Assembly: GCA_022791455.1 (NCBI GenBank) | Contig: JAAVZC010000014.1 | Coordinates: 209,119-273,118 of the forward strand | Direction: 5' to 3' | Length of the DNA: 64,000 bases | Origin: Eggerthellaceae bacterium | GTDB lineage: Bacteria; Actinomycetota; Coriobacteriia; Coriobacteriales; Eggerthellaceae | Shown: piece after piece, positions 1 through 64,000 of the stretch | How the letters are laid out: each line of letters opens with the position of its first letter | Numbering within the stretch: position 1 is the stretch's first letter | Notes under the pieces: generated by a model | What the model was told of the DNA's origin: nothing | The model's database searches: none | The model's input: the letters and a program-made list of their open reading frames with translations, nothing else | Translations under genes and position numbers: made by a program

Positions 1-304
1 CGGGATGGTACAGCGCCAGCATGGAAGACTGGGACTTGGCGCAGCAGTGGCCGCGGCTGTGAGCGTTGGACTCGTCGCCCTCCACCTTGATGACCTTCTC
101 GTCTTGCACGGTAACCCAAACACCGCACTCGACCTTGCCGCAAGCGCGGCAGCAGGAACGTATACGCTTGACTTCACCGGCATTCTCGTCGGTACCCTCA
201 GCCATGGCCGTGGACGGCACAGCCGCAAAAGACAGCGTAGAAGCAGCCGCGGTGATGGCAGCCGCCTTAACGAAGTTACGACGAGTGAGTGAAAGTTTCG
301 CCAT
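1..304 (-). CDS. Tat-exported molybdopterin (bis-MGD) oxidoreductase, Dadh/catechol-dehydroxylase-like, N-terminal part only (runs off window)
   Basis: Translated by hand (not in ORF track): MAKLSLTRRNFVKAAA...AMAEG...RSCCRACGKVECGVWVTVQDEKVIKVEGDESNAHSRGHCCAKSQSSMLALYHP. Twin-arginine signal, Fe-S motif, GGAGG RBS; same N-terminus as paralogs at 20239 and 39957. Confidence 0.9.
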   Translation of the reverse strand, partial: MAKLSLTRRNFVKAAAITAAASTLSFAAVPSTAMAEGTDENAGEVKRIRSCCRACGKVECGVWVTVQDEKVIKVEGDESNAHSRGHCCAKSQSSMLALYHP

Positions 305-444
305 AAGTTCCCTCCTCTCTCTGAATGTCAGAATTGCTTGCTTGGCGGCTTCGGTCAGACTTGAGATCGGTTCCCGTCCCGTCTCCTCGCAGCCTCGGGA
401 AACGGCTGCGACGGGTCTGGTTGACCGCCAGTTAACGATTTGAA

Positions 445-478
445 ATTCTAGGAAGCGAAAGCGGCGCGAAATCATAAG
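445..478 (-). promoter_or_regulatory. Putative promoter of the first molybdoenzyme: CTTATGATTTC motif, 17 nt, TAGAAT (-10)
   Basis: Same 11-mer and 17-nt spacing to a -10-like hexamer as upstream of the paralog starting at 23160. Confidence 0.55.
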
Positions 479-609
479 GGCAGGTTGAATGCGGCGTTTT
501 TATCATCCTCCCCCTCATCCCCGCGGGGTTATTTCGCCGAATTTGGCGCTTCTATACTTGGAAACACGAGAAGAGGAAAAAGCCAACCGAGTTACTAGGG
601 AGGACTACC

Positions 610-1569
610 ATGGCTGAACCGCGTCCCTCATTGCTGCTCATTCTGGACATCGACGAGCGCATCGCCACCCACGAGACGAAGCTGGAGCTGAACCGCTGCT
701 TCGCCTTTATGAGCGCCCTCATTCGCACCCACGCCCCCGAAGACGGGCTGCCCGCGTTTGTGGGCGACGCACCGGAGGGCGATGAGCTGCCGGTGGTGAA
801 CACCGCGAAGTGCGTGCTGAAGATGGGCACGAAGAAGTACCTGTACTCCACCGACGAGGGCGCCGACGAGCGCTGGGAGAAGTCCGGCATCGAGAAGTGG
901 TTCTACAACCAGTTCTATAAGCTGGGCAACAACATGAAGATCTTCAACCGCCGTCAGCGCGAGATTGGCGCGACGGAGGTGAACTTCACCTGGCTGGTAG
1001 TGGACCTGGAGAACGGGGCGCTGGAACTGGCGCTGCACCTAGATTCCAACTCCGACATTCCCGCCGAGACCGCGCGTGTTGTGGCCGCCGTTCGCGCGGC
1101 GCTGAACGACGGCACGCTGGGCGAGGGCGCTGTGGCCCGCATTTCCGCCCCCACCGCCGCGTCGTATGCCGCCCAGCACGAGGCGGGCCTGGTGGCAAAG
1201 GCGGAGCGCGAGGCAGCCGCTGCTGCCGAGGCCGCTGCCGCCGCCGAGGCCGCCGCTGCCGAAGCGGCTGCCGCCGAGGCGCTGGCCGACGAGCTGTTCT
1301 TGGAGTCGCCGGCGCTAGTTGCCCAAGCGCAAAACGCTGTCGATGATGCGCAGGATGATGTCGTGACCTGCGAAAACGCCTCTGAGGATGATGGCACTGC
1401 CGCGGCGGACGGTGTCGCGGATGATGAAGAAATCGTTCAAGGCGAGGACTTTGCCGCCCGCTTCGAACTCCCGGAAGCCGACTTTGCGCTAGACTATTCT
1501 CAGTGGGATGTCGAATATCGGGACGGCACCACCGCTGTCTACAATCTTGCCGAGCGCGCGCTCGCCTAA
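610..1569 (+). CDS. Hypothetical acidic protein with (EAAAAA)n helical linker
   Basis: 319-aa ORF, GGAGG RBS, GC3-rich codon usage, 18 bp before the helicase-like gene. Confidence 0.8.
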   Translation: MAEPRPSLLLILDIDERIATHETKLELNRCFAFMSALIRTHAPEDGLPAFVGDAPEGDELPVVNTAKCVLKMGTKKYLYSTDEGADERWEKSGIEKWFYNQFYKLGNNMKIFNRRQREIGATEVNFTWLVVDLENGALELALHLDSNSDIPAETARVVAAVRAALNDGTLGEGAVARISAPTAASYAAQHEAGLVAKAEREAAAAAEAAAAAEAAAAEAAAAEALADELFLESPALVAQAQNAVDDAQDDVVTCENASEDDGTAAADGVADDEEIVQGEDFAARFELPEADFALDYSQWDVEYRDGTTAVYNLAERALA

Positions 1570-1587
1570 GACGAAGAGGGAACCAAC

Positions 1588-3519
1588 ATGATCGAAGAAA
1601 TCGCCGTTTGCGACGAGCGCCTGGTGAAGATCTCCGGCGCCGCCAGCACTGGTAAAACCGAGGCGCTCGTGGCGCGCGCCGTTCAGCTCATCCGCACCGG
1701 GTGCGACCCGTCCGCCATTTTGATGGTGGCCTCCACCACCTTCGGCGCCCAGGCGCTGCGGGATCGGCTGCGCGCGGCGCTGGGCGAAGAGGCGTCCGCT
1801 GCCGACGAGGTGGCCGTGACCACCGCCCTCAACGCCGCCGTGGCAGTGCTGGACACGCCGGCCGCCCGCGAGGCCACCGGCCGCACTCCGCGCCTTCTGG
1901 CCAACTTCGAGTATAACTTCTTCATCGAGGACATGAAGACCACCGGGCAGTCCCGCCGCCAGCTGAAGAACGTCATGGCGCTGTTCGACCGCCGCTGGTG
2001 CGACTACGACACTTCCGAGGACTGGCTGGTCCCCGGCGAGCAGACGGTGGCGTGGGAGCGTGCCCAGGAAGTGCTGAACGCGCTTCAGGCCATGCTTCCC
2101 AACGAGGCCCCCTATGTGGCCGCCCGCTTCCTGCAGGAGAACCCCGCCGCCCGCGAGCAGTGCGGCTTCCAGGTGGTGCTGGCCGACGACTTCCAGAACC
2201 TCTCCCATGCGCAACAGACGCTCGTGTGCCTGCTGGCGAACCGCCAGGTGATGGTGGCCGGCAACGGCGACGAAGTGGTGGCCTGCGCCACTCCCCTTCC
2301 CCATCCGGCTGGGTTTTCCCAGTTCGAAGCGGTGCGCAACGGCGTGAAGTGCTTCGCGCTGAACACCGCCTTCAACAACGTGAAGGCCACGGCATTCGCT
2401 GACGCGCTGGCAGTGGCCGGTTTCGGGCCCGACGCTCTGACTGCCGAGACGCGCGAGGGCAGCGCCGACGACATCACCCTGGTGAAGTGGAATCTGGCGG
2501 AGGACGAGTTCAACGACCTGACCAAGTACCTGCGCGCGCTCATCGCCGATAAGGAGATCGAGGAGAGCCGCATGTGCGTGGTGGTGCCCAACAAGCGCTG
2601 GGCCCGTACCATGCAGCAGACGCTTTCCAAGCGCGGCATCAAGACCTCTGCCGACGGCGCCTTCCCCGGCCTGGTGGGCGACCCGCGCGACGCCGCCCGT
2701 GCGCAGGCGCTCATTGCGTTCACCAAGCTGAACCTGCTGGCAGACCCCGAAGACGTGGTGGCGTGGCGCGCCTGGTGCGGCTACGGCCAGCAGCTGACCC
2801 ATTCCGACACCTGGGGCCGCCTGGTGGAATACGCCCGTCAGCAGGGATTGGGCGTGATCGAGGCCATGGCCGCTACCGCCGATGCCGTTGCCGCTGGTCA
2901 GGAGCCGTTCCTGAAGGCGCAGCTGATTGCCAACCGCTACACCCAGGGCCGCGAGTTCATCGAGAAGAACAGCCGCCGCAAGGGCTTCGGCCTGACCCGC
3001 GCCGCGGGGCTGGACGGCCTGCGCGACTTCAAGGGCACGCTGGACACCCTGGCGGGCGACGAGGACGCTGCCACCGTGTACGCCGTGCTGCGCAACAAGG
3101 AAATGAACCCCACCTTCACCGAGGGGGCGCACATCCTGCGCATCTCCTCTTACGAGAACATGGTGGGCTGCAACTACGACTACGTGGTGCTAGCCGGTTG
3201 CGTGGACGGCCTGATGCCGGCGCGCGACGCCTTCGAGGTGGTCTCGACCGACGAGGACCGCAAGCGCGTCATGGACGCCGAGCGCTGCCTGTTCGCTGGC
3301 GCGGCGGCGAAGGCCGGGGTTGAGCTGATGCTCTCCACGTTCTCGCGCGCCCAGCTGGAGCTGGCGGAGAAGACCAAGATGCAGGTGACCCGCGTGCGCT
3401 CCGACGGCGACGACCGCATCGCCATCCTGCGCCCCACCACCTTCATTAGCGAAGCACGCAGCGCCGCCCCAAGCACCATCGGCGGCCAAGCCCTGCTCGC
3501 GAAGTACGACCTGGCGTAA
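1588..3519 (+). CDS. UvrD/Rep (SF1) helicase-like protein with degenerate catalytic motifs
   Basis: Walker A GAASTGKT; motif II-like VLADDFQN; motif V-like YENMVGCNYDYVVLAG; motif VI-like AERCLF. Confidence 0.8.
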   Translation: MIEEIAVCDERLVKISGAASTGKTEALVARAVQLIRTGCDPSAILMVASTTFGAQALRDRLRAALGEEASAADEVAVTTALNAAVAVLDTPAAREATGRTPRLLANFEYNFFIEDMKTTGQSRRQLKNVMALFDRRWCDYDTSEDWLVPGEQTVAWERAQEVLNALQAMLPNEAPYVAARFLQENPAAREQCGFQVVLADDFQNLSHAQQTLVCLLANRQVMVAGNGDEVVACATPLPHPAGFSQFEAVRNGVKCFALNTAFNNVKATAFADALAVAGFGPDALTAETREGSADDITLVKWNLAEDEFNDLTKYLRALIADKEIEESRMCVVVPNKRWARTMQQTLSKRGIKTSADGAFPGLVGDPRDAARAQALIAFTKLNLLADPEDVVAWRAWCGYGQQLTHSDTWGRLVEYARQQGLGVIEAMAATADAVAAGQEPFLKAQLIANRYTQGREFIEKNSRRKGFGLTRAAGLDGLRDFKGTLDTLAGDEDAATVYAVLRNKEMNPTFTEGAHILRISSYENMVGCNYDYVVLAGCVDGLMPARDAFEVVSTDEDRKRVMDAERCLFAGAAAKAGVELMLSTFSRAQLELAEKTKMQVTRVRSDGDDRIAILRPTTFISEARSAAPSTIGGQALLAKYDLA

Positions 3520-3557
3520 GGCCGCGGGTCGCACAAGCCCGCAACCTCCCCAAACCC

Positions 3558-3600
3558 AAAGCGCCCCCTCAGCCACACGACCGAGGGGGCGCTTTTCTTC
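3558..3600 (+). terminator. Intrinsic terminator
   Basis: AAAGCGCCCCCTC / GAGGGGGCGCTTT stem followed by TTCTT. Confidence 0.8.
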
Positions 3601-3620
3601 TGAAATCAGAGCTTTTCCGC

Positions 3621-3733
3621 CTAGCTGGCTGGAATCGCCGCCAATTCCAGCCAGCATCTGACCTGCGAAAATGTAAGTTTTCCCAGATCAGACAGCAAAT
3701 TTGAAGTGGCTGGAATCGCCGCCGATTCCAGCC
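3621..3733 (-). repeat. Family A composite palindromic element, inverted copy
   Basis: Two TGGCTGGAAT...ATTCCAGCCA palindromes flank a CTGACCTG/CAGATCAG internal inverted repeat; reverse complement aligns with 8975-9099 and 12274-12404. Confidence 0.85.
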
Positions 3734-3775
3734 ATGACACCATCGCTCAGGATTCCAGCCTCAAGCAAAACCTCG

Positions 3776-4483
3776 CTACGAGAGCTGAGCCCGCTCGAGA
3801 GCGTTGGACTCGTCGGCGGTGAGCCAACCTTCCGGTACCTCGGCAGAAGCATGGCACTGGGTGCAATACATCACCGAAGCGCGGTGGGCTTTGTGGCAGG
3901 TGCCGCAATCGAACTCCATATGGTGGGCGGAATGGGGGTTGTACAGCCCCATGTCGGCGGTCGCCTCTTCCAAATCCGCCCGCGTCATGTTGTGGCAGGC
4001 CTCATTCAGGCAGAACTCGTCGGGCGACTTCCCCAGCGCAGCCACCAAATCCGTCGTGTTGCGCTCCTGCAGGGGGAATTCGTAGTCACCCGTCACCCAA
4101 TGGGCACCCTCGCTCATCTGCTGCCCCAGCGTAGGTTCGTGGCAATCCAGACAGTCCATCCCCTCCTGCGCATGGCTCACGCTCATCATGGCCGAAGGGT
4201 CGCTCACCTGGTTGCCCCACTTGTCCGCCACGGGGCCAGACGCATCCGCCTCGTACATTTCCACATAGGCGCTCATAGGGGTATGGCAAATGGCGCCGCA
4301 GAAAGAGGGCTGCTCGTGCCACACCCAGAAACCGGCGCCCGCCACAACGGCCACCACCGCTACCACGGCCACCGCAATAATTCCCTTCCGGGAGCGCGGC
4401 CTTTTGGCCGAGGCGGAACCGTCAGAAGCCGCCGCATTGCCTGCCGGCTCGTTCGTTGCGTTTTGAGTCTTTTGTTCGCTCAT
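3776..4483 (-). CDS. Membrane-anchored multiheme cytochrome c (cytochrome c3/Cgr1-like)
   Basis: Start MSEQK after AGGAGG; one N-terminal TM helix; heme motifs CGAICH, CLDCH, CLNEACH, CGTCH, CTQCH. Confidence 0.88.
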   Translation of the reverse strand: MSEQKTQNATNEPAGNAAASDGSASAKRPRSRKGIIAVAVVAVVAVVAGAGFWVWHEQPSFCGAICHTPMSAYVEMYEADASGPVADKWGNQVSDPSAMMSVSHAQEGMDCLDCHEPTLGQQMSEGAHWVTGDYEFPLQERNTTDLVAALGKSPDEFCLNEACHNMTRADLEEATADMGLYNPHSAHHMEFDCGTCHKAHRASVMYCTQCHASAEVPEGWLTADESNALERAQLS

Positions 4484-4493
4484 GATAGTCCTC

Positions 4494-6218
4494 CTAACGA
4501 GCGCGCTTGACGCGGGGTTCGATGTCGCCAGCCAGCAGGCGCGCCACGTGGCGGCCCTCCGTGCAGGTGCGGCCGCAAGCGCAAGCAACCAGGTATTCCG
4601 GATAGTTGTCCGAGAAGAAGCAGCCGGAAACATCGCCGGCGGCATAGAGGCCCTCGATCACCTCGTCGTCAGCGGTGAGCACCTGCATGTCCTCGTTGAT
4701 GCGCAGGCCGTCCACCGTGGTGAGCAGCGCGCCTCCGAACCAGCAACCGTAGAACGGCGGCTGCGCGATAGCGGAAAGGCGGTGTGATTCCTTGCCGAAA
4801 TCGGTGTCGACACCGGAAGCCACAATCTCGTTGTAATGGGCGATGGTTTCCATGAGGGCGTCGGCATCCTGACCCTCGAAGCCCAGCATGGCTGCCAGCT
4901 CTTCAAGCGTGTCGGCCTTCATCATCAGGCCGTCTCCGCCGTCCATGGCCAAAAACTCATCCAGCGGCATTCCCATCTGCATAAACGCGGTGGTATAGGA
5001 GGCGCAGCCGGTGGTGCCGAACCTCAAGATGTCCTCAACGGCATTGCCATCGAAAATCTGGCACCACACGCCACCCGGCTGATAGCCGGCCGCGTTGCAG
5101 AACGTGTCGTAGGGCATCGATTCGTTGGCGAAGCGCTCGCCGCGACGGTTCACCTTCAGGAAGGGCTGGCTGCCAATGTTCAGCTGGTAAACCGTACCCG
5201 GGAAATACAGCTCTCCGCGCTCGTTTTGCTGGTAGCCGCAATCCACGCCCGGCACCACGGCGCCGCGGTCGAAGATCATGGGGGCTCCGTTGGCGTCCTT
5301 CACGCCGCCGGCCCAAAGCCCCGCCCGCAGGCCTTTGCCGTCGCAGCGCAGGCTGAAGCTGGAGGCGGTGCAGCAGCGCTCCACCAGCGGCAAATTCGCC
5401 TGCACCATCTCGGGGTTGGCGGCGTAACCACCGGTGGCCAGCAGCACGCCTTTGCGGGCGGTGATGCGCTTCAGCCCTTCCGGCGTTTCGAAGATGGCAC
5501 CGGTCACCTTCGTCCCCTCGTGCTCTAACCGCACCAAATCGTGGCGGTAAGCCACCTGATGGCCGGCGTCCTGAATATGGGATTCCAGGATGTCGTTACG
5601 CATGGGGTACTCGTACGTCGGCATAAAGCAATGCTCGAGGGTGGCGGTGAAGTAGTCGGTGCCGCCGGCGGGATGATGCTCCTCGAGCGGCGTAACCATC
5701 AGCTCCTTCCCTGCCGCCGTCAGATAAGGCTCCACCCACTCGATGAACTCGCGTCCCTCGTCCAGCCAGGTTTTGATCACTCGCTGGTCCACGCGTCCCG
5801 AGGCATAGCGGGTCATTTCGTTGAGCAGCTTCATCTCGTTCACCGGCTCGGCCACTTCAAGGCTGAACTTCGAGTTGACCGCACCCACGTACTCGCGCGT
5901 ATCGCCCACGCAGGTGCCCTTCTCGGCCGCAATGAAGTCCAGCCCCAAATCGCTCGCGGTTGCCGCCGCCACCATTCCGGCGTTGCCGGCCCCGATAATG
6001 AGCAGGTCGGTACTCTCTTCTGCCACAATGTCGGCCTCGTTCACCGAGGGCTCCTCCCCCAGCCAATGAGTGCGGGCCTGTCGAGTTCCCGCTTGCACAT
6101 CTGGCGCCGTCTTCGCCTGGGGCGCACACCCCCAAGCGCTGGCCGCCACCGCACCGGCTCCCGCCAGGATTCCCGCCTGCAAAAACCCGCGCCGCGTTAG
6201 TCCGCCATTTCCTTCCAT
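4494..6218 (-). CDS. Tat-lipoprotein FAD-dependent reductase (flavocytochrome c / fumarate-reductase flavoprotein superfamily, Cgr2-like)
   Basis: MEGNGGLTRRGFL signal with lipobox AWGC; FAD motif IIGAGNAG; LLATGGY; GLYAAGD. Confidence 0.9.
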   Translation of the reverse strand: MEGNGGLTRRGFLQAGILAGAGAVAASAWGCAPQAKTAPDVQAGTRQARTHWLGEEPSVNEADIVAEESTDLLIIGAGNAGMVAAATASDLGLDFIAAEKGTCVGDTREYVGAVNSKFSLEVAEPVNEMKLLNEMTRYASGRVDQRVIKTWLDEGREFIEWVEPYLTAAGKELMVTPLEEHHPAGGTDYFTATLEHCFMPTYEYPMRNDILESHIQDAGHQVAYRHDLVRLEHEGTKVTGAIFETPEGLKRITARKGVLLATGGYAANPEMVQANLPLVERCCTASSFSLRCDGKGLRAGLWAGGVKDANGAPMIFDRGAVVPGVDCGYQQNERGELYFPGTVYQLNIGSQPFLKVNRRGERFANESMPYDTFCNAAGYQPGGVWCQIFDGNAVEDILRFGTTGCASYTTAFMQMGMPLDEFLAMDGGDGLMMKADTLEELAAMLGFEGQDADALMETIAHYNEIVASGVDTDFGKESHRLSAIAQPPFYGCWFGGALLTTVDGLRINEDMQVLTADDEVIEGLYAAGDVSGCFFSDNYPEYLVACACGRTCTEGRHVARLLAGDIEPRVKRAR

Positions 6219-6361
6219 GGCTCCTCCTCTTCTTGCACGAACATCGTCAACTCTCTTCGACGACTTCCTTGGCGAACAGGCTACTGTCGGTCGCACGATT
6301 TGCCACCACATGCGACGGGTGGTTTCTAAAACAGGATGTTTTCCAGGGAATTTTCCCTTTT

Positions 6362-6380
6362 CCCACATGAACGATGTGGG
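6362..6380. promoter_or_regulatory. 19-bp palindrome, candidate operator between the reductase and its divergent TM-LuxR
   Basis: CCCACAT-GAACG-ATGTGGG. Confidence 0.45.
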
Positions 6381-6453
6381 GTCACGCGGAAGGCCCAAGC
6401 GGTATAGTGAAGCAGTTAGGAGCACGATCGGCGCAGCGAAGAAGGGAACCGGA

Positions 6454-7896
6454 ATGGGTCAACAGGCACCGCGCCGCGAAGGCGCGCCCAACCGCATTCT
6501 GCTTGCGACGGTGGCGGTCGCGGGGATGATGTTCATGTTCCTGAGCACCAACGACGCCATCTTCCCCACCGTGGCGCTCTATTACCCCTTCCTGCGAGAG
6601 GCGGCCACGGTGGTGGCGGTGGTCGTGGCCGCTATCTTGGTAGCTATTTCCTACCGGGCTCCGCAACTGCTCAATTGCCGGGCGTGGAACATCGCCGCGC
6701 TAGCGTCCTGCGTTCTTTACGCTCTTTGCTGCTGGTGGGGCGTCGAGGAGCGCAGCCTTTTTCTGCTGACAGTGGGCACTTTCTGCGACTCGATTGCAGA
6801 GACGTGGTTCTTCGTGCTGGTATGCACAGCGTTCGCCCGGCTAAACCGCGATGAACAGCCGGTGGTGGCGTGCGCGGCGTGCCTCATCTCCTATGCGCTC
6901 GGGTTCTTCCTCGCCGGCAGCGAGTTTTCGGTCATGCTGGCGCTGAACGCTTTGTGCCTTGGCCTTATTTTCGCCACCTCGTGGCCCCTGGCGAAACCCA
7001 CGCTGCAAGCCATTGCCGCCTCTTCACCCCAGAAAGAGATGGCGGTGGCCAACCCGTCGTCATTTTTGTCCTTCGGCCACTTTATCTTCCTGGCCATCCT
7101 GATGTTCGGGTTCACCGAGGGGACGTCGCTTGCGCTCGCCGAGAACCCCGAGGGGCTGCCCACGCCCTTTTTGGCGGTCGTCACGCTTCTGGCGCTGCTC
7201 ATTGTTCCCATGCTGACGAGAAGATCCCTTAACCCCGATTTCCTGTTCTCGCTGTGCGCCATTTTGGCACTGGGGGGCATTTTCCTCATTCCTGCAGAAC
7301 TGGGGTCGGCCAGCTTCGGCATCGCAACGGCCACCTCGCTGCTCGATGCCAGCTACGCCTGCTTCAACCTGCTGCTTCTTCTGGTGATCGGCAGCGTTAT
7401 CGCCCGAAACCCGCTGGCGGCAGTAAGCACCTCTGCCCTTGCGGTGGGGCTGCTGTGGCTGGGGATCGCCCTGGGCGCGGGACTCGGCAACACCGCCCTC
7501 GCCCTCCTGGGAGAGAACGGGCCGGTCATCACCGCGCTTAGCCTGGCGCTCATCTTGGCGTTCGGCGCATTCTGCTTCGCCGTGCTGAAGTTCTGTGATT
7601 TTACGGCGGCCATCAACGACATTCGAACGCCGCAGCCGCTTCAACCGCCCCGCACGGCCGAGCCCACCACCCGCGAGCGAGTGGCGCAGGTGGCCGAGGA
7701 ATTCGGCCTCACCAAGCGCGAGGAAGAGGTGTGCGAGCTGCTAGCCAGCGGCCGCAGCGCCAGCGTGATATGCGAGCGGCTGAGCATTTCCCTGAACACC
7801 ACCCGCTATCACGCGAAGAACATCTACGCGAAACTGGGCGTGCACTCCCAACAAGAACTCATCGACCTAGTGGAATCAGAACCGACAACCAGGTAG
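6454..7896 (+). CDS. Multi-transmembrane LuxR-family transcriptional regulator
   Basis: Long series of hydrophobic helices, then C-terminal LTKREEEVCELLASG...NTTRYHAKNIYAKLGVHSQQEL HTH; divergent from the reductase. Confidence 0.92.
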   Translation: MGQQAPRREGAPNRILLATVAVAGMMFMFLSTNDAIFPTVALYYPFLREAATVVAVVVAAILVAISYRAPQLLNCRAWNIAALASCVLYALCCWWGVEERSLFLLTVGTFCDSIAETWFFVLVCTAFARLNRDEQPVVACAACLISYALGFFLAGSEFSVMLALNALCLGLIFATSWPLAKPTLQAIAASSPQKEMAVANPSSFLSFGHFIFLAILMFGFTEGTSLALAENPEGLPTPFLAVVTLLALLIVPMLTRRSLNPDFLFSLCAILALGGIFLIPAELGSASFGIATATSLLDASYACFNLLLLLVIGSVIARNPLAAVSTSALAVGLLWLGIALGAGLGNTALALLGENGPVITALSLALILAFGAFCFAVLKFCDFTAAINDIRTPQPLQPPRTAEPTTRERVAQVAEEFGLTKREEEVCELLASGRSASVICERLSISLNTTRYHAKNIYAKLGVHSQQELIDLVESEPTTR

Positions 7897-8061
7897 ATCC
7901 AACGCTTGGAGTACGCAATCCACCCGCTCTTCACGGCCTTCGCGTACGAGCGAGACAATTTGCTGGGAAGAAAGCACCGGAACGGCCTCATGCTTGGTGC
8001 AGCGCTCGAAAAGCGCCTTCCGGTTCGCAATGCGCTCCTCCCGCGCCGCTGTCTGCTGCAT
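7876..8061 (-). CDS. Small 61-aa protein following the toxin gene, VapB-like C-terminus
   Basis: Strong AGGAGG RBS overlapping the toxin stop; MQQTAAREERIANRKALFERC...IVSLVREGREER. Confidence 0.5.
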   Translation of the reverse strand: MQQTAAREERIANRKALFERCTKHEAVPVLSSQQIVSLVREGREERVDCVLQALDLPGCRF

Positions 8062-8072
8062 TTTCACACCTC

Positions 8073-8453
8073 CTACCTCCCTGCGGCTATGCGCTCGTAG
8101 AAGTCTTTGGGGATGCGGCGGTGGCCGAAGCCCTTCACTTCGATACCGCCCTCAACAGGACGGAACACAATGCGGCACACAGCGCGGGCGCCTTGGCCCA
8201 CGCGAGGTTGATAGTGATAAGAGGACCACGCAGCGAAATTGTGCTTCAGCGGACTCGCACTCACGCGGCCAACACTGAGCTGGCCCATTGCCCTGACGGT
8301 ACTTGCCACAGCCGCCTTGAAATCGCCTTCTTCCGGAAAGGCATAAGCCAGCAGGTAGATGTCCTCGACAAGATCGTCGGCATCCATGTGAAGGCCGGGC
8401 ACATCGGCTATTGCCACGACCGCTTCTCGCAGGATCTCTTCGTCAATCGCCAT
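8073..8453 (-). CDS. Putative type II toxin, RelE/ParE-like
   Basis: 126 aa; C-terminal CRIVFRPVEGGIEVKGFGHRR pattern; overlaps upstream antitoxin by 11 bp. Confidence 0.6.
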   Translation of the reverse strand: MAIDEEILREAVVAIADVPGLHMDADDLVEDIYLLAYAFPEEGDFKAAVASTVRAMGQLSVGRVSASPLKHNFAAWSSYHYQPRVGQGARAVCRIVFRPVEGGIEVKGFGHRRIPKDFYERIAAGR

Positions 8454-8808
8454 AGACGATTTCCCCCAGCCGCGCCTTGCGCGCCTCGAACGTCTTCAAG
8501 GCCGCATCCTTGAGCGCTTCGCCCGTCTGCGGCTGCGCGCCTTCCCGCGCCTTGAACATGGCAGCAATTTGCGCTTGCTCGAGCTCTTCCTCGAGAAGGG
8601 CGATGCTTGCCACGAGCGACCGCATGTCTTCGTCGGAGAGGAGCCATCCGGCCGTATCGCCGCGGTCGGTAATCTCGATAACCCCGGCAACAGGAAGCTG
8701 AGAGCGCCATTCGTTCCCTCGGGAGAGCTCCGTCACCGAGATGCGCACATCCCCTGAGACACGGCGCCCAATTGCGCTTGCACGGTCAATCGTATCAAAT
8801 GGTGCCAT
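8443..8808 (-). CDS. Putative Phd/YefM-like antitoxin
   Basis: ISVTELSRG...VIEITDRGDTAGWLLSDED fits the Phd pattern; acidic helical C-terminus. Confidence 0.65.
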   Translation of the reverse strand: MAPFDTIDRASAIGRRVSGDVRISVTELSRGNEWRSQLPVAGVIEITDRGDTAGWLLSDEDMRSLVASIALLEEELEQAQIAAMFKAREGAQPQTGEALKDAALKTFEARKARLGEIVYGD

Positions 8809-8829
8809 GATGATCCTTTCGCTATGTAA

Positions 8830-8868
8830 GTTGTTTAGTATTTTACAACACATTAAATTACACATCAA
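8830..8868 (-). promoter_or_regulatory. Sigma70-type promoter of the TA operon with overlapping inverted repeat
   Basis: TTGATG (8868-8863), 17 nt, TAAAAT (8845-8840); GTTGT...ACAAC inverted repeat spans the -10. Confidence 0.65.
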
Positions 8869-8974
8869 GTCAACCGCACGAACGTGCGCGGGTCGCAATA
8901 AAGCTCCGCGCAAGAAATGCGGCGCACGGTGCGGGCTCCTACTGCGGAATCTCTCGGAAAATCGTGGGGTTTTG

Positions 8975-9099
8975 CCTAGGTGGCTGGAATACCGCGTTAT
9001 TCCAGCCACTTCGTTACAGCCGTTTGACCTGGGAAAACGCCTGAAAAATGCCTATTTCCGCAGGTCAGAAGCTGGCTGGAATAGTACGGAAATCCAGCT
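8975..9099 (+). repeat. Family A composite palindromic element
   Basis: CCTAGGTGGCTGGAATA..TTCCAGCCACTTC..TGACCTGGG..CAGGTCAGAAGCTGGCTGGAATAGT..ATCCAGC. Confidence 0.88.
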
Positions 9100-9308
9100 A
9101 ACCCCCATTTTCGCGTTTTATCCCCATGGTGCATTTCGGGCGATTCCGTTACCAATGCGCATATTGAAACGGAACGCATGCCGTTTGCGCATGGTTCGCC
9201 AATCGGACTAGGCATTTGCGTTCCGGGGGCTGGTGGCGCAAAATTAGTCGCACACTCTGAAGGCTTGGGTGCCGCGCAATTTCGCAGGAGAATCACGAGG
9301 GAGGTCGC

Positions 9309-9605
9309 ATGCGTTATCGCGATCTGGGCAAAACGGGACTGAAAGTGAGCGAGGTTGGCTTCGGGCCGGGATGGATGAAGAAGTCTCCGGAGCAGACACG
9401 CGAAGTGGCGGAGACGCTGCGGCAAGCCGGCGTGAACATTCTGGACTGTTGGATGTCGGTTCTGGAAAGCGTTCGTGCCCACTACGAGGCGCTGGCAGCC
9501 CACGCCGGCGACTGCATCGGCTGCCAGCTGTGCGAGCCCCGCGGCCCCTTCGGCGCCCCCATAGCCGCCCGCACGCAAGAAACCGCCCAGCTGTTCGGCG
9601 AATAA
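9309..9605 (+). pseudogene. Aldo/keto reductase with C-terminal 4Fe-4S motif, internally deleted
   Basis: AKR N-terminus MRYRDLGKTGLKVSEVGFG...ILDCWMS joined directly to the C-terminal HY...AGDCIGCQLCEPRGPF; only 98 aa. Confidence 0.75.
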
Positions 9606-9650
9606 CGCCGCTCGCGCCTGCCGACACTCGCTCTTTCGGAAAGGGAGCCC

Positions 9651-10535
9651 ATGGAGATCCGCCTGCTTCGGTCGTTTTTGACCATCGCCAACGAAGGCAG
9701 CATCACGCGCGCGGCCCAGCTGCTCCACGTGACGCAGCCCGCCCTCAGCCGCCAGCTGGCATTGCTGGAAGACGAATTGGGCGTCGAGCTGTTCTCTCGC
9801 GAAAAGCGCGCCCTGACGCTCACCAGCGAGGGGCTGCTGCTGAAGCGGCGCGCCGAGGAAATCGTGCAGCTGGTTGACATCACCGAAGCCGAGATGAAGA
9901 GCCCTGAAGGGGACCTGGAGGGCTCCATCTCCTTCGGCGTGGGTGAGCTGGCGTCGAACAGCATCGTGCTCAACGAGGTCCAGGCATTCTCCCGCATCCA
10001 TCCGCACGTGGCGTTCAGCTTCCTCGCGGGCGTGGCGGACCAGGTAACCGAGCGCCTCGACCAGGGGCTGCTCGACTTCGGCATTCTGCTGGAGCCGGTG
10101 AACAAAGACCGGTACTCTTTCATGCGCCTTCGCCACCAAGAGCGCTGGGTGGCCGTCGTTACGCCCGACGATCCGCTCGCCCGCAAGGGATTCGCCGAGA
10201 AAAAAGATCTTGCCGGGCGCCCGCTTATCCTGCCAAGCCGCGCCAGCGTCCGCAATGAGCTGGCCCAGTGGTTCGGAAAGTCCTACCGGGATCTGGATGC
10301 CCGGTTCTCCGTCAACTTGGGAAACACCGTGACCGAGCTCCTGGAGCGCCAGATGGGAACAGCGATTTGCGTCGAGGGAACCTCCCGCGCCTGGGATCCT
10401 TCCCGGTTCTGCAGCGTTCCGCTTAAGCCTGCGCTGTCCAGCGAAGCCGTGCTGGCCTGGAAGCGCGATGTGGCCCAAACCGCTGCCGTAACCGCGTTTC
10501 TCGAGCATCTCGAAGGCAACCTGGCCACGGAATAG
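9651..10535 (+). CDS. LysR-family transcriptional regulator
   Basis: GSITRAAQLLHVTQPALSRQLALLEDELGVELF HTH plus substrate-binding domain. Confidence 0.95.
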   Translation: MEIRLLRSFLTIANEGSITRAAQLLHVTQPALSRQLALLEDELGVELFSREKRALTLTSEGLLLKRRAEEIVQLVDITEAEMKSPEGDLEGSISFGVGELASNSIVLNEVQAFSRIHPHVAFSFLAGVADQVTERLDQGLLDFGILLEPVNKDRYSFMRLRHQERWVAVVTPDDPLARKGFAEKKDLAGRPLILPSRASVRNELAQWFGKSYRDLDARFSVNLGNTVTELLERQMGTAICVEGTSRAWDPSRFCSVPLKPALSSEAVLAWKRDVAQTAAVTAFLEHLEGNLATE

Positions 10536-10589
10536 CGATGGCCAGGGAACACCGCCCCTGCCATCCCTTGGCTCGTCACGGCCGCACAT

Positions 10590-10612
10590 ATCCATGCATT
10601 TAATGCATGGAT
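10590..10612. promoter_or_regulatory. LysR-type T-N11-A operator upstream of the flavodoxin gene
   Basis: Perfect 11-1-11 palindrome ATCCATGCATT-T-AATGCATGGAT. Confidence 0.7.
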
Positions 10613-10696
10613 TACTATGCTTTATAACAATTTGATTATTGAATGTTTTGCCCTCAAAATGGGGTCATATTGAGCTTCGCATAGATTGGAGGCCCC

Positions 10697-11410
10697 ATGT
10701 CCAAAGCATTCATGACCCGTCGCGCCTTTTTGGGCTTCGCGGGAGTAGCGTCCGCCAGCTTGATTTTGGGAGGCTGCAGCGCAGAAGCGCCGGTTGAGGC
10801 ACCGGTCGAAGCTGAGCCGAGTAGCGGCGAAAGCGCTCAGTCGTCCCCCACCCCGGAAACCGCCGCCCCCAGCGCAAGCAGCGCAAACGAGCCCCAGACA
10901 GCCCCGCAGGAGGAAACGCCGATGCCAGCCGAAAGCAAAATTCTCGTCGCCTATTTCTCGAACACCGGAAACACCAAGGCGGTGGCCGAGAAGCTGGCCG
11001 CCGTCACCGGCGGCACGCTGTTCGCCATCGAAGCCGCCGAGCCCTACACCGCTGCCGACCTGGACTACAACGACGACTCGGCTCGCTGCATGATCGAACT
11101 GAACGATCCCACCTCGCGCCCGGCCATCGCGAACACCGTGCCCGATTGGGACAGCTACGACACCGTATTCGTGGGCTACCCCATCTGGTGGAGCCGCACG
11201 CCTCCCATCATGGAGACCTTCGCGGAATCCTACGACTGGGCTGGCAAAACCGCCATCCCCTTCTGCACCTCCGGCTCGAGCAGCATCGGCCAAAGCGCAT
11301 CCGTCCTTGCAGAGGAGACTCCCGGCGCCATGTGGCTGGCCGGCCAGCGATTCTCTACCAGCGTGACCGAAGCCGATCTGGAGAGCTGGGTGGCCAGCCT
11401 GGGAATTTAA
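10697..11410 (+). CDS. Flavodoxin with Tat-lipoprotein signal and Pro/Ala-rich linker
   Basis: MTRRAFL...LGGC; FMN loop AYFSNTGNT; VGYPIWW; PFCTSGSS. Confidence 0.9.
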   Translation: MSKAFMTRRAFLGFAGVASASLILGGCSAEAPVEAPVEAEPSSGESAQSSPTPETAAPSASSANEPQTAPQEETPMPAESKILVAYFSNTGNTKAVAEKLAAVTGGTLFAIEAAEPYTAADLDYNDDSARCMIELNDPTSRPAIANTVPDWDSYDTVFVGYPIWWSRTPPIMETFAESYDWAGKTAIPFCTSGSSSIGQSASVLAEETPGAMWLAGQRFSTSVTEADLESWVASLGI

Positions 11411-11577
11411 CCGGCCCGGGCACCGCAAGGCTTCATGCTCGCCACGCATCCTTCCTTGCCAAATGAGCATTTGCCACGCGACACGTTAAGGCGCAGAATT
11501 GATCACGTGAGAATTCCGAGGCGGAGTCGGGGCACGCTCCCGACCCCGCCTCGACCACCCTGAGAACAGGAGCAGCT

Positions 11578-12015
11578 ATGAGCCAGAACAACCCCGCTAC
11601 CCTCGAGGAATTCGCCGCAACCATCATCTTCCCTGTTGGACAGCCCAACGATGCGTACGCGCAGTACTTCAGCGGCCGCAGCTGGCTGGCGCCGCTCACG
11701 GCCGAGCAGGTGCCCACCTCTAACGTCACCTTCGAGCCGGGCTGCCGTAACAACTGGCACATTCACCATGCCGCGCAGGGCGGCGGCCAGATGCTCATTT
11801 GCGTGGGCGGGCGCGGCTACTACCAGGAGTGGGGGCAGCCGGCCGTGGAGATGACACCAGGCAGCGTGGTGAACATCCCCGCCGGCGTGAAGCATTGGCA
11901 CGGCGCCGCGCCCGACAGCTGGTTCGCCCACCTGGCGCTGACCGTCCCCGGCACCGACTGCAGCAACGAATGGCTGGAACCGGTAACCAACGAGCAGTAC
12001 AGCCAACTGAGCTAG
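11578..12015 (+). CDS. Cupin-domain protein
   Basis: VTFEPGCRNNWHIHH and IPAGVKHWHGA cupin motifs. Confidence 0.9.
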   Translation: MSQNNPATLEEFAATIIFPVGQPNDAYAQYFSGRSWLAPLTAEQVPTSNVTFEPGCRNNWHIHHAAQGGGQMLICVGGRGYYQEWGQPAVEMTPGSVVNIPAGVKHWHGAAPDSWFAHLALTVPGTDCSNEWLEPVTNEQYSQLS

Positions 12016-12053
12016 CGGCTTCCGGCCCCCTCTCCCCTTCCGGAGCACATCCT

Positions 12054-12241
12054 TGTCACAAAATCGCACCGAGTGGCACTGGCGACGACCGCCGTTTGCC
12101 ATTCGGCGCGTTTTTGTGACAGCTGCCTGACCAGGCACAATCCGGGAAATCCCTGATCAACCTACCAATTTTTCATGTCAAAAAACCTCGCCGAATGGCA
12201 CGGCAACCCCGCGACGCGTGCCACTCGGTGTGCTTTTGACG
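12054..12241. repeat. Two adjacent REPIN-like hairpins built from a ~25-bp unit (family D)
   Basis: Unit TGTCAcAAAA..CGCRCCGARTGGCA in inverted pairs at 12054-12121 and 12176-12241. Confidence 0.75.
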
Positions 12242-12273
12242 CTCGGGGCGCAAAACTTCTGATATTCGCAGCT

Positions 12274-12404
12274 TTTTGCCTAGGTGGCTGGAATAGCGCG
12301 TTTTTCCAGCCACTTCATTTTAAGCTTCTGACCTGGGTAAACTTCCGAAAATCAACCATTTCCGCAGGTCAGAAGCTGGCTGGAATAGTGCGGTAATCCA
12401 GCCA
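12274..12404 (+). repeat. Family A composite palindromic element
   Basis: Closely similar to 8975-9099. Confidence 0.88.
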
Positions 12405-12493
12405 TCGGCACCGGAGCAGCGCCTCCGGACCGCAGAGGGGGCGGGACGGCGCCCCACAAGACGCCGCCCCGCCCGACAAGACGCCGCCCTGCG

Positions 12494-14365
12494 CTACAGC
12501 TCTACTGAGTTGACGAGTTTCATGAGGTCGCTTTGGTTGTGGACGTCTACTTTGCGGTAGATGTGGCGGATGTGGGTTTTCGCGGTGCCCTCGGAGATGA
12601 ACAGCTTCTCCTGGATGTAGGTGCTCTTGAAGCCGCGGGCCAGGTAGAACAGCACCTCAGTCTCGCGGCGGGAGAGCATGAAGGTATCCGCCACCGCTTC
12701 GCACTTCTTCCTGAAGCGGCCCACCTTGGCCTCGCCATCGCCCTCCGGATGGGCCGCGCGGGGCTACTCCATGGCCAGACGCGCCGCCGAAGGGGTCGGG
12801 GTCGAAGCCGGACGGTCGGAAGCCGGCTCCGAAACGCTAGGCGCACCCGCCGCTGCAGTCCCACCCTGCAAGTCAGCACTCGCATCCGGCACCGCCGCAG
12901 TCGCCAAGCCTGCCGCGAACCCAGCGCCGGCCGCTGCGGCCATCTGACGGCGCACGGCCGCTTCTTCTTCGTCATCCAGAAGGCCGGCCACCAGGCTGCC
13001 CGCCTCTGCATCTCCGCCATCGATGCCAATCACCGCATCTCGCTGCGCCTCGGTCAGGCGCTGGGCGGCCGCCGCAGAAAACTCCTGATCGAGTTCCCGC
13101 CGCGCGGACTCCACCTCGGCGCGCATCTTCGGGTTCATGCGCACCAGGTTGCGAATTTCCTTCTCGTCCGGCAGCGGCGAAAACGCGAACATCATCATGA
13201 CCACCAGCAGCAGAATCACAATGCCGGAGCCAAACGACGACTCCGCCACCACGCCATTGCTCAAAATGGGCAACAGCGACCCCGCCAAAGCACCCAGGCC
13301 CAACAGGCCGCGACCCAGACCGTACACGAACACGGCCGGCAGGCGGAAACGCTCGGACAGCTGCCCGAAGAAGATCCACATCATGGCCTCGAAGGTCATG
13401 TAGCCCATCAGCAGAATGCCCGTGGCCCACACCGAATCGCTCCCCGACGCCACCGGAATGAACAGCGCCGTAATGGCAATGAACGGAATGAGCGGCCGGA
13501 AGAAGCTGTGCAGGGGCGCGTTGTCCCCCATCACCAGGAACACCGTCAGCAGGAGCAGCGTGGCGAAGAACGCCGTCACGAACATGAAAGAAAGATCGCT
13601 GGCCGTGGCGCCCGTGAACACCGACGACACCGACGACTGCCGCATAATGCCCAGCGCGAAACCCAGAAACAGCACCGGCAGCCCGAAGCGCATCACGAAC
13701 CCGGATACGTTAATGGGCAGCGCCGAGCTGAGCACGCCGTTGGGGCCGTCTTGGGGCCGCGTGGTCTTCAAGCGGTAGAGCATGGCCGCCTCTGCCAGCG
13801 GAATCGCCGCCGAAATAGTGGCGCCCACTGGGTACGGCAACTGATGGATGACATAGGAGTAAATGGCGAAGCCCACCATAATGGCCAGCGCGCCGTTGAT
13901 GGCGATGGTGGTACCCTCGCGGTTCGAGAACGCCACGCCCCACGCCAGCAGCAGCATGGTGGAGCCAACACCGGTCAAAAGGCCGGAAATCGCCTGGATC
14001 CACGCGGACAGCGGACCAGCTTCCGGCGGAATCAGCAGCAGCGTGCCGATACACGTGACAATCGCGCAGGTCACCAACGTGGAGGTGCGCCACATAAGGT
14101 TCGCCGCGCGCGAAGCCATGGAAGCGCACACCAGAAGCAGCAGGCTATAGACAATAATCGAAACGATGTAGGCCAGGCTCATGCCCTCGTTAAAGAAGCC
14201 GAACCCCACCGGCGCAATGCCGAAAACCGACCCATCGTCGAACATGGTGCTGTAGATCCAGGCCTGGTGCATGCCGTAACCCACCGACATGAGCCCCAAT
14301 TTACCAATGGCCTGGTGGTTGCCCCACTCCACTTTAACCATGACGCGTGGCGAACTAACCTTCAT
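12494..14365 (-). pseudogene. Multi-TM LuxR regulator interrupted by one in-frame TAG before the HTH
   Basis: ORFs 12764-14365 and 12494-12724 are in the same frame and read ...RLAME*PRAAHPEGDGEAKVGRFRKKC...LSRRETEVL. Confidence 0.85.
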
Positions 14366-14531
14366 TCACTCACCCTCCGTTTTGCTCGTCAATGTGCGGC
14401 GAGCATCCTCTTCCTTGCGGGAAGAGACTACCCCTTAGCGCCGTCATCTTATCATACGGAGCGGATGATTCCGCGGCCGTTGCCGCAGGTGGGAATGGGA
14501 AGCGAGGAGGTCAGCTTTGCCCTGAACTGGG

Positions 14532-14575
14532 GAGATCCTTCGACTCCGGCCTTCGGCCTCCGCTCAGGATGACAA
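14532..14575. repeat. Family B REP (GTCATCCTGAGCG...GAAGGATCT type), single unit
   Basis: GAGATCCTTCGACTCCGGCCTTCGGCCTCCGCTCAGGATGACAA. Confidence 0.9.
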
Positions 14576-14640
14576 AGGGGGTGGGGGCGCTGCGGCTTCC
14601 GCCCGGGGTGGCGCAGGGAGGCAGGGCCAAGAAGACAGCT

Positions 14641-14681
14641 AAAAAAGAAGGGCCGGCCCACTGGTGTCTGGGTCGGCCCTT
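14641..14681 (-). terminator. Intrinsic terminator
   Basis: Minus strand AAGGGCCGACCCA...TGGGCCGGCCCTT then CTTTTTT. Confidence 0.75.
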
Positions 14682-14693
14682 GGGTTGGCGGCT

Positions 14694-15158
14694 TTAGGCC
14701 ACCGTCACCACGACGCTGTAGAAGCGGTCGAGGGTGGTGGAACCATCGCCCTTCGACGCCCCGTCGTAGGTGGTGTGCGTGCCGGCAGCCTGGTCGGCGG
14801 GGTCGTACACCGCGATGGTGTAGTTCTTCCCCTGCAGGTAGTCGCCCAGAGTGGTCACGTCGTAGTTGTGGATGGCATCCAGGCCGGTCTGGTTCTCAGA
14901 AGAAACCACGGCCTCGGCCAGCACCGCGTCGGCCGTGCTGCCCTCGGGGAGGAACATCAGGTCGGTGCGGATGGTGCCGCCCTGCGCGGTCTCGTCGACC
15001 GTGCAAACTACCTCAATGACACCCTGGCCGTCCGCATTGCCCGCGTCCTCGTTGTGCACATGGTAGAAACCATAGGCAGTGGAGGTCAGCAGAGCAGCGC
15101 ACAGGCAGGCCAGAAACGCCGCGGCAAGAGTCTTCTTGCCAAGCTTCACGTTGGTCAT
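14694..15158 (-). CDS. Secreted/membrane-anchored hypothetical protein
   Basis: MTNVKLGKKTLAAAFLACLCAALL signal-like N-terminus; RBS; typical codon usage. Confidence 0.8.
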   Translation of the reverse strand: MTNVKLGKKTLAAAFLACLCAALLTSTAYGFYHVHNEDAGNADGQGVIEVVCTVDETAQGGTIRTDLMFLPEGSTADAVLAEAVVSSENQTGLDAIHNYDVTTLGDYLQGKNYTIAVYDPADQAAGTHTTYDGASKGDGSTTLDRFYSVVVTVA

Positions 15159-15416
15159 TTGAGCACCTCTTTTCTCATGAAGTGAGGAGCTCCGCTCTTC
15201 GCAACGCGCTGGCGGCATTATGGGCCGCCCACGCCCCCCGGTCAAGGGGAAACGGCCGGAAATAACCCCCGCGAACGGGCATTTCAGTCGCAGAGGATGA
15301 TACGGCCCGCGCAATTCGCCCGCAAATTGAGCCGCCGCGTATGAGGAGCCGCCGAATCCGCTTCCTATAATTTCTGCCCGAAGAGGAAGGCCCCACGCTA
15401 CCAAGGAGGACATCTT

Positions 15417-16292
15417 ATGACAGATGCCACTACCGACGATCTGCTGGCCGACGACCTGAGCTTCGACCTGTATGGCGAAGAGGAGGACTTCGACCCTCTG
15501 GAGATCGACTACAACGACATCGACCAAGAAGAAATGGACGATGACAACCCCTACGACACCATAGACTACCCCACCATGCGCAACATGCCGGAGGAGTCGC
15601 ACCACCACGACCCGGTCTACAGCCCCGCCAGCCAGGGCAGCGCGCAGGCGGCCGTGAAGCTGATGCTGAAGCGCAACCCCGCCCGTCGTCCCGTGCTGCT
15701 GTCCATCATGGGCCTGTGCGCCGGCGGCTGCGCCTCGAGCGTGGTGACCGAGCGCGTGACCGAGTGGCAGAAGGACAACCTGTCCGTGTACGCCCCCATG
15801 ACGCTCTGCCGCATGCTGGAGCGCGCCGGTGCCCTGGAGCTGGAGATGCCGGAGGTGTCCGAAGAGCACGAAGTGGTGGAAGACGGCGTGGTGTACCTGG
15901 AGATCACCGACTCGGTGGACCCGGTGTGGCACACTACTGAAGCCGGCCAAGAGGTGTACGAGGAATGCACCCAAGGCGCCGAGTTCCGCGAGCTGGTGCT
16001 GGTGAAAGAAGCTCGCTACCTGGAGGTGTACCGCTGTGTGATGGAGCGCATCGCCGCCGAGCCCCGCACCAAGCAGGACATCGAGGACTTCGTGGCCACC
16101 TTCCCCGTGTGCCAGAAGCCCCTGCGCTTCGGCAACCACTTCCTGGACATCCTGGAGGCCACCGACGCCATCCGCTGGAGCGATCACGCCTGGCGCATGA
16201 CCGACTTGGGCCTTTCCCTCATCGACGAGGTGCGCGAAGCGGAAGCTGCCGCCAACGCCGCCGATGCCGATTCCGACTCCCCCGCCGCTTAA
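15417..16292 (+). CDS. Acidic hypothetical protein co-transcribed with the TorD chaperone
   Basis: 291 aa, D/E-rich N-terminus, AAGGAG RBS, 13 bp before the torD-like gene. Confidence 0.85.
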   Translation: MTDATTDDLLADDLSFDLYGEEEDFDPLEIDYNDIDQEEMDDDNPYDTIDYPTMRNMPEESHHHDPVYSPASQGSAQAAVKLMLKRNPARRPVLLSIMGLCAGGCASSVVTERVTEWQKDNLSVYAPMTLCRMLERAGALELEMPEVSEEHEVVEDGVVYLEITDSVDPVWHTTEAGQEVYEECTQGAEFRELVLVKEARYLEVYRCVMERIAAEPRTKQDIEDFVATFPVCQKPLRFGNHFLDILEATDAIRWSDHAWRMTDLGLSLIDEVREAEAAANAADADSDSPAA

Positions 16293-16305
16293 AGGAGGCT
16301 TTGAA

Positions 16306-17031
16306 ATGACTGACGAGAAGATCATCGACGGACAGGAAGAAGTCTCCGAAGAGGTAGATCTGGTTGAGCTGATGAACGCCCGCGCCCAGGGCTACGGCAT
16401 GCTGGCGCGCCTGCTGCGCGTGGAAGTGGACGCCGACACCCTGAAAGAGCTGCAGGGCATGCGCTTCCCCACCGCCACCGGCAACGCGAAGGCAGATGAG
16501 GGCTATCGCCAGATGTTCGAATACCTGCGCCGCGCCTGGGACGACTCCGTGACCGAGCTGGCCATCGACTTCGTGCGCACCTTCATCGGCCACGGCGTGA
16601 ACGGCTACTCCGCCGCCTACCCCTTCGAGAGCGTCTACACCTCTGAACGCCGGCTGCTGATGCAGGAGGCGCGCGCTGAAGTGCTGGCCACCTTCCGCGA
16701 GAACAACCTGAAGAAGGATCGCTGGACCGAAGGCGAGGACCACATTGCGCTGGAGCTGGAGTTCATGCAGCGCATGAGCCTGCGCACCGCCGAGGCGCTG
16801 GAAGCCGGCAACGACGACGAAGCGGTGGAGCTGGTGCGTCGCCAGTACACCTTCTTGGAAGATCACCTCATGAACTGGGTTCCCATGTTCGTGAGCGACA
16901 TGCGCATGTTCGCGAAGACCCTCTTCTACCAGGGCGTTGCCCAGCTGCTAATGGGTCATCTGGAAGAAGACGAAGCAGTGCTTGCCGCCCTGCTGGACAG
17001 CGTCGCCGAAAACGAGCCCAGCGCCGAATAA
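16306..17031 (+). CDS. TorD/DmsD-family molybdoenzyme maturation chaperone
   Basis: YPFESVY and EGEDHIALELEFM motifs; FLEDHLMNWVP. Confidence 0.9.
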   Translation: MTDEKIIDGQEEVSEEVDLVELMNARAQGYGMLARLLRVEVDADTLKELQGMRFPTATGNAKADEGYRQMFEYLRRAWDDSVTELAIDFVRTFIGHGVNGYSAAYPFESVYTSERRLLMQEARAEVLATFRENNLKKDRWTEGEDHIALELEFMQRMSLRTAEALEAGNDDEAVELVRRQYTFLEDHLMNWVPMFVSDMRMFAKTLFYQGVAQLLMGHLEEDEAVLAALLDSVAENEPSAE

Positions 17032-17055
17032 CCTTACATTCCCCCTCCCCTCCTC

Positions 17056-17135
17056 GTCATCCTGAGCGCAGCGAAGGATCTTACCCAGCCGGAGAGATCC
17101 TTCGACTCCGCGCTTTGCGCTCCGCTCAGGATGAC
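17056..17135. repeat. Family B REP doublet (inverted pair)
   Basis: GTCATCCTGAGCGCAGCGAAGGATCT ... AGATCCTTCGACTCCG...CGCTCAGGATGAC. Confidence 0.9.
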
Positions 17136-17202
17136 AATGCAAGGGCCGTTTCTCCCCTCCCCCCCATCCCTCCTCCTCCGGAAACGGCCCTTCTCTCTCA
17201 AC

Positions 17203-17235
17203 AAAAAAGGCCCTGCTCAGCAGGGCCTTTCGTTT
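17203..17235. terminator. Bidirectional terminator between torD-like and glnA
   Basis: AAAAAAGGCCCTGCT-CAG-CAGGGCCTTTCGTTT. Confidence 0.8.
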
Positions 17236-17250
17236 GCTTCCGGAACTAAG

Positions 17251-19341
17251 TTAGCAATAGAACAAAACTTCATTCAGCGCGGGCACGGGCCACCATTGGC
17301 GTTCGACGATGATCTCCATGGCGTCCACGGCGGCGCGCAGCTGCTCCATCACCGGCACCAGCTGATGGGCGTTCATGTTGGCGCGCTCCTGCTCATCGGC
17401 AATCTCCAGCGACTGATAGTGCAGCGCGTGCAGCTCCTCCAGCCGCGCGTTGATCTCGGCAATGCCGTCGGTCAGCTGGCGCAGGCGCCCTTCCTGAGTG
17501 GTCACGTTCGCGTCCGGCAGCGCCGTGCGAATCTCGGAAATGCTGCGGGCCACTTCGGCAGCGTAGTTGTTGATGGCGGGCAGGTAATCGCGGCGCACCA
17601 GGCGCTTCATGGTGCGGATCTCGATGTTCATCAACTTGTTGTACTTCTCCAGCTTCACCTCGTAGCGGCTGCGCACCTCGGTTTCGGAGAGCACGCCGAA
17701 CTCGCCGAACAGCTGGATGCTCTTCGGGTCCACGAAGCAGGGCAGGGCGTCGGCGGTGGTGTGGTGGTTAGCCAGGCCGCGGCGCGCCGCCTCTTCCGGC
17801 CACTCTTCAGAATAGCCATCGCCGTTGAAGATGATGCGCTGGTGGTCGCGCAGCGTCTGACGCACCCACTCCAGCGCGGAGGCCTCGAAGTCGGCCGGCG
17901 CCACGTCCTCCATGGCGTCGGCGAAGTCCTTCAGGCTCTTCGCCATGGCGGTGTTCAGCACCATGTTGCAATCGGACAGGTTCACCGCCGAGCCGGGCAT
18001 GCGGAACTCGAACTTGTTGCCGGTGAAGGCGAAGGGGCTCGTGCGGTTGCGGTCGGTGGTGTCCTTCAAGAAGTTGGGCAGCACGTCCACGCCCAGGTCC
18101 AGCTCTTCGCCGTTGGGGGCCACGTAGTCCACATCGGCCACGAGCGCGTCCACAATGCCGCCCAGCTCATCGCCCAAAAACATGGAGATGATGGCCGGCG
18201 GCGCCTCGTTTGCGCCCAGGCGATGGTCGTTGCCGCAGCTTGCCACCGACATGCGCAGCAGCTCCTGGTAGTCGTCGACCGCCTGGATGACGCCAGTCAG
18301 AAACACCAGGAAACGCACGTTTTCCATGGGGCTGTCGCCCGGATCAAGCAGGTTCTTGTTGTCGGCAGAGATGGACCAGTTGTTGTGCTTGCCGGAGCCG
18401 TTGATGGAATCGAAGGGCTTCTCATGCTGCAGGCACACCAAGCCGTAATGGCTGGCCAGCAGGCGCATTTTCTCCATGGTCAGCAGGTTCTCGTCGATGG
18501 CGCGGTTGGTGTTGGCGAAGATGGGCGCCAGCTCGTGCTGGCAGGGCGCTACCTCGTTGTGCTTGGTTTTCGCGGAAACGCCCAGCTTCCACAGCTCGTC
18601 GTCCAGCTCCTTCATGAACTCGTTCACGGTGGGGCGGATGGCGCCGAAGTAGTGCTCTTCCAGCTCTTGGCCCTTGCAAGGCGGGTAGCCGAACAGGGTG
18701 CGGCCGGTCATGATGATGTCGGGGCGCTTCTCGTAGTCTTTCTCGGAAATGAGGAAGTACTCCTGCTCGGCGCCCACGGTGGTCACCACGCGGTGGGGGT
18801 TCTCGCCGAACAGCGCCAGCACGCGCTTGGCCTGGTCCTCGATGGCGCGCATGGAGCGCAGAAGCGGGGTCTTCTTGTCCAGCGCTTCACCGGTGTAGCT
18901 GCAGAACGCGGTGGGGATGCACAGCACCTCGTCCTTGATGAAGGCGTAGGAGGTGGGGTCCCAAGCGGTGTAGCCGCGCGCTTCGAAGGTGGCGCGCAGG
19001 CCGCCGGAGGGGAAGCTTGAGGCGTCCGGCTCGCCCTGGATGAGCTCTTTGCCCGAGAAGCTCATGATGGCGCGGCCGTCGGCGATGGGATCGATGAAGC
19101 TGTCGTGCTTCTCGGAGGTGATGCCAGTCAGCGGCTGGAACCAGTGGGTGTAGTGCGTGGCGCCCTTCTCGATGGCCCATTCCTTCATGGCGTGGGCCAC
19201 GACGTTGGCCACCTCCAGATTCAGCGGCTCGCCGTCCCTGATGGTTTTCATGAGCTGCTTGTAGGTGGCGGAGGGAAGTCGCTCCTGCATGGTGTGCTCG
19301 TTGAAGACCATGGATCCATAAATGTCGGAAACTAGCGCCAT
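17251..19341 (-). CDS. glnA: Glutamine synthetase type III
   Basis: [62 protein letters not shown]; 696 aa. Confidence 0.95.
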
Positions 19342-19473
19342 GATGTGCTCCTCACTGGACGGGCCTCTCCGTTGGGCCAAGGTGGCAAATAAGTTGGCGA
19401 AACCAAAGTACGCCGGCTTTGTTTCGAAGTGTTTTCAAGGCAGGAAACACTCTATGTCATCGGCGAAGCTGCA

Positions 19474-19521
19474 GGCGGCACGGCTGCTACCATGCGACAA
19501 AAAGCCGAAGCGAAAGGCGCG
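19474..19521 (+). repeat. 48-bp segment duplicated at 25042-25089
   Basis: 46/48 identical by eye; contains a TGcTAYCAT extended -10-like box and GAAAGG. Confidence 0.85.
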
Positions 19522-19530
19522 CTTAATAAA

Positions 19531-19555
19531 CGAAGGAGCCCCGAAGAGCTCCTTC
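19531..19555. terminator. Hairpin, probable terminator of the molybdoenzyme operon
   Basis: GAAGGAGC-CCCGAAGA-GCTCCTTC; TTTATT follows on the minus strand. Confidence 0.6.
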
Positions 19556-19620
19556 ACCGATGCGTTTTTGGAGGGGGCGGCCCGGGCAGACACCCGGACC
19601 GGTTTGCAAGGGGGTCTAAG

Positions 19621-20235
19621 TTATTCGCCGCCCTGCCAGGTGTGGTTGCGCACGATGTACACGAACGACGGCTTGTTGCCCACGTCCGGCAGACGGTGCA
19701 GGTCCGCTTCCGTGTAAGGCTCGCAGAAGCTGTCGATGGTCTCGCCGCGCGCGCCGCGGAACGAGCCAATGCCCTCGTCCAAGTCGCCGAACCACTTCGC
19801 CATGCCCACGCAATTGGACACGCACTGGGGCAGCTCGCCCTGGGCAATCTGCTGCTCGCAGAGGGTGCATTTCTCCACCACGCGCTCCTCTTCGTTGAGG
19901 TAGCGCACGCCATAGGGGCAGGCCATGGCGCAGAATTGGCAGCCGATGCACTTCTCTTTGTCAATCTGCACCGTTCCGTCGGCACGCTTGTGGCTGGCCT
20001 CGGTGGGGCACACATTCACGCAGGCAGGCTCTTCGCAGTGCTGGCACTGCACCGGCAGGTAGTAGAAGTCGTTCGCCGGCTTCTCGCCGCCATCAAGCGC
20101 CTCGTTGGGGCCGATGCGCAGCACCTTATTCCAGAAGCTGCCGATGGGCACGTTGTTCACCATTTTGCAGGCGCCATTGCAGGCCATGCAGGCCACGCAG
20201 CGGTTGACGTCGACCGCAATTGAGTAACGGGCCAT
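19621..20235 (-). CDS. 4Fe-4S electron-transfer subunit (DmsB-like)
   Basis: CVACMAC, CQHCEEPAC, CIGCQFCAMAC, CTLC motifs. Confidence 0.95.
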   Translation of the reverse strand: MARYSIAVDVNRCVACMACNGACKMVNNVPIGSFWNKVLRIGPNEALDGGEKPANDFYYLPVQCQHCEEPACVNVCPTEASHKRADGTVQIDKEKCIGCQFCAMACPYGVRYLNEEERVVEKCTLCEQQIAQGELPQCVSNCVGMAKWFGDLDEGIGSFRGARGETIDSFCEPYTEADLHRLPDVGNKPSFVYIVRNHTWQGGE

Positions 20236-20238
20236 GGG

Positions 20239-23160
20239 TTATGCCCTCCCTTCGTAAACGGGCTGCCAAGCCTTCAGGCGCGGGTCGGACGAGTCGGCGA
20301 TGATGCCCTCCGGGCAGCCCTCTTCGGCCTTGTACACCTTCACGGGGTAGCCGCGTACAATGGACGAGCCGCAGTGGGGGTCGTCGATGTCGTTGTTGAC
20401 CAGCTGATTCACTGCCGAGTAGCGCCATCCGTGCTCGGGGGCGGGGCACTCGGGGAACCACCAGGTGTGCTCGCAGTTAATCACACCGCGCGGCACGCCG
20501 TAGAACAGGTCGGCGGTTTCGCGAATCTTGCCGTGGGGGCTTTCGATCCACACCCAATCGCCCTGGGCGATGCCCCATTCAGCGGCGTCGTCGGGATTGA
20601 TCTCCACGCGCGGCACCGGCCACACTTCGCGGCACCACGGCAGCTGGCGATGCTCGGAATGGAAGTACACCGGAATGCGGCGGCCGGTCAGGCACATGAC
20701 CGGGTACTCGTTCCACAGCTCGGGGTTGCGGTCCTTGCTGTCGGGGTTGGGGCGATAGTCCGGCAGGGCGTCTTCGGCACCGTGGTAGGTCTCCATGATG
20801 GTGCACCAGATTTCCTGCTTCTGGGTGGGGGTGTTGAAGCCGGGGATGACGTTCTGCGGCGTGGGGGCCTCGGTGTAGGACTTCTTCAGGAAGCCGGTCT
20901 GGTAGCGGCGATAGGTGCCCCAGTCGTCCGGACGCAGCTTCTTCACGTCCCACCAGCCGTTTTGCTGGAACTCTTCCACATACGCCTCCCACGAGGGCGA
21001 CACTTCGCGCACCACGTAGTCCAGCTTCTCCTCCAACGTCGGATAAGGATTGTCCTCATCCCAGCCCCAAGGCAGGCCAACGCGGCGGTACAGCTCTTCC
21101 ACGATCTCCGGGTCGTACCAGGCCTCGGCCAGCGGCTCTACGCAGGGCACGCAGGCTCCCAGGGCGCCGCCGGAACCCTGGCTCTGGCGCGGGGTGGGCA
21201 CTTCCAGCCAATGGCGGCAGGGCAGGATGATGTCGGCCAGCTCAGAGGTGGGGTGATGCCACAGGTCGATGTCGAAGAAGAAGTCCAGCTGCTTCAGGCA
21301 CTCCCACGCCATGGTGGTGTTGCCCATGTTCATGAAGTCACCGGACTGGCACACGCCGCCCTTGATGGGGTACGGGTCTCCCGTCACGCCCGCCTTCCAG
21401 ATGTCGTTGGCGTTCGCCCACAGGCCCCACCACTCGAACAGCGGATGGGTGTCGCGGCCCAGCTGCTTCTCCATGATCTCCGGGTGAGCCAGCGGGGAAT
21501 CCAGGGTCTTGCTGTAGGACTGATCGGAGAAGTTGCCCATGTAGTTGACGTCGATCTTCGTGGAGCCGCGCTGACCGCCGGGGCCATCGGTGTTGCCGGT
21601 AATGGCGGTCAGAAGCTCGATGGCGCGGCAGTTCATGATGGAGTTGCCGTGGTGCTCCACCGCCAGCTGGAACAGGATGCCGCCGTTGCCCCAACGGGGG
21701 TCGTTGCGGGTGCCGTAAGCCAGGGCCGCGTCGGTGACCAGCTGGGCGTCGACGCCGGTGATCTCCTGCGACTTCTCCGGCGCGTACTGGTCGCAGCGCT
21801 CGGCGAACTTCTGCCAAACGGGAACGGCAATGTGCTTGCTGCCGTCCTTGAACGTCACCTCAAACTCGCCTTCGATAGCCGGGTCGATGGACTCGAACTC
21901 ATCGGGGTTGGGCAGCCACGCCTGAGAATGGCCCTCGCGCACGTTGGCTTCGCCCTCGATCCCGGCGAAGGTGCGGCGCGACCACTCGTCCTTGTGGCCC
22001 TCGCCGCTGTAGCGCGTCCAGGGGGTCTCTCCTTCCCAGCAGTTGCACTCCGGATCGGCCGCGGGATCGTAGGTGGGGTCGACCGCCGCGAGCTGGCCCG
22101 TCGCGTTGAACCACTTCAGCGACTGGGAGGCGTTGTCCCACACCATGTACTTGAACGGGCTGCCGTCCTCCTGCAAATCCGCCTGAGTGAGCAGGGTGGT
22201 CTTGACGAAGTTCGGGCCGTGGAAAATGTGCGGAGCATCGGGGCCAGAGGGCTCCTTGTCCTCTGCCACCAGGAAGCAGGCGTTGGTCCAGCGCTTCACG
22301 AAGCCCCAGTCCACCAGGTCGTTCTTGATCACCACATCGCACATGGCCAGCGCCAGCGCCGTGTCGGTGCCGCCGCGCAGCGCCAGATGGTAGTCGGCCT
22401 CTTTACCAAGGGCCGTAGTGCGCGGGTCAACAGAGATGAATGTGTCGGCCGAGAACACCTCGTCGGTCACCGAGCGGCCGGCCTCGTCGTAGTTGGAAAC
22501 TTCCGGCGTAGAGGCCCAAATGGTGAACACCGACGGCCGCTCCACCGAAGCGGACCAACTGTGGTTGTACTCGGAAGTGAGCGCCGAGGAGAAGTGGCGC
22601 GGGCCCTTGCACACCTGCCAGGCTACCGAGGTGTTGGGGGTCATGAACCAAGCACCGTAGCCGGCATAAGGGGACATGCACCAAATGCGGCCGGTACCGC
22701 CCATGGTGAACAGCGCTTCCCCGCCGTACTTCGCCTGCACCTGGCCGATGCCGGTGACGATGGAATCCAGCGCCTCTTCCCAGTCGATGCGCACCCAACC
22801 GGGGTCCTCGCCCTTGGGGTTCGTGCGCTTCATAGGGTAAGCCAGACGATCCGGGTGATAACAAGCCTGCAGCGAGGCCACCGACTTGTTGCAGCAGCTG
22901 CCCATCGAATGGGGAGCCGTGTCGTCGCCCTCAATCTTCACGGCGCGACCGTTCTCCACGGTCACCCACACGCCGCATTCCATTTTGCCGCAACCACGGC
23001 AGCAGCTGCGAATGCGCCGCACGGTGCCCGCGCTGTCCGCGGCGGTGTAGGGCTCGGCCGCCAGGGCCGCCGCCTGAGTTGCGCCCGCCACTCCCATGGC
23101 GGCGCCGGTGACTGCTGCAGCCTTTAAGAAAGACCTTCGCGAAAGCTTCAATGCAGTCAT
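20239..23160 (-). CDS. Tat-exported bis-MGD molybdoenzyme, catechol dehydroxylase (Dadh)-like catalytic subunit
   Basis: LSRRSFLK signal; RSCCRGCGKMECG; WQVCKGPRH; C-terminal TGRRIPVYFHSEHRQLPWCRE; ends YEGRA. Confidence 0.9.
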   Translation of the reverse strand: MTALKLSRRSFLKAAAVTGAAMGVAGATQAAALAAEPYTAADSAGTVRRIRSCCRGCGKMECGVWVTVENGRAVKIEGDDTAPHSMGSCCNKSVASLQACYHPDRLAYPMKRTNPKGEDPGWVRIDWEEALDSIVTGIGQVQAKYGGEALFTMGGTGRIWCMSPYAGYGAWFMTPNTSVAWQVCKGPRHFSSALTSEYNHSWSASVERPSVFTIWASTPEVSNYDEAGRSVTDEVFSADTFISVDPRTTALGKEADYHLALRGGTDTALALAMCDVVIKNDLVDWGFVKRWTNACFLVAEDKEPSGPDAPHIFHGPNFVKTTLLTQADLQEDGSPFKYMVWDNASQSLKWFNATGQLAAVDPTYDPAADPECNCWEGETPWTRYSGEGHKDEWSRRTFAGIEGEANVREGHSQAWLPNPDEFESIDPAIEGEFEVTFKDGSKHIAVPVWQKFAERCDQYAPEKSQEITGVDAQLVTDAALAYGTRNDPRWGNGGILFQLAVEHHGNSIMNCRAIELLTAITGNTDGPGGQRGSTKIDVNYMGNFSDQSYSKTLDSPLAHPEIMEKQLGRDTHPLFEWWGLWANANDIWKAGVTGDPYPIKGGVCQSGDFMNMGNTTMAWECLKQLDFFFDIDLWHHPTSELADIILPCRHWLEVPTPRQSQGSGGALGACVPCVEPLAEAWYDPEIVEELYRRVGLPWGWDEDNPYPTLEEKLDYVVREVSPSWEAYVEEFQQNGWWDVKKLRPDDWGTYRRYQTGFLKKSYTEAPTPQNVIPGFNTPTQKQEIWCTIMETYHGAEDALPDYRPNPDSKDRNPELWNEYPVMCLTGRRIPVYFHSEHRQLPWCREVWPVPRVEINPDDAAEWGIAQGDWVWIESPHGKIRETADLFYGVPRGVINCEHTWWFPECPAPEHGWRYSAVNQLVNNDIDDPHCGSSIVRGYPVKVYKAEEGCPEGIIADSSDPRLKAWQPVYEGRA

Positions 23161-23294
23161 TCCTCCTCCTTCCCTTTTGGAACGGATCTCTCGTCCCGTT
23201 CCCCAAACACGGGGAAAGCCCTGCGGTTTCGCTATGGGCTTTCCGCTTGGCGCGAAATATAGGAGGACGGCAGGGGTGTCCACATCGTAAAATC

Positions 23295-23339
23295 AATATG
23301 AACTTGGGAGGAGTGGGGAAATCATAAGTCACTTATGAT
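23295..23339 (-). promoter_or_regulatory. 19-bp palindromic operator plus -10-like hexamer between the molybdoenzyme and its TM-LuxR
   Basis: ATCATAAGT-C-ACTTATGAT (23321-23339); on the minus strand CTTATGATTTC, 17 nt, CATATT. Confidence 0.65.
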
Positions 23340-23404
23340 GCTTCATAAACGCAGTTCGCCCACAATGAATCCGCGAGGGTTTTTCCAGTTCAGGGGGTTA
23401 TGAT

Positions 23405-24973
23405 ATGGCGCTTTCAGTGGCACGAATTGCGGGGTTCTCGTTTTTGCGCAGCTGGATGGGAGTACTGTTCTTCAGTTCGTCTTTGTTCATGGCATACAAC
23501 CCGGCCATGCGCTGGGAAGTAGAGAACAGCGTATTCGTCTCGTCGCTCATCGCGCTTACGATTTCCCTGTTTGCGTGCGCGCTGTTGCACCGGACAGTCA
23601 TGGGAGCGCTGAACAGCCGCTACGGATTTCTCGCTGGCCCCACATTCACGGCGGTAGGGGTTCTTCTGCTGCTGCCGTCGCTGCACGGCGGTACGGCCAT
23701 CGAACCGGCGGTCCTGGGGGCGAGCGCCGTGCTGACCGGATTTGGCTCCTGCCTGGTGCTGTTGGACGTGGGCCGCAGCTACGCATCTACCCAGCGGCGC
23801 ACGTGCTTGGTTGAGGTGCTGCTGGGCACCGCCATCGGTTCGCTTCTGCCCCTGGCCGCCAGCCTCCTGCCCGTAGATGCCGGCTGCATTGCCGCTGTTG
23901 CCATGATGCTGGCGGCGGGCATTTGCGCCCATGAGGCCAATCTCAGCAGCAAAGACGAGCCGCGGGGCAACCGCGTGCTGGGCGAAGTGCTTCCCGCCAC
24001 CACGTTGGGGCGGCTGATAAGCGGCGCATTCGTGCTCGGGTTCGCCACCGGCCTCATTCGTTACCTGTACTCCCCCACCACCGAGACGGCCTCCTTCAAC
24101 GAATCGGCCATCTGGTTCTTCGTCTTCTCTGCCGTCGTGTGCCTGGCGCTTGTAATTCCCGCCGCCCGCAGCCGCCAATGCAGCATGACCCCCTACTATC
24201 GCCTGGTCATCGTGTTGTGCACCGCCGGGTTCGCCCTTGTGCCGGTGTTTGAAATGTCCTCGGCGCTGCCGCACCTCATCTTCACGGTGGGCTATGCCCT
24301 TTTCGAGGTGCTGGCGTGGGTAATCATGGCCGAGCTGGCCCATCGCTTCCAGTACACCTCAGTGCAGGTGTTCGGCATTGGCCGCATTTTGGTGGTAGAG
24401 ATTGGCGTTATCGCCGGTGTGGTGCTATTCCCTTCACTGGGAGTTCAGGGGGTGGAAGCACGTTTGCTGGTGACGATATCGGTGGTTTCGGTCATCCTCA
24501 TCACGGTGGTTTCCCATTACGTGCTGCGGGCGCAGGACATCCGCCAGCTGGAGGATGTGCCGGGGTCGGCCCCGACGGAAGCTGAGGGAGGCGCCGCGGA
24601 AGGGACTCCAGGGGTTGTCGGGGAGTCCCCGGGAGCCGCCGATGCCGCACGCCTTGCCCCTCGTGAAGACGGCAACACCGGCGCGCCAGCCTTCAAGGGC
24701 TCGCCACGCATTCCGCTTCTGGAGCGCTGCCGCATTGTAGGGGCGTATTACGGCCTGACCGAGCGCGAGGTGGACGTCATGCACCTCTTCGCCACCGGTC
24801 GCACCGCCGCCCGCGTGCAGGAGGAGCTGGTCATTTCCGCCGGTACCGTGAACACCCACGCCATGCACATCTACCAGAAGATGGATATCCACTCTCGCCA
24901 AGAACTCATGGAACTGGTGGCCACCGCCAACCTGGACGAGATGACCCGCGAAGCGAGCCACGGGGAGCGCTAG
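23405..24973 (+). CDS. Multi-transmembrane LuxR-family regulator
   Basis: Hydrophobic N-terminal domain; LTEREVDVMHLFATG...GTVNTHAMHIYQKMDIHSRQEL. Confidence 0.92.
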   Translation: MALSVARIAGFSFLRSWMGVLFFSSSLFMAYNPAMRWEVENSVFVSSLIALTISLFACALLHRTVMGALNSRYGFLAGPTFTAVGVLLLLPSLHGGTAIEPAVLGASAVLTGFGSCLVLLDVGRSYASTQRRTCLVEVLLGTAIGSLLPLAASLLPVDAGCIAAVAMMLAAGICAHEANLSSKDEPRGNRVLGEVLPATTLGRLISGAFVLGFATGLIRYLYSPTTETASFNESAIWFFVFSAVVCLALVIPAARSRQCSMTPYYRLVIVLCTAGFALVPVFEMSSALPHLIFTVGYALFEVLAWVIMAELAHRFQYTSVQVFGIGRILVVEIGVIAGVVLFPSLGVQGVEARLLVTISVVSVILITVVSHYVLRAQDIRQLEDVPGSAPTEAEGGAAEGTPGVVGESPGAADAARLAPREDGNTGAPAFKGSPRIPLLERCRIVGAYYGLTEREVDVMHLFATGRTAARVQEELVISAGTVNTHAMHIYQKMDIHSRQELMELVATANLDEMTREASHGER

Positions 24974-25041
24974 GTTAATTTCGCCGTCCTTTTCGAGCCG
25001 ATTTCAAAGGGGGAACACTCCGCGTTGCTGGAGAAGCGGCG

Positions 25042-25089
25042 GGCGGCACGGCTGCTATCATGCGACAAAAAGCCGAAGTGAAAGGCGCG
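25042..25089 (+). promoter_or_regulatory. Putative promoter/5' UTR of the ferredoxin gene, duplicated at 19474
   Basis: TGC-TATCAT extended -10-like box and GAAAGG RBS just before the ATG at 25094. Confidence 0.55.
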
Positions 25090-25093
25090 AGAA

Positions 25094-25939
25094 ATGCTGC
25101 GGAAAATCATTCAAATTAACGAGGAACGCTGCAACGGATGCGGGCTGTGCGCCACCGCGTGCCACGAGGGCGCTATTGGCATGGTGAACGGGAAGGCGCG
25201 CCTGCTGCGCGATGATTTCTGCGACGGGCTGGGCGACTGCCTGCCGGCGTGCCCGGTGGACGCCATCTCGTTCGTGGAGCGGGAGGCGGCCGCCTACGAC
25301 GAAGCGGCGGTGATGGCCGCGCAAGTGGCGAAGGCCATGGAGCAGGCGAAGGCGGCCGGATGTCCGAGCGGCGGGTGCCCCGGCAGCGCGCCCGAGGATT
25401 TGCGGGCCGCAGCTGAAGCTGCCGTGCGGGCGAGCGGCGCGGGCTGCCCGGGCTCGGCGATGGCGGATTTGGCGGAAGAGCGCGCGGCGGAGCGAGCCGA
25501 TGCACGAGCCGGGGTCGCTGCCGGGGGCAGCGCTGCGCCGTCGGCCGCAACCGCGCCCATCCCCACGTCCCAACTGGCCCAATGGCCTTGCCAGATTAAG
25601 CTGGTGCCGGTGGCCGCGCCTTTCTTCAACGGCGCGAAGCTGCTGATTGCCGCCGACTGCACCGCCTACGCCTACGCCAACTTCCACCAAGAGTTCATGG
25701 CCGGTCGCATCACCCTCATCGGCTGCCCCAAGCTGGACGCGGTGGACTACAGCGAGAAGCTGACCGACATCATCGCCAGCAACAACATCGCCAGCGTTGA
25801 GGTGCTGCGCATGGATGTGCCCTGCTGCTCCGGCCTGGAAAACGCCGCCATCAAGGCGCTCCAGCAAAGCGGCAAGTTCCTCCCCTGGTCGGTCGTCACC
25901 ATCGGCCGCGACGGCCAAATCCTGGACCGCCGCCCGTAG
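25094..25939 (+). CDS. 4Fe-4S dicluster protein with C-terminal Cys-rich domain
   Basis: CNGCGLCATAC, CDGLGDCLPAC; GCPGS motifs; QWPCQIKL, LLIAADC, IGCPKLD, VPCC. Confidence 0.9.
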   Translation: MLRKIIQINEERCNGCGLCATACHEGAIGMVNGKARLLRDDFCDGLGDCLPACPVDAISFVEREAAAYDEAAVMAAQVAKAMEQAKAAGCPSGGCPGSAPEDLRAAAEAAVRASGAGCPGSAMADLAEERAAERADARAGVAAGGSAAPSAATAPIPTSQLAQWPCQIKLVPVAAPFFNGAKLLIAADCTAYAYANFHQEFMAGRITLIGCPKLDAVDYSEKLTDIIASNNIASVEVLRMDVPCCSGLENAAIKALQQSGKFLPWSVVTIGRDGQILDRRP

Positions 25940-25961
25940 CGGCATCCCCTGAAAACTTCCA

Positions 25962-26017
25962 CCAGAAAAGAGAAGCGCGGGCCAAGAGGGGTTCGGCCCG
26001 CGCTTCAGGTTCCGTGG
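25962..26017 (+). repeat. 56-bp direct repeat (left) containing a terminator-like hairpin
   Basis: CCAGAAAAGAGAAGCGCGGGCCAAGAGGGGTTCGGCCCGCGCTTCAGGTTCCGTGG; 54/56 identical to 27413-27468. Confidence 0.92.
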
Positions 26018-26169
26018 GCGTCGAACGGCAAATCTAAGAGTAAGTTTTGCGGATATAATCCGGAAAACTTCGTAATTCAGGAATTTTCCGGTTGCTAATC
26101 GGAAAATTTCTGAAATCACCAGTTTTCCGGATATAATCGACAAAACACACAACGATCGAGGAGGACGCG

Positions 26170-27384
26170 ATGATCAGACGCCCCCTGTACATGGACAAGC
26201 TGGAAAGCATGGACGCTCCCGACCTCGTTAAACTTCTGGTCGGAGTTCGTCGCTGCGGAAAGTCAACCCTTCTGCGGCAGCTACGAAACGACCTTGTTGA
26301 AAAGGGCGTCGACCCCTCCTTTCTAATCGAGGTCGACTTCGAGCTTCCCTCGAACAGTCACCTCACGGACAGCCGTATGTTCATCGAGCACGTAACGCGG
26401 CAGGCGAACAACCGAAAAGCGTACCTCTTCGTTGATGAAGTACAGGAGCTTGAAGATTGGCAACGCACCATAAACGGCCTGCGCGCAGAACTGGGTCTCA
26501 ATATTTATGCAACCGGCTCCAACGCCCGCATGTTCTCCGGTGAAAACATGACATACCTTTCAGGACGCTACCTTAGGCTCGAGGTCTTCCCGCTGTCCTT
26601 GGGCGAGCTATGCCAATTTACCGGCGCGGATCTCTCAAGTTCGAGGACTATTGAAGAATCCTACACGCAACTGGCTACCGAAGGGGGATTCCCCGCCGTA
26701 ACGCTCGCACCAACAGATGCTCTCAAAAACGCCATTGTCGACGGAATTTACGACTCAGTATTTATGAGGGACATTGTCCTGCGTGGGCGCATTCGCAACG
26801 AAGCCGCCTTCGCCCGCACTTCAACCTTCATCCTCGACAACATTGGCAATTCTGTCTCGGCAAACTCCATTGCAAACTCTTTGAAGGCCGCAGGTCACGG
26901 CGTAGCCGCCGAGACGGTGGACAATTATCTGACCCTGATGGAAAAGGCGCACCTGATCTACCGGTGCCCGCGGTTCGACATTAGAGGAAAAGAGATCCTG
27001 CGCACAAACGGGAAATACTACGTAGTAGACATGGGCCTAAGGCAACGGGCAATTGGCACAAAGCCCGGAAATCATGGCCATATTACCGAGAACATCGTGT
27101 TCTTGGAATTGCGCCGCCGTGGCTTCGAGGTTTACGTGGGCACTCTTCCAGACGCTGAAGTCGACTTCGTAGCTAAAAATTCGAAAGGCCAGATATACAT
27201 CCAGGTGAGCGAGACGGTGGTTGATCCCAACACATTGGCTCGAGAGCTAAAGCCCTTCGAGAAAATAAAGGACGGCTATCCGCAAGTGCTAATCACGAAA
27301 GACTATGCGGATTACTCCCAGAACGGCGTTCGCCATATCAATCTTTATGATTTCTTGCTTGAGAACCAAGCTCTTGAACAGTAA
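26170..27384 (+). CDS. AAA+ ATPase (AAA_14/DUF4143 type) with C-terminal PD-(D/E)xK-like region
   Basis: GVRRCGKS, LFVDEVQ, TGSNA, KYYVVDMGL, EVDFVA...YIQV; visibly more AT-rich codon usage. Confidence 0.9.
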   Translation: MIRRPLYMDKLESMDAPDLVKLLVGVRRCGKSTLLRQLRNDLVEKGVDPSFLIEVDFELPSNSHLTDSRMFIEHVTRQANNRKAYLFVDEVQELEDWQRTINGLRAELGLNIYATGSNARMFSGENMTYLSGRYLRLEVFPLSLGELCQFTGADLSSSRTIEESYTQLATEGGFPAVTLAPTDALKNAIVDGIYDSVFMRDIVLRGRIRNEAAFARTSTFILDNIGNSVSANSIANSLKAAGHGVAAETVDNYLTLMEKAHLIYRCPRFDIRGKEILRTNGKYYVVDMGLRQRAIGTKPGNHGHITENIVFLELRRRGFEVYVGTLPDAEVDFVAKNSKGQIYIQVSETVVDPNTLARELKPFEKIKDGYPQVLITKDYADYSQNGVRHINLYDFLLENQALEQ

Positions 27385-27412
27385 ACGAACAGCGTAAAGC
27401 TATTGATTGCCG

Positions 27413-27468
27413 CCAGAAAAGAGAAGCGCGGGCCGAGAGGGGTTCGGCCCGCGCTTTAGGTTCCGTGG
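27413..27468 (+). repeat. 56-bp direct repeat (right)
   Basis: See 25962-26017. Confidence 0.92.
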
Positions 27469-27758
27469 ACACCCAGGGGGTGGTGCCCGAGAACGAAGAG
27501 AGGAGGAGAGAGAGAGAACGGACACCGCGGGGGGATGCGGTGGAGGAGCTCCGTTCCTCTTTACGAGATTCATTATAGCGACGCATTATCCTCTGTCAAG
27601 GATAATTACTGACTTTTTTCCGACTAATGCGAACGGGGGCCTACAGGCCGGTCGTGACGGCGCACCTGGACGGAATGCCCTGCATGGGCGAGCAGCGCCT
27701 AAGCGCATATAATTGACGGGCACGCACCACTTAAGAACCATGTCGAAAGAAGGAGCCC

Positions 27759-28277
27759 GTGGCCAATACGCCCCAACATATTATTGCGAAGCGGCTGGTG
27801 AGCGCCTTGGCGCTGGTGGTGTGGGCCTGCTTCATCTTTGGGTTTTCCGGACAGAACGGCGGGGAGTCTGGCGGCCTGAGCGCGCGAGTGGCAGAGACGC
27901 TCGTGAGCTTCGGCGACCTGCTGACCGGCGTCTCTACCACCGGCGCGGCGCTGGATGCCGCCGTGGAAGCGCTGCAATTTCCCATTCGCAAAGCCGCCCA
28001 CATGACCGAATACGCCATCCTAGCCGTGCTGGCGCTGGTGCAACTGCGCCTATGGCCCGCCTTCAATGGCAACGAATCGCAGCTGCGGCGCGCTGTCGGC
28101 CTCGCATGGGGCTTCGCTGTGCTCTACGCCGCCACCGACGAGATCCACCAGCTATTCGTCCCCGGCCGCGCCGGCCTGTTCACCGACGTGATGATCGACG
28201 CCACCGGAGCCGCCCTCGGCCTGCTGTTGGCCGCCACCATCATCGTCTTGCGCACGCAGCGGAAACGCACCCCATAA
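27759..28277 (+). CDS. VanZ-family membrane protein
   Basis: IFGFSGQ; IRKAAHMTEYAILA; YAATDEIHQLFVPGR...DVMIDATG. Confidence 0.9.
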   Translation: MANTPQHIIAKRLVSALALVVWACFIFGFSGQNGGESGGLSARVAETLVSFGDLLTGVSTTGAALDAAVEALQFPIRKAAHMTEYAILAVLALVQLRLWPAFNGNESQLRRAVGLAWGFAVLYAATDEIHQLFVPGRAGLFTDVMIDATGAALGLLLAATIIVLRTQRKRTP

Positions 28278-28488
28278 AAGGGAAGGAGCCCCGAGAGGCT
28301 CCTTCTTGTCGCAGTTGCTTTTGCCAGGCGCGTTTTGCCTTGGTGCGGTTGTACTTCGCTTCGCCGTGCACGCCGTGGCCGCAGGCGAAGCCGTTGTAGC
28401 GCGGGTTCTGTGCCAGCGTGGCCTCGTCGGCCGACTGCCGCCACACCGCACCACTTTTCGGCACCGCACGCTTGTGCTTCTTGGACAT
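28240..28488 (-). CDS. Small basic protein (82 aa), candidate alternative ribosome rescue factor
   Basis: MSKKHKRAVPK...GHGVHGEAKYNRTKAKRAWQKQ; GGAGG RBS; TGcTACAAT extended -10 upstream; terminator inside the ORF. Confidence 0.7.
   Translation of the reverse strand: MSKKHKRAVPKSGAVWRQSADEATLAQNPRYNGFACGHGVHGEAKYNRTKAKRAWQKQLRQEGASRGSFPFMGCVSAACARR
28274..28305. terminator. Hairpin terminator downstream of vanZ-like gene and inside the small basic ORF
   Basis: GAAGGAGCC-CCGAGA-GGCTCCTTC; CCTTTTAT follows on the minus strand. Confidence 0.75.
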
Positions 28489-28543
28489 CCTCTCACCTCC
28501 TTCAATAACCGGGAATGCAAGAGCGCCATTGTAGCAGAACGCA

Positions 28544-29413
28544 CTACCCCCTTGCGCAGAGGGCGAGGCCCTGCAGCGTGAGGGCGGGATGCACGCGAGG
28601 ATGGCAAGCAAGATGCTCGGCCAGTTGCTGGGCGTTTTTGCCGGTGATAAGAACGGGAATAGACTCGGGCGCCTCTGCCGCCGATTCGCCGGACGCAGGC
28701 TCCACCGGACCGGCTCCCTTTCCGCCAGCCATCTCCGCCGCAAGCTCGGCACGGGCCATGGCAACCAAGCCGTCGATGCGGGCCACTTCGCCCCAGAACA
28801 CGCCAGACGCGATGGCCTCCTGGGTGGTCTTGCCCACCACCTGCCGCGGCGCCCCCGCCTCCACTTCCGGAAGCCGCGCCGCCACGTGAGAGAGCGTGCC
28901 CACCGAAGCCTCGAAGCCAGGTGCAATCATGCCACCCGCCAGCGCCCCCTTCGCATCCACCACGGTAATGGCCGTGGCTGCTTCCAGGTGTACCACGATA
29001 CACGGCGCGCCCGCCAGCTCGCGCGCCGCCAGCGCATCCGCGACCCGGTCGGCCCCCACTTCCGCGGGGTTCTTGCAGGCAATGGCCATGCCGGTCTTCA
29101 GCCGCGGCCCCATCACCAACACGCGCCCTCCGGTTTCCGCCGCCAGTGCTTCGCACCACACATCGGTAAGTGCCGGCACCACGCTTCCCAGCACCACGGA
29201 GGGAGCCGCCACAGAAAAGCCCATATCGCCCCCGCCCCACTGTGGTGCGAACGCCGCCAGGCCGCTGCGCAGCTGCATTCGCGCTTCGTCCGCCGTCAGG
29301 TGTTCCGGCGTGCTCGTTTGCCAGGAAGCCGCCAGCTCCCCATTCTCGAACAGCCCGAATTCCGTCACGGCGTTTTCCACCATCACCGTCAGCACCATCG
29401 TCGCTTGCGCCAT
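28544..29413 (-). CDS. Type III pantothenate kinase (CoaX)-like protein lacking ATP-binding motifs
   Basis: NPAEVGADR, GGMIAPG, VVGKTTQEAIASG retained; DxGNT reads MVENA and DFGTAT reads HLEAAT. Confidence 0.8.
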   Translation of the reverse strand: MAQATMVLTVMVENAVTEFGLFENGELAASWQTSTPEHLTADEARMQLRSGLAAFAPQWGGGDMGFSVAAPSVVLGSVVPALTDVWCEALAAETGGRVLVMGPRLKTGMAIACKNPAEVGADRVADALAARELAGAPCIVVHLEAATAITVVDAKGALAGGMIAPGFEASVGTLSHVAARLPEVEAGAPRQVVGKTTQEAIASGVFWGEVARIDGLVAMARAELAAEMAGGKGAGPVEPASGESAAEAPESIPVLITGKNAQQLAEHLACHPRVHPALTLQGLALCARG

Positions 29414-29488
29414 CAGTCCTCCTTTTCCGATTGGGTTATAGTAGCCCAATCGGATTGTTCGCGCGCCCACGGAAAGGACCCGTGCCTC

Positions 29489-29866
29489 ATGCTGTTCAAT
29501 TGCCTGTCCGTCGGTTGCGGCGGATTCATTGGCGCGGTACTGCGCTACTTATGCAGCCTCATCAAAATCCCTGTCGCCGATTTTCCCCTCATCACCCTAG
29601 GCATCAACATTGTCGGTAGCTTCGCCATCCTATTTCTGACCGGGCTTTTCGCAAAGTCGATGCCGCTCGACAGCCACCTTCTGCTCTTCTTACGCGTCGG
29701 GCTGTGCGGCGGCTTCACCACGTTTTCCACCTTTAGCGCCGAAACGCTGGGGCTTATCCAGCGGGGCAACCTGCTGGCCGCCTTCTTGTACGCCGCCCTC
29801 AGCTGCATCCTGTGCGTTGGCGCGGCGCTGCTGGGAGAAATTTCCGCCTCAGCTGTTGCGGGGTAG
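29489..29866 (+). CDS. crcB: Fluoride channel CrcB/FluC
   Basis: GGFIGAVLRY, NIVGSF, GLCGGFTTFSTF signature; 125 aa. Confidence 0.93.
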   Translation: MLFNCLSVGCGGFIGAVLRYLCSLIKIPVADFPLITLGINIVGSFAILFLTGLFAKSMPLDSHLLLFLRVGLCGGFTTFSTFSAETLGLIQRGNLLAAFLYAALSCILCVGAALLGEISASAVAG

Positions 29867-29885
29867 CCTCTTCTGCGCCCCTCCC

Positions 29886-31571
29886 CTATGCCGCGAACAC
29901 GGCAAGCATTGCCAGCACGACGCCCACGATGGATTCGCCCCCCAGCACGCCGGAGGCCACGATCAGGCCGCTTTCCTGCGCCTCCACTGTGCGGCGCTCG
30001 CGCTCTTCGGGCGACAGGTTGCGCATGCGCCGCTTCTGGACGGCGTCGTAGGCCACCTTCACCATGGCGCCCAGGAAGCCGCTGAAGGACATGTAGAAGG
30101 GCAGGTAGACGCCCAGGCCGATCATCATGGCAGGCAGTCCCACCCACTGCAGCGCCATGCCAGCAACAATGCCGATGACGAATGCAGGCACGCTGGGCAC
30201 GCCGGTAACCATAGTGGCCACCACGCTGGCCTGCGCTGCCACGAACTCCTTGCCCACGCCGAACGCATCGGGACCGTAGGCGCCCAACAGCAACACCACA
30301 ACGCCCACAGCCACGAAACTGCCCACCACCGCGCCAATGGCCTGGCCGGTCATCTGCGCCGCGGGGCTCGTGCCCAGCACATGGCCCGCCTTGAAGTCGT
30401 TCATCACGTCGCCCGCCAGCCCGCAAGCCACCGCCACGGACGCCGCAATAAGGAACAGGGCAGCCTGCGCCGTGCCAGAGAACGCCGCCACCAGCAAGAG
30501 CACGATGAGTCCAAAGATCTCCATAGGGTCGATGCCGGTCTGCCCCACGCTCTGGGCGCTCATGGCAGTGGTGACGAAGGTGAGCACCACCACCGCAACG
30601 CTCACCAGCGGCGACACTCCCAGCCCCAAGCAAAGCGCCAAAGCAGCCGCAGCCACCAACAACGCCGCAAGCCCAGCAAGGGAGCGGGAAGATCCTTCGC
30701 TGCGCTCAGGATGACGAGGTTGGTAATCGCTCTCATTCTCCTTCTTCGCCATAGCACGACGCAGGGCGCGCATGCCGCTGGGGAGGATGTTTTTGCAGAT
30801 GACGGTGAAGCCGCAGCCCATCATGAGGCCCATCCCCAGGCTGGACACAATACCGCCGGCCGCTTCCACGCTCCAGAGCCCCGCGGCAGTTCCACCTACC
30901 ACCAGGCCAAAGTTCGCGAACACCGCACCGGCGAACCATGCCACCACAGCACCCGTGCCCACCAGAAAGCCCACCGCCAGCATCATGGGCGAGTTGTAGA
31001 TGCCGAACGCCACACCGGGAATGCTCACATTCCCGAAAAAGATAGCGGGTATGCCAGGCACCAGGTTCTTCGCCGCCGTATACAGCCCAGCCAGCCCCAT
31101 GGTGCCGAACAGCTTCTTCCCCACTTTGCCGCCAGCCGACCCAGCCTTCAGTGTCTGCGCCGCCGCCGTGCCCATGGGAAATTCCAGCCGCGCCTCCTCG
31201 ATAAAGTATCGACGCAAAAGGCCCGTGCACACCAATCCCAGCGCCACGCCCCCCAGCGTCACCACCAGAATTTCCGGCACAGAAATCTCGTCCGCCAACC
31301 CCAGCATCCACGCGCCAGGAATGGTGAACGCCAGGCCGCCGGCCACCATGGCGCCGGAGGACATGATAGTGTGGGTGACGTTGGCCTCGTTGAGCGAGCG
31401 GCTGCCCAGCGCCCGCAGGAAGAACAGCGAGATGATGGCCGCGAAAATTATGGGCCAGGGAAGAGCGCCCAGCTTGAGCGCCGTGTACACCGACGATGCG
31501 GTGATGATGGCGCAGCCCACCAAACCAATGATGCAGCCGCGCGGGGTCAGTTGCCCCTTGAGCGAATCCAT
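29886..31571 (-). CDS. OPT/YSL-family oligopeptide transporter
   Basis: YTALKLG, AGGLAFTIPG, GDVMNDFKAG, ASGVLGGES motifs; many TM helices. Confidence 0.88.
   Translation of the reverse strand: MDSLKGQLTPRGCIIGLVGCAIITASSVYTALKLGALPWPIIFAAIISLFFLRALGSRSLNEANVTHTIMSSGAMVAGGLAFTIPGAWMLGLADEISVPEILVVTLGGVALGLVCTGLLRRYFIEEARLEFPMGTAAAQTLKAGSAGGKVGKKLFGTMGLAGLYTAAKNLVPGIPAIFFGNVSIPGVAFGIYNSPMMLAVGFLVGTGAVVAWFAGAVFANFGLVVGGTAAGLWSVEAAGGIVSSLGMGLMMGCGFTVICKNILPSGMRALRRAMAKKENESDYQPRHPERSEGSSRSLAGLAALLVAAAALALCLGLGVSPLVSVAVVVLTFVTTAMSAQSVGQTGIDPMEIFGLIVLLLVAAFSGTAQAALFLIAASVAVACGLAGDVMNDFKAGHVLGTSPAAQMTGQAIGAVVGSFVAVGVVVLLLGAYGPDAFGVGKEFVAAQASVVATMVTGVPSVPAFVIGIVAGMALQWVGLPAMMIGLGVYLPFYMSFSGFLGAMVKVAYDAVQKRRMRNLSPEERERRTVEAQESGLIVASGVLGGESIVGVVLAMLAVFAA
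30690..30715. repeat. Family B REP inside the OPT coding sequence
   Basis: AGATCCTTCGCTGCGCTCAGGATGAC, translated on the minus strand as (R)HPERSEGS. Confidence 0.88.
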
Positions 31572-31778
31572 ATGAGTCTCCTTGCCTATGCCCGCTCCCC
31601 CTTGTGCCCCGCAGGGCGAGAAGTCGGGCTACGCCTTAAAGATGCTAAAAGTGTAAGGGAGCGACATGCGCCTGAGCAGCGAAACCCGTCTCGCGCTCGC
31701 CAACGGCCACGTCCCCTCGGCGCACAATAATGATGCCTTGGCTGGAGCGGGCCGGTCCGAGCAATTCCGCCGTGCAAA

Positions 31779-31993
31779 ATGGCAACAAACGCACGATGCG
31801 TAACACCTCGTCCCAAGGAAGCGGGTAAACCGACCGCGAAATGGCAACAAATACATGAAATGCAACAGCGAGACTCTGAGAAGCGCCTGTCTGCGCCGCA
31901 ACCTCGTTACATTTCGTGCATTTGTTGCCATAAGCCGCCTTTAAGACGAGGTGCTGCGAGGCTATCGGTTACATATCATGTATTTGTCGCCAC
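31779..31993. repeat. Four 26-bp units, two direct plus two inverted (family E)
   Basis: Approximate consensus ATGGCAACAAAYRCAYGAWRYGYAAC at 31779 and 31841 (+), 31906 and 31968 (-); 62-bp period within each pair. Confidence 0.85.
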
Positions 31994-32036
31994 AAACAGT
32001 GCCCGAAAGCACCTCGCTCACCCCACATTCAAACTC

Positions 32037-33317
32037 CTACACTGCGGCCAGGGCTTGGTCCAGGTCGGCGATGAGGTCTTCGGCCGCTTCGATGCCGCAG
32101 GAGAGGCGGATGAGGTCGGGGCCAATGCCCGCCGCCGCCAGCTCTTCGTCGTTCATCTGCCGGTGCGTGGCGTTGGCCGGGTGAAGCACGCAGGTGCGCG
32201 CATCGGCCACGTGGGTGGCAATCTGGCCCAGCTTCAAGTTCGCCATCAGGGTCTCGGCCGCCGCACGACCGCCCGCAACGCCGAAGCTCACCACGCCGCA
32301 GCTCCCGTCGGGCAAGTACTTCTCTGCCAGCTCGAATTCCGCATCGCCCTCAAGCGAGGGGTGCCGCACCCAGGCCACCTTCGGGTGCGCCGCCAGCCAT
32401 TCGGCCACGCGACGGCCGTTTTCCGCATGGCGCGCCATGCGCAGATGGAGGCTCTCCAGCCCCAAGTTGATCAAAAACGCGTTCTGCGGCGACTGAATGG
32501 AGCCCAGGTCGCGCATCAGCTGTGCGGTGGCCTTCGTGATAAACGCCCCCTCAAGCCCGAAGCGCTCGGTGTACACCACGCCGTGGTAGCTCTCGTCCGG
32601 CTGGCACAGGCCCGGGAACTTCTCCGGATACGCCGTCCAGTCGAACTTGCCGCCGTCCACAATCACGCCGCCCACGCTGGCGGCGTGGCCGTCCATGTAC
32701 TTGGTGGTGGAGTGGGTCACAATGTCGGCGCCCCACTCGATGGGCCGGCACAGCACCGGCGTGGGGAAGGTGTTGTCCACAATCAGCGGCACGCCGTGGG
32801 CATGGGCCGCGGCGGCGAAACGTTCGATGTCCAGCACCGCCAGCGCCGGGTTCGCGATAGTCTCACCGAACACGCACTTGGTGTTGGGACGGAAAGCGGC
32901 CGCCAGCTCTTCGTCGGTGCAATGGGGGTCCACAAACGTGCACTCCAGCCCCATGCGCCCCATGGTATGGGCCAACAGGTTGTACGTGCCGCCGTAAATG
33001 GCCGACGACGCCACCACATGGTCGCCCGCGCCCGCAATGTTGAACACGGCGAAGAAATTCGCCGCCTGCCCCGAGGAGGTAAGCATGGCCGCCGTGCCTC
33101 CTTCCAACTCGGCGATCTTCGCCGCCACGGCATCGTTGGTAGGGTTCGCCAGGCGGGTGTAGAAATAGCCAGATTCCTCCAGGTCGAACAGGCGCCCCAT
33201 GTGCTCGGAGGTGTCGTACTTCCAGGTGGTGTTCTGGTATATGGGAATCTGTCGCGGGTCGCCATCGGCCGGGCGATAGCCCCCCTGCACGCAAATAGTG
33301 TCAAGAGACTGAGTCAT
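32037..33317 (-). CDS. metY: O-acetylhomoserine aminocarboxypropyltransferase (sulfhydrylase)
   Basis: FYTRLANPT, GETIANP, IVDNTF, HSTTKYMDGH PLP site, LIRLSCGIE. Confidence 0.92.
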   Translation of the reverse strand: MTQSLDTICVQGGYRPADGDPRQIPIYQNTTWKYDTSEHMGRLFDLEESGYFYTRLANPTNDAVAAKIAELEGGTAAMLTSSGQAANFFAVFNIAGAGDHVVASSAIYGGTYNLLAHTMGRMGLECTFVDPHCTDEELAAAFRPNTKCVFGETIANPALAVLDIERFAAAAHAHGVPLIVDNTFPTPVLCRPIEWGADIVTHSTTKYMDGHAASVGGVIVDGGKFDWTAYPEKFPGLCQPDESYHGVVYTERFGLEGAFITKATAQLMRDLGSIQSPQNAFLINLGLESLHLRMARHAENGRRVAEWLAAHPKVAWVRHPSLEGDAEFELAEKYLPDGSCGVVSFGVAGGRAAAETLMANLKLGQIATHVADARTCVLHPANATHRQMNDEELAAAGIGPDLIRLSCGIEAAEDLIADLDQALAAV

Positions 33318-33731
33318 GGTAGGTCCTTTCATGGGCAAGCAGGGGCGCAGCCGCTCTTTTCGCCAAAGTCAACCTACCAGCTCGGTCGGGGGAGGGGGAC
33401 CGCGCGCAGTTCCGCACGACGCGAAAGTGCCAGTGGCACTTTCGCCAAAGCAGGACTGTTTGAGCACGGCGCCCCCTCCCCCGGTCGAGCCTACAGGCAG
33501 ACGCTCATTGGCGAAAAGAGCAGCCAGGCCGCCCTGCATCTCAAACGGTGTAAGGTCGCCAGCTATTCTAGCGGCGCACTTCCCTTCTCTGCTTTCGAAA
33601 TCGGCCGCCGTGCGTCACGTATTCGCAATAACCAGTTACCCGATAATCGGATAACCCGAACGCCGAGCGCCCCTCCCCTGCCGCGCCGCCTTTCGCTATA
33701 GTCTTCTCAAACATGCTAGAAAGGACGTACT

Positions 33732-34655
33732 ATGCCCATTCGCATCCCCGACTCGCTGCCCGCCACCGCGGCGCTGGAAGCGGAGAACATATTCGTCATG
33801 ACGGAATATCGCGCCATGCACCAGGACATTCGTCCACTGCGCGTGCTGCTGCTGAACCTCATGCCCACCAAAATCACCACCGAGACGCAAATTCTGCGCA
33901 AGCTCTCCAACACGCCGTTGCAGATTGAGGTGGAGCTGCTGCAAACCGCCTCCCACGAGGCGAAAAACGTGGCCACCGAGCACTTGGAGTCGTTCTACAC
34001 CACCTTCCGCGAAATCCGCGACCAGCACTTCGACGGACTCATCATCACGGGCGCGCCGGTGGAGCTGCTGGATTTCGAATCGGTTGATTACTGGGACGAA
34101 CTGTGCGAAATCATGGCCTGGTCGCTCACGCATGTGCACTCTACGCTGCACATTTGCTGGGGAGCGCAGGCGGGCATCTACTTCCACTACGGCATCGCGA
34201 AGCACGAGCTGCCGGCCAAGATGTTCGGCGTGTTCGAGCACGAGGTGCTGAAGCCCTACTCACCGCTCATGCGCGGCTTCGACGACGGCTTCCACGCGCC
34301 CCACTCCCGCTACACCGCCGTGCGCCGGGAGGACATCGAGGCGCATCCGCAGCTGGAGGTGGTGGCGGACTCGCCGGAAGCGGGCGTCTACATTGCGAAG
34401 AGTGTGGACAGCCGGCACTTCTTCGTGTTCGGCCACCCGGAATACGACCGCGAAACCCTGAAAGCGGAATACGACCGCGACATCGCGCGCGGCCTGGACA
34501 TGGCGCTGCCGGCCCACTACTACCCCGACGACGACCCCACCCAGCAGCCGGTTGCCAACTGGCGCGCCCACGCCCAGCTGCTCTACACCAACTGGCTGAA
34601 CTACTACGTCTACCAAACCACCCCCTACAACGTGGAAGAAGCGGGGCGGAAGTAG
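33732..34655 (+). CDS. metA: Homoserine O-acetyltransferase, MetA family
   Basis: LNLMP, ITGAPVE (Glu at the specificity position indicates acetyl), ICWGAQA, PHSR, GHPEY. Confidence 0.95.
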
Positions 34656-34695
34656 CAGCCCTTGCGGGTGCCGGTCATGTTATCATGCTCGGTCT

Positions 34696-35745
34696 ATGGC
34701 TTCGCGCATGTCACATATCGGCTTTTCCTCGGCGCCCCTTTGGGTGCTGAAGTTGTCGTTGCTGGTGGCGGCTGGCATCTGGGGACTGGGGACCGTGGTC
34801 ATTAAGTCCACCGTCGACGAGGTGCCTCCCAGCTGGATTGTGGGTTTGCGGTTCTTCGGCGCCGGCCTGTTGCTGGGGCTGGTTTCGCTGCCGAAGATGA
34901 CGGCCGCCTTGCGCCGCGCGCCGCGACTGCACCTGGGGCGCGGCTTCATCCTGGGGCTGTTCCTGTTCGGCTCCTACTGGCTGAATTCCACCGGCCTCAC
35001 CGACACCACCGCTTCGAACAGCTCGTTTCTCACTACGCTGTATGTGGTGATGATTCCCCTGCTCAGCTGGGCGATTCTGCGGAAGCGGCCCAGCCGCTAC
35101 AGCCTGGTGGCGGCGCTGCTGTGCCTGGTGGGCGTGGGCGCTATCGCCTATGGCGGCGCGGGCGAGTTCTCGCTGCGCTTCGGCGACCTCATCACCATCG
35201 GCTCGGCGCTGTTCATCAGCTTCCACGTGCTGTACACCTCGAAATATGCGCCGGGCGCTTCCATGACCGTGCTCACCGTGGTGCAATTTCTAGTGGCGGG
35301 CGTGCTTGGCATGGTCGCGGGGATCGTCGACGGACTTGCCACCGGCAACCCGCTGGACTTCGGCCACCTGAGCCCGAACGCCTGGATCAGCATCGCTTAC
35401 CTGACCGTGTTCGCCTCCTGCATCGCGCTGGGGCTGCAAAACGCTGCCGTGGCGAAGGTGGATCCGGCCCAAGCCTCGCTGTTTCTGGCCACAGAATGCC
35501 TGTTCGGCGTGCTGTTCTCCATCCTGCTGCTGGGCGAGTCCATCACCGCCACCGCCGCCGCTGGCTTCGCGCTCATCTTCATCGGCATCGTGGTAAGCGA
35601 ATACCTGCCCCTGCGCGCCGCGAAAAGGGCCACCGAGGCCGAGGTCCACGCTGATGCCGCAGAGGGCAATAACACCCGCGCCCTTTCCGTAGACTGCGAA
35701 ACCACCGCCGAAGCCATGGAAGGCTCCGACGCCTTCATGCGCTAA
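34696..35745 (+). CDS. DMT/EamA-family transporter
   Basis: Two EamA repeats; WGLG, LRF, GLTDTTASNSSFL. Confidence 0.9.
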   Translation: MASRMSHIGFSSAPLWVLKLSLLVAAGIWGLGTVVIKSTVDEVPPSWIVGLRFFGAGLLLGLVSLPKMTAALRRAPRLHLGRGFILGLFLFGSYWLNSTGLTDTTASNSSFLTTLYVVMIPLLSWAILRKRPSRYSLVAALLCLVGVGAIAYGGAGEFSLRFGDLITIGSALFISFHVLYTSKYAPGASMTVLTVVQFLVAGVLGMVAGIVDGLATGNPLDFGHLSPNAWISIAYLTVFASCIALGLQNAAVAKVDPAQASLFLATECLFGVLFSILLLGESITATAAAGFALIFIGIVVSEYLPLRAAKRATEAEVHADAAEGNNTRALSVDCETTAEAMEGSDAFMR

Positions 35746-35779
35746 GCCGGGCTGCACTCCACGTCCCTTCCCCAAACGC

Positions 35780-35809
35780 AAAAGAACCCGCCACGAAGGG
35801 CGGGTTCTT
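35780..35809. terminator. Bidirectional terminator
   Basis: AAAAGAACCCGCC-ACGAA-GGGCGGGTTCTT between convergent genes. Confidence 0.8.
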
Positions 35810-35832
35810 GGTTGCTGGAAGCAGGTTCCGGT

Positions 35833-36225
35833 TTAGCGCTTGCTGAACTGCGGGCGCTTGCGGGCCTTCTTCAGACCGTACTTCTTGCGCTCCACCATGC
35901 GGGCGTCGCGGGTCAGGAAGCCGGCCTTCTTCAGCTCGGCGCGATAGTCGCCAGCGGAAAGCAGCGCGCGGGAGATGCCCAGACGCAGAGCGCCGGACTG
36001 GCCCGAGATGCCGCCACCGTGAATGTTGGCGATCACGTCGAAGTGGTCGACAGTGTCGGTCACCTTGAACGGCACGAGCGCGTTCTTCAGCAGCTGCTCG
36101 CGGCCGAAGTACTCGGCGCCTTCGCGGCCGTTGACGGTAACCTTACCGGTGCCGGGAACCAAGCGCACGCGGGCGATGGCGTTCTTGCGGCGGCCGGTGC
36201 CGTAATACAGAGCTTCGTTCGCCAT
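35833..36225 (-). CDS. rpsI: 30S ribosomal protein S9
   Basis: [13 protein letters not shown]...[19 protein letters not shown]. Confidence 0.99.
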
Positions 36226-36228
36226 GGT

Positions 36229-36663
<435 letters not shown>

Positions 36664-36854
36664 TTCTGTCCTCCAAAAGTTGTCTGTTCGTGCGCGGTTG
36701 AAGCTTCCGCGCCCGAGGTGTTTGTTTTCAAAAGTGCATGCGAATCAGGTGCCGGTTTCCTACGCCGACGCGCCGCTTGCGGGCCTGGACTCCCACGCGC
36801 TGCGCTCCTTCATCAAGCCATGCGTTTACGGGGCTTTTGAAAGCGAACTTTTGC

Positions 36855-36882
36855 ATTATACGGCGCCTGTTTGCTCTGTCAA
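36855..36882 (-). promoter_or_regulatory. Consensus sigma70 promoter of rplM-rpsI
   Basis: TTGACA, 16 nt, TATAAT. Confidence 0.8.
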
Positions 36883-36943
36883 CGAAAACGCCCGCAAAAG
36901 TCACGGGATTTTCAGGCAAGGGGCTGAAGCAAGCCCCGTCCCG

Positions 36944-37042
36944 TTGTCATCCTGAGCGGAGGCCGAAGGCCGGAGTCGAAGGATCTCCGCAGCCGGGTGA
37001 GATCCTTCGACTCCGCGCTGCGCGCTCCGCTCAGGATGACAA
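36944..37042. repeat. Family B REP doublet (inverted pair)
   Basis: TTGTCATCCTGAGCGG...GAAGGATCT / AGATCCTTCGACTCC...CTCAGGATGACAA. Confidence 0.92.
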
Positions 37043-37126
37043 GGGAAGAAAGGGCTTTGGATACAGAAAGGGCGGCCCGTATGGAACCACCCTTTCTGGA
37101 GTTAGCTATGTTGTGCGAACGCGAGG

Positions 37127-38443
37127 TTACTCGGCAGCACCTTCGCCGCCCTCAGCGTTCTCGCCCTCGGCACCCTCGGCACCTTCGGTGGGCTGCTCGC
37201 CTTCAGCGCTCTCGGCGCCCTCGTCAACCGGCTGCTCACCTTCGTCGGCAGGCTGAGCGGTGGGCTCGCCCTCGACCGGGGCCTCGGTGCCTTCAGCACC
37301 CTCAACGGCCTCGACACCCTCGGTGCCCTGGGTCTGGTCGTCGGTGGTGGCGGTGTAAGCGCTCATGTCCACGTTGTAGGGCAGGTTCTCCGGCATCTCG
37401 TTGATGGTCAGCTCAGCGCTGTTGATGAACTCGCTGAACCAGGTGGTGAAGGTGTCGGAAGAGGTGTTCTCGATCTGCAGCCGCATGGCGTCCACGATCT
37501 CGGTGGGCAGCTGGTCCAGAGAGGTGATGCCGCCCTCGGGCACGGTCCACACGTCGGTGCACTTGATGATGTGGATGCCGTAGTCAGAGGTGACCGGGTC
37601 GGAAATCTCGTCCTTCTCCAGCTCCACCAGCGCGTTGTTGTAGGCGTCCACGAAGGTGGTCACGGTGTTCCAACCGTTGTCGCCGCCGTTTTCCTTGGTG
37701 TACTCGTCCACGGAGTACTGAGCCACGGCGTCGTCCCAGCTCAGAGCGCCGGACTGCAACTGCGCGGCCACTTCGGCGGCATTGGCGTCATCGCCAGCGG
37801 CAAACAGGATGTGGCTGGAGCGACGGCCGCCGTCCAGCACGCTCTCCATGGACTGGGCCATGGCCAGCACCTGGCCGTCCACGTCCACAGTTTCGCCCTG
37901 GTCGGCCTCAACGGCCTCGGCCAGCTTGGTCTGCAGGGTGTTGGGCTCGAGCACCTTCTCGATGTACTCTTCTTCGGACATGCCGGTGGCGCTCAGGGCC
38001 TCCTGATAGGCCTCTTCGCTCTCGAACTGATCCTTGATCTGCTGCAGAGCCTCCTGCACCTCGGACTCCTCCACATGCACGTCGTACATCTTGGCGGCTT
38101 CCTCCAGCAGCAGGTCCTGCTCGTAGTAGTTAATAACCTGGGTGCGCACGTCGGCCGGAGTCAGCGCATTGTCGGCCATCCACTTGGCCCACGCGTCGTC
38201 GTCGGTCAGCTCGTTGCGCTCGCGGAAATCCTGCACGTACTGGGTGACAATCTTCTCGCCAATCTCCAGCGTGACTTCCTTGTCGTCCTTGTCCTTGACC
38301 TTAACGGTAGCGGCCACGCCCTGCGACGTGTCCTGAATGCTGCCGTCAGCCGCGCCGTTTCCGCCGCAACCCACCATGGTTCCGCCAAGGGCGATAGTCA
38401 GGGCAAGCGCGCCCGCTACCTTGAAACGGTTCAACTTCAACAT
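37127..38443 (-). CDS. PrsA-like peptidyl-prolyl isomerase lipoprotein with acidic tail
   Basis: Lipobox MVGC; SurA-like helical region; parvulin motifs SSHIL, YSVD, GGDNGW, SDYGIHII. Confidence 0.85.
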   Translation of the reverse strand: MLKLNRFKVAGALALTIALGGTMVGCGGNGAADGSIQDTSQGVAATVKVKDKDDKEVTLEIGEKIVTQYVQDFRERNELTDDDAWAKWMADNALTPADVRTQVINYYEQDLLLEEAAKMYDVHVEESEVQEALQQIKDQFESEEAYQEALSATGMSEEEYIEKVLEPNTLQTKLAEAVEADQGETVDVDGQVLAMAQSMESVLDGGRRSSHILFAAGDDANAAEVAAQLQSGALSWDDAVAQYSVDEYTKENGGDNGWNTVTTFVDAYNNALVELEKDEISDPVTSDYGIHIIKCTDVWTVPEGGITSLDQLPTEIVDAMRLQIENTSSDTFTTWFSEFINSAELTINEMPENLPYNVDMSAYTATTDDQTQGTEGVEAVEGAEGTEAPVEGEPTAQPADEGEQPVDEGAESAEGEQPTEGAEGAEGENAEGGEGAAE

Positions 38444-38789
38444 CTAATTGACCTCCTTGAAAGATGTCTCTTTGCCATAGGGAGTTTCAAAACGCACTAC
38501 GTTCGCGCGGCTTAGCAATTTTACTAATTGGCAACTAAGCGACCCAGCCCCTTGACAATTGCTGGAGTTATTTTGCACGGCCCTAAAAACTTTTGACACC
38601 GCACCGGGCGCATTTGCACACAACTTGCATATTTGAGCGCAGTTCACCCCCAAAATGTGGTGGCTCTGTGAAGAGGCCGAGGCGAATCTGGCGCCGAACA
38701 CCACGGCCAGCAGCAGCACCCCACACCCGAACCACCCCAGGACCGAGAAGGTTGCCGAGCCCCCAAAGACAGCCGCCGCACAACACCCC

Positions 38790-39175
38790 TCAACCATCCC
38801 AGGACCGAAAACCCCGCCATCCCCCACGGCGGCGTGGGGGACGAGGGATTTCTGGATCCCGAAGGGCGCCGCCAGCACGGCGCAGGACCAAAACCCCGCC
38901 ATCCCCCACGAAAGCGAGCGTCACCGTGGGGGACGAGGGGGTTTCGGGTCCCGAAAGGCGCTGTGGGCGAGCCGGAGGATCGAAAGTGCGGCCGTCCCCC
39001 ACAGCGGCGTGGGGGACGAGGGGGTTTTGGGTCCCGGAGCCCACAACGTCGTGGGGCTCGACGGGGTTTTCGATCCCTAGCCCACAACGCCGTGGGGGAT
39101 GGCGAGGTTTTGAATCCCCGGGCCCACAACGCCGTGGGGGACGACAGGATTTTCGATCCTCGACCGCAAGCCCCC
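38790..39175. repeat. Family C palindromic repeat cluster 1
   Basis: About 6 units of AAAACCCC-GCCRTCCCCCAC..GTGGGGGACG-RGGGGTTTT-GGRTCC and half-units. Confidence 0.85.
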
Positions 39176-39242
39176 GATGGTTGACCGACACGCAAGGCGC
39201 CAAAGCGGACACTTCGGCCGCAGAACCCAAAACAGCGGCGCG

Positions 39243-39272
39243 AAAAAAGAGGCACCCGAAAGGATGCCCCTT
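39243..39272 (-). terminator. Intrinsic terminator of the third molybdoenzyme operon
   Basis: Minus strand AAGGGGCATCC-TTTC-GGGTGCCTCTTTTTT. Confidence 0.75.
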
Positions 39273-39297
39273 GAAAACAGCGCCAACTTGCCAACGC

Positions 39298-39954
39298 TCA
39301 GCCGCGCCAAGTGCGATCGCGCAAAATATAGACAAGCTGCGGGCCATTACCTACATCTGGCAAGTGGTAAACATCTTGTTCGCTATATTCCTCAAGATAC
39401 TCTCCGAGCGTAATCCGGGACTCGCCACAGTTTTCGTAGCTGGGCTCCACCCCCGGCGCTGGTTCCGAAGGCGCCTCGAAGGTATCAATACCGGCGTCCA
39501 GATCGCCGAAGAAGCGGGCACGGGCGCCGCACTGGGCCACGCACTGGGGAAGCTCCCCTTGGGCGGTCTTCTGCTCGCACAGCGTGCACTTCTCCACCAC
39601 GCGCTCCTCCTCGTTCAGGTAGCGCACGCCATACGGGCAGGCCATGGCGCAGAACTGGCAGCCGATGCACTTTTCCTTGTCGATCTGCACCGTGCCGTCG
39701 GCCACCTTGTGGGAGGCCTCGGTTGGGCACACGTCCACACAGGCGGGGTTCTCGCAATGCTGGCACTGGACCGGCAGGAAGTACATCTCTACATCATTGG
39801 GAAACGAGCCGCCCTCTTTCAAGTTGGGACCTATACGCAACGTCTTTATCCAGTAGGAACCAATGTCCACCCCATTGACCGCCTTACACGCCACGGTGCA
39901 AGCCAGGCATCCAACGCAAAGATTAAGGTCGGTTGCAATAGCGTATCGAGCCAT
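39298..39954 (-). CDS. 4Fe-4S electron-transfer subunit (DmsB-like)
   Basis: CVGCLAC, CQHCENPAC, CIGCQFCAMAC, CTLC; paralog of 19621-20235. Confidence 0.95.
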   Translation of the reverse strand: MARYAIATDLNLCVGCLACTVACKAVNGVDIGSYWIKTLRIGPNLKEGGSFPNDVEMYFLPVQCQHCENPACVDVCPTEASHKVADGTVQIDKEKCIGCQFCAMACPYGVRYLNEEERVVEKCTLCEQKTAQGELPQCVAQCGARARFFGDLDAGIDTFEAPSEPAPGVEPSYENCGESRITLGEYLEEYSEQDVYHLPDVGNGPQLVYILRDRTWRG

Positions 39955-39956
39955 GG

Positions 39957-42851
39957 CTACTCCCTCCCCTCATAGCTAGGAACCCATTCTTTCAGGCGAG
40001 GATCATCCGGCGATGTAATGATTTCGCGCCCGGTAACCGGATCGACCGGCACAGGATTCCCTTCAGGAGAATTCTCGGCCGTAGCTTTGTAGATCTTTAC
40101 CGGGAACGCTCGCAGCACCGATGCTCCGCATAGTGGGTCGCGGTCATCCTTGTAGTTGATCATGTTGATATTGCATAAGTCGAATCCCTTGCGGGGCGAC
40201 GCGTTTTCCGGGAACCACCATTGATGGTTGGCGTTTACCACGCCCTTCGAGATGCCGTGGTAGATGTCCACCACTTCGCGAACGCGGCCGTTTGCGTTCT
40301 CGATCCACACCCAATCACCCTGCTCGAGCCCCAGTTCTTCCGCATCTGCGGGGTTTAATTCCACGCGCGGAACAGGCCACAACTCACGACACCAAGGCAG
40401 CTGGCGATGCTCGGAATGGAAGTAAACCGGCTGACGAGACCCGGTCGTGCAGATCAGCGGATACTCTTTGCACTCGTCGGGGGCAGAGATGGGCGACCGG
40501 GGCGGCTCGCTCCAATCGGGCAGAATATAGGCCGAATCGGCATAGGACTCCACTACCGTCGACCATATTTCCGTGAGGCCCGTGGGGGTATAGAAGCCCA
40601 CCTGGCCGTCGTTAGGCAATGTGCCGAAGTTTGCCATCTGCCGCAGCTGGCCAGTTTCCCAACGACGATAGTTGTGCCAAATAGGCGAGAACGACCGCGC
40701 GTCAATCCAGCCTTCTTTCTGGAATTTCTCCGCAAACTCCTTCCAACCCATGCGCGTACCAGCCACGTCGTTGTCGAGTTCCTGCTCCTCAGTGAACCAG
40801 GGGTTCTCCGGGTCGCTGCACCAAGGACGCCCCATTGCCTTGAACAGGCCAATTGCGATCATGAAGTCCACCAGGGCCTCTCCCGGAGGCTCGATCACCT
40901 TCACCGTCGCCCCCACGGCGCCAGAAGCTCCCTGGGACATGCGCGGCGCATTCACTTCCAGCCAGTGAGCCGCAGGGAGCAAGATGTCTGCCACCTCGGT
41001 GGTCGGCGTGTGCCAAAGATCGGCCACCGCGAAAAAGTCGGTTCCGCAAAGCGCGTCCCACGCCACCTGAGAGTTGGCCATGTTCATGAAATCCGACGCC
41101 GAGCAATACCCGCCACGAATGGGGTATGGATCACCAGAAAGCGCCTGATCCCAAAGCGATGCACAGTCGCACCACATATTGAACCATTTGTTAACGGGAA
41201 ACTGTTCGCCGCCTGCTTGCTTCTCGTTCTTAATGAAGGGCATGCGCCGCTGCGGATCCAGCATGAGAGTGGGGTCGCCCATTGGACCACCGGGCGAGGC
41301 GTTAACTCCCAAAACGCGTGTCTGCCCCCTGTTGCCTGCGGGCACGTCGGTATTGTTAGTAATAGCCGAAAGAATGATAAGCACGCGCTCGGTCTGAACA
41401 GCGTTGCCCGTATGGTCGATGGCCAGCTGGAAATGCAAGCCGCCGTTGCCATAGCCGCTTTCCGGATCGAGGGGCGTTGCCCAAGCAAGTCCAGCGTCCC
41501 GAATAACATTGGCGTCCACACCGGTAATCTCAGCAGCGTATTCGGGTGTATATGCCGAGAAGACATCCGCATAGCAGTCCCATACCGTACGCGCCTTAAC
41601 AATGCGACCGTCTTTAAGCGTGACGTCGAACGTTCCGGTCAATGCTGGATCCTTTGCCGGATCGAATTGGCTCTCGTCGGGCAAGAAACAGCTCGAAACT
41701 CGCGCATCGGGAGCGTCAACCTCATGGCCGGCAGTTTGGGGGCCCGTCGTCTCACCTTCCCATGCGTGGCATTCGTTGTCCCAATAGGTAAGCGCATCGT
41801 TTCCCGTGGCGCCCGCCTGAGCTTTCAGGTTGTCGTACGCCATGAAGCGCAAGTAGCTACCGCCCTCAACAATGTCCGACTCTTTCAGAAGACGGGTGTT
41901 CAGAAGCATACCGCCTTTGGCATCCAAAACGAAGCCACCGGAGGGCTCCAGCTCTTCGACCACCAAAAATGGGCTGTTCGTCCACCGCTTCATGAAATGC
42001 TGGTTTGCCAACCCGTTTTCCCAAACCAGCTTTGTCCAGCACAGACCAATGGCCCCGTCGGTTCCGGGTCGCACATTGAGCCAGTAATCAGCCTCTTTGC
42101 CCATGGGGGTCATGCGCGGATCTATGACGATATGGACATCAGCGTTCTTCGCCCGATTGACGATGGTGCGGCACGAGTTGTCGTAGTTAGAATATTCCAC
42201 GGCAGTGCCCCACTGAACGTAAACCCTGGGCTGCCCCGTGCCCTCGTACCAGTAGAGGCCCATATCGTTCACAAGCGAGTTTGCGAAAAAGCGCGGGCCT
42301 TTGCAAATTTGCAACGCCTGGACCGAGTTGGGGGTCTGGAACAACGCGTTGATGCTGGAATAGCAGCAGGCCTGAGCCCACGCGCGAGAAGTGCCACCCA
42401 TGGTGAATAGGGATTCTCCGCCATATTGGTCGATTATCTGCTGATACGACTGGGCCATGGCCCCCAATGCCTCGTCCCAGGAGATTCGCTGCCAACCGGG
42501 CTCTTCCCCTTTTGGCTGCGTGCGTCGCAGCGGATAGTGCAACCGATCTGGGTGGTAGGCTGCCTGCACGGACGATTGCGATTTCGTGCAGCAATTGCCG
42601 TGGCTCTGGAAAGCGCTCTCGTCGCCTTCGATGCGAATGACCTTGCCATCTTGCACCGTTACCCAAACGCCGCACTCCATCTTTCCGCAGCCGCGGCAGC
42701 AAGAGCGCACGCGCCTCATGTCTGCCGACGAGCTGCTCGGTGCCGTTTCGGCCAAAGCAACCGCCGGACTTGCAGCTCCCAGCGCCGCCGCAGCAGAAGA
42801 TGCAGCCGCAACTTTCAGGAAAGCGCGCCTTGACATGCTTAATCGTGCCAT
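39957..42851 (-). CDS. Tat-exported bis-MGD molybdoenzyme, catechol dehydroxylase (Dadh)-like catalytic subunit
   Basis: MSRRAFLK; RSCCRGCGKMECG; LQICKGPRF; VYFHSEHRQLPWCRELWP; ends YEGRE; more AT-rich codon usage than neighbours. Confidence 0.9.
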   Translation of the reverse strand: MARLSMSRRAFLKVAAASSAAAALGAASPAVALAETAPSSSSADMRRVRSCCRGCGKMECGVWVTVQDGKVIRIEGDESAFQSHGNCCTKSQSSVQAAYHPDRLHYPLRRTQPKGEEPGWQRISWDEALGAMAQSYQQIIDQYGGESLFTMGGTSRAWAQACCYSSINALFQTPNSVQALQICKGPRFFANSLVNDMGLYWYEGTGQPRVYVQWGTAVEYSNYDNSCRTIVNRAKNADVHIVIDPRMTPMGKEADYWLNVRPGTDGAIGLCWTKLVWENGLANQHFMKRWTNSPFLVVEELEPSGGFVLDAKGGMLLNTRLLKESDIVEGGSYLRFMAYDNLKAQAGATGNDALTYWDNECHAWEGETTGPQTAGHEVDAPDARVSSCFLPDESQFDPAKDPALTGTFDVTLKDGRIVKARTVWDCYADVFSAYTPEYAAEITGVDANVIRDAGLAWATPLDPESGYGNGGLHFQLAIDHTGNAVQTERVLIILSAITNNTDVPAGNRGQTRVLGVNASPGGPMGDPTLMLDPQRRMPFIKNEKQAGGEQFPVNKWFNMWCDCASLWDQALSGDPYPIRGGYCSASDFMNMANSQVAWDALCGTDFFAVADLWHTPTTEVADILLPAAHWLEVNAPRMSQGASGAVGATVKVIEPPGEALVDFMIAIGLFKAMGRPWCSDPENPWFTEEQELDNDVAGTRMGWKEFAEKFQKEGWIDARSFSPIWHNYRRWETGQLRQMANFGTLPNDGQVGFYTPTGLTEIWSTVVESYADSAYILPDWSEPPRSPISAPDECKEYPLICTTGSRQPVYFHSEHRQLPWCRELWPVPRVELNPADAEELGLEQGDWVWIENANGRVREVVDIYHGISKGVVNANHQWWFPENASPRKGFDLCNINMINYKDDRDPLCGASVLRAFPVKIYKATAENSPEGNPVPVDPVTGREIITSPDDPRLKEWVPSYEGRE

Positions 42852-42940
42852 TTTCCTCCTCCTATCTCAGGTAGTAATTCCCCTGAGACCATTTTGATGA
42901 GGCGGAAAATACAGGGCAGTTTCGAAGTTGGACGTGCATT

Positions 42941-42955
42941 TTTCCATTATGGAAA
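42941..42955. promoter_or_regulatory. LysR-type T-N11-A operator
   Basis: Perfect 7-1-7 palindrome TTTCCAT-T-ATGGAAA between the molybdoenzyme and the divergent LysR. Confidence 0.65.
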
Positions 42956-43029
42956 CCCCATTGACGATTTCCCCATACAATAGTATTTACTGAGAACCAA
43001 CTGTTTCCGTCGAAGCACGGGGGGGGCTT

Positions 43030-43947
43030 ATGCGGACTGAGTATCTTGAGGAATTCTGCGCTTTGGCCATTGCGCTCAATTACTCCAAAGTGGCCAAAAA
43101 ATTTCACCTTTCGCCATCAGTGTTGAGCAAACATATTGCAGCTCTCGAACGAGAGCTCGGGCAAAGATTGTTTGATCGCTCTCCTTCCTCTGTAGAGCTG
43201 ACAGCGGCCGGGCGATTCTTTTATGAGGGGATTGCGCCGGTGATATCCGACTACCAGCAGTTCATGGACGATTTCCACTTGAAAATGGATCGAGGGCATC
43301 AAGATCTCAAAATTTGCATTGGTATTCGCGCCGAGCCCATTCTACGAGCCGTGGCTATCGCAGCAGGAAACATGCGGCGCGACGGCAACGCCAAAATCGC
43401 CTTTGACAGCATATCCCGCGGACCACTTTATAGCGAAAGCGCTCTTACCAGCCCCGATGCCACAATTGTTTACACAAGCGGGCGCGTGCCGTCCCGGGCG
43501 ATCGTGGTCCCTATAGGGAAAGATCCTTTCATGGCAGTTGTTCCTATCGAGCACCCATTGGCCCAAAACGAGAGCGTATCTTTGGCAAGAGACTTGAGCC
43601 AGCATCCCATAATCCTGCTGCGCGACTCCTATTTCGAACCAGGGCAAGACTCTATTCGCGAGGCCTTCGAATCGTGCAATATCGCCCCTAACTACGTGTA
43701 CTCCCTGGCCACCTCTTTCGATGACATCACCTTCTTCTTCAACTTCAAGGACGTGCTCATTATGCCGGCTCAGGCGGTACCCCTGCTTCGGGCCGTCACT
43801 CCGCAAACCCATAAGGTGCTGCCATTTGAGGAGGACTTGTATTTTCAACAGGCCGTTGTGTACTTGCCGGAAAAAGAATCCCCCCGGTTGCTGGATTTCA
43901 TCGAGCAGGTCAAGCAAGCCTACGCGCAGGGAGACAGCCAGGCCTAG
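43030..43947 (+). CDS. LysR-family regulator
   Basis: LNYSKVAKKFHLSPSVLSKHIAALERELGQRLFDR HTH. Confidence 0.92.
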   Translation: MRTEYLEEFCALAIALNYSKVAKKFHLSPSVLSKHIAALERELGQRLFDRSPSSVELTAAGRFFYEGIAPVISDYQQFMDDFHLKMDRGHQDLKICIGIRAEPILRAVAIAAGNMRRDGNAKIAFDSISRGPLYSESALTSPDATIVYTSGRVPSRAIVVPIGKDPFMAVVPIEHPLAQNESVSLARDLSQHPIILLRDSYFEPGQDSIREAFESCNIAPNYVYSLATSFDDITFFFNFKDVLIMPAQAVPLLRAVTPQTHKVLPFEEDLYFQQAVVYLPEKESPRLLDFIEQVKQAYAQGDSQA

Positions 43948-43980
43948 CCCATCCGCCGCCAACCATGGCCACGGGCGCCT

Positions 43981-44048
43981 CGTTGGCGGGAGCGCATCGT
44001 TGCCAGGAGCACACCGTTGCCGGGAGAGCACCGTTGCCGGGAGCGCCT
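43981..44048 (+). repeat. Tandem repeat, 4 x 17 bp
   Basis: CGTTGSCRGGAGMRCMY x4. Confidence 0.8.
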
Positions 44049-44099
44049 CGTCCGTCTCGTCGCTTTCGTAGCCATCCTCGCCGAACGCCCACAGGATCA

Positions 44100-44415
44100 A
44101 GAATGCGGCCGTCCCCCACGAAGACGAGCGGCGGCGTGGGGGACGACGGGGTTTACGATCCCGAGAGGGCCCTGCGAGAACGCCGGAGGATCCAAAACCC
44201 TGCCGTCCCCCGCAACGTCATGGGGGACGGCAGGGTTTTGGGTCCTGGAACCCAGAACGCCGTGGGGAATGGCGGGGTTTTCGATCCCCAACCCAGAGTG
44301 CCGTGGGGGATAACAGGGTTTTGGGTCCCCGGGCCCAGAGGCTCGTGGGGAATGACGGGGGTTTGGATCCCCAAGCCAACGACGTCGCGGGGGACGGCGG
44401 GGTTTTCGGTCTTCG
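44100..44415. repeat. Family C palindromic repeat cluster 2
   Basis: Same units as 38790-39175, including ~41-bp tandem half-units in the same orientation. Confidence 0.85.
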
Positions 44416-44429
44416 CAGTTCGACAGATC

Positions 44430-45464
44430 CTAAAGCGCATCTGATTCGTAGCAGCTGAGCGGGGTGATTTCGCCACAGTAGAGGCGCGGGAACAGCTGGG
44501 CGTGCAGCTGCAGGCGCTTATCCTGGTAGCCTTCGCGGTTCAGGCGAATCTTGCGGCCCATGTGAGCGGCAATGGCCCGCGCCACGTTGTCCATCTTCGG
44601 GATGGACTGAATTTGACCCCTGGTCACGGAAATGACCTCAATGCCCATCTGCTTCAAAATAGCCCGCCGGTCGGCGTCGCGGTAGGCGGATTCCCGGTCT
44701 GCGAAATGGTGGTCGTCGCTGTCGTACTCCAGCGCTAGGTTGAACTCCGGCCAGAACACGTCCAGGTAGAACGGCTGCGGATGGCGGTTCGCGGCAGTCC
44801 GCGGCGGTGTGATTTTCCAGTTGAGCTTTGGCGGCGGAAACCCATATCCGCCCAAGCGCGGCGGCAGGATCAGCAGAATCACCAAGTAGGTCTCCATCGG
44901 CGACGCCGAATTCGGCAGCACATAGCAGAGGGCCTTCTGCGCGGCCACTTTGCCCTTGACCGGGCCAAGCTGAACAAGGTGACCTTGCACTGCCTCGGGA
45001 GTAGTCAGCGGTAATGCTTGCCGAAGGCGCTGCTCCTGGTTCGTAGCTGCGGGCACGCTATAGCAGCCGCACAGCTCGTAGCTTTTCTTGAGGAACGAAA
45101 CGAAATCCTCACTTTGGCACAGTTGAAAAATGAGCTCTTCCGGAGCAGGACAAAGGGTGCCGTGACCTAGGAGGAGAAAGGTGTCTGGCATGCGGCCACG
45201 CGCAATTTCGTGGCAAGCGATTCCAGCGCCACGCAGCCGGTTCTCACGCAGTGCCTGAATGTGGATTTCGCATTCCTCCCCCAGCACCTGACGAGAGAAG
45301 GCCAGGTCGCTTTGCAACGGGCGCCCGAGGAGGAGGGGTTCGGACGGGATGCGATCAATACGAGTTTCTATCACGCCCTCGAAACGTTCCGGGCCGACGC
45401 TGGGCAGTTCGCCGCGAAGGTAGCGAATAAGGCTGAAGGCGGTATTTTGGGCTGCGATGATCAT
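44430..45464 (-). CDS. Hypothetical protein with C-terminal DUF559/Vsr-like nuclease fold
   Basis: SASPMETYL...FYLDVFWPEFNLALEYDSDDHH...ADRRAILKQMGIEVISV. Confidence 0.75.
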   Translation of the reverse strand: MIIAAQNTAFSLIRYLRGELPSVGPERFEGVIETRIDRIPSEPLLLGRPLQSDLAFSRQVLGEECEIHIQALRENRLRGAGIACHEIARGRMPDTFLLLGHGTLCPAPEELIFQLCQSEDFVSFLKKSYELCGCYSVPAATNQEQRLRQALPLTTPEAVQGHLVQLGPVKGKVAAQKALCYVLPNSASPMETYLVILLILPPRLGGYGFPPPKLNWKITPPRTAANRHPQPFYLDVFWPEFNLALEYDSDDHHFADRESAYRDADRRAILKQMGIEVISVTRGQIQSIPKMDNVARAIAAHMGRKIRLNREGYQDKRLQLHAQLFPRLYCGEITPLSCYESDAL

Positions 45465-45651
45465 GGCTTACATGGTAGGCCCCGCGTTCGTCAACGCGGC
45501 CGCAACTCGACCTCAAATCGAACTCAAGAATTCGCCGTCGCGACGGCGAAATGCCGCAACGCATCGCCATCGCGACCGCAAGATGCCGCAAAAATGAGAC
45601 AAATCGATGGCAAGTATTCTCCATCGCGGCGTCAAACTGTCGGCAATGCGT

Positions 45652-46344
45652 CTATAACGGGGTCTTCAGTGTACGCAGATACGACTTCTGATCAGGGGAA
45701 ATGCGCCGGCTCTCGATGGCCTTCTGGATGGCTTTGTTGTGCGTCCACGGGTCGAGGCGCCGCTGCTCGATGAAAGGCAACGCAGCTTCCGGCTGCTTCG
45801 CCAACGCCTCGGCAAAATACCAGGCGCGCATCATGTTCACGTAGTATTCTTCCGAGGCCACATTCGCCACCCAGTCGAGCATCTCCGGGCGGAAAAGATC
45901 GTCCAAGAACAGCTGCAGTAGCACGCCGATGCCGTAGCGCACCGTATAAGGATGCGACGATGCCAGCCATTTACGGACCAGCGCCAGCGTCTCTTCCGGC
46001 CGCTGCGCCAAACCGCGCGGGGACATCTGGTCGCAAGTAGCCCAGTTGTCCACGTAGGGCAGGAACCCCTCGATGCCGGCCACCAGTTCACCGTAGTTGC
46101 GCCGACCGCTCACGATGAACGCGTGCAGCTGATTCTCTTCGAAGAAACGGTGCGGCGCATCGCTCAGGAACTCCTCCGCATCTTCGCGCCGTGACAACTG
46201 CTTTGCAAACTTTCGCAGCGCCGGCGTGCGCACCCCCACTACCGCCTGCGACGGAACAGTCGGCAGAAGCTTGGCGTTGAATTCGCGAAAAGCCTCGTCG
46301 CGGTTAGCCTCCAGGAACTCCGCAATATCCTCGTGAATGCTCAA
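45652..46344 (-). CDS. DNA alkylation repair protein (AlkD-like)
   Basis: GVRTPALRK, VDNWATCD, EYYVNMMRAWYFAEAL; TTG start after GAAGG. Confidence 0.88.
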   Translation of the reverse strand: MSIHEDIAEFLEANRDEAFREFNAKLLPTVPSQAVVGVRTPALRKFAKQLSRREDAEEFLSDAPHRFFEENQLHAFIVSGRRNYGELVAGIEGFLPYVDNWATCDQMSPRGLAQRPEETLALVRKWLASSHPYTVRYGIGVLLQLFLDDLFRPEMLDWVANVASEEYYVNMMRAWYFAEALAKQPEAALPFIEQRRLDPWTHNKAIQKAIESRRISPDQKSYLRTLKTPL

Positions 46345-46515
46345 AGCTGCTACCTTCCCCAACTCGATGCGCGCCGCTAGCCGCCCAACGCACCGCACAA
46401 AGCTGATCGCCCCTGCGCGCACCTGTCGGCTATCCGCCGCATCGCGCATCGCCGAGGTGCGCCCCTCGCATCGCAGCAAGGTGCCGAGGGCACGCGCCTT
46501 TCGTTCCGCTGCTCG

Positions 46516-46887
46516 CTACTGGTCGAGGCCCAGCGCTGCTGCCCAGGCGGCTTCCTTGAAGCCCGGCACCACCGTTTCGGCCGTCACCAGCAGCGGGCGT
46601 TTCACCAGCATGCCGTTGGTGGCCAGCAGCGCGTATTGCTCGGCGTCGGACATTTCCGGCAGCTTCGCCGAAAGCCCCATCTCGCGATAAAGCATGCCGC
46701 TCGTGTTGAAAAAGCGGCGCAGGGGCAGGCCGCTAAGTTCGTGCCATTTCCGCAGCTCATCGGCCGTGGGGTTCTCCTCGACAATGTTGCGGTCCTCGAA
46801 CGGCACGCCCTGCGCCTCCAGCCAGCGCTTGGCCTTCTGGCAGGTGGAGCACTTCGGGTATTCCAGAAACAACGCAGTTTGAGACAT
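46516..46887 (-). CDS. ArsC/Spx-family protein
   Basis: YPKCSTCQKA, FFNTSG, GMLVKRP. Confidence 0.9.
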   Translation of the reverse strand: MSQTALFLEYPKCSTCQKAKRWLEAQGVPFEDRNIVEENPTADELRKWHELSGLPLRRFFNTSGMLYREMGLSAKLPEMSDAEQYALLATNGMLVKRPLLVTAETVVPGFKEAAWAAALGLDQ

Positions 46888-47079
46888 GAGGCCTCCCCCA
46901 TCAACGAAAACGAGCCATTGCGGCAGGGCAATTCTAGCAGAGACGCCTCGGACTTGCCGCGTGAGGCTTCGGCAGCGAACAGGCGCCCCAAACCGAAAGC
47001 CATCAGGACCGAAACTGCAAGGACTGAAACCGCTGAGACCGAAACCGTCTGAGCCGAAGCTGCTGGGGCCGAAGCTGCC

Positions 47080-47320
47080 AGGACCGAAAACCCCGCCGTC
47101 CCCCACAACGGCGCGCGTTCCTGTGGGGGACGAGGGGGTTCTCGATCCCGGAAGGGCGCCGGAGCGGGAGCCGGGGATCGAAAGTGCGGCCGTCCCCCAC
47201 GGAGCCGTGGGGGTCGAGGGGGTTTTGGGTCCCCGGCGCCTGCCGCCCGTGGGGGACAACGGGGGTTTGGATCCTCGGCACCTGCCGGCTGTGGGGGACG
47301 GCAGGGTTTCTGGTTCTGGG
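47080..47320. repeat. Family C palindromic repeat cluster 3, preceded by a 15-bp tandem array (47006-47095)
   Basis: GGACCGAAAACCCCGCCGTCCCCCAC...GTGGGGGACGAGGGGGTT units. Confidence 0.85.
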
Positions 47321-47608
47321 GAGAGCTTCGGGGGGCCGGATGGGGGTTGCGGGGATCGGGATGGCGGCTTCGTCCACGGCTGGTGATGGATGAGGCGGGT
47401 TTTCTGGTTCTGGCGGGAGGCTTCGCGAGGATTAGGGGTGCGGGGTGCGGGATGTGAGGTGTGAAACGTGGGACGTGAGGTGCGGGGCATGAGGTGTGCG
47501 TGCGCTGCCAGGTGGTTGCGGGGGGCGGGACGTGAGGTGCGGGATGGTCACGAAGAGGCCCTGGGGGCGAGATGGCGGATGGTGGATGGAGGAAGATGGT
47601 GAGGTGGG

Positions 47609-47647
47609 AAAGGGGGAGCCCCGCCGGGGTAAGCGGGGCTCCCTTTT
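47609..47647. terminator. Terminator-like hairpin downstream of the giant protein gene
   Basis: AAAGGGGGAGCCCCGC...GCGGGGCTCCCTTTT. Confidence 0.65.
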
Positions 47648-47911
47648 GGGCCGTGGGGTAGACGGCCCGTTTAGCAGCGGAGCTGGGGTCGGCAACTCCG
47701 TGCTGCGGAAATGGTTCGTTCGTCACCGTAGCGGCCGCGACAGCCGGACGGTGGAGCGAGGTTAAGCCCAAGGAGGGCTGAGATCCACTCGGTTTCGCAG
47801 AAACCGAGTGGATCTCAGACCGACGACGCGTCGAGCGGAATCGTTCGGGTGTCGTGGTCGCGGGCAGGTCGGAGCGGGGTTCGGGGCTGTTGCCCTTCGG
47901 CCGTCCGACGC

Positions 47912-47955
47912 GGGATCTCTCCACTGCGGCGCTTCGCGCCTCCGGTCGAGATGAC
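47912..47955. repeat. Variant family B REP
   Basis: GGGATCTCTCCACTGCGGCGCTTCGCGCCTCCGGTCGAGATGAC. Confidence 0.7.
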
Positions 47956-48004
47956 GTAGGAGGGTGGAAGCTTCGCGGCTCCGGGAGATGACGTGGGTAC
48001 GGGC

Positions 48005-51000
48005 TTACGCATCGCCTCCTTTGGGGTTGTTGAGATCCTTCGACTGCGCGGCTTCGCCGCTCCGCTCAGGATGACAATCGGGGGTTGGCTCCGTCAGGCC
48101 GTTCGCCTCGGGGCCGGAGGTTCCGAGGACCGGGGATCCGGCCGTGGGGGTCGGATCCTCTGGGGTGGTCGTCGGGTTGGCTGAGGCATCAGGGGCTTCA
48201 GAGCCCTCCGGGTGCTCGGGGCCGGTGGGGCTTGCGCCTTCCGGGGCTTCGGGAATCCCGAGGACCGGGGATCCGGCCGTGGGGGTCGGATCCTCCGGGC
48301 CCTCCGGGGTCTCGGGGTTGTTGCCTTCCGGGTCCTCGGGGTCGTCTTCTTCGTCTTCCTTGCGTTTGCGCCAGGCTAGGATTAGGAGGAGCAGGGCCAG
48401 CAGGAGGGCTGCCGCCAGGGCTGCCAGCAGCCAGATGTTGTCGCCCAGTTTCGGGAACAGCTTCTTCAGCGGCGGGATCTTGCCCAGGTCGGCGCCGGTG
48501 ACGCCCAGGTCGACCGCGCGGCCAACCTCGGGAGTCCAGTCGTAGGCCTCCAGCAGGTTGAACATCTGGCCGTAGGCGTTGGGCGTGGTGCGCACCGTAG
48601 TGAACGCGCCCAGCACCGCCATCGGGCAGGTGATACCCACCGAGCTGGAGCCCACCATGTTCATCCAGTCGGAGTCGTTGTTGTCGTTGTTGCCACGGTT
48701 GATGGCCACGAACTGCGACTCGGCCGGCTTGTTGGCGCGCACCCGGTAGATGTAAGGCTGGTTGTTGCCGTCCACCATGGGCAGGCCCTCGAAGCGGTAG
48801 CTGCCGTCGGTGCCGGTGACCTGCTGGGCCACCTGGGTCCAACCGCTGTTGTTCACGATGCCGTTGGCGGTGATGTCCTTCAGGGCCGTGGCCACGTAGC
48901 TGGCGGCGTTGAAGCCAACCGGCAGCTGGTCGGGCATCGGGATCACCATGCGATCCAGGTACACCGTCTGAGCCGGGATGGGCTCGAACGTCGTACCCTT
49001 CAGGCCATCGTTCTCCGGGTCGTTGAACATGATGCCCGCGATGGTAGCGGTGGCGTAAGGCACCAGACCGGTGTCGTTGAAGTCGTCGTCATGACCCAGG
49101 CCGATCATCCAGATGGTGCCGTTCGGGCCCTTCGGGTTGGTCGCGTCGTACGGGTTATCGCCGTCGTAACGCTCGGCCAGGATGATCATGCCATCGTACG
49201 GGTCGGCCGGCTCCAGAATCTTGTTGTTCTCGTTCAGGTCGGAGTCCACCTCGCCGTCGGCACCGCGGTTCAGGTAGGTCACACCGTAGCCGCCGGGCAG
49301 GCTGTCAACCTTGGCACGGTAGCCGTAGACGGTGGCGCCGTTGGTGCCGGTGCCAGCCACCTCCAGCTCCACAAACTCCCAGTAGCCGTTGCCGTCGGAG
49401 ACGGTATGGGCACGGGCGGAATTGTTGAACTTGTCGTCGGCCACCCAGCCCATGGAGCCGTCGGCCTTGGCGGTCCACATGTAGCGCTCCAGCGTCACGG
49501 GGATGTTGGCGAAGCGCTGGCCCTCGGAGCCGTCGCGCACACCGTTGTAGTTGGTGTCCTGCCACACGATGCCGCTGATGCGCTGGCGAGCCACCGGCAC
49601 CAGACCGAAGTCGTGGTTCACGGAGTCGCGCCACTTGATGTCGGACCACTTGTTGGTGGTCTCGCGGTTCAGCTCGGCCATGCGGGCCTTGTACGCGTTG
49701 TACAGCTCTTCGAAGCCGTTGCCCAAATGCACCAGGTACTCTTCACCGTTCTCGTCCACCTTGGTGTCCTGAACGCCGTCGCCGTTCTCGTCAACCGGAT
49801 CGCCGAAGATCACCAGGCGGTAATCCTCGTCCATGTTCTCCAGCTGAGCCTTGGTGGCCGAAGCAATCCACTCAACACCAGCAGCCACCGCGGCATCCAC
49901 GGCCGCCTGGTCGGTGGCCACGTCGCCCGGCTGACCCCAAATGCTCAGCAGCTTCTCGGTCATGCGGGCCTTCGCCTCTTCCGCCGTCTCGTTCGGATCG
50001 GGGAAGGTGACGCGTGCGCCAGCAGCCGGAGCCATCGCGGAGCGCATGGCGAACAGCTGCACCGTTTCCGGCGTATCCACCACCGGCACGGTCCACTGAG
50101 CGTACAGGGTGAGCTCGGTGAAGTTCACCAGCAGGCTCTCCCCTGCCGCGTAGGCGGTGCCGTTACCGTCGGCCTGGGTGTTCCAGCCGGTGAACACGTG
50201 GTCGGCCAGGGTGTAGTCGCAAGCGGGCAGCTCCATGGTGTCGCCGAACTTCACGGTCAGCGGCGCCATGTCGCCCTCGACGCTACCGAACAGGTCCACA
50301 TTGCCGTCCAGCGTCACCTCGACGTCGGTGCCCACCAGCGCCGGATCCAGCTGCCACTGAGCGTACAGCGTCTCCACCGCGCCGGTCAGCGGCACCTCGG
50401 CACCCATCGCAAAGGCAGTGCCGGAGCCGTCAGCCGCGCTGTTCCAGCCGGTGAACACGTAGCCGGGACGGGTGAAGTCGCAGGCAGGCACGGCCACGGT
50501 CTCGCCCATGAGGCCGCTCACCGCGTCCATCTTGTCAGCGCAACCGGGGAAGTTGCCGTCGAAGGTGACGGTCACCACGCCCTCGTCGTTGATGTCGGCG
50601 AACTTGGCGTTCGGGCCGGAGGTGAAGGAGCGCTCGGTATCGTCCGCCAGGCGGGTAACCACAATCAGGTCGCCCACTTCAAGGTCGGTCAGCGTCTCGT
50701 CCACGGTGGCCTGATCGCTCAGCAGCGACGCCTGCTTCTTGTCCGCCACGTTCGGGCGCAGGGCCTGCGTCTCGTAATCGTAGTCGGAGTTGATGGCGTC
50801 GGTACCCTCGATGTACTCATCGTAGGAGTTCACGTCGCCCTCAACGTTGGTCATATTCACGCCCACGTGCTGCACGGTGTGCAGGTAGTCGTCGGCGTTC
50901 GGGTAGCTGATGATGCGCGCACGGTAACCGTAGAGCACCTTGAACTCCACGTTCGAGCCCACCTTGTGGTAGCCCGTGCCGGGAGCCAGGAACGCCCAGT

Positions 51001-54000
51001 CGCCGCTGCTGACGGTTTCGTCGAAGGCAGCGCCCGGAATGTAGGCGGCGCCGGTCTGATCGAAGAAGATCTCGTCGCGCTCGTCGCCGTCCTCGCCCAC
51101 CAGGTTGATGGCGTCCTCGTCGCTCAGGCGGCCGGTCAGGCTGTCGGCAGAGACCTCGTTGCCCTCCACCATCACCACGGCGTCGTTCTGGCTGAAGGTC
51201 CAGTCGCGGCGCCACACGCCCTTCTGGTCCTCGCCCACCAGGTCGTCCATGTTGTCGTCGCTCACGGCGAAGATGGCGGTCTGCAGCGCGCGGGCCAGCG
51301 TCTCGTCCGGATCGACGAATTCGAAGGAACCGGTCTCGTTGTTCCACTTCCAGTAGCCGTCGACGAAGTTCTTGTAAACACGCTCGAAGGTGACCAGCTT
51401 GTTCAGGGCGGAAGCCTTGAAGGCCTTCTCGTCCTCGGTCAGGGCCACACCGTCGACGATCTTCTGGTTGATTTCCAGCACGCGGTCGGAAATGTCGCTC
51501 ATCCAGGCCACCATGTCGGCCACCTGAGCCACATCCAGCTCCTCGGGCAGCAGCAGCTCTTCGCCCTCGGCAGCCGGGTAGTCCACGCCGCTCAGCGCGT
51601 AGATCTCGGCAATCTGCTCCTCGGTCAGCGAAGTGTTGTCCGGAGTCACGTCCGGCGTCTCCTCTCCCGGCTGCGGCTCCAGCGAGCCCAGGCCAGAGGT
51701 GTCGTACCAGTAGCGCTCCAGCTTCACCACCGCGCCCGGGATGCCCACTTCGTTCTCGGCATCCTGCAGGCCATCGGCGTTGGCGTCTTCCCACACCTTG
51801 CCGGCGATGAGCACCGGGTTCTGCAGCACCAGACCAGCGTCGCCCGCCAGCTTCTCGTACAGGCGATTGGCCAGGTCGTAGCGCACGCCGCGGTAGATGA
51901 TCTCGTAGCGGTCGGTGCCGAAGTCGATGTCGGACTCCTTCTTGGACTCCTGCGCCACAACGGCGAAGGCTTCCTCTTGCGAGCCGTCCACGTTGTAGTC
52001 GCCGTTCAGGCTGGCGTTGAACTCCGTGATGTCGGAGGTACGCTCGCCCGGAGCATCCACGTGGTACTTGGACACCATGTACTGGGCGGTCTCCGGGTCG
52101 TCGTTGATGACGCGCACCGAGTAGCCCACCAGGTACGGCGTGGCGGTATCGTAGCGGTCGAAGCCGGCCGGCGCCTCGTAGTAGAGCACATTGCCGTCCG
52201 GGCCCTTCACGGCCACGGCGCCCTTCTGGTAGCGGTCAAGGCGGTTCCACTCGCTCTGCGGCTGGTACACCTTGCCGTCCAGCACGGCGTTGTTGGTAAT
52301 CTCGTCGGGCTCCACGTCGTCGTCCACCGCCACGTAGGCCGGCAGGTCGTAGAAGCGGTACTCACCCTTCTCCTGGGTGAGGGTGACGAGTTCCCAGTCC
52401 TCGGTCTTGGCGGGAGCGGTGGTGGCGTCGTCGGCGTAAGTGGCGATGCCGTTCGCGGCTGCGGCGGTGTTGGCGCCTTCGGCGACACGGGATTTCTCCA
52501 CTGCGCTCACTTCGTTCGCTTCGGTCGAAATGACGTTAGCGGCCATCAGGCGGGAGGCGAAGGTGCGCAGCGCCGCGAAAGTGGTGGCTTCGTCGGCTTC
52601 CCACATGGCGTACAGGATGCCCTTGGCGGCGTCTTCGGAAAGGGTGAAGCTCTCGCCCGGCTGGTACAGGGTACCGGTGCCGTCGGAGGCGGTATTCCAA
52701 CCAATGAAGTGGAAGCCAGCCGCCGCGAAGCCGCAGTCGGGCAGCGTCACGGAGGCGCCGTTGGTGCCGTCGATAGCAGCGGTAGCACCGGTCACCACAA
52801 TCGGATCGCCGTTCTCATCCACCGCCGGGTTGCCGTCAGCGCCCACCAGGCCCGCGGCGTTGCCGTCGAAGGCCACGGAAGCGGAGCGGTACTCGCCGCC
52901 GTTGCCGTTGAAGTTCTTGTTCAGCACCCAGGTGCCGGAAGCGAACAGTTTGCGCGCACCGGAATCCACCAGGTCTTGGTAGTTGTAGGCACGGCCGGAA
53001 CGCACCAGGTACACGGTGCGAGCGCCGTCCACGCCCTGACCCTGGATGACGTTAGCGCCCTTGTTCTCCTGCAGGTGCAGGTAGCTCTTGCCGCCCACGG
53101 TGTCGGAGGCGTAGTAGAACAGGTTGCCGTCCTCGTCCTCGAACAGCTGGTAACCGGCGTCGTTGTAGGTGGGCACGAAGTAGTACTGGCTGAGGGCCAC
53201 CTTGAAGCCGGCCAGGCCGTTCTCCTCGTCGTAGATGCCGGTGTAGCCCTTGTCGAACCAAACCGCGCCGTAGAGGTTGGTGTGGTCCGGCGGAGCATAG
53301 CCAGCGTTCATAGCCGACTGATCCTGGCCAATGCCGAAGTCGAAGGCGTAATTCACATTGTTCACCGCGCCGGCGGTGCCGGTGTTGCGGGTGCCGCTCA
53401 CACGCTGGTTGGGAGCGGTGTCGGCCGAAGCCATGCCGGCCAGCACCAGCTTGCCGTCCAGGGCGTTCTTGGAGATGCCGTTCAGGCGAACCACGCCGCC
53501 CTCGACGCGCTGAGCGATCTGAGCGTCATTGCCCCAAATGCTCACACCGTCGGTCTCCAGGCCCGCATTCGGGTTGGCGGCAGCGCCGTTATGGGTGATG
53601 GACGTGGTCTTGCCGTCGGCGCCAACCACGGTCTCCACCCAGTCGGTGTGATGCTTGCCCGAACCGGTCTGCACCGTGGACTCGTCCAGCAGCACCGGGT
53701 AGTTGCCGGTGTTGTAGCCCAGCCACTCGGCTTCGCCCTCTTCGTTCTCGGTCAGCATGGGCTGAACGTCGGAGTTAATGGCGTCGGCCGGAGTGGTCTG
53801 CCACTCGTAGCTGGTCACCAGCAGCGAGAACATGCCGTTCTCGGCGTTGGAGCCGTCCACCTCCAGGGTGTAGCCCATCAGGTACCAGGTGCGGTTGCCG
53901 TCGGCGTCCTCCAGGAAGCCCGCGGTGGGCAGGCCGCTGAACTGGAAGTAGCCATCCACATCGGTGGACTCGGTGGCGTACTGGAGCGCGCCCTCTTCGT

Positions 54001-57000
54001 CCACGTCGGCGGTGCCGGTAGCGGTGGTGAGCGCCTTGCGGTAGCTCACTTCAGAGCCGGTAATGTTCTTGTAGGTATCGGTCTTGGTCTCCACGCGGCC
54101 GGCGATGGGGGCGGAAGTCTCCACGGAAGATCCGTTGTAGAAGGAGAGCTTCGGCGTAGCGGCGTTGCTGGCGTCCAGCATCACCCACGCGCCCTTGGCG
54201 GCGGCCACGTCGGCAGCGGCCGGCTTGGCAGCGACAACCGTGCCGTCGGAGAGCACCCAGTGAGCAGTGGCCCCTGCCGGGATGATGGCATCCCAACCGG
54301 TACCGCTGTTCGGCACGTAGAACCACTTCTGCAGGTAGACGGACTTCTTGTTGTAGCCCTTCTCCACGTAGCTCACGGTCTCGTCGGTGGCGGTGTCGGT
54401 GCGGGTCTCGGGGATGTAGTTGTACAGACCGTCGTAGTCGGCATCCTCGTACAGGAAGCCGGAAATCTTGTAGGTGGGAACGGGGATCACGCCACCGTCG
54501 TTGTGGTCGCGATCGAAGCCGCTCATGAGGTCGTACACCACCAGGTTGCCGCGGGTCATGGGCTCGCGATCGCCCAGCACGTTGGCCACGTCGGCGTTGT
54601 TGGAAGCCGGCGCGGCAATCATGTTGGAAGCCTGCGTGGTCTGGCCGTCAGCGGTCTGGCCGTTCACGTCCACCTGATCCAGCAGCACGATGTACTCGTT
54701 GCCGTCCACGGCGTAGTTGGTGCCGAAGAGGTCGGAGTCCTGCGTGTAGGCAACGTCGTCGCCTTCCTCGTTCACCGTCACACGGCACTTGGCCTTCAGC
54801 ACCTGGCCACGGGTGACGCGCGGATCGGTCACCTTCACCTTGTAGCCGTAGACCACCCACTGCTCGGTGCCGCCCACGGTGACCACGCCGGAAGTCTCCA
54901 GCTTGTCGAACTCGTAGGTGCCGGAGCGATAGAGGTCGGTGCCCTGGATGTACTCGCCCAGCGCGCCCGCAATGAGGGCGTCGCCGCCGGCGAACTCGTC
55001 CATCAGCACGTTGCCGGTGCGGACGGTGCGACCGAAGTCGTTGTCCTTCACCCAGGCGCCGGAGCCGTTCACGCTGTAGTAGCGCTCCAGGCTCACCTGG
55101 TAGCCGTTCAGAGCGTCTTCGAAGTTGCCCGAGCCGTCTTCCTTCTTGTCCTGAATACCGTTGTTGTTCTCGTCGTGCCAGATGACGCCGGTGATGCGCT
55201 TCAGCTCCGGCTTCACCACGCCGGCGTTGCCGCCCGCCACGGTGGTGGTGCCAGGCAGGTTCTCGCCCGCCTCAGTCACCTTCACGGTGTGGGTGTCAAC
55301 CGTCAGCCAGTCGTAGTTGGTGGTGCCGGCGAAGTCGGTGCCCGTCTCTTCGTCACGCACCAGCTGATCCAGCGGCAGCTTGATGTAGTTGCCGGCGAAC
55401 AGCAGGTGGGTCTTGTCGGTCGCCTCGGAAGCCAGCACGATGCGACCGCCGTCGTTGGCGGTAGCGTCGCCCTTCGCCACGCGGGTGCCGGTGGCGGTGT
55501 CGGACGCGCCGCCCTCCACGCCGGTCACGGTGTGAATGTCGGTGATGGCCATGCCGCGGTCGGTGATGCCGGCAGCGGTGGAGCCCACGCCGTTGCGCAC
55601 GGTGGAAGCCAGGTCGGAGTCCACCGGCAGCTGCGAAGCATCGGCAGCGTTGTGGTAACGGGTGGCCAGGAAGGCACCGTTGTTGTAATCGTTGCTCAGG
55701 CCCGCAATCTCCAGCTGGTAGGACAGCAGATAGTAGTCGTCGCCGTAGAGGTTCGGCAGCGCCACCGTGGAAGAGGGACGCTTGTTGTTGTCCACGTCGA
55801 ACGGAGTGGTCCACAGCACCAGCTGGCCGGGAGCGCCGATGCGTCCAGCCGCAGTTTCCTGAATCTCGGTTCCCGGAACATCCGCCTGCACCTCGACCGC
55901 CGCGGTGGGCAGCTTGTCGAAGATGTAGTTGCCGTTGTCGTCCATCTTCACGGAGCCGTCGGCCGCGGCAGTGGCCACCGCGTCGCCCTCGGCCACCGTA
56001 TCGTTCACAGCGGTATGCCAATCCCTGTCGTCCGGCATGTTCGGATCGGTGCTCTCGGTCCAGGTCCAATCGGTCACGCCGTACTCGTCGCTCAACACGC
56101 GGTTGCCGGTGACGGTGGAGCGGAAGCCCTCGCGAGAGGTGCCCGCGTTGTCCTCCACAATGCGCTGCCACACGTCCGGAGTATCCGGATCGTTATCGTC
56201 GTCCACCCAGCCCCAGGTCACGTGACCGGCGGTATCGCCGAAGTCATCGTTGCGGTTCCAGGTGCCAGCGCTCTTGTCAGTGCTGTTGGTGGACTTGTTG
56301 TACTGCCACTGGCTCAGCAGCATGGTGCGACCGCTCAGGCCCGGCTCGGAGTGAACGTTGCCGTCCGCATCGGTCCAGGTTTCGCGCACGCCGTTGTAGG
56401 AGCGGCTCTTCGCGGCCACGTCGGCCACCGGGTCGTCCTCGGCCACGTAGCTGTCGTCCCACACCATGCCGGTGAGGGTGGTCTCGGGAATGTACACCAG
56501 GCCAGCGTCGCCGCCCTCGGCCTCCACCACGTTGGAGGAGATGTCGTACTTGACGCCCTTGTACTCCACGATGTACTTCTCGTCGACGCCCTCCACCTGC
56601 TGGCGCACCGCGGTCAGGATCATGCCGTCGTCGCGCACCTGCGGCTGGGTGCCCTCATGGGCGCCGCCGGTGTACTCCAGCTGGCGGTTCACCAGGGCCA
56701 GATGCTGGTCCGGGCTGTAGCCGGCGCCATCGGCACCGTTGGTGGTGCGGTACACGTCGGACTCGGAAGTAATAGTGTTCTTCTCGGCGTTCTCCGCGTC
56801 GTTCAGGTCGTAGGTGCCCATGTGCGGACGCGTGAGGCTGGCGCCCTCGGGCAGCTGGCGAATCTCAATCTTGTAACCGGCCAGGCGCTCTTCCACCAGC
56901 TCGTCGGCGCTCAGCTCGCCGTCGCCGCCGTTGGAGGTGTCGGCCACGCCCAGCACCTCGCCCGCCGTGCCGTCGGCGTTCTTGGCGAAGCGCAGCGACA

Positions 57001-60000
57001 CCTTGGTAGGCATCTTCTCGGTCACGTAATGGCCGTACTTGTCGGTGACCACCGTCAGGTCGTCGCCCTCCAACTTGTACCAGCCGCCCTTGCCGCCGTC
57101 AGCGGTGGGGCTGTAGAAGTAGCGGCTCACCGCCAGCACCACGCCCTCGATGCCGCGCTCGCCGGAAGTCAGCGTCACGGTACCGTCTTCGTCGTTCTCG
57201 ACGTACTCACCGGGCTGGCGAATGCCGTCGTAGTTGGCGTCGTCCCACACCCAACCGGCGATGGGCGCACTCGGCGGCTCGATGAAGCCGGCGTTCATGC
57301 GCTTCTCGCTCTTGGCGAAGGTGAGGTCGAAGGTGGCGCCCGCGTTGTTCGCCAGCGGCGCCGTGGCCTGCGAAACGCCCGCAGAGTACTGAGTCGGGTT
57401 CAGCGCGGCCTTGGTGCCGGCAAGCTTCTCGGCGTCGGTGTCGGTGGAACCGGCCAGCACCAGCAGCGAGTCCATGGTGTGGATGTTGCCGTCGTTGGAA
57501 TCGGTGGTGCTGCGGCGCACGGGGAAGACCTCGGTGCCGTAGCGGGCGGTGGAATCCACCACGCCGGTCACGCCGGAGCGCACCATGGAGCGAGCCTTGG
57601 AGTTCCACTCGTCGGTGATGTCAACCTCGGGGTAGTTGGCGTTCTTGTAGTTGTGGCCCTCGATGGTCACGTCCTTATTAAAGATGTTGTAGTCGCCGGT
57701 GTGATCCACTTCAGCGTAGGTGTCCATCAGCGTCCAGTTGCCCAGGACGGAGACGGTGTAGCCGGCCAGGTACTCTTCGCCGTTCACAATCACGCGCACG
57801 GGCAGGTTGGTGAACTCGTAGTAGCCGTCCTTGGTGCCCTTGGCGGTGTTGGCGCCCGTGGTGATGGTGCGCTGGAAGTAGAAGTGCGCCTCATCGGTGC
57901 GGTCGGAGCTGTAGCCGCCATTGACGCTGGGGCTGCTCACCCACGCGCCGCGCGCGTCGTTGATGACCGCCGTGGTCATGGCGGCGCGGTCGCTCATGGT
58001 GGTGCCATCGGCGCGCACCAGCATCAGGCTGGCGTCGGCCGGCACCGCGTTGAACCAGCCGGTGCCGTTGTTGGGCACGTAGTACCACTGACGCAGGTAC
58101 ACGGTCTTGGCGTTGGCGGCGGTGGAGCCGTCGTTGTAGTAGCCCTGTTCGGCCGCTTCCAGTTCCACATCCGCCTGGGTGTAGGGGTTGAAGAACGGGT
58201 CGTTGCCGGTGGTGGCGGTGAAGCTGTAAGTGCCGTCGCGGTAGTTGTTGTCGCACCAGACGTAACCGGCGATGGCGGCGTAGGCGGGAGCAATCTCGCC
58301 CACGTCACCGGCCTCGGCGTACGTCAGCGGCGCGGTCCAGCGATACGTAGCGGCACCGGTGGTGTCCATGGCGTCGCCGGCGTTCACGTCCAGCTTCGCC
58401 AGCGGGTTGGAAACAGCGGCCGCCTCGTCCGCCGTGAGGGCGGTAGAGGGAATGACCAGACCGTCGTTGCCGCGCAGGGCGGTGGTGCCGTTCTCGGTGT
58501 AGCGCTTCAGGATGCGGTAGTCGCCCGCCATGGTGGCAGCGGCGTCGTCCAGATCCAGCACGTTGGCGTCGGACTCTTCCTGAGTCTGGCCGTCGGCATC
58601 CGGCGCGTACTGGTACAGCGAGGTGAGGTGCCACGGGTCGTTCTTGGCGCGGCTGGTGTCGTTGGTCTCGGCCAGTTCCACCTTGTAGCCAGCCAGGAAG
58701 TACACGTCCATGCCGTTCTCGTCGGTGCGAGCCACCGCGGTGGGCAGGTTATCGAAGATGTAGCGGCCCTTCTCGGGGGTGTTCACCTGGTAGCTGAGCG
58801 GCGAGCCGGTGGGCACATTGGCCTGGGCCTTGTCCGCCATCTCCTGGCCGGCGGCGGCGCTGTTGGCCACGCCGGTCACGTCACCGGTGAAGGTCTCGTA
58901 GACGATGGTCTTGTTGCCGTCGTAGGTCTTGGTGGCCACCACGGACTTGTTGCCGGCCTTGTCGGCCTGCGAAACGCCACCGGTCACCACCGGCTTGCGC
59001 ACCGTTGCGGAAGCGTTCGGATCGGTCGGGTCGATGGCGGTAGCCGGCACCTCGTAGGTGGTCAGCCATTCGCTGCCGAAGCCAGTGGACTGGTACCACT
59101 CGCCCGCCTTCACCACGGTGCCGTCAGCCAGCGTGGCGTCCTTGTCGGCATAGAACCACTGGGTGATGAGGACGGTCTGGTTGGCCAGGCCCTCTTCGCC
59201 TTCGTCGCGCTTGCCGTCGGCAGCGGTGTTCTCGGCCTTCTCGGTGTCGTCCCACACCACGCCAGTCACCACCGAGGTGGGAATCTTGTAGATGCCGGTG
59301 TTCACCTGGCGACGGACCGGCACCTGGTGAGCCAGGTCGTAGTCCACGCCGCCGAAGTTGGCGAAGTACGGCGTAGCGTCCTCGTCCACCGCGTTCGGGT
59401 TGGCCACAGCGCTAGCAGTGGCGCCCGCGAAGTCAGCTACGGCGGACCCGGAGTTGGCCACCAGGATGAAGCCGGTGCCCTCGGCGTAGCCGCCGTCCTT
59501 CTGCACCAGCGGGTTCTCGGCGGTGAACTGCGGATAGCTGGTCACGGTGCCGTCGCCCTTGGCATCCAGGCGCAGCAGGTCGCGCTTGGCGTCGGAGTCG
59601 TTCTCGGTGTTGTTGTTCGGGTCGTTCACATGGTAGGCGGTCAGCACGTGCTTGTCCGGCAGATTCGGCACGGTCACACGGTAGGCCGCCGGGGCCAGGA
59701 AGTCGTCGGTGGCGTTGGCGATGCCCAGCAGGGTCTCCTGGCTGGCAGCCAGCGGAGCGCCCAGGGCGCCGTCGGCGTCAGCTTCGAAGGCCACGTACGG
59801 CATCAGCTCGTCAAACTGGTAGTTCCACGCCTGGGCATTGGGAACGGTGGAGTTCAGGTTCGGGTCGAACACCTGCGGCATGATGGTCTTGGTGACCTTC
59901 TTGCCGGCGTAGCCCTCGAACACGCCGCTTTCGTCGTCCTCGGTATCCGGGTCGTCGGTGCTGTAAACCTTGTCGCCGAAGTTGGCGTTTCGGATCCAAG

Positions 60001-63000
60001 CGCCGATGACCTTACCGTCGGCGTCCTCCACCACTTCGATATTCTCCAGGTCGTCGACCCAGGCGACCGAGCCAGCCTCCTGCTTGTTCACGGCGAAGGT
60101 GCCGGAGTGGCGCAGCAGGGTGCCATCGTTGGCCTTGATCTCCTTCGAAATGAAGGTCTTCTGGCCGGTGACGCTGGCGTCCATCGTGCCGGCCAGGTAG
60201 TACCACTGGGTCAGCTCGACGGTGACGCCGGTCATCAGCTGGTCGGCCTTGTTGGTCATGGTCTTCAGCAGGCCGTCGAAGTCGCCGTCGCGCCACACTG
60301 CGCCCTGGATGGCGGTGGTGCCGAAGTAGCCGTAGCCCGCGGAGACGCGGTTCTCGTCGCGGCCGGTGGCCATGTCGAAGGCCACGGTGCCGTAGACGAT
60401 GTTGCCGTCGGCGTCCTTCATGGCACGCTTCTGGACGATCTGGTAGTTGTCGTCCTGGGTGTAGGTGGTCACGTTGCCGGCCAGAATGATCATGCCGTCC
60501 AGCGTGCTGTTCGAGGTGTTCACGGTCACGGAGGTGTCCGCGGTGCCCACCAGCTCGTCGGAGTCGGCGGTCTTCTTCGCCTGACCGGTCAGGTTGTTCC
60601 ACAGCAGCGGGTAGTTCGCCTCGTCGTAGACGCGCTCGGCGCTCAGGGTGCCGTCCGCCGCCAGCTTGTTGAAGGTCACATCGCTCAGGGTGCCGTCCGC
60701 CGCCTGGCCCAGCAGCGTAGTGCCAATGGTGTGGGCGGTGGAAGCGTACAGAGCGTCGGCCGCCTCCATCTTGGTGACGGGGAAGTTCACGGCATCAGCA
60801 TCCGTGCCGCCCTTCACCTCAACGGTGTAGCCGGCCAGGCGCTCCACGCCGTTAACGGCGATGTAGATGGGCAGGTTGGTGAACTCGTAGTAGCCGTCGG
60901 AATGGGTGCCGTTCTCGTCGGCCTCCATGGTCTGGGTGGTGAACACGGCGTCCTGCATGGTGGAGGTGGCGTCGTCGCCTTCGCCGCTGAATACCTCGAC
61001 GGTGTTCAGGATCCACTGGCCGCCGGTGCCGCCGTCGTAGGCCACGGTGCCCGCGGGCGCACCCGCGATAGCGTTGCCGTTGCCGTCGGCCGGCACGAAG
61101 TACCACTGCTTCAGGGTAACAGTCTTGCCCACCAGGCCGTGCTCGTTGTAACCGGTGCCGTCGATGGAGAAGCGCACCGTCTCGTCGGCGTCGTAGTCCA
61201 CCAGCGCCGGGTTCTCGTCGTTGGCGTGAGCGATACCGTCGTAGTCGGCGTCGGCCCACACGTAACCAGAGATGGTCTGGGTGGGAATCTCCATGAAGCC
61301 GGCGTCGGAATGGGTGCGGCTGGCGCCCTTCGCCAGGTCGTAGTTCAGGGTGGCGGCCGCGGTGCCGGTGAAGGCGCCGTCGGTGTAGCCAGCGGCCAGG
61401 TTGTCGCCAGCCAGCGTCTGGGCCTTGGTGAGGGTCTTCACCACGGTGCCGTCTTCCGCCAGCAGCATTACGTCGCGGGCGTCCGCGTCATGGCCCGGAG
61501 TGGCGGCCACGGCCACGCCGTCCACCGCTTCCACGGCGGGACGACGACCATAGCGGTCGGTCTCATTCTGAGCCTTGTTATAAGAGTTAGCCGCCGCCAC
61601 ATAGGAGCCATCAGCGCCCTGAGTGTTGGACTTCTGGCTGACGTAGCGCACCCAGGTGTTGCCATCGGGGTTCAGTACGTCGCTGGCCTGATAAGCCTCG
61701 TCGTCCGCCACGTTCAGCAGCACGGCGTACTCGTCGGCGCTCATCAGGTAGCCGGTCTTGTAGTCCAGGTCGGAGTCGATGGTGTAGTTCGGCTGCGCCT
61801 CGTCCACGCGCCAGTTGGCGGCCAGCAGGTTGCGGCTGCGGAACTTCTCGTCGGAGATGCGCACCTTGTAGCCGTAGATGACGCGCTCGGCCGTGCCATC
61901 GCCATCGATGTCGCGCAGGTCGGAGGACTTCAGGTTGGTGAAGGCGAACTTGCCGTTCTCGTCGGTCATGGTGTTGGCGTAACCGAGCTTGGTGAAGCTC
62001 CAGTCGTTATGGGTGGCCGGGTCGTTGTCCGTCCAATCCTTACCCACGCCGGGGAACATCTGGTTGCGGGCAGCGCCGGAAGCGGTGGTGCCGGTGGCGT
62101 TGTACGGACGGTACTTGTCGCCGTACTCGGCCGGGTACTCGTCGGCCCACTGGGTATCCCACTGCCATTCGCCGGCAGCCGCATTGTAGTAGTAGCGCTC
62201 CAGCGACACCTGGACCGGTTCGGGGGCAGGCTCGGCGCCGCCGTCGAAGTTGTCCATCATGCCGTTGTTGTTCTTGTCCAGCCACACGTAACCGGTGATG
62301 GACTCGTACGGCGGGCGAACCTCGCCCACGTCGCCGCCGCGGAAGCCGTTCTCTTCCGTCTCGGCCGCTTCCTTCATCCAGTCGTACTTGTCGGTGGTGT
62401 CGGCCATGTTATTGCCGTTTTCCACGTCCTCGGTGGTGTTGGAGTTGCCGGGCTCGCCCGCCGCCAGCTTCTGGGACAGGATGATCTGGCCGTTCAGCTG
62501 ACGGGTCTGGGTCTCTTCGCCGGCATCCGCCGCGGTGCCCTGCTGCTGGGCCACAATGTAGCCGGCGGCGATGCCCTTATTGGACTCGTCCAGGGTGGCC
62601 ACGTCGGAGTCGTACATGATGTCCTGCTTCGGGGTCACCGTCTCGGCATCGGTGTCGCCGTCGCCGTAGGTGCGGCTGCGGGTGAGCAGCCACTTGTCAG
62701 TCTCGCCGGTCAGCTCGTCGGTGGCGTTCAGGGCCGCGGTCTCTTCCATTTCCGGAATCTCCACACGGTACGCCGCCAGGTAGAACTCGTCGTAGCTGGC
62801 GTTTTGCACCACGCACACCGTCGGCAGCTTGTCGAAGGTGTACAGGCCGGCGCCCTTCAGGGTGTTGCCCACCAGGGTGCCTTCGGAGGTATCCACGGCC
62901 ACCACGCCGGTCAGCGCCGGGTCGGCGTCGCCCAGGTAGCGGCTGCCAGTCATGTAGGGCAGGTGCACGGGCACGCCGTTCACCATTTCGGTCTTGGCGG

Positions 63001-64000
63001 TGTAGCGGTCAACGCCGAACTCCAGGTTGCGGATCCACACGCCCTGCTTGATGCTGTCGGCAATCTCGTCCTCGGACAGCTGGCCGTCGCCGTCGGCGTC
63101 CTCGCCAATACCGTCGGTCACGCCGAAGGAGCCCATAACCAGGTTGGCATGGTTCTCCACGAAGCGCGCCCACTTCTCCGGCTTCACGTAGATCCACTGG
63201 GTCAGGCGCATCTCCTCGTTCGGGATGCCGGGCTCCAGGGCCTCGTCCAGCGTGCGGTTGCCCGCCTCGTCGATGATGGAGGCCTGAATGCCGTCGTAGT
63301 TGTAAGAGTCGTCCCACACGCGACCGGTGATCTTGCTCTTCAGCAGTTCCACCAGGCCAACGTCGCCGCCCTTGACCGCCTGCGGGGCCGGGCGCGGCAC
63401 GTCGTAGGCCTTGCCGTTGTAGAAGACCACGCTGCCAGTGGTGTCGGCGGTGCGGTACTGACCAGCGGCGGAAGCGGTGCGCTCCACCGTGGCGTTGGCG
63501 AAGTTGGCGGAATTGATGGTGGCGTCCATGGCCGCGTTCGCGGTGGAGGTGTGGCCGTCGGCATCCAGCTGCAGTTCGGCGGCTACGATGCTGTAGCCGT
63601 CCATGCGGTGGCTGGTGCCGTTCTTGGTCTGGCCGGCGTTCAGGTAAGCCTCGCCGTCCATTTCCTCGATGACGTTCACCACGTTGTCGTTGCCGCGCTT
63701 GGCGTCGGAGTCGGTCTCGATGCTGCCCAGGTGGTCAACGCCGTCCTCCATGGCCTGATGCGGGAAGGTGATGGCGTAGCTGGGCTCCACCTCGTCCAGG
63801 GTGACGCGGTAGCCGGTCATGAACACGCGATCGTTCGTCACCTGGCTGGCCTCGTAGGCGGAGGTGTACACGTGGGTCAAGGTGCCGTCGGTGGCCTTGC
63901 CGGTTTCGTCGAAGCCGCCGAAGTAAGCCTGCACGTCGCCCAGAACCGCGGTGGCGTCCTCGGCGTCCTTGTCCGCCTCGCGCACCACGTTGTCCACGTA
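48005..64000 (-). CDS. Giant surface-anchored adhesin-like protein (>5330 aa, 5' end outside window) with SdrD B-like and Listeria-Bacteroides (InlB B) repeats
   Basis: Frame open to the window edge; 14 I.G.VW.D.N.DG-type domain starts; three F.GWN..ADG.G..Y repeats; C-terminal FPKLGD, TM helix, RKRK. Confidence 0.92.
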   Translation of the reverse strand, partial: YVDNVVREADKDAEDATAVLGDVQAYFGGFDETGKATDGTLTHVYTSAYEASQVTNDRVFMTGYRVTLDEVEPSYAITFPHQAMEDGVDHLGSIETDSDAKRGNDNVVNVIEEMDGEAYLNAGQTKNGTSHRMDGYSIVAAELQLDADGHTSTANAAMDATINSANFANATVERTASAAGQYRTADTTGSVVFYNGKAYDVPRPAPQAVKGGDVGLVELLKSKITGRVWDDSYNYDGIQASIIDEAGNRTLDEALEPGIPNEEMRLTQWIYVKPEKWARFVENHANLVMGSFGVTDGIGEDADGDGQLSEDEIADSIKQGVWIRNLEFGVDRYTAKTEMVNGVPVHLPYMTGSRYLGDADPALTGVVAVDTSEGTLVGNTLKGAGLYTFDKLPTVCVVQNASYDEFYLAAYRVEIPEMEETAALNATDELTGETDKWLLTRSRTYGDGDTDAETVTPKQDIMYDSDVATLDESNKGIAAGYIVAQQQGTAADAGEETQTRQLNGQIILSQKLAAGEPGNSNTTEDVENGNNMADTTDKYDWMKEAAETEENGFRGGDVGEVRPPYESITGYVWLDKNNNGMMDNFDGGAEPAPEPVQVSLERYYYNAAAGEWQWDTQWADEYPAEYGDKYRPYNATGTTASGAARNQMFPGVGKDWTDNDPATHNDWSFTKLGYANTMTDENGKFAFTNLKSSDLRDIDGDGTAERVIYGYKVRISDEKFRSRNLLAANWRVDEAQPNYTIDSDLDYKTGYLMSADEYAVLLNVADDEAYQASDVLNPDGNTWVRYVSQKSNTQGADGSYVAAANSYNKAQNETDRYGRRPAVEAVDGVAVAATPGHDADARDVMLLAEDGTVVKTLTKAQTLAGDNLAAGYTDGAFTGTAAATLNYDLAKGASRTHSDAGFMEIPTQTISGYVWADADYDGIAHANDENPALVDYDADETVRFSIDGTGYNEHGLVGKTVTLKQWYFVPADGNGNAIAGAPAGTVAYDGGTGGQWILNTVEVFSGEGDDATSTMQDAVFTTQTMEADENGTHSDGYYEFTNLPIYIAVNGVERLAGYTVEVKGGTDADAVNFPVTKMEAADALYASTAHTIGTTLLGQAADGTLSDVTFNKLAADGTLSAERVYDEANYPLLWNNLTGQAKKTADSDELVGTADTSVTVNTSNSTLDGMIILAGNVTTYTQDDNYQIVQKRAMKDADGNIVYGTVAFDMATGRDENRVSAGYGYFGTTAIQGAVWRDGDFDGLLKTMTNKADQLMTGVTVELTQWYYLAGTMDASVTGQKTFISKEIKANDGTLLRHSGTFAVNKQEAGSVAWVDDLENIEVVEDADGKVIGAWIRNANFGDKVYSTDDPDTEDDESGVFEGYAGKKVTKTIMPQVFDPNLNSTVPNAQAWNYQFDELMPYVAFEADADGALGAPLAASQETLLGIANATDDFLAPAAYRVTVPNLPDKHVLTAYHVNDPNNNTENDSDAKRDLLRLDAKGDGTVTSYPQFTAENPLVQKDGGYAEGTGFILVANSGSAVADFAGATASAVANPNAVDEDATPYFANFGGVDYDLAHQVPVRRQVNTGIYKIPTSVVTGVVWDDTEKAENTAADGKRDEGEEGLANQTVLITQWFYADKDATLADGTVVKAGEWYQSTGFGSEWLTTYEVPATAIDPTDPNASATVRKPVVTGGVSQADKAGNKSVVATKTYDGNKTIVYETFTGDVTGVANSAAAGQEMADKAQANVPTGSPLSYQVNTPEKGRYIFDNLPTAVARTDENGMDVYFLAGYKVELAETNDTSRAKNDPWHLTSLYQYAPDADGQTQEESDANVLDLDDAAATMAGDYRILKRYTENGTTALRGNDGLVIPSTALTADEAAAVSNPLAKLDVNAGDAMDTTGAATYRWTAPLTYAEAGDVGEIAPAYAAIAGYVWCDNNYRDGTYSFTATTGNDPFFNPYTQADVELEAAEQGYYNDGSTAANAKTVYLRQWYYVPNNGTGWFNAVPADASLMLVRADGTTMSDRAAMTTAVINDARGAWVSSPSVNGGYSSDRTDEAHFYFQRTITTGANTAKGTKDGYYEFTNLPVRVIVNGEEYLAGYTVSVLGNWTLMDTYAEVDHTGDYNIFNKDVTIEGHNYKNANYPEVDITDEWNSKARSMVRSGVTGVVDSTARYGTEVFPVRRSTTDSNDGNIHTMDSLLVLAGSTDTDAEKLAGTKAALNPTQYSAGVSQATAPLANNAGATFDLTFAKSEKRMNAGFIEPPSAPIAGWVWDDANYDGIRQPGEYVENDEDGTVTLTSGERGIEGVVLAVSRYFYSPTADGGKGGWYKLEGDDLTVVTDKYGHYVTEKMPTKVSLRFAKNADGTAGEVLGVADTSNGGDGELSADELVEERLAGYKIEIRQLPEGASLTRPHMGTYDLNDAENAEKNTITSESDVYRTTNGADGAGYSPDQHLALVNRQLEYTGGAHEGTQPQVRDDGMILTAVRQQVEGVDEKYIVEYKGVKYDISSNVVEAEGGDAGLVYIPETTLTGMVWDDSYVAEDDPVADVAAKSRSYNGVRETWTDADGNVHSEPGLSGRTMLLSQWQYNKSTNSTDKSAGTWNRNDDFGDTAGHVTWGWVDDDNDPDTPDVWQRIVEDNAGTSREGFRSTVTGNRVLSDEYGVTDWTWTESTDPNMPDDRDWHTAVNDTVAEGDAVATAAADGSVKMDDNGNYIFDKLPTAAVEVQADVPGTEIQETAAGRIGAPGQLVLWTTPFDVDNNKRPSSTVALPNLYGDDYYLLSYQLEIAGLSNDYNNGAFLATRYHNAADASQLPVDSDLASTVRNGVGSTAAGITDRGMAITDIHTVTGVEGGASDTATGTRVAKGDATANDGGRIVLASEATDKTHLLFAGNYIKLPLDQLVRDEETGTDFAGTTNYDWLTVDTHTVKVTEAGENLPGTTTVAGGNAGVVKPELKRITGVIWHDENNNGIQDKKEDGSGNFEDALNGYQVSLERYYSVNGSGAWVKDNDFGRTVRTGNVLMDEFAGGDALIAGALGEYIQGTDLYRSGTYEFDKLETSGVVTVGGTEQWVVYGYKVKVTDPRVTRGQVLKAKCRVTVNEEGDDVAYTQDSDLFGTNYAVDGNEYIVLLDQVDVNGQTADGQTTQASNMIAAPASNNADVANVLGDREPMTRGNLVVYDLMSGFDRDHNDGGVIPVPTYKISGFLYEDADYDGLYNYIPETRTDTATDETVSYVEKGYNKKSVYLQKWFYVPNSGTGWDAIIPAGATAHWVLSDGTVVAAKPAAADVAAAKGAWVMLDASNAATPKLSFYNGSSVETSAPIAGRVETKTDTYKNITGSEVSYRKALTTATGTADVDEEGALQYATESTDVDGYFQFSGLPTAGFLEDADGNRTWYLMGYTLEVDGSNAENGMFSLLVTSYEWQTTPADAINSDVQPMLTENEEGEAEWLGYNTGNYPVLLDESTVQTGSGKHHTDWVETVVGADGKTTSITHNGAAANPNAGLETDGVSIWGNDAQIAQRVEGGVVRLNGISKNALDGKLVLAGMASADTAPNQRVSGTRNTGTAGAVNNVNYAFDFGIGQDQSAMNAGYAPPDHTNLYGAVWFDKGYTGIYDEENGLAGFKVALSQYYFVPTYNDAGYQLFEDEDGNLFYYASDTVGGKSYLHLQENKGANVIQGQGVDGARTVYLVRSGRAYNYQDLVDSGARKLFASGTWVLNKNFNGNGGEYRSASVAFDGNAAGLVGADGNPAVDENGDPIVVTGATAAIDGTNGASVTLPDCGFAAAGFHFIGWNTASDGTGTLYQPGESFTLSEDAAKGILYAMWEADEATTFAALRTFASRLMAANVISTEANEVSAVEKSRVAEGANTAAAANGIATYADDATTAPAKTEDWELVTLTQEKGEYRFYDLPAYVAVDDDVEPDEITNNAVLDGKVYQPQSEWNRLDRYQKGAVAVKGPDGNVLYYEAPAGFDRYDTATPYLVGYSVRVINDDPETAQYMVSKYHVDAPGERTSDITEFNASLNGDYNVDGSQEEAFAVVAQESKKESDIDFGTDRYEIIYRGVRYDLANRLYEKLAGDAGLVLQNPVLIAGKVWEDANADGLQDAENEVGIPGAVVKLERYWYDTSGLGSLEPQPGEETPDVTPDNTSLTEEQIAEIYALSGVDYPAAEGEELLLPEELDVAQVADMVAWMSDISDRVLEINQKIVDGVALTEDEKAFKASALNKLVTFERVYKNFVDGYWKWNNETGSFEFVDPDETLARALQTAIFAVSDDNMDDLVGEDQKGVWRRDWTFSQNDAVVMVEGNEVSADSLTGRLSDEDAINLVGEDGDERDEIFFDQTGAAYIPGAAFDETVSSGDWAFLAPGTGYHKVGSNVEFKVLYGYRARIISYPNADDYLHTVQHVGVNMTNVEGDVNSYDEYIEGTDAINSDYDYETQALRPNVADKKQASLLSDQATVDETLTDLEVGDLIVVTRLADDTERSFTSGPNAKFADINDEGVVTVTFDGNFPGCADKMDAVSGLMGETVAVPACDFTRPGYVFTGWNSAADGSGTAFAMGAEVPLTGAVETLYAQWQLDPALVGTDVEVTLDGNVDLFGSVEGDMAPLTVKFGDTMELPACDYTLADHVFTGWNTQADGNGTAYAAGESLLVNFTELTLYAQWTVPVVDTPETVQLFAMRSAMAPAAGARVTFPDPNETAEEAKARMTEKLLSIWGQPGDVATDQAAVDAAVAAGVEWIASATKAQLENMDEDYRLVIFGDPVDENGDGVQDTKVDENGEEYLVHLGNGFEELYNAYKARMAELNRETTNKWSDIKWRDSVNHDFGLVPVARQRISGIVWQDTNYNGVRDGSEGQRFANIPVTLERYMWTAKADGSMGWVADDKFNNSARAHTVSDGNGYWEFVELEVAGTGTNGATVYGYRAKVDSLPGGYGVTYLNRGADGEVDSDLNENNKILEPADPYDGMIILAERYDGDNPYDATNPKGPNGTIWMIGLGHDDDFNDTGLVPYATATIAGIMFNDPENDGLKGTTFEPIPAQTVYLDRMVIPMPDQLPVGFNAASYVATALKDITANGIVNNSGWTQVAQQVTGTDGSYRFEGLPMVDGNNQPYIYRVRANKPAESQFVAINRGNNDNNDSDWMNMVGSSSVGITCPMAVLGAFTTVRTTPNAYGQMFNLLEAYDWTPEVGRAVDLGVTGADLGKIPPLKKLFPKLGDNIWLLAALAAALLLALLLLILAWRKRKEDEEDDPEDPEGNNPETPEGPEDPTPTAGSPVLGIPEAPEGASPTGPEHPEGSEAPDASANPTTTPEDPTPTAGSPVLGTSGPEANGLTEPTPDCHPERSGEAAQSKDLNNPKGGDA
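48032..48077. repeat. Family B REP inside the 3' end of the giant protein gene
   Basis: GAGATCCTTCGACTGC...CGCTCAGGATGACAA, read as CHPERSGEAAQSKDL. Confidence 0.88.

Follow-up and report, generated by a model that had tools for sequence, protein, structure and literature searches.

Two Eggerthellaceae reductase promoters that share an 11-mer probably belong to separate modules built on one plan, each with its own membrane LuxR-type regulator

The genome analysed here belongs to the Eggerthellaceae, has a size of 2.6 Mb and a G+C content of 62%, and harbors 52 genes for molybdopterin catalytic subunits and about 40 LuxR-type genes. The window, the whole stretch of 64,000 nucleotides that was analysed (G000:C5:209119-273118), contains two reductase genes, designated A and B, whose products are only ~37% identical, together with the following neighbors:

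1-304, minus strand: 5' end of the reductase A gene, which extends past the window and encodes a molybdopterin oxidoreductase (1192 aa, Tat-exported)
610-3519, plus strand: divergent partners of reductase A, encoding a 319-aa protein (610-1569) and a UvrD-like protein (1588-3519)
12494-14365, minus strand: LuxR-A, a conserved membrane LuxR with a GerE HTH, linked to reductase A
19621-23160, minus strand: reductase B (20239-23160; 973 aa, Tat-exported) and its 4Fe-4S subunit (19621-20235)
23405-24973, plus strand: LuxR-B, in which ~10 hydrophobic segments precede a C-terminal GerE HTH whose recognition helix is SAGTVNTHAMHIYQKM

Further along, the reductase A operon encodes an Fe-S subunit, a DmsC-like anchor, a protein without assigned function and a NapH-like protein, and orthologues of reductase A with 79-98% identity are found in about 24 genera. 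In each of the four other genera that were checked, the divergent 319-aa/UvrD-like gene pair is syntenic with reductase A. Confined to the Eggerthellaceae/Coriobacteriia, the 319-aa protein has a confidently predicted fold (pLDDT 86), for which no PDB fold match better than E 0.08 was obtained. As it has neither a recognised DNA-binding domain nor a Pfam or NCBIfam match, it was rejected as a DNA-binding factor.

Reductase B and its Fe-S subunit are transcribed divergently from the LuxR-B gene. Two 79-nt direct repeats, which are 84% identical and lie 5568 bp apart (19443-19521 and 25011-25089), bracket exactly the block of Fe-S subunit, reductase B and LuxR-B. This suggests that the block was inserted as a cassette, recent by its look, and the flanking repeats fit its patchy distribution. 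Pfam GerE was assigned to residues 451-503 of LuxR-B, and sequence matches of the HTH in the PDB were obtained to DNA-binding domains of the NarL, GerE, DesR and LiaR types, including the NarL-DNA structure 1JE8. Membrane segments were counted by a hydropathy scan, which gave 9-11 segments at or above 1.6 in both LuxR-A and LuxR-B. An Rfam search of the long leaders (positions 1-26000) revealed no riboswitch or other known RNA.

The 11-mer CTTATGATTTC is present on the minus strand at 468-478 and at 23318-23328, where it begins 174 nt before the start codon of reductase A (304) and 168 nt before that of reductase B (23160), confirming that it lies upstream of both genes, as an earlier note on this DNA had reported. 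After a gap of 17 nt comes TAGAAT (450 to 445) at the first copy and CATATT (23300 to 23295) at the second. The 11-mer itself occurs exactly twice in the 2.6-Mb genome against ~0.27 copies expected, and none of 100 shuffles of the window reached the observed count. In contrast, the 8-mer ATCATAAG was not enriched in the genome (22 seen, 24 expected), and upstream of the other 50 molybdoenzyme genes the motif was absent (up to two mismatches, same orientation) apart from weak CTTATGAC variants, so that it was rejected as a general reductase motif. Furthermore, some 11-mer is common to 145 of the 1326 pairs that can be formed from the 52 molybdoenzyme upstream regions of this genome. The pairwise match statistic was therefore discarded, since with such frequent sharing and an unenriched 8-mer the 11-mer match alone is weak evidence. 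Alignment of the reductase A and reductase B upstream regions revealed no similarity beyond an 11-12-mer, which ruled out a duplicated promoter as the origin of the two sites. That both sites are real follows instead from their conservation in orthologous loci, and the consensus YTTATGATT is common to the reductase A and reductase B orthologue sets.

The region between reductase B and luxR-B contains the following elements, of which the -10 hexamers and transcription starts, here and at reductase A, are predictions:

23256-23261, minus strand: predicted -10 of reductase B, TATATT, with a start near 23249; TATAGT, TACTAT and TATAGT in orthologues
23281-23287, minus strand: proximal heptamer CGATGTG, 19 nt before this better -10
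23295-23302, minus strand: probable further half-site TTCATATT, which includes CATATT; orthologues carry TTCATAA or CTCATAA at +25 to +28
23321-23339, both strands: predicted LuxR-B operator, ATCATAAGT-C-ACTTATGAT, a perfect 9-1-9 inverted repeat
23342-23349, plus strand: additional half-site TTCATAAA, 21 bp after the first arm; kept in G024 (ATCATAAA) and weaker in G027
23362-23367, plus strand: predicted -10 of the luxR-B promoter, CACAAT, with a start near 23374; conserved block CCCACAATG / CATAAT in four orthologues

The palindrome, with the 11-mer forming part of it here and only a half-site being present at 468-478, was found as the earlier note had described it. Its centre falls at about -44 when counted for the predicted luxR-B promoter and at about -81 for the one predicted at reductase B. 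LuxR-B orthologues were detected in three of 201 family genomes, and a fourth was located by pattern search. Beside orthologues of 69%, 42% and ~36% identity (G024, G027 and G286, respectively) the palindrome is preserved between diverging flanks, and next to LuxR-B and its orthologues it takes the forms ATCATAAGTCACTTATGAT, ATCATAAACGCTTTATGAT, ATCATAAGGGCCTTATGAT and ATCATAAACCCTTTATGAT, with the consensus ATCATAAR-N3-YTTATGAT. When 339 family genomes were searched for ATCATAA-N5-TTATGAT, eight contained a match, every one of which extends to an 8-3-8 form, and the reversed control gave none. Four of the eight sites belong to the reductase B/LuxR-B orthologue pairs, three neighbor further genes for reductases and membrane LuxR proteins, and the remaining one has no reductase or LuxR neighbor. 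The three non-orthologous regulators are only 25-34% identical to LuxR-B, and in all seven palindrome-linked regulators the recognition helix begins with GT(V/L/A)N(T/S)H, a signature whose N-(T/S)-H part occurs in only two of the ~40 LuxR proteins of the present genome. As the palindrome is conserved beside LuxR-B orthologues and recurs with the same helix signature, it is very probably the operator of LuxR-B, and the proposal that the LuxR encoded at 23405 binds here thus gains support. The nearest LuxR-B paralogue in the genome has the helix GTINAH and a similar, imperfect palindrome, TTAATAAG-TTG-CTTATGAC, in its divergent region.

The second half of the shared architecture, a -10 hexamer 17 nt after each 11-mer, did not stand for reductase B. 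In the orthologues CATATT is replaced by CATAAC, CATAAG or CATAAA at a spacing of 20-23 nt, so that the final T is missing and the distance varies. The order of conserved blocks in the four reductase B regions is the palindrome, TTCATAw at +25 to +28, nGATGyG at +40 to +43 and TAnnnT, the last lying 39 nt downstream of CATATT and at +66 to +68 from the heptamer; nGATGyG precedes it by 18-19 nt in all four. The CATATT segment is therefore more likely another, TCATAA-like half-site than a -10 element. By position, the counterpart of the reductase A 11-mer in module B is CGATGTG and not the palindrome arm. Since the predicted leaders differ in length (~134 nt for reductase A, ~89 nt for reductase B), the similar distance of the two 11-mers to the start codons would be a coincidence.

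Upstream of reductase A the following elements were recognised:

445-450, minus strand: predicted -10 of reductase A, TAGAAT, with a start near 438 and a 5' UTR of ~134 nt
468-478, minus strand: proximal heptamer TTATGAT (477 to 471) within CTTATGATTTC, centred near -36 of the predicted start
502-508, minus strand: GGATGAT, repeating the heptamer core in direct orientation, with the proximal ATGAT 31 bp downstream
514-532, both strands: distal imperfect 7-5-7 palindrome, CTCATCC-ccgcg-GGGTTAT on the plus strand
553-558, plus strand: predicted -10 of the divergent promoter, TATACT, 20 nt after the arm GGGTTAT, with a start near 565; it would serve 610-1569 and 1588-3519

All 29 promoters of reductase A orthologues that were examined, from many Eggerthellaceae genera, contain the heptamer (TTATGAT in 25, TTATGAC in three and TTCTGAT in one), and in all of them a TAnnnT hexamer such as TAGAAT, TACAAT, TATCAT or TAAACT follows after exactly 20 nt. 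At reductase A the hexamer proposed earlier is thus upheld, this constancy making it a convincing -10 candidate. In every one of the 25 promoters with an exact TTATGAT, GGATGAT was found 31-33 bp upstream. Beyond it lies the inverted partner AAAT(A/C)ATCC, and the two together form the palindrome AT(A/C)ATCC-N5-GGATGAT, of which 514-532 is a degenerate local form; its centre lies at about -85 of the reductase A promoter and, seen from the predicted divergent promoter, at about -42. The TATACT hexamer of the latter is kept in the orthologue alignment, where it appears as AGTATAG on the other strand. The three TTATGAC promoters come from one genus (g37), in which the reductase A promoter lies much further upstream.

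The leaders of one genus (L017, L019 and L023, all reductase A upstream regions) are very long, with the promoter module ~290 nt from the start codon, and hold a palindrome of their own, ACATCG-N7-CGATGT. In one genome of this genus tandem repeats of ~30 nt are inserted in the leader.

Most genomes with the conserved reductase A heptamer have no LuxR-B orthologue, so that its conservation cannot stem from LuxR-B. The suggestion that 468-478 depends on LuxR-B is hard to uphold given a heptamer present in 29 of 29 orthologues and a regulator confined to three of 201 genomes. By this distribution, the site is part of a separate regulatory module that is older than the B palindrome.

The earlier note had also pointed out that reductase A has no adjacent regulator on its 5' side. 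LuxR-A, encoded further away, is conserved, linked to the reductase and preceded by a palindrome of the same type:

14451-14469, both strands: operator-like palindrome upstream of LuxR-A, ATCATCC-GCTCC-GTATGAT on the minus strand, 7-5-7

AT(A/C)ATCC-N5-GGATGAT was detected in 30 of 201 genomes (reversed control 0), usually twice on one contig, with one copy in the reductase A promoter and the other 5-20 kb away upstream of a membrane LuxR gene; upstream of 17 orthologous LuxR-A genes it lies at a distance of 145-196 nt. Regulators of this type have the recognition helix SEGTAKTHIRHIY. Of 201 genomes, 92 contain LuxR-A relatives (E<=1e-80), mostly one copy each, and in ~25 genomes such a relative and reductase A are found on the same contig 5-20 kb apart (12 kb here). 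In three genomes, including the present one, the right arm of the LuxR-A gene's own operator reads GTATGAT, one base from TTATGAT; this arm was recorded in two other genera and also in the same-genus genome. As the same palindrome type occurs at the reductase A and LuxR-A promoters and the two genes are linked, reductase A most likely has its own regulator, LuxR-A, and the simplest reading of the 11-mer at 468-478 is that of a proximal LuxR-A half-site. Another LuxR with an N-S-H helix (contig C10, 303440-305119) was rejected as the conserved regulator of reductase A, as it was found only in the genus of the present genome.

In the present assembly LuxR-A contains an in-frame TAG at 12764-12766 (codon 534), 14 codons before the HTH. 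The orthologue from the same genus has CAG (Gln) at this position and is intact with 612 aa. The TAG may reflect an error of the assembly, a polymorphism or a genuine nonsense mutation, and given its position before the HTH, LuxR-A may be inactive in this assembly.

Taken together, the two copies of the 11-mer fairly probably mark two separate modules on one plan, each of which would be read by its own LuxR-type activator. The sequences, how they are conserved and spaced, and the linkage of the genes were observed directly. In this explanation the transcription starts, activation and the pairing of protein and site are what we infer, the pairing from conservation, linkage and the correlation between helix and site. 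LuxR-A and LuxR-B are paralogues of the type with 10-12 transmembrane segments. A LuxR-B dimer would bind ATCATAAR-N3-YTTATGAT, which at ~44 bp before the predicted luxR-B start would amount to autoregulation and at ~81 bp before the predicted reductase B start would serve the reductase. LuxR-A would read AT(A/C)ATCC-N5-GGATGAT, at about -42 for the 319-aa/UvrD-like operon and about -85 for reductase A, and additionally the lone TTATGAT within the 11-mer, exactly 20 nt before the reductase A -10. Relative to the predicted starts the geometry of A and B is alike, with the palindrome at -85 and -81, the heptamer at -36 and -35, and the palindrome as seen from the divergent promoter at -42 and -44, respectively. 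The half-sites of both regulators would have the core ATGAT(TT) in common and differ mainly in the two preceding bases (GG or GT in one, TT in the other). The identity of the 11-mers is accounted for by the related specificity of paralogous regulators and not by one common regulator, and the exact match over 11 nt would be partly luck. Several observations count against this explanation, among them the in-frame TAG in LuxR-A, the distant TTATGAC promoter of g37 and the different palindrome found beside the similar helix GTARTH. In addition, 25 of 29 reductase A promoters show TTATGAT as their proximal heptamer and none shows the GG form of the LuxR-A palindromes; formally the heptamer is a LuxR-B-type arm, and the explanation does not account for its conserved TT.

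Alternatively, LuxR-B would act in trans. It would then bind its own palindrome and the half-site 468-478, co-regulating reductase A and possibly replacing the truncated LuxR-A, whose in-frame TAG is in line with such a substitution. Over 11 nt the half-site agrees exactly with that arm of the LuxR-B palindrome which faces the reductase, no third copy exists in the genome, and YTTATGATT is the consensus of both orthologue sets. Nevertheless, we consider this unlikely, and the two sites can be explained without it. The heptamer is conserved in genomes without LuxR-B, and a single arm, with only three of eight bases matching at the position of the partner, would suit a GerE-type dimer poorly. 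There is, moreover, a dedicated regulator that is linked to reductase A and has a matching palindrome, the B module looks recently inserted between its 79-nt repeats, and the two systems do not travel together, as G024, a genome of the same genus, has LuxR-B while no reductase A orthologue was found in it.

With a similarly low probability, the ATGAT-type heptamers ~20 nt before the -10 might be an element for another conserved factor, the LuxR proteins using the palindromes only. An alternative sigma factor or RNA-polymerase-associated protein, a global anaerobic regulator or the 319-aa/UvrD-like pair would be candidates. The arrangement of heptamer, 19-20 nt and TAnnnT does recur, being present at the promoters predicted for reductase A, reductase B and the divergent operon. 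In addition, the half-site that forms the proximal heptamer at A stands alone, and the 319-aa/UvrD-like genes always adjoin reductase A. However, the heptamer agrees in sequence with the LuxR palindrome arms, TTATGATT is found at no other intergenic, promoter-like, reductase-linked place in the genome, and the 319-aa protein has, as described above, no recognised DNA-binding domain and no PDB, Pfam or NCBIfam match.

A variant that we regard as decidedly doubtful is an operator code of the Eggerthellaceae membrane LuxR proteins of the form ATCAT(xx)-N5-(xx)ATGAT, in which the two inner bases on each arm, together with one or two residues of the recognition helix (Asn vs Lys after GT-V/A), would pick the paralogue. 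A hybrid TT arm at the reductase A promoter would then admit a second regulator such as LuxR-B, which in this genome, with its interrupted LuxR-A, would have taken over a reductase that belongs to the core of the family. Mere coincidence, with one or both sites being without function, is highly improbable, for although 11-mers common to 145 of 1326 upstream pairs and an 8-mer unenriched in the genome would leave room for it, both sites are conserved across genera while their surroundings are not, which excludes non-function.

Exact copies of ATCAT-N9-ATGAT are limited to two in the genome, one upstream of luxR-B and one upstream of luxR-A. With up to one mismatch, eight intergenic sites were obtained, four of them within 110 bp upstream of membrane LuxR genes; one of the one-mismatch sites, ATCATGA-N5-GCATGAG, adjoins the LuxR whose HTH is closest to that of LuxR-B. 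Other reductase promoters carry unrelated palindromes. The LuxR adjoining the closest reductase A paralogue has a similar helix (GTARTH) and a different palindrome, so that the code from helix to site is not simple. A palindrome scan over all prokaryote genomes was uninformative, the matches listed being from unrelated AT-rich genomes.

Several further sites were noted in passing. One-mismatch palindromes resembling ATCAT-N9-ATGAT lie at C10:408101-408119, 105 nt upstream of a membrane LuxR gene, and at C5:141695-141713, 18 nt before the crude ORF start of another; the former region also contains a separate AT-rich palindrome with 17-bp arms, 79 nt before a reductase start. In the window, the palindrome CCACAT-GAACG-ATGTGG (6364-6380) is unique in the genome and is located between a divergent flavin reductase gene (start ~6219) and a membrane LuxR gene (6455-7896), where it is likely a further operator. 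The 9-mer ACGATGTGG, common to this palindrome and the reductase B promoter, has 44 copies in the genome and was dismissed as not meaningful. Finally, AAAATAGAATAA is found 213-244 nt upstream of four shorter molybdoenzyme genes (C5:154422, C12:37874, C11:26685 and C10:517202); two of these upstream regions share longer stretches, and the four may represent a separate regulon or a repeat.

Gut Eggerthellaceae encode dozens of molybdenum reductases (52 here) and dozens of membrane LuxR proteins, mostly without assigned substrates. The 12-TM LuxR proteins DadR, HcdR and CadR of Eggerthella lenta activate neighboring catechol dehydroxylase genes, and DadR may also regulate itself (Dong et al., 2022, PMC9734109). 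That study established the activators and gives no DNA binding sites or operators for them, and a literature search found no later description of operators for such membrane LuxR proteins. The present analysis provides conserved candidate operators for two membrane LuxR proteins and suggests a common 7-5-7 layout and promoter architecture for both modules. It also assigns the 'orphan' reductase A operon, present in ~24 genera, to a specific candidate regulator kilobases away. With these candidate operators reporter design, regulon prediction and the discovery of substrates by induction screens become directly testable. LuxR-type regulators that act locally through palindromic operators are nothing unusual, and the result is groundwork rather than a surprise.

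DadR, HcdR and CadR resemble LuxR-A and LuxR-B in their polytopic N-terminal domain and C-terminal GerE HTH, and in being encoded beside or near operons for Tat-exported molybdopterin reductases. The autoregulation suggested for DadR has its likeness in the palindromes, predicted operators, within the LuxR-A and LuxR-B genes' own promoters. LuxR-B adjoins reductase B in divergent orientation. LuxR-A is linked to reductase A and not adjacent to it, and unlike the neighbor-acting E. lenta regulators it lies 5-20 kb from its presumed target, beyond two conserved genes.

In class II activation by LuxR and TraR, the lux box or tra box is an inverted repeat of ~20 bp centred near -42. The sites described here are likewise inverted repeats, of 19 bp, at a predicted -42 to -44 of one of the two divergent promoters, and the HTH is of the same GerE/NarL family. 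Unlike LuxR and TraR, the present regulators are embedded in the membrane and are not known to bind acyl-homoserine lactones; and unlike the lux and tra boxes, the present palindromes also lie ~81-85 bp from a second promoter that carries an extra proximal heptamer. The NarL and NarP sites of Escherichia coli are 7-2-7 inverted repeats and single heptamers in various arrangements. LuxR-A and LuxR-B differ from NarL/NarP in having neither a receiver domain nor phosphorylation, and their sites differ in the spacing of the arms (7-5-7 instead of 7-2-7) and in the heptamer (nnATGAT vs TACYYMT). In common with NarL/NarP, they have the same HTH fold and 7-bp half-sites, which are used in inverted pairs and also singly, the single heptamers being placed at a set distance in the vicinity of the -35 region.

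Follow-up and report, generated by a model that had tools for sequence, protein, structure and literature searches.

A small basic protein gene of Eggerthellaceae with a conserved terminator-like hairpin inside its reading frame: a candidate tmRNA-gated ribosome rescue factor

In the genome of a bacterium from the family Eggerthellaceae, a small gene runs through a terminator-like hairpin before it reaches its stop codon. Is this overlap an accident, or is the protein made from an mRNA that naturally lacks a stop codon, and if so, does the protein rescue stalled ribosomes? The gene lies in a 64,000-nt stretch of DNA that was analyzed as a whole (the window), and the original prediction was that it encodes a rescue factor like ArfA or BrfA. 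Whether a species can do without trans-translation, which is an antibiotic target, depends on its alternative rescue factors; the Eggerthellaceae are abundant human gut bacteria that metabolize drugs and polyphenols. A full-text literature search found no paper that links Eggerthella to ribosome rescue and none that describes this gene family.

The small ORF is on the minus strand, from an ATG at 28488 to a TGA at 28242-28240 (by direct reading and translation; Table 1). Its 82-aa product (MSKKHKRAVPKSGAVWRQSADEATLAQNPRYNGFACGHGVHGEAKYNRTKAKRAWQKQLRQEGASRGSFPFMGCVSAACARR*) has a predicted pI of 10.8, with 17 Lys and Arg residues to 4 Asp and Glu. All of the elements that had been described for this locus (the ORF, its extended -10 element, its ribosome binding site, and the hairpin with its T-tract) are in place. 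A consensus scan found no -35 element upstream of the ORF; at 24 of 61 related loci, a TGnTAnnWT word is present in the 80 nt before the ATG. The Shine-Dalgarno sequence (GAAGGAGGTGAG) is an almost complete complement to the 3' end of the 16S rRNA, and it is found, exactly or as a one-base variant, 5' of the ATG in nearly all of these 61 loci. The upstream neighbor (28547-29470, minus strand) resembles type III pantothenate kinases (Pan_kinase, E = 3e-43); its score is far under the NCBIfam equivalog cutoffs.

Codons 1-61 form a conserved core with a basic N-terminus and the motifs VW.QSAEEATLA, P.YNGFACGHG.HG, and KYNR.K.KRAW. We scanned the small protein, along with 30 relatives and another 10 that are distant, against Pfam, NCBIfam, and PHROGs, and all matches were at chance level; the only Pfam matches for the protein or the 30 relatives were Rapsyn_N and DUF7289, both below the cutoff. 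One relative in UniRef is labeled as "DUF5872 domain-containing," which we regard as spurious: current Pfam gives no such match. (The only mention of DUF5872 that we found in the literature is a paper on an algal virus.) Profile searches against the sequences of PDB chains (E <= 10) returned just noise (E > 0.1) and no chain from a rescue factor. One of these matches, to bL32 (E = 0.29), is at noise level and was not trusted. Rfam had no match in window positions 28100-28700. An AlphaFold2 model of the small protein has low confidence (pLDDT of 62), with a short helix at residues 20-27 and a long basic helix at residues 42-62, and Foldseek found no fold that matches it. Such a model would fit a peptide that takes on its fold only when bound to its target, but it proves nothing.

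On the strand of the small ORF, the consensus scan identified one terminator-like site. Its stem (28305..28282) has 10 bp, including 6 GC pairs, and is followed on the minus strand by CCTTTTATGG; RNAfold retains this stem in both the minimum-free-energy and the centroid structures. The stem and the T-tract are in frame with the ORF and together read EGASRGSFPF, and the stop codon comes about 11 codons past the T-tract. Codons 72-82 are probably neither transcribed nor translated. The predicted non-stop product (residues 1-71) has a pI of 10.8 and a net charge of +11, as compared to 10.35 and +8 for residues 1-55 of ArfA.

The arms of this stem also resemble signals for translation initiation. 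The 5' arm (GAAGGAGCC) has the same word as the Shine-Dalgarno sequence of the gene (GAAGGAGGT), while the 3' arm (GGCTCCTTC) resembles an anti-Shine-Dalgarno sequence and could in principle pair with the Shine-Dalgarno sequence of the same mRNA. In other subgroups of the family, just GAAG(G/A) of the Shine-Dalgarno-like word is retained in the stem.

Table 1. Features of the small gene and of the gene that converges on it (window coordinates)
Feature	Position	Strand	Basis or remark
Extended -10 element, TGCTACAAT	28528..28536	-	Direct reading
Shine-Dalgarno sequence, GAAGGAGGTGAG	28492..28503	-	Spacing to the ATG of 3 nt (7 nt from the GGAGG core)
Conserved coding core, codons 1-61	28306..28488	-	Alignments and codon variation
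Terminator stem-loop, GAAGGAGCCT / CTCG / GGGCTCCTTC	28282..28305	-	Terminator scan; encodes EGASRGSF
T-tract, CCTTTTAT	28274..28281	-	After the stem; encodes PF; expected 3' end of the transcript (predicted)
Non-conserved tail MGCVSAACARR, codons 72-82	28243..28275	-	Column identity 0.1-0.2 after F71
First in-frame stop codon, TGA	28240..28242	-	Begins 39 nt past the stem
Convergent vanZ-family gene	27759..28277	+	Pfam VanZ, E = 1.4e-20; NCBIfam vanZ_1

We considered whether the hairpin might belong to the convergent vanZ gene, or to a repeat element, and overlap a spurious or over-extended ORF by accident. The 3' end of vanZ overlaps the tail of the small ORF, and the vanZ stop codon (28275-28277) is only 4 nt from the stem. 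A similar hairpin also occurs elsewhere in the window, at 19535-19552; this word is one mismatch from GGAGCC-N6-GGCTCC and is far from any copy of the gene. However, the exact hairpin word occurs just once in all 64,000 nt, and we rejected a genome-wide repeat on this basis. Furthermore, the T-tract is 3' of the stem on the strand of the small ORF and not on that of vanZ, and the small ORF has a conserved Shine-Dalgarno sequence and is clearly under selection as a protein (see below). The vanZ gene is downstream in none of the 61 related loci, which nevertheless have the hairpin. We also rejected a conserved gene neighborhood: coaX is shared with one of these loci only, and no neighbor recurs. 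The vanZ gene is not part of the small-ORF unit. The original prediction had allowed that the hairpin could be only the vanZ terminator; the related loci argue that it is more than that, and we find an accidental overlap hardly credible.

We gathered 211 relatives of the protein by a word-indexed search and 259 by a profile search of 1.84 billion representatives, and we fetched 61 genomic loci for the main subgroup and 80 for the second subgroup. In a codon alignment of 60 genes, W16, EEATLA, P29, YNG, ACGHG.HG, KY.R, and W55 are conserved, while the codons vary freely: L25 is encoded by five different codons, and A23 and G33 by four each. Because the amino acids are conserved while the third codon positions vary, selection has acted on the protein.

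Past the KYxR motif, the RNA is conserved as well. We used a strict test: after KYxR, there had to be a stem of 9 bp or more with perfect pairing, and 4 or more of the 9 nt that follow it had to be T. A stem and T-tract of this kind start 23-61 nt past KYxR in 90 of 111 distinct genes, and in all 90 of these the stop codon is beyond the hairpin (median distance of 76 nt, range of 8-1146). As controls, the same test identified hairpins in 0/111 of the upstream coding parts and in 15/2220 (0.7%) of the dinucleotide shuffles. The 21 genes that failed have mostly imperfect stems or weaker T-tracts.

Codon use points the same way. In the stem, there is almost no synonymous variation: GAA accounts for 56 of 56 codons, GGA for 53/57, GCC for 57/57, GGC for 56/56, and TCC for 53/53, so that the entropy of synonymous codons is about zero. 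Outside the stem, the same amino acids are encoded by 2-5 codons each. The stem is paired in 99% of the cells of the alignment (60 sequences). One pair has changed on both sides, from A-U to G-C in 4 sequences, with G-U intermediates in 3, and two other pairs vary on one side only. After ...QEGASRGSFPF, column identity falls to 10-20%, so protein conservation ends at the T-tract. ORFs in the family range from 74 to 451 aa, and their tails are unrelated in both sequence and length. Overall, a terminator-like hairpin with a T-tract is conserved inside the coding ORF and is under selection at the RNA level, and the tail is unconstrained. That the hairpin would precede the stop codon across homologs while the tail varied is what the original prediction had proposed to check. 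It had also described the tail as hydrophobic, which is correct for this copy but not for the relatives, whose tails bear no resemblance to it.

Could this nevertheless be an ordinary small protein gene, in which translation ends at the downstream stop codon some or all of the time? The peptide EGASRGSFPF would then be a functional C-terminus, and the hairpin would be a leaky terminator, stabilize the mRNA as a 3' structure, or act as a pause site or attenuator in translation. The 3' end of the transcript is a prediction, and the T-tracts of some loci are short or interrupted (CCGTATTTA and CGTTCGTCT, for example). Also, in subgroup 1, the stem is so conserved that constraints on the peptide and on the RNA are not fully separable. 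However, the window's type of stem (GAAGGAGCCT/GGGCTCCTTC) is just one of several. The stem in Slackia is AGAAGGGGCC/GGCCCCTTCT, which encodes KGPHGPFF, and other subgroups have GAAGGCCCCTGC/GCGGGGGCCTTC, GAAGACGCCCGC/GCGGGCGTCTTC, GAGGAGGGCGGC/GTCGCCCTCCTT, or GAAGGGACCCGC/GCGGGTCCCTTC. These stems differ in sequence, but they are in the same position, a T-rich run follows, and the stop codon comes later still. They encode different peptides, such as GPHGPFF, EGPCIRGGLPF, EDARTRGRLPY, and EEGGHGRPPFL. Another argument against an ordinary gene is that synonymous sites are frozen in the stem and nowhere else. Finally, the unrelated tails sometimes enter the next gene. In one locus (L039, 3001-4353), there is no stop codon for 1146 nt past the terminator, and the 451-aa frame enters an msrAB-like gene; in another (L043, 2911-3609), there is none for 431 nt, and the 233-aa frame enters a gene for a membrane protein. 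We consider it improbable that this is an ordinary gene. Genuine ArfA proteins, which we aligned as a positive control, have the same layout: a conserved core, a segment that is encoded by the hairpin, and ragged tails.

In-frame fusions such as those at L039 and L043 can mislead automatic annotation.

The source genome contains a second copy of the gene, on contig C15 (28412-28657; locus L163, 1513-1773). This paralog has TGCTAGAAT at the same distance, the same Shine-Dalgarno sequence, and the same stem, with a stop codon 16 nt past the stem. It has a HigB/Gp49-like gene and an HTH gene as a pair upstream and ORFs of 228 and 217 aa downstream. In addition, several genomes contain partial copies that comprise the last ~20 codons and the terminator (KRAW...QEGASRGSFPF). 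Two of these are about 1 kb from a full copy (G234:C12:63265-63333 in genome G234 and G240:C1:871860-871919 in genome G240), and in Adlercreutzia sp. Marseille-QA1605, a partial copy is within ~5 kb of a full one (L061 and L046). In two other genomes (G018 and G043), we detected a partial copy and no full copy. Where a full copy is nearby, the partial copy has the appearance of a segment that was inserted at, or that duplicated, the gene's 3' end. A Parvibacter metagenome-assembled genome has two full copies (L001 and L002) about 7 kb apart on one contig (CANSTH010000004.1), and L001 has a mismatched variant of the stem, with the peptide ASRAPFPF.

The family has a narrow distribution. It is present in 105 of 301 Eggerthellaceae genomes, from 25 of 64 genera, and in 4 of 33 genomes from two sister families in the same order. 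It was absent from all 184 of the genomes that we sampled from other families of Coriobacteriia. Among ~387 other Actinomycetota, there was a single marginal match (E = 4e-4), and it is interrupted by a stop codon. The family is confined to the Eggerthellaceae and these two sister families. Carriers in culture include Adlercreutzia equolifaciens, Parvibacter caecicola DSM 22242, and Slackia equolifaciens DSM 24851.

Some distant relatives do without the hairpin. Among the best 150 representatives, about 14 are just 61-65 aa long and have an ordinary stop codon roughly where the hairpin would start. The original prediction counted homologs with a stop codon before the hairpin as evidence against it; what we found is a minority of distant relatives that have an ordinary stop codon and no hairpin in the ORF. 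They are from AT-rich metagenomic contigs of unassigned taxa, and one Coriobacteriales genome has such a form, too. Of two stop-bearing relatives (65 aa in L075, 1427-3538, and 62 aa in L073, 1-3189), one is surrounded by HIRAN, SNase, and SSB genes, and the other has a GmrSD/HNH gene about 1.5 kb upstream of it; such surroundings hint that the ungated form resides in mobile elements. A tblastn search of 72,556 plasmids and 50,697 phages had no match to the stop-bearing relatives. Because these distant relatives have ordinary stop codons, the fold is older than the gate, and because they are in mobile-looking DNA, the protein fold may have another primary function.

We then asked what else the host has for rescuing ribosomes. 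The source genome (2.6 Mb, 93% complete) encodes one tmRNA, with the tag GKKSFQSAPALAMAA, and SmpB. It has just two genes with RF-1 domains, and at 361 and 375 aa both are the size of RF1 and RF2, so ArfB seems to be absent. Neither ArfA nor the N-terminal domain of RqcH was found in this 93% complete genome. A genome with tmRNA and SmpB and none of the known backup factors (ArfB, ArfA, and RqcH) is in line with the original prediction.

Across the Eggerthellaceae, 44 of the 301 genomes have a third RF-1 domain gene, which is weaker, shorter, and of the ArfB type. Only 5 of the 301 have both this ArfB-like gene and the small-gene family, and at least two of these are good genomes. In 11 genera, most or all of the sampled genomes have the ArfB-like gene and none matches the family. 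About half of the 301 genomes have neither. The complementarity between the two is loose, and it is confounded by phylogeny, as relatives are not independent, so we regard it as suggestive only.

What, then, does the gene make? The brfA gene of Bacillus subtilis has a terminator in its coding region, which yields a stop-less mRNA and a tmRNA substrate (PMC6881298), and by this precedent the most likely reading is that our small gene also encodes a tmRNA-gated protein; we consider this highly probable. The alternatives that deny the gate are weak, and the main alternative keeps the gate and changes the activity of the protein. We infer termination at the T-tract, tagging by tmRNA, binding to the ribosome, and recruitment of a release factor, as follows. 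The extended -10 promoter and the near-perfect Shine-Dalgarno sequence would give strong expression. RNA polymerase would stop at the in-frame intrinsic terminator (codons 62-72), which would leave an mRNA without a stop codon, and a ribosome that reached the 3' end of this mRNA would stall. As long as trans-translation worked, tmRNA-SmpB would tag the product (with GKKSFQSAPALAMAA) for proteolysis. If trans-translation were saturated or lost, the untagged protein would build up. Its basic C-terminal helix (KYNR.K.KRAW...) might then serve as a probe for the empty mRNA channel in other stalled ribosomes. The protein has no GGQ motif of its own and might recruit a release factor to free the peptide.

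The last steps of this scheme are where a different activity has to be weighed. A tmRNA-gated small basic protein could instead be a nucleic-acid-binding stress regulator, a ribosome-silencing or hibernation factor, or a stress signal that was derived from a mobile element and then co-opted. The conserved in-ORF terminator speaks for gating, not for what the protein does, and the protein is not similar to any known rescue factor. The neighbors of the stop-bearing relatives (HIRAN, SNase, and SSB genes or, ~1.5 kb away, GmrSD/HNH) and the HigB/HTH-like pair that adjoins the source-genome paralog would also fit another role, and many Eggerthellaceae lack both the family and ArfB. On the other hand, the only experimentally characterized genes of this stop-less design are rescue factors (PMC6881298, PMC8012679). 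Also, a gate of this kind makes sense mainly for something that is needed once trans-translation fails, and the family and ArfB are nearly exclusive at the level of genera. We think that an activity other than rescue is unlikely, albeit the most serious of the alternatives. For the full reading, a basic protein of ~71 aa whose mRNA naturally lacks a stop codon and which serves as a tmRNA-gated backup rescue factor of a new sequence family, we put the chances at about even.

If this reading is correct, then the protein would be a new adaptor for release factors, and the non-stop gate would have evolved convergently in a third phylum. It would also become possible to predict from genomes, by a simple rule, which species can dispense with tmRNA. 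The stop-bearing relatives would show how such a gate can arise, namely when the terminator of a gene shifts into its reading frame. More broadly, candidate rescue factors can be found, independently of sequence similarity, by looking for ORFs that contain a conserved terminator. Here, this signature points to a family in Eggerthellaceae genomes that lack a known backup system.

How does the family compare to the known rescue factors? ArfA (YhdL, PF03889), from beta- and gamma-proteobacteria, is a backup to trans-translation and is made from an mRNA that is cut at a hairpin inside the ORF. Our family resembles it in being a small basic protein with an in-ORF hairpin and in having a tail that, unlike the core before it, is not conserved and varies in length. 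However, ArfA's hairpin is mainly a site for RNase III, whereas the one here is built like an intrinsic terminator. The two proteins are also not homologous. PF03889 did not match the protein, the 30 relatives (E <= 1), or anything in the whole genome, while the control from E. coli did match. The proposal that HGEAKYNRTKAKR is a core like the KGSY.RK of ArfA did not hold up: when we aligned the profile of the family to an alignment of 18 ArfA sequences, hhalign gave a probability of 0.1% (or 0.2% with E. coli ArfA alone). Nor does the consensus of the family include a conserved Lys-His pair (the KH motif): the K4-H5 of the window copy is not a conserved pair, as position 5 is mostly Arg across the family. 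With PF03889 and the profile comparison both negative, we rejected homology to ArfA. The basic C-terminal KYNR.K.KRAW is present. In ArfA and BrfA, the C-terminal KH motif is conserved, and it binds to a pocket in the channel through which the mRNA enters (PMC8012679).

There are also parallels to two factors that use different domains. In ArfT (from Francisella; a KGG-repeat family) and in ArfB (YaeJ; with an RF-1 domain), a basic helical segment senses the empty mRNA channel, and the basic helix of the small protein is a candidate for the same role. In contrast to ArfB, the small protein does not match the RF-1 domain (PF00472), and its sequence lacks a GGQ motif; in contrast to ArfT, neither the protein nor the 30 relatives match a KGG-type repeat. 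ArfB-like genes are found in other genera of Eggerthellaceae, where they are largely exclusive with the small-gene family. Neither ArfT nor ArfB is described as being made from a stop-less mRNA in PMC6881298 or PMC8012679.

The closest parallel is BrfA (YqkK), an RF2-dependent rescue factor whose in-gene terminator acts as the tmRNA gate and whose structure on the ribosome has been reported (PMC6881298). Both are small, basic, stand-alone genes with a rho-independent terminator that lies within the coding sequence and precedes the stop codon by about 10 codons, and both products have a basic C-terminal region and no GGQ motif. A narrow, lineage-specific distribution is likewise common to our family, BrfA, and ArfA (PMC8012679). 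An intrinsic terminator that precedes the stop codon within the coding region, as in brfA, is found in the window copy and in 90 of 111 relatives. The differences are that BrfA is from Bacillus and our family is from Actinomycetota, that our family has no conserved KH motif, and that some of its distant relatives have ordinary stop codons. Also, profile searches of the PDB with two alignments of our family (E <= 10) did not find a BrfA chain, and there was no match in NCBIfam. For BrfA itself, the mRNA is stop-less and tmRNA tagging gates the product; here, the terminator design is read from the genome. According to reviews, more small factors that recruit release factors probably exist beyond the reach of sequence similarity (PMC6881298, PMC8012679). 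The small gene might, somewhat tentatively, represent a third, independently evolved family of tmRNA-gated, release-factor-dependent rescue factors, the first in Actinomycetota and one that is found in Eggerthellaceae and their close kin only.

Follow-up and report, generated by a model that had tools for sequence, protein, structure and literature searches.

The gene coaX2 encodes a protein with a type III pantothenate kinase (PanK) fold that keeps its pantothenate motifs and replaces its ATP and Mg motifs. As far as sequence comparison can tell, CoaX2 is very probably a selected, non-catalytic protein. We also consider it likely to be a non-catalytic, pantothenate-binding component of a vitamin B5 uptake module. 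That it acts within this module together with the OPT-family transporter encoded nearby has about an even chance of being right. The window, which is the whole stretch of 64,000 nucleotides that was analysed, holds the following features at this locus.

28240..28488, minus strand: small basic ORF directly downstream of coaX2, also downstream of coaX2 in the sister species G002
28544..29413, minus strand: coaX2, predicted type III PanK-like pseudokinase (ORF, Pfam, alignments, AF2, Foldseek)
29418..29424, minus strand: Shine-Dalgarno sequence AAGGAGG of coaX2, 4 nt before the ATG
29427..29453, no strand assigned: perfect 9-N9-9 palindrome with a TATAAC/TACTAT box in its spacer, just upstream of the coaX2 RBS
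29489..29866, plus strand: crcB, fluoride channel family, between coaX2 and the OPT gene in this genome only
29886..31571, minus strand: OPT-family transporter, 561 aa, conserved partner gene of the coaX2 lineage
31578-31583, minus strand: RBS AAGGAG of the OPT gene, following the leader hairpin
31586..31632, minus strand: leader hairpin of the OPT mRNA (covariance-model match 31569-31644)

A type III PanK fold in an intact frame

The coaX2 ORF is free of stops and encodes 289 aa. The product matches the Pfam family Pan_kinase (PF03309) with 148.7 bits (cut-off 24.7, E 2.6e-43) over profile positions 4-204 of 205, and its score against the subfamily model TIGR00671 (149.2 bits, cut-off 58.2) places it in the family. 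It stays under the cut-off of all NCBIfam type III PanK equivalogs, the best being NF009855 (158.4 vs 233 bits). The AF2 model, built with 79 homologs, is confident (pLDDT 91.9, pTM 0.90). Its top Foldseek matches are all type III PanKs (2h3g, 3djc, 9b78, 3bf3) with TM-scores of 0.87-0.92, normalised to the target, and it has the two-domain ASKHA fold of CoaX. Two inserts, at about residues 55-70 and 230-250, are ill-defined in the model; elsewhere the protein is colinear with CoaX, as the sequence-only reading had claimed for the full-length frame. The database label on this lineage is 'type III pantothenate kinase'.

Between coaX2 and the small downstream ORF no terminator-like site was found, the first lying at 28282-28305, and the two may be co-transcribed. 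The palindrome upstream of coaX2 was considered as a regulatory element and rejected, being unconserved in two sister species and a metagenomic ortholog. Rfam scans of 27500-30500 and 31400-32300 returned nothing relevant, and the Rfam scan gave no match to a fluoride riboswitch upstream of crcB.

Loss of the ATP motifs and retention of the pantothenate pocket

Pairwise HMMER alignments of CoaX2 with B. anthracis CoaX (2h3g) and M. tuberculosis CoaX (9b78) set MVENA on the PHOSPHATE 1 motif DxGNT and HLEAAT on the PHOSPHATE 2 motif DFGTAT. Comparison with 94 homologs and with the canonical copy of the same genome sets ITGK on the ADENOSINE motif ATGG and leaves GADR and GGMIAPG intact. These are the replaced and kept motifs that had been read from the letters of the ORF, and the alignments with CoaX confirm them. 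The same state is found throughout the clade that shares the dead motifs. At PHOSPHATE 1 the Asp has become Met in 15/15 members and the Thr has become Ala in 12/15, while at PHOSPHATE 2 the residues H, E and A are conserved in 15/15, 15/15 and 14/15. The ADENOSINE motif reads TG[E/Q/K], TGK being the form in this genome. The Glu of MVENA (E13) occurs only in this species and three other sequences (4/15); the remaining 11/15 read MVGNA or MVGNS.

The pantothenate site is conserved in all 15 members, with GADR (G120-A-D-R123), GGMIAPG (G160-G-x-I-x-P-G166) and the Thr of GKTT (T197) kept in 15/15. We take this site to be formed by GxDR, which holds the catalytic-base Asp, together with GGxIxPG and the trans-acting Thr of G[KR]xT, as in the T. 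maritima and P. aeruginosa structures, and the ATP-contact and pantothenate-contact roles of CoaX2 residues are likewise presumed from published structures and motif names.

Fifty-three columns reach at least 85% conservation among 64 canonical CoaX sequences, and the dead clade retains 46 of them. The seven altered columns are D11, T15, R32, D142, G144, T145 and G259, six of which lie in the nucleotide/phosphate motifs (PHOSPHATE 1/2, ADENOSINE); the canonical Arg32 has also been given up in the wider second-copy clade described below. The substitutions in the Parvibacter-like genus, represented by the window species and the sister species G001 and G002, are D11M, T15A, D142H, G144E, T145A and G259K. 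Judged from the aligned sequences, the loss is targeted to the ATP/Mg motifs and its pattern is not chance, so the coordinated loss that the sequence-only reading had proposed holds at the level of the clade. With the family columns and the pocket kept to this extent, the signature is one in which the ligand pocket and the fold are retained and Mg-ATP handling is discarded.

Purifying selection on coaX2

The dead motifs are common to 14 orthologs of 57-76% identity. The orthologs of G001 and G002 (76% and 67% identical over the BLAST-aligned part) carry them, and 13 database proteins, 57-68% identical, read M-V-G/E-N-A/S and HLE[AV]AT. By the Nei-Gojobori method, the three genomes give a dN/dS of 0.23-0.29 for coaX2 at dS 1.0-1.3 (bootstrap 95% 0.16-0.39), and of 0.13-0.18 for the canonical coaX. 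CoaX2 has evolved ~1.5-2 times faster than the canonical copy. Because the dead motifs are shared and dN/dS is low, the gene is a conserved pseudokinase and not a decaying one. Neutral decay, the counter-case that had been raised at the outset, fails on the same two grounds, as dN/dS does not exceed 0.39 even at the upper bound.

The housekeeping kinase and the B5 pathway

The genome (2.6 Mb, 15 contigs, 93% complete) carries a canonical coaX on contig C12, encoding 252 aa with a Pan_kinase score of 202 bits, complete motifs (DIGNT, GSDR, DFGTAT, GGIIAPG, ATGG) and 36% identity to CoaX2. The housekeeping pantothenate kinase is this separate gene on another contig. The possibility that coaX2 is the sole PanK gene, which would have spoken against a non-catalytic role, therefore falls away. 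At 93% completeness the genome shows no match for type I PanK (CoaA), PanC, PanB (PF02548, control matched in 11 genomes) or Dop/PafA (PF03136, control matched in C. glutamicum). Type II PanK (PF03630) likewise has no match in the genome, but its control also matched nowhere. CoaBC is present. With CoaBC and one canonical CoaX, and with CoaA, PanC and PanB unmatched, the organism appears to be auxotrophic for pantothenate.

A second-copy CoaX clade of Coriobacteriales

We placed CoaX2 in a CoaX tree with 48 homologs drawn from 41 related genomes. The second copies of 12 genomes, which are all the second copies among these relatives, form a single clade with a support of 100/98. Its sisters are sole-copy CoaX proteins with canonical PHOSPHATE and TGG motifs (G008 and G031), and that of G008 is fully canonical and OPT-linked. 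The canonical CoaX copies track species groups in the tree. The Parvibacter-like trio has short tips at the end of a long stem (1.17 substitutions per site). In a class sample of 201 genomes, two copies are confined to three families of one order, namely Eggerthellaceae, the Atopobiaceae-type family (Olsenella) and Coriobacteriaceae (Collinsella), in samples that are phylogenetically clustered and dominated by Collinsella. One genome of another family (G175, f15) is an exception, with two equal-scoring CoaX copies on one contig.

The TGG motif is absent from every OPT-adjacent second copy in two-copy genomes, all of which read TG-nonG. A metagenomic clade member whose genomic context is not known (P0041) reads LTGG. 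In a 135-sequence CoaX tree built with the motif columns excluded, parsimony assigns seven changes to the loss of catalytic Asp, 5-6 of them within the second-copy clade. Further dead variants adjoining OPT genes read QLGNA/DFNSAT, TIENA/DFGAAT and VVENG/GMGTST. Most second-copy clade members retain both aspartates and, to judge by their motifs, could be real kinases; CoaX2 of Collinsella aerofaciens, for instance, reads DVGNT/DLGTTT/TGD. Since the Asp loss is recurrent and the genes stay intact, catalysis appears to have been repeatedly dispensable in this lineage.

Linkage to an OPT-family transporter gene

The partner protein matches the OPT family (PF03169) with 175.6 bits over residues 7-556, essentially its full length, and its closest relatives among the matches listed are 87-90% identical. 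An OPT gene neighbours the second-copy CoaX in 10/14 loci examined, and adjoins it in 60 of the 63 OPT-bearing genomes of the 201-genome class sample, as read off coordinate tables by eye. Among those 60 the order is head-to-head in 58 and tandem in one; in the window itself crcB lies between the two genes. The OPT gene also adjoins in 70 of the best 80 named Collinsella, Olsenella and Eggerthellaceae loci, and 3 of the other 10 have no flank. A second copy without any OPT gene occurs in genus g8 and in G017. The best 80 loci of the scan for OPT-PanK linkage were all from Coriobacteriia, the matches listed by a protein search were all close relatives, and the sole Firmicute case is the one in the literature. 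There, a 2011 survey described OPT subcluster 4E as Collinsella and Clostridium cellulolyticum proteins, with a PanK gene beside that of the latter, and drew no connection (PMC3061005).

The distribution of the transporter suggests what it may carry. OPT is present in 0/10 PanC-positive vs 19/31 PanC-negative relatives among the 41 genomes (Fisher p 0.0007, a value that is overstated as related genomes are not independent). In addition, yeast Opt1 imports CoA precursors (PMC12406275). From these patterns we infer that the OPT protein is a candidate for the import of pantothenate or of a closely related precursor.

A structured leader RNA before the OPT gene

In the 5' leader of the OPT mRNA lies a conserved, structured element that consists of GUAACCCGACU, a variable hairpin with an apical part of 3-55 nt, and GCGGAUAUACG, with the RBS following within 1-3 nt. 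The RNAalifold structure is the same as the one drawn by hand, comprising GUA/UAC, an AC/AUA internal loop, CCG/CGG, a bulged A and the variable stem. Paired positions can pair in 99.5% of the alignment cells, vs 38-71% in slid controls. Four pairs show double changes, and one of the pairs is UA in 15 and CG in 14 sequences. The leader, including that of Collinsella, has no match in Rfam. The pan motif RF01749 in particular matches neither the genome nor the leaders at E up to 10.

By covariance model, the leader occurs exactly once in each genome that carries it, always directly before OPT. Its carriers are 11/41 relatives, which are exactly those with both an OPT ortholog and a CoaX of the second-copy clade, and 42 genomes of a 150-genome class sample, all within the same three families. 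The leader is absent from the OPT genes of genomes with canonical CoaX only (G010, and four tested among six such loci). One leader-bearing OPT gene lacks an adjacent CoaX2, and a CoaX2-type gene lies on another contig. This co-occurrence is suggestive of a protein-RNA pair. However, the RNA lies between the two genes, so that joint loss of the RNA and coaX2 may be a single deletion, and the leader could also be a small riboswitch.

Divergence in the Parvibacter-like genus

RNA, gene order and protein have all changed in the genus of the window species. In the leader, the internal loop is closed in all three species, a derived state due to one change on the 5' side (A-to-G) and two on the 3' side (A-to-G, U-to-C), giving GCCCG/CGGGC. 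These leaders have the lowest model scores (45-48 bits vs 48-81 elsewhere). The gene order is tandem in G001, interrupted by crcB in the window and opened to ~8 kb in G002. Here crcB interrupts an ancestral coaX2-OPT pair. In this genus coaX2 has the reverse orientation compared with the ancestral head-to-head arrangement, and the linkage is loosening. The protein is altered at 40 positions that the rest of the clade conserves, among them 5/8 clade-specific basic residues, and it has gained four new basic residues. In other dead-CoaX2 lineages both the canonical RNA and the head-to-head arrangement persist, so that the window's gene is the most derived member. Given the 40 changed positions, its role may differ from that in the rest of the clade, and coaX2 here may have shifted function again while still under constraint.

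A proposed non-catalytic role in vitamin B5 salvage

We propose that CoaX2 descends from a Coriobacteriales CoaX lineage that is genetically linked to an OPT gene and to the structured leader of its mRNA. In genomes also holding a canonical CoaX, the coupled copy is in every case without the second Gly of the ADENOSINE motif. The PHOSPHATE 1/2 aspartates were lost repeatedly, with the pantothenate pocket and the fold retained, and this loss is complete in the Parvibacter-like genus. CoaX2 would most likely still bind pantothenate without phosphorylating it and serve as a non-catalytic sensor or regulator in a vitamin B5 salvage module, whose importer would be the OPT protein. Several observations stand against this reading. 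The linkage to OPT is loosening in the Parvibacter-like genus, the remodelling at 40 positions is specific to that genus, and the second copies of g8 and G017 have no OPT. Both aspartates are still found in most clade members, and the change of D-x-G to M/H-x-E might, in principle, reflect a carboxylate that has migrated and not a loss. The sequence-only reading had suggested a selected non-catalytic role as a pantothenate/CoA sensor or as a regulatory partner of an active CoaX. Selection and motif loss support a selected, non-catalytic role as such. The partnership with CoaX finds no such backing; the genomic context points to OPT and the leader RNA instead.

This context raises a more specific and rather unlikely possibility, that CoaX2 is a PyrR-like, pantothenate-responsive RNA-binding regulator of OPT translation that acts through the leader hairpin. 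Regulators of the PyrR type come from an enzyme family, and their binding to a leader hairpin responds to their metabolite. The ancestor of CoaX2 would have been a moonlighting kinase whose catalytic residues became dispensable once a separate CoaX carried out the reaction. It would bind the hairpin with the conserved internal loop and bulged A that ends 1-3 nt before the OPT RBS and set the translation of a B5 importer not recognised before, and the closure of the RNA loop and the remodelling of the protein in the Parvibacter-like genus would have gone together. The occurrence of the RNA, once per genome and only where OPT and second-copy CoaX coexist, argues for such a pair, as do its absence from the OPT genes of canonical-CoaX-only genomes and the head-to-head order, which is typical of regulator-target pairs. 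Furthermore, the eight clade-specific basic positions suffer their five losses in the one genus with a changed loop. However, CoaX2 is acidic overall (pI about 5), and the OPT-linked clade shows no net basic charge, an argument against RNA binding. The single-deletion and riboswitch explanations of the RNA also weigh against a PyrR-like regulator.

The conserved trans-acting Thr allows another, quite unlikely, explanation, in which CoaX2 is a regulatory or structural subunit that assembles with the canonical CoaX into heterodimers or mixed hexamers, contributes half of a shared pantothenate site and tunes the activity of CoaX. Active sites of type III PanKs span the dimer, T197 of GKTT is invariant in the clade, and a canonical partner is present in every genome with a second copy. 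Heteromeric complexes with a degenerate subunit have also been described for apicomplexan PanKs (PMC8366970). On the other hand, coaX and coaX2 never lie side by side, the second copy being linked to OPT instead, and CoaX2 has only 36% identity to its putative partner.

It is improbable that CoaX2 is still an enzyme, with its carboxylates shifted by two positions, from i to i+2 (M-x-E, H-x-E), a new ligand or base in His142, and either phosphoryl transfer from another donor or some other chemistry on pantothenate. H142 and E144 are conserved in 15/15 and are not random, and the catalytic-base Asp of GADR is kept. Yet the two phosphate-loop Thr residues are gone, as is the loop Gly144, and only 4/15 orthologs have E13. 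In addition, other lineages of the clade replace the same sites differently (V/G, Q/N, T, S, N/A), which fits dispensable catalysis and not new chemistry. Finally, a functionless relic, intact by chance or through weak selection, such as that for expressing the small ORF downstream, would agree with the faster evolution and the eroding OPT linkage in this genus, but is disfavoured and highly improbable in view of a frame intact in three species and 11 metagenomic variants at dS 1.0-1.3, dN/dS bounds well below 1, the retention of most family-conserved sites and the confidently folded AF2 model.

Comparison with known systems

CoaX2 shares with the canonical CoaX proteins of B. anthracis (2h3g) and T. 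maritima (3bex/3bf3) the family, the fold, the length, GxDR, GGxIxPG and the dimer-contributed Thr. Unlike them, it fails all three ATP/Mg motifs and scores below every NCBIfam equivalog cut-off. Other inactive PanK homologs are the human PANK4 kinase domain, a B. anthracis type II-like PanK and apicomplexan heteromers (cited in PMC11626117 and PMC8366970). They are, like CoaX2, degenerate PanK-fold proteins beside active ones, but of type II and with other partners and functions.

Two comparisons concern the leader. As a works-like analogy, PyrR resembles CoaX2 in being an enzyme homolog with a kept ligand pocket, paired with a structured leader on a gene through which the same metabolite is taken up or made. 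CoaX2 differs in its acidic character, and RNA binding on its part is hypothetical. The pan RNA motif RF01749 is a hairpin with a conserved bulged A that is associated with pantothenate genes and has been proposed to bind a dimeric protein (PMC2864571). The OPT leader hairpin also has a conserved bulged A. It precedes a transporter gene and not panBCD, and gives no match to RF01749.

The closest precedent is M. tuberculosis CoaX (Rv3600c; PDB 9b78, 9cku), which binds pantothenate without phosphorylating it, has a sensor role and regulates the Dop-dependent depupylation of PanB (PMC11626117). Its inactivity results from H229 and from R8, which takes the Gly position of DxGNT; both of its catalytic Asp residues remain, and two reversions restore ATPase activity (PMC11626117). 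Both proteins have the type III PanK fold (M. tuberculosis CoaX is Foldseek rank 5 for CoaX2), both are second PanK-type genes beside an active kinase, and both keep the pantothenate site. R8 there corresponds to E13 here at the PHOSPHATE 1 Gly, and H229 there to K259 here at the ADENOSINE TGG, a correspondence inferred from motif position. In contrast, CoaX2 has replaced both Asp residues, both Thr residues and a loop Gly, and its context is OPT and a leader RNA rather than panCD. The two are 28% identical, and the CoaX2 clade arose inside Coriobacteriales, so that the lineages are independent. The idea of a pantothenate sensor in the sequence-only reading gains a precedent from the mycobacterial protein (PMC11626117). 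The mycobacterial mechanism itself was considered for CoaX2 and rejected: it cannot apply here, as Dop/PafA and PanB have no match in the genome.

Pantothenate and precursor transport is a key gap according to a recent review (PMC12570885), and the CoaX2 locus bears on B5 import by gut bacteria that are unable to make the vitamin. It also bears on the role of a pantothenate-binding dead kinase outside the Pup system and on what the new OPT leader RNA senses or binds. For metabolic reconstructions of these taxa, coaX gene counts overstate PanK capacity. The CoaX2 lineage occurs widely among Coriobacteriales of the human and animal gut (Collinsella, Olsenella, Eggerthellaceae). The one characterised pseudokinase with a type III PanK fold is M. 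tuberculosis CoaX, reported in 2024 (PMC11626117). Compared with it, CoaX2 represents a second, independent and more radical pseudo-PanK lineage.

The OPT transporter and its leader RNA

The gene that usually neighbors second-copy CoaX, the clade of the pseudokinase coaX2, encodes an OPT-family transporter and is preceded by a structured leader.

29886-31571, minus strand: OPT gene; relatives carry the same OPT subfamily
31569-31644, minus strand: conserved structured leader element upstream of OPT

Across 41 related genomes, this OPT subfamily and the pantoate-beta-alanine ligase PanC are mutually exclusive, OPT being found in none of the 10 genomes with PanC versus 19 of the 31 without it. 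The exclusion fits a role of OPT as a vitamin B5 salvage transporter; that role would extend bacterial OPT proteins to a new class of substrate. The leader, with counterparts among the leader regions L052-L149 of related genomes (for example L098:3893-3979), folds into a hairpin whose stem is broken by a bulged A and an AC/AUA internal loop, and the ribosome-binding site of OPT begins 1-3 nt past the hairpin end. It matches no Rfam family, occurs once per genome, and is confined to genomes that have both OPT and second-copy CoaX. The leader is a candidate for a new riboswitch or a protein-binding operator.

Genes and sites around coaX2

Between OPT and coaX2 lie an inserted gene and a palindrome.

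29489-29866, plus strand: crcB
29427-29453: perfect 9-N9-9 palindrome, between crcB and coaX2

The crcB insertion is seen in the window genome only, and the 75 bp upstream of crcB gave no match to the fluoride riboswitch (crcB motif) at E up to 1. The palindrome overlaps a TATAAC-like box; no such palindrome arose in 100 shuffles, and none was found ahead of coaX2 when the sister species were examined. Three features lie on the other side of coaX2.

28240-28488, minus strand: small basic ORF directly downstream of coaX2
28282-28305: terminator-like site
26170-27384, plus strand: AAA_14/DUF4143 ATPase gene, two genes from coaX2

No terminator-like site was found in the gap between coaX2 and the small ORF, and the sister species G002 has the same order (L051:7266-7538). 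The two genes may be co-transcribed. The ATPase gene lies in a segment with a GC content of 0.54 versus 0.63-0.65 in the surroundings, and is probably a separate insertion.

CoaX variants in related genomes

Four further CoaX genes come from related genomes.

L070:3026-3922 and L084:3000-3998: Eggerthellaceae CoaX2 genes adjoining OPT
G008:C6:6957-7595 (L016/L061): sole CoaX of G008, with DIGNT and ATGG
G009:C7:173171-173845 (L020): second CoaX copy of G009, genus g8, with DIRNT and LVGQ

The L070 and L084 proteins have GADI in place of GADR and xAGE in place of xTGG; they have lost the pantothenate-motif Arg and kept both catalytic Asp, the opposite of the pattern in coaX2. The single CoaX of G008 is fully canonical in its motifs, yet belongs to the OPT-linked lineage, and the leader RNA is present. 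G008 likely marks the ancestral state, in which OPT and the leader RNA were already linked to a CoaX that was still an active kinase.

G009 has neither the OPT gene nor the leader RNA; four further g8 species, sisters of G009, likewise carry a second CoaX copy and no OPT, the motif readings being those of the G009 copy. The G009 copy may be a convergent pseudokinase in yet another gene context. In it, the Gly of DxGNT is replaced by Arg and TGG is lost; M. tuberculosis CoaX owes its inactivity to changes at these two positions, the second by our matching of the TGG position.
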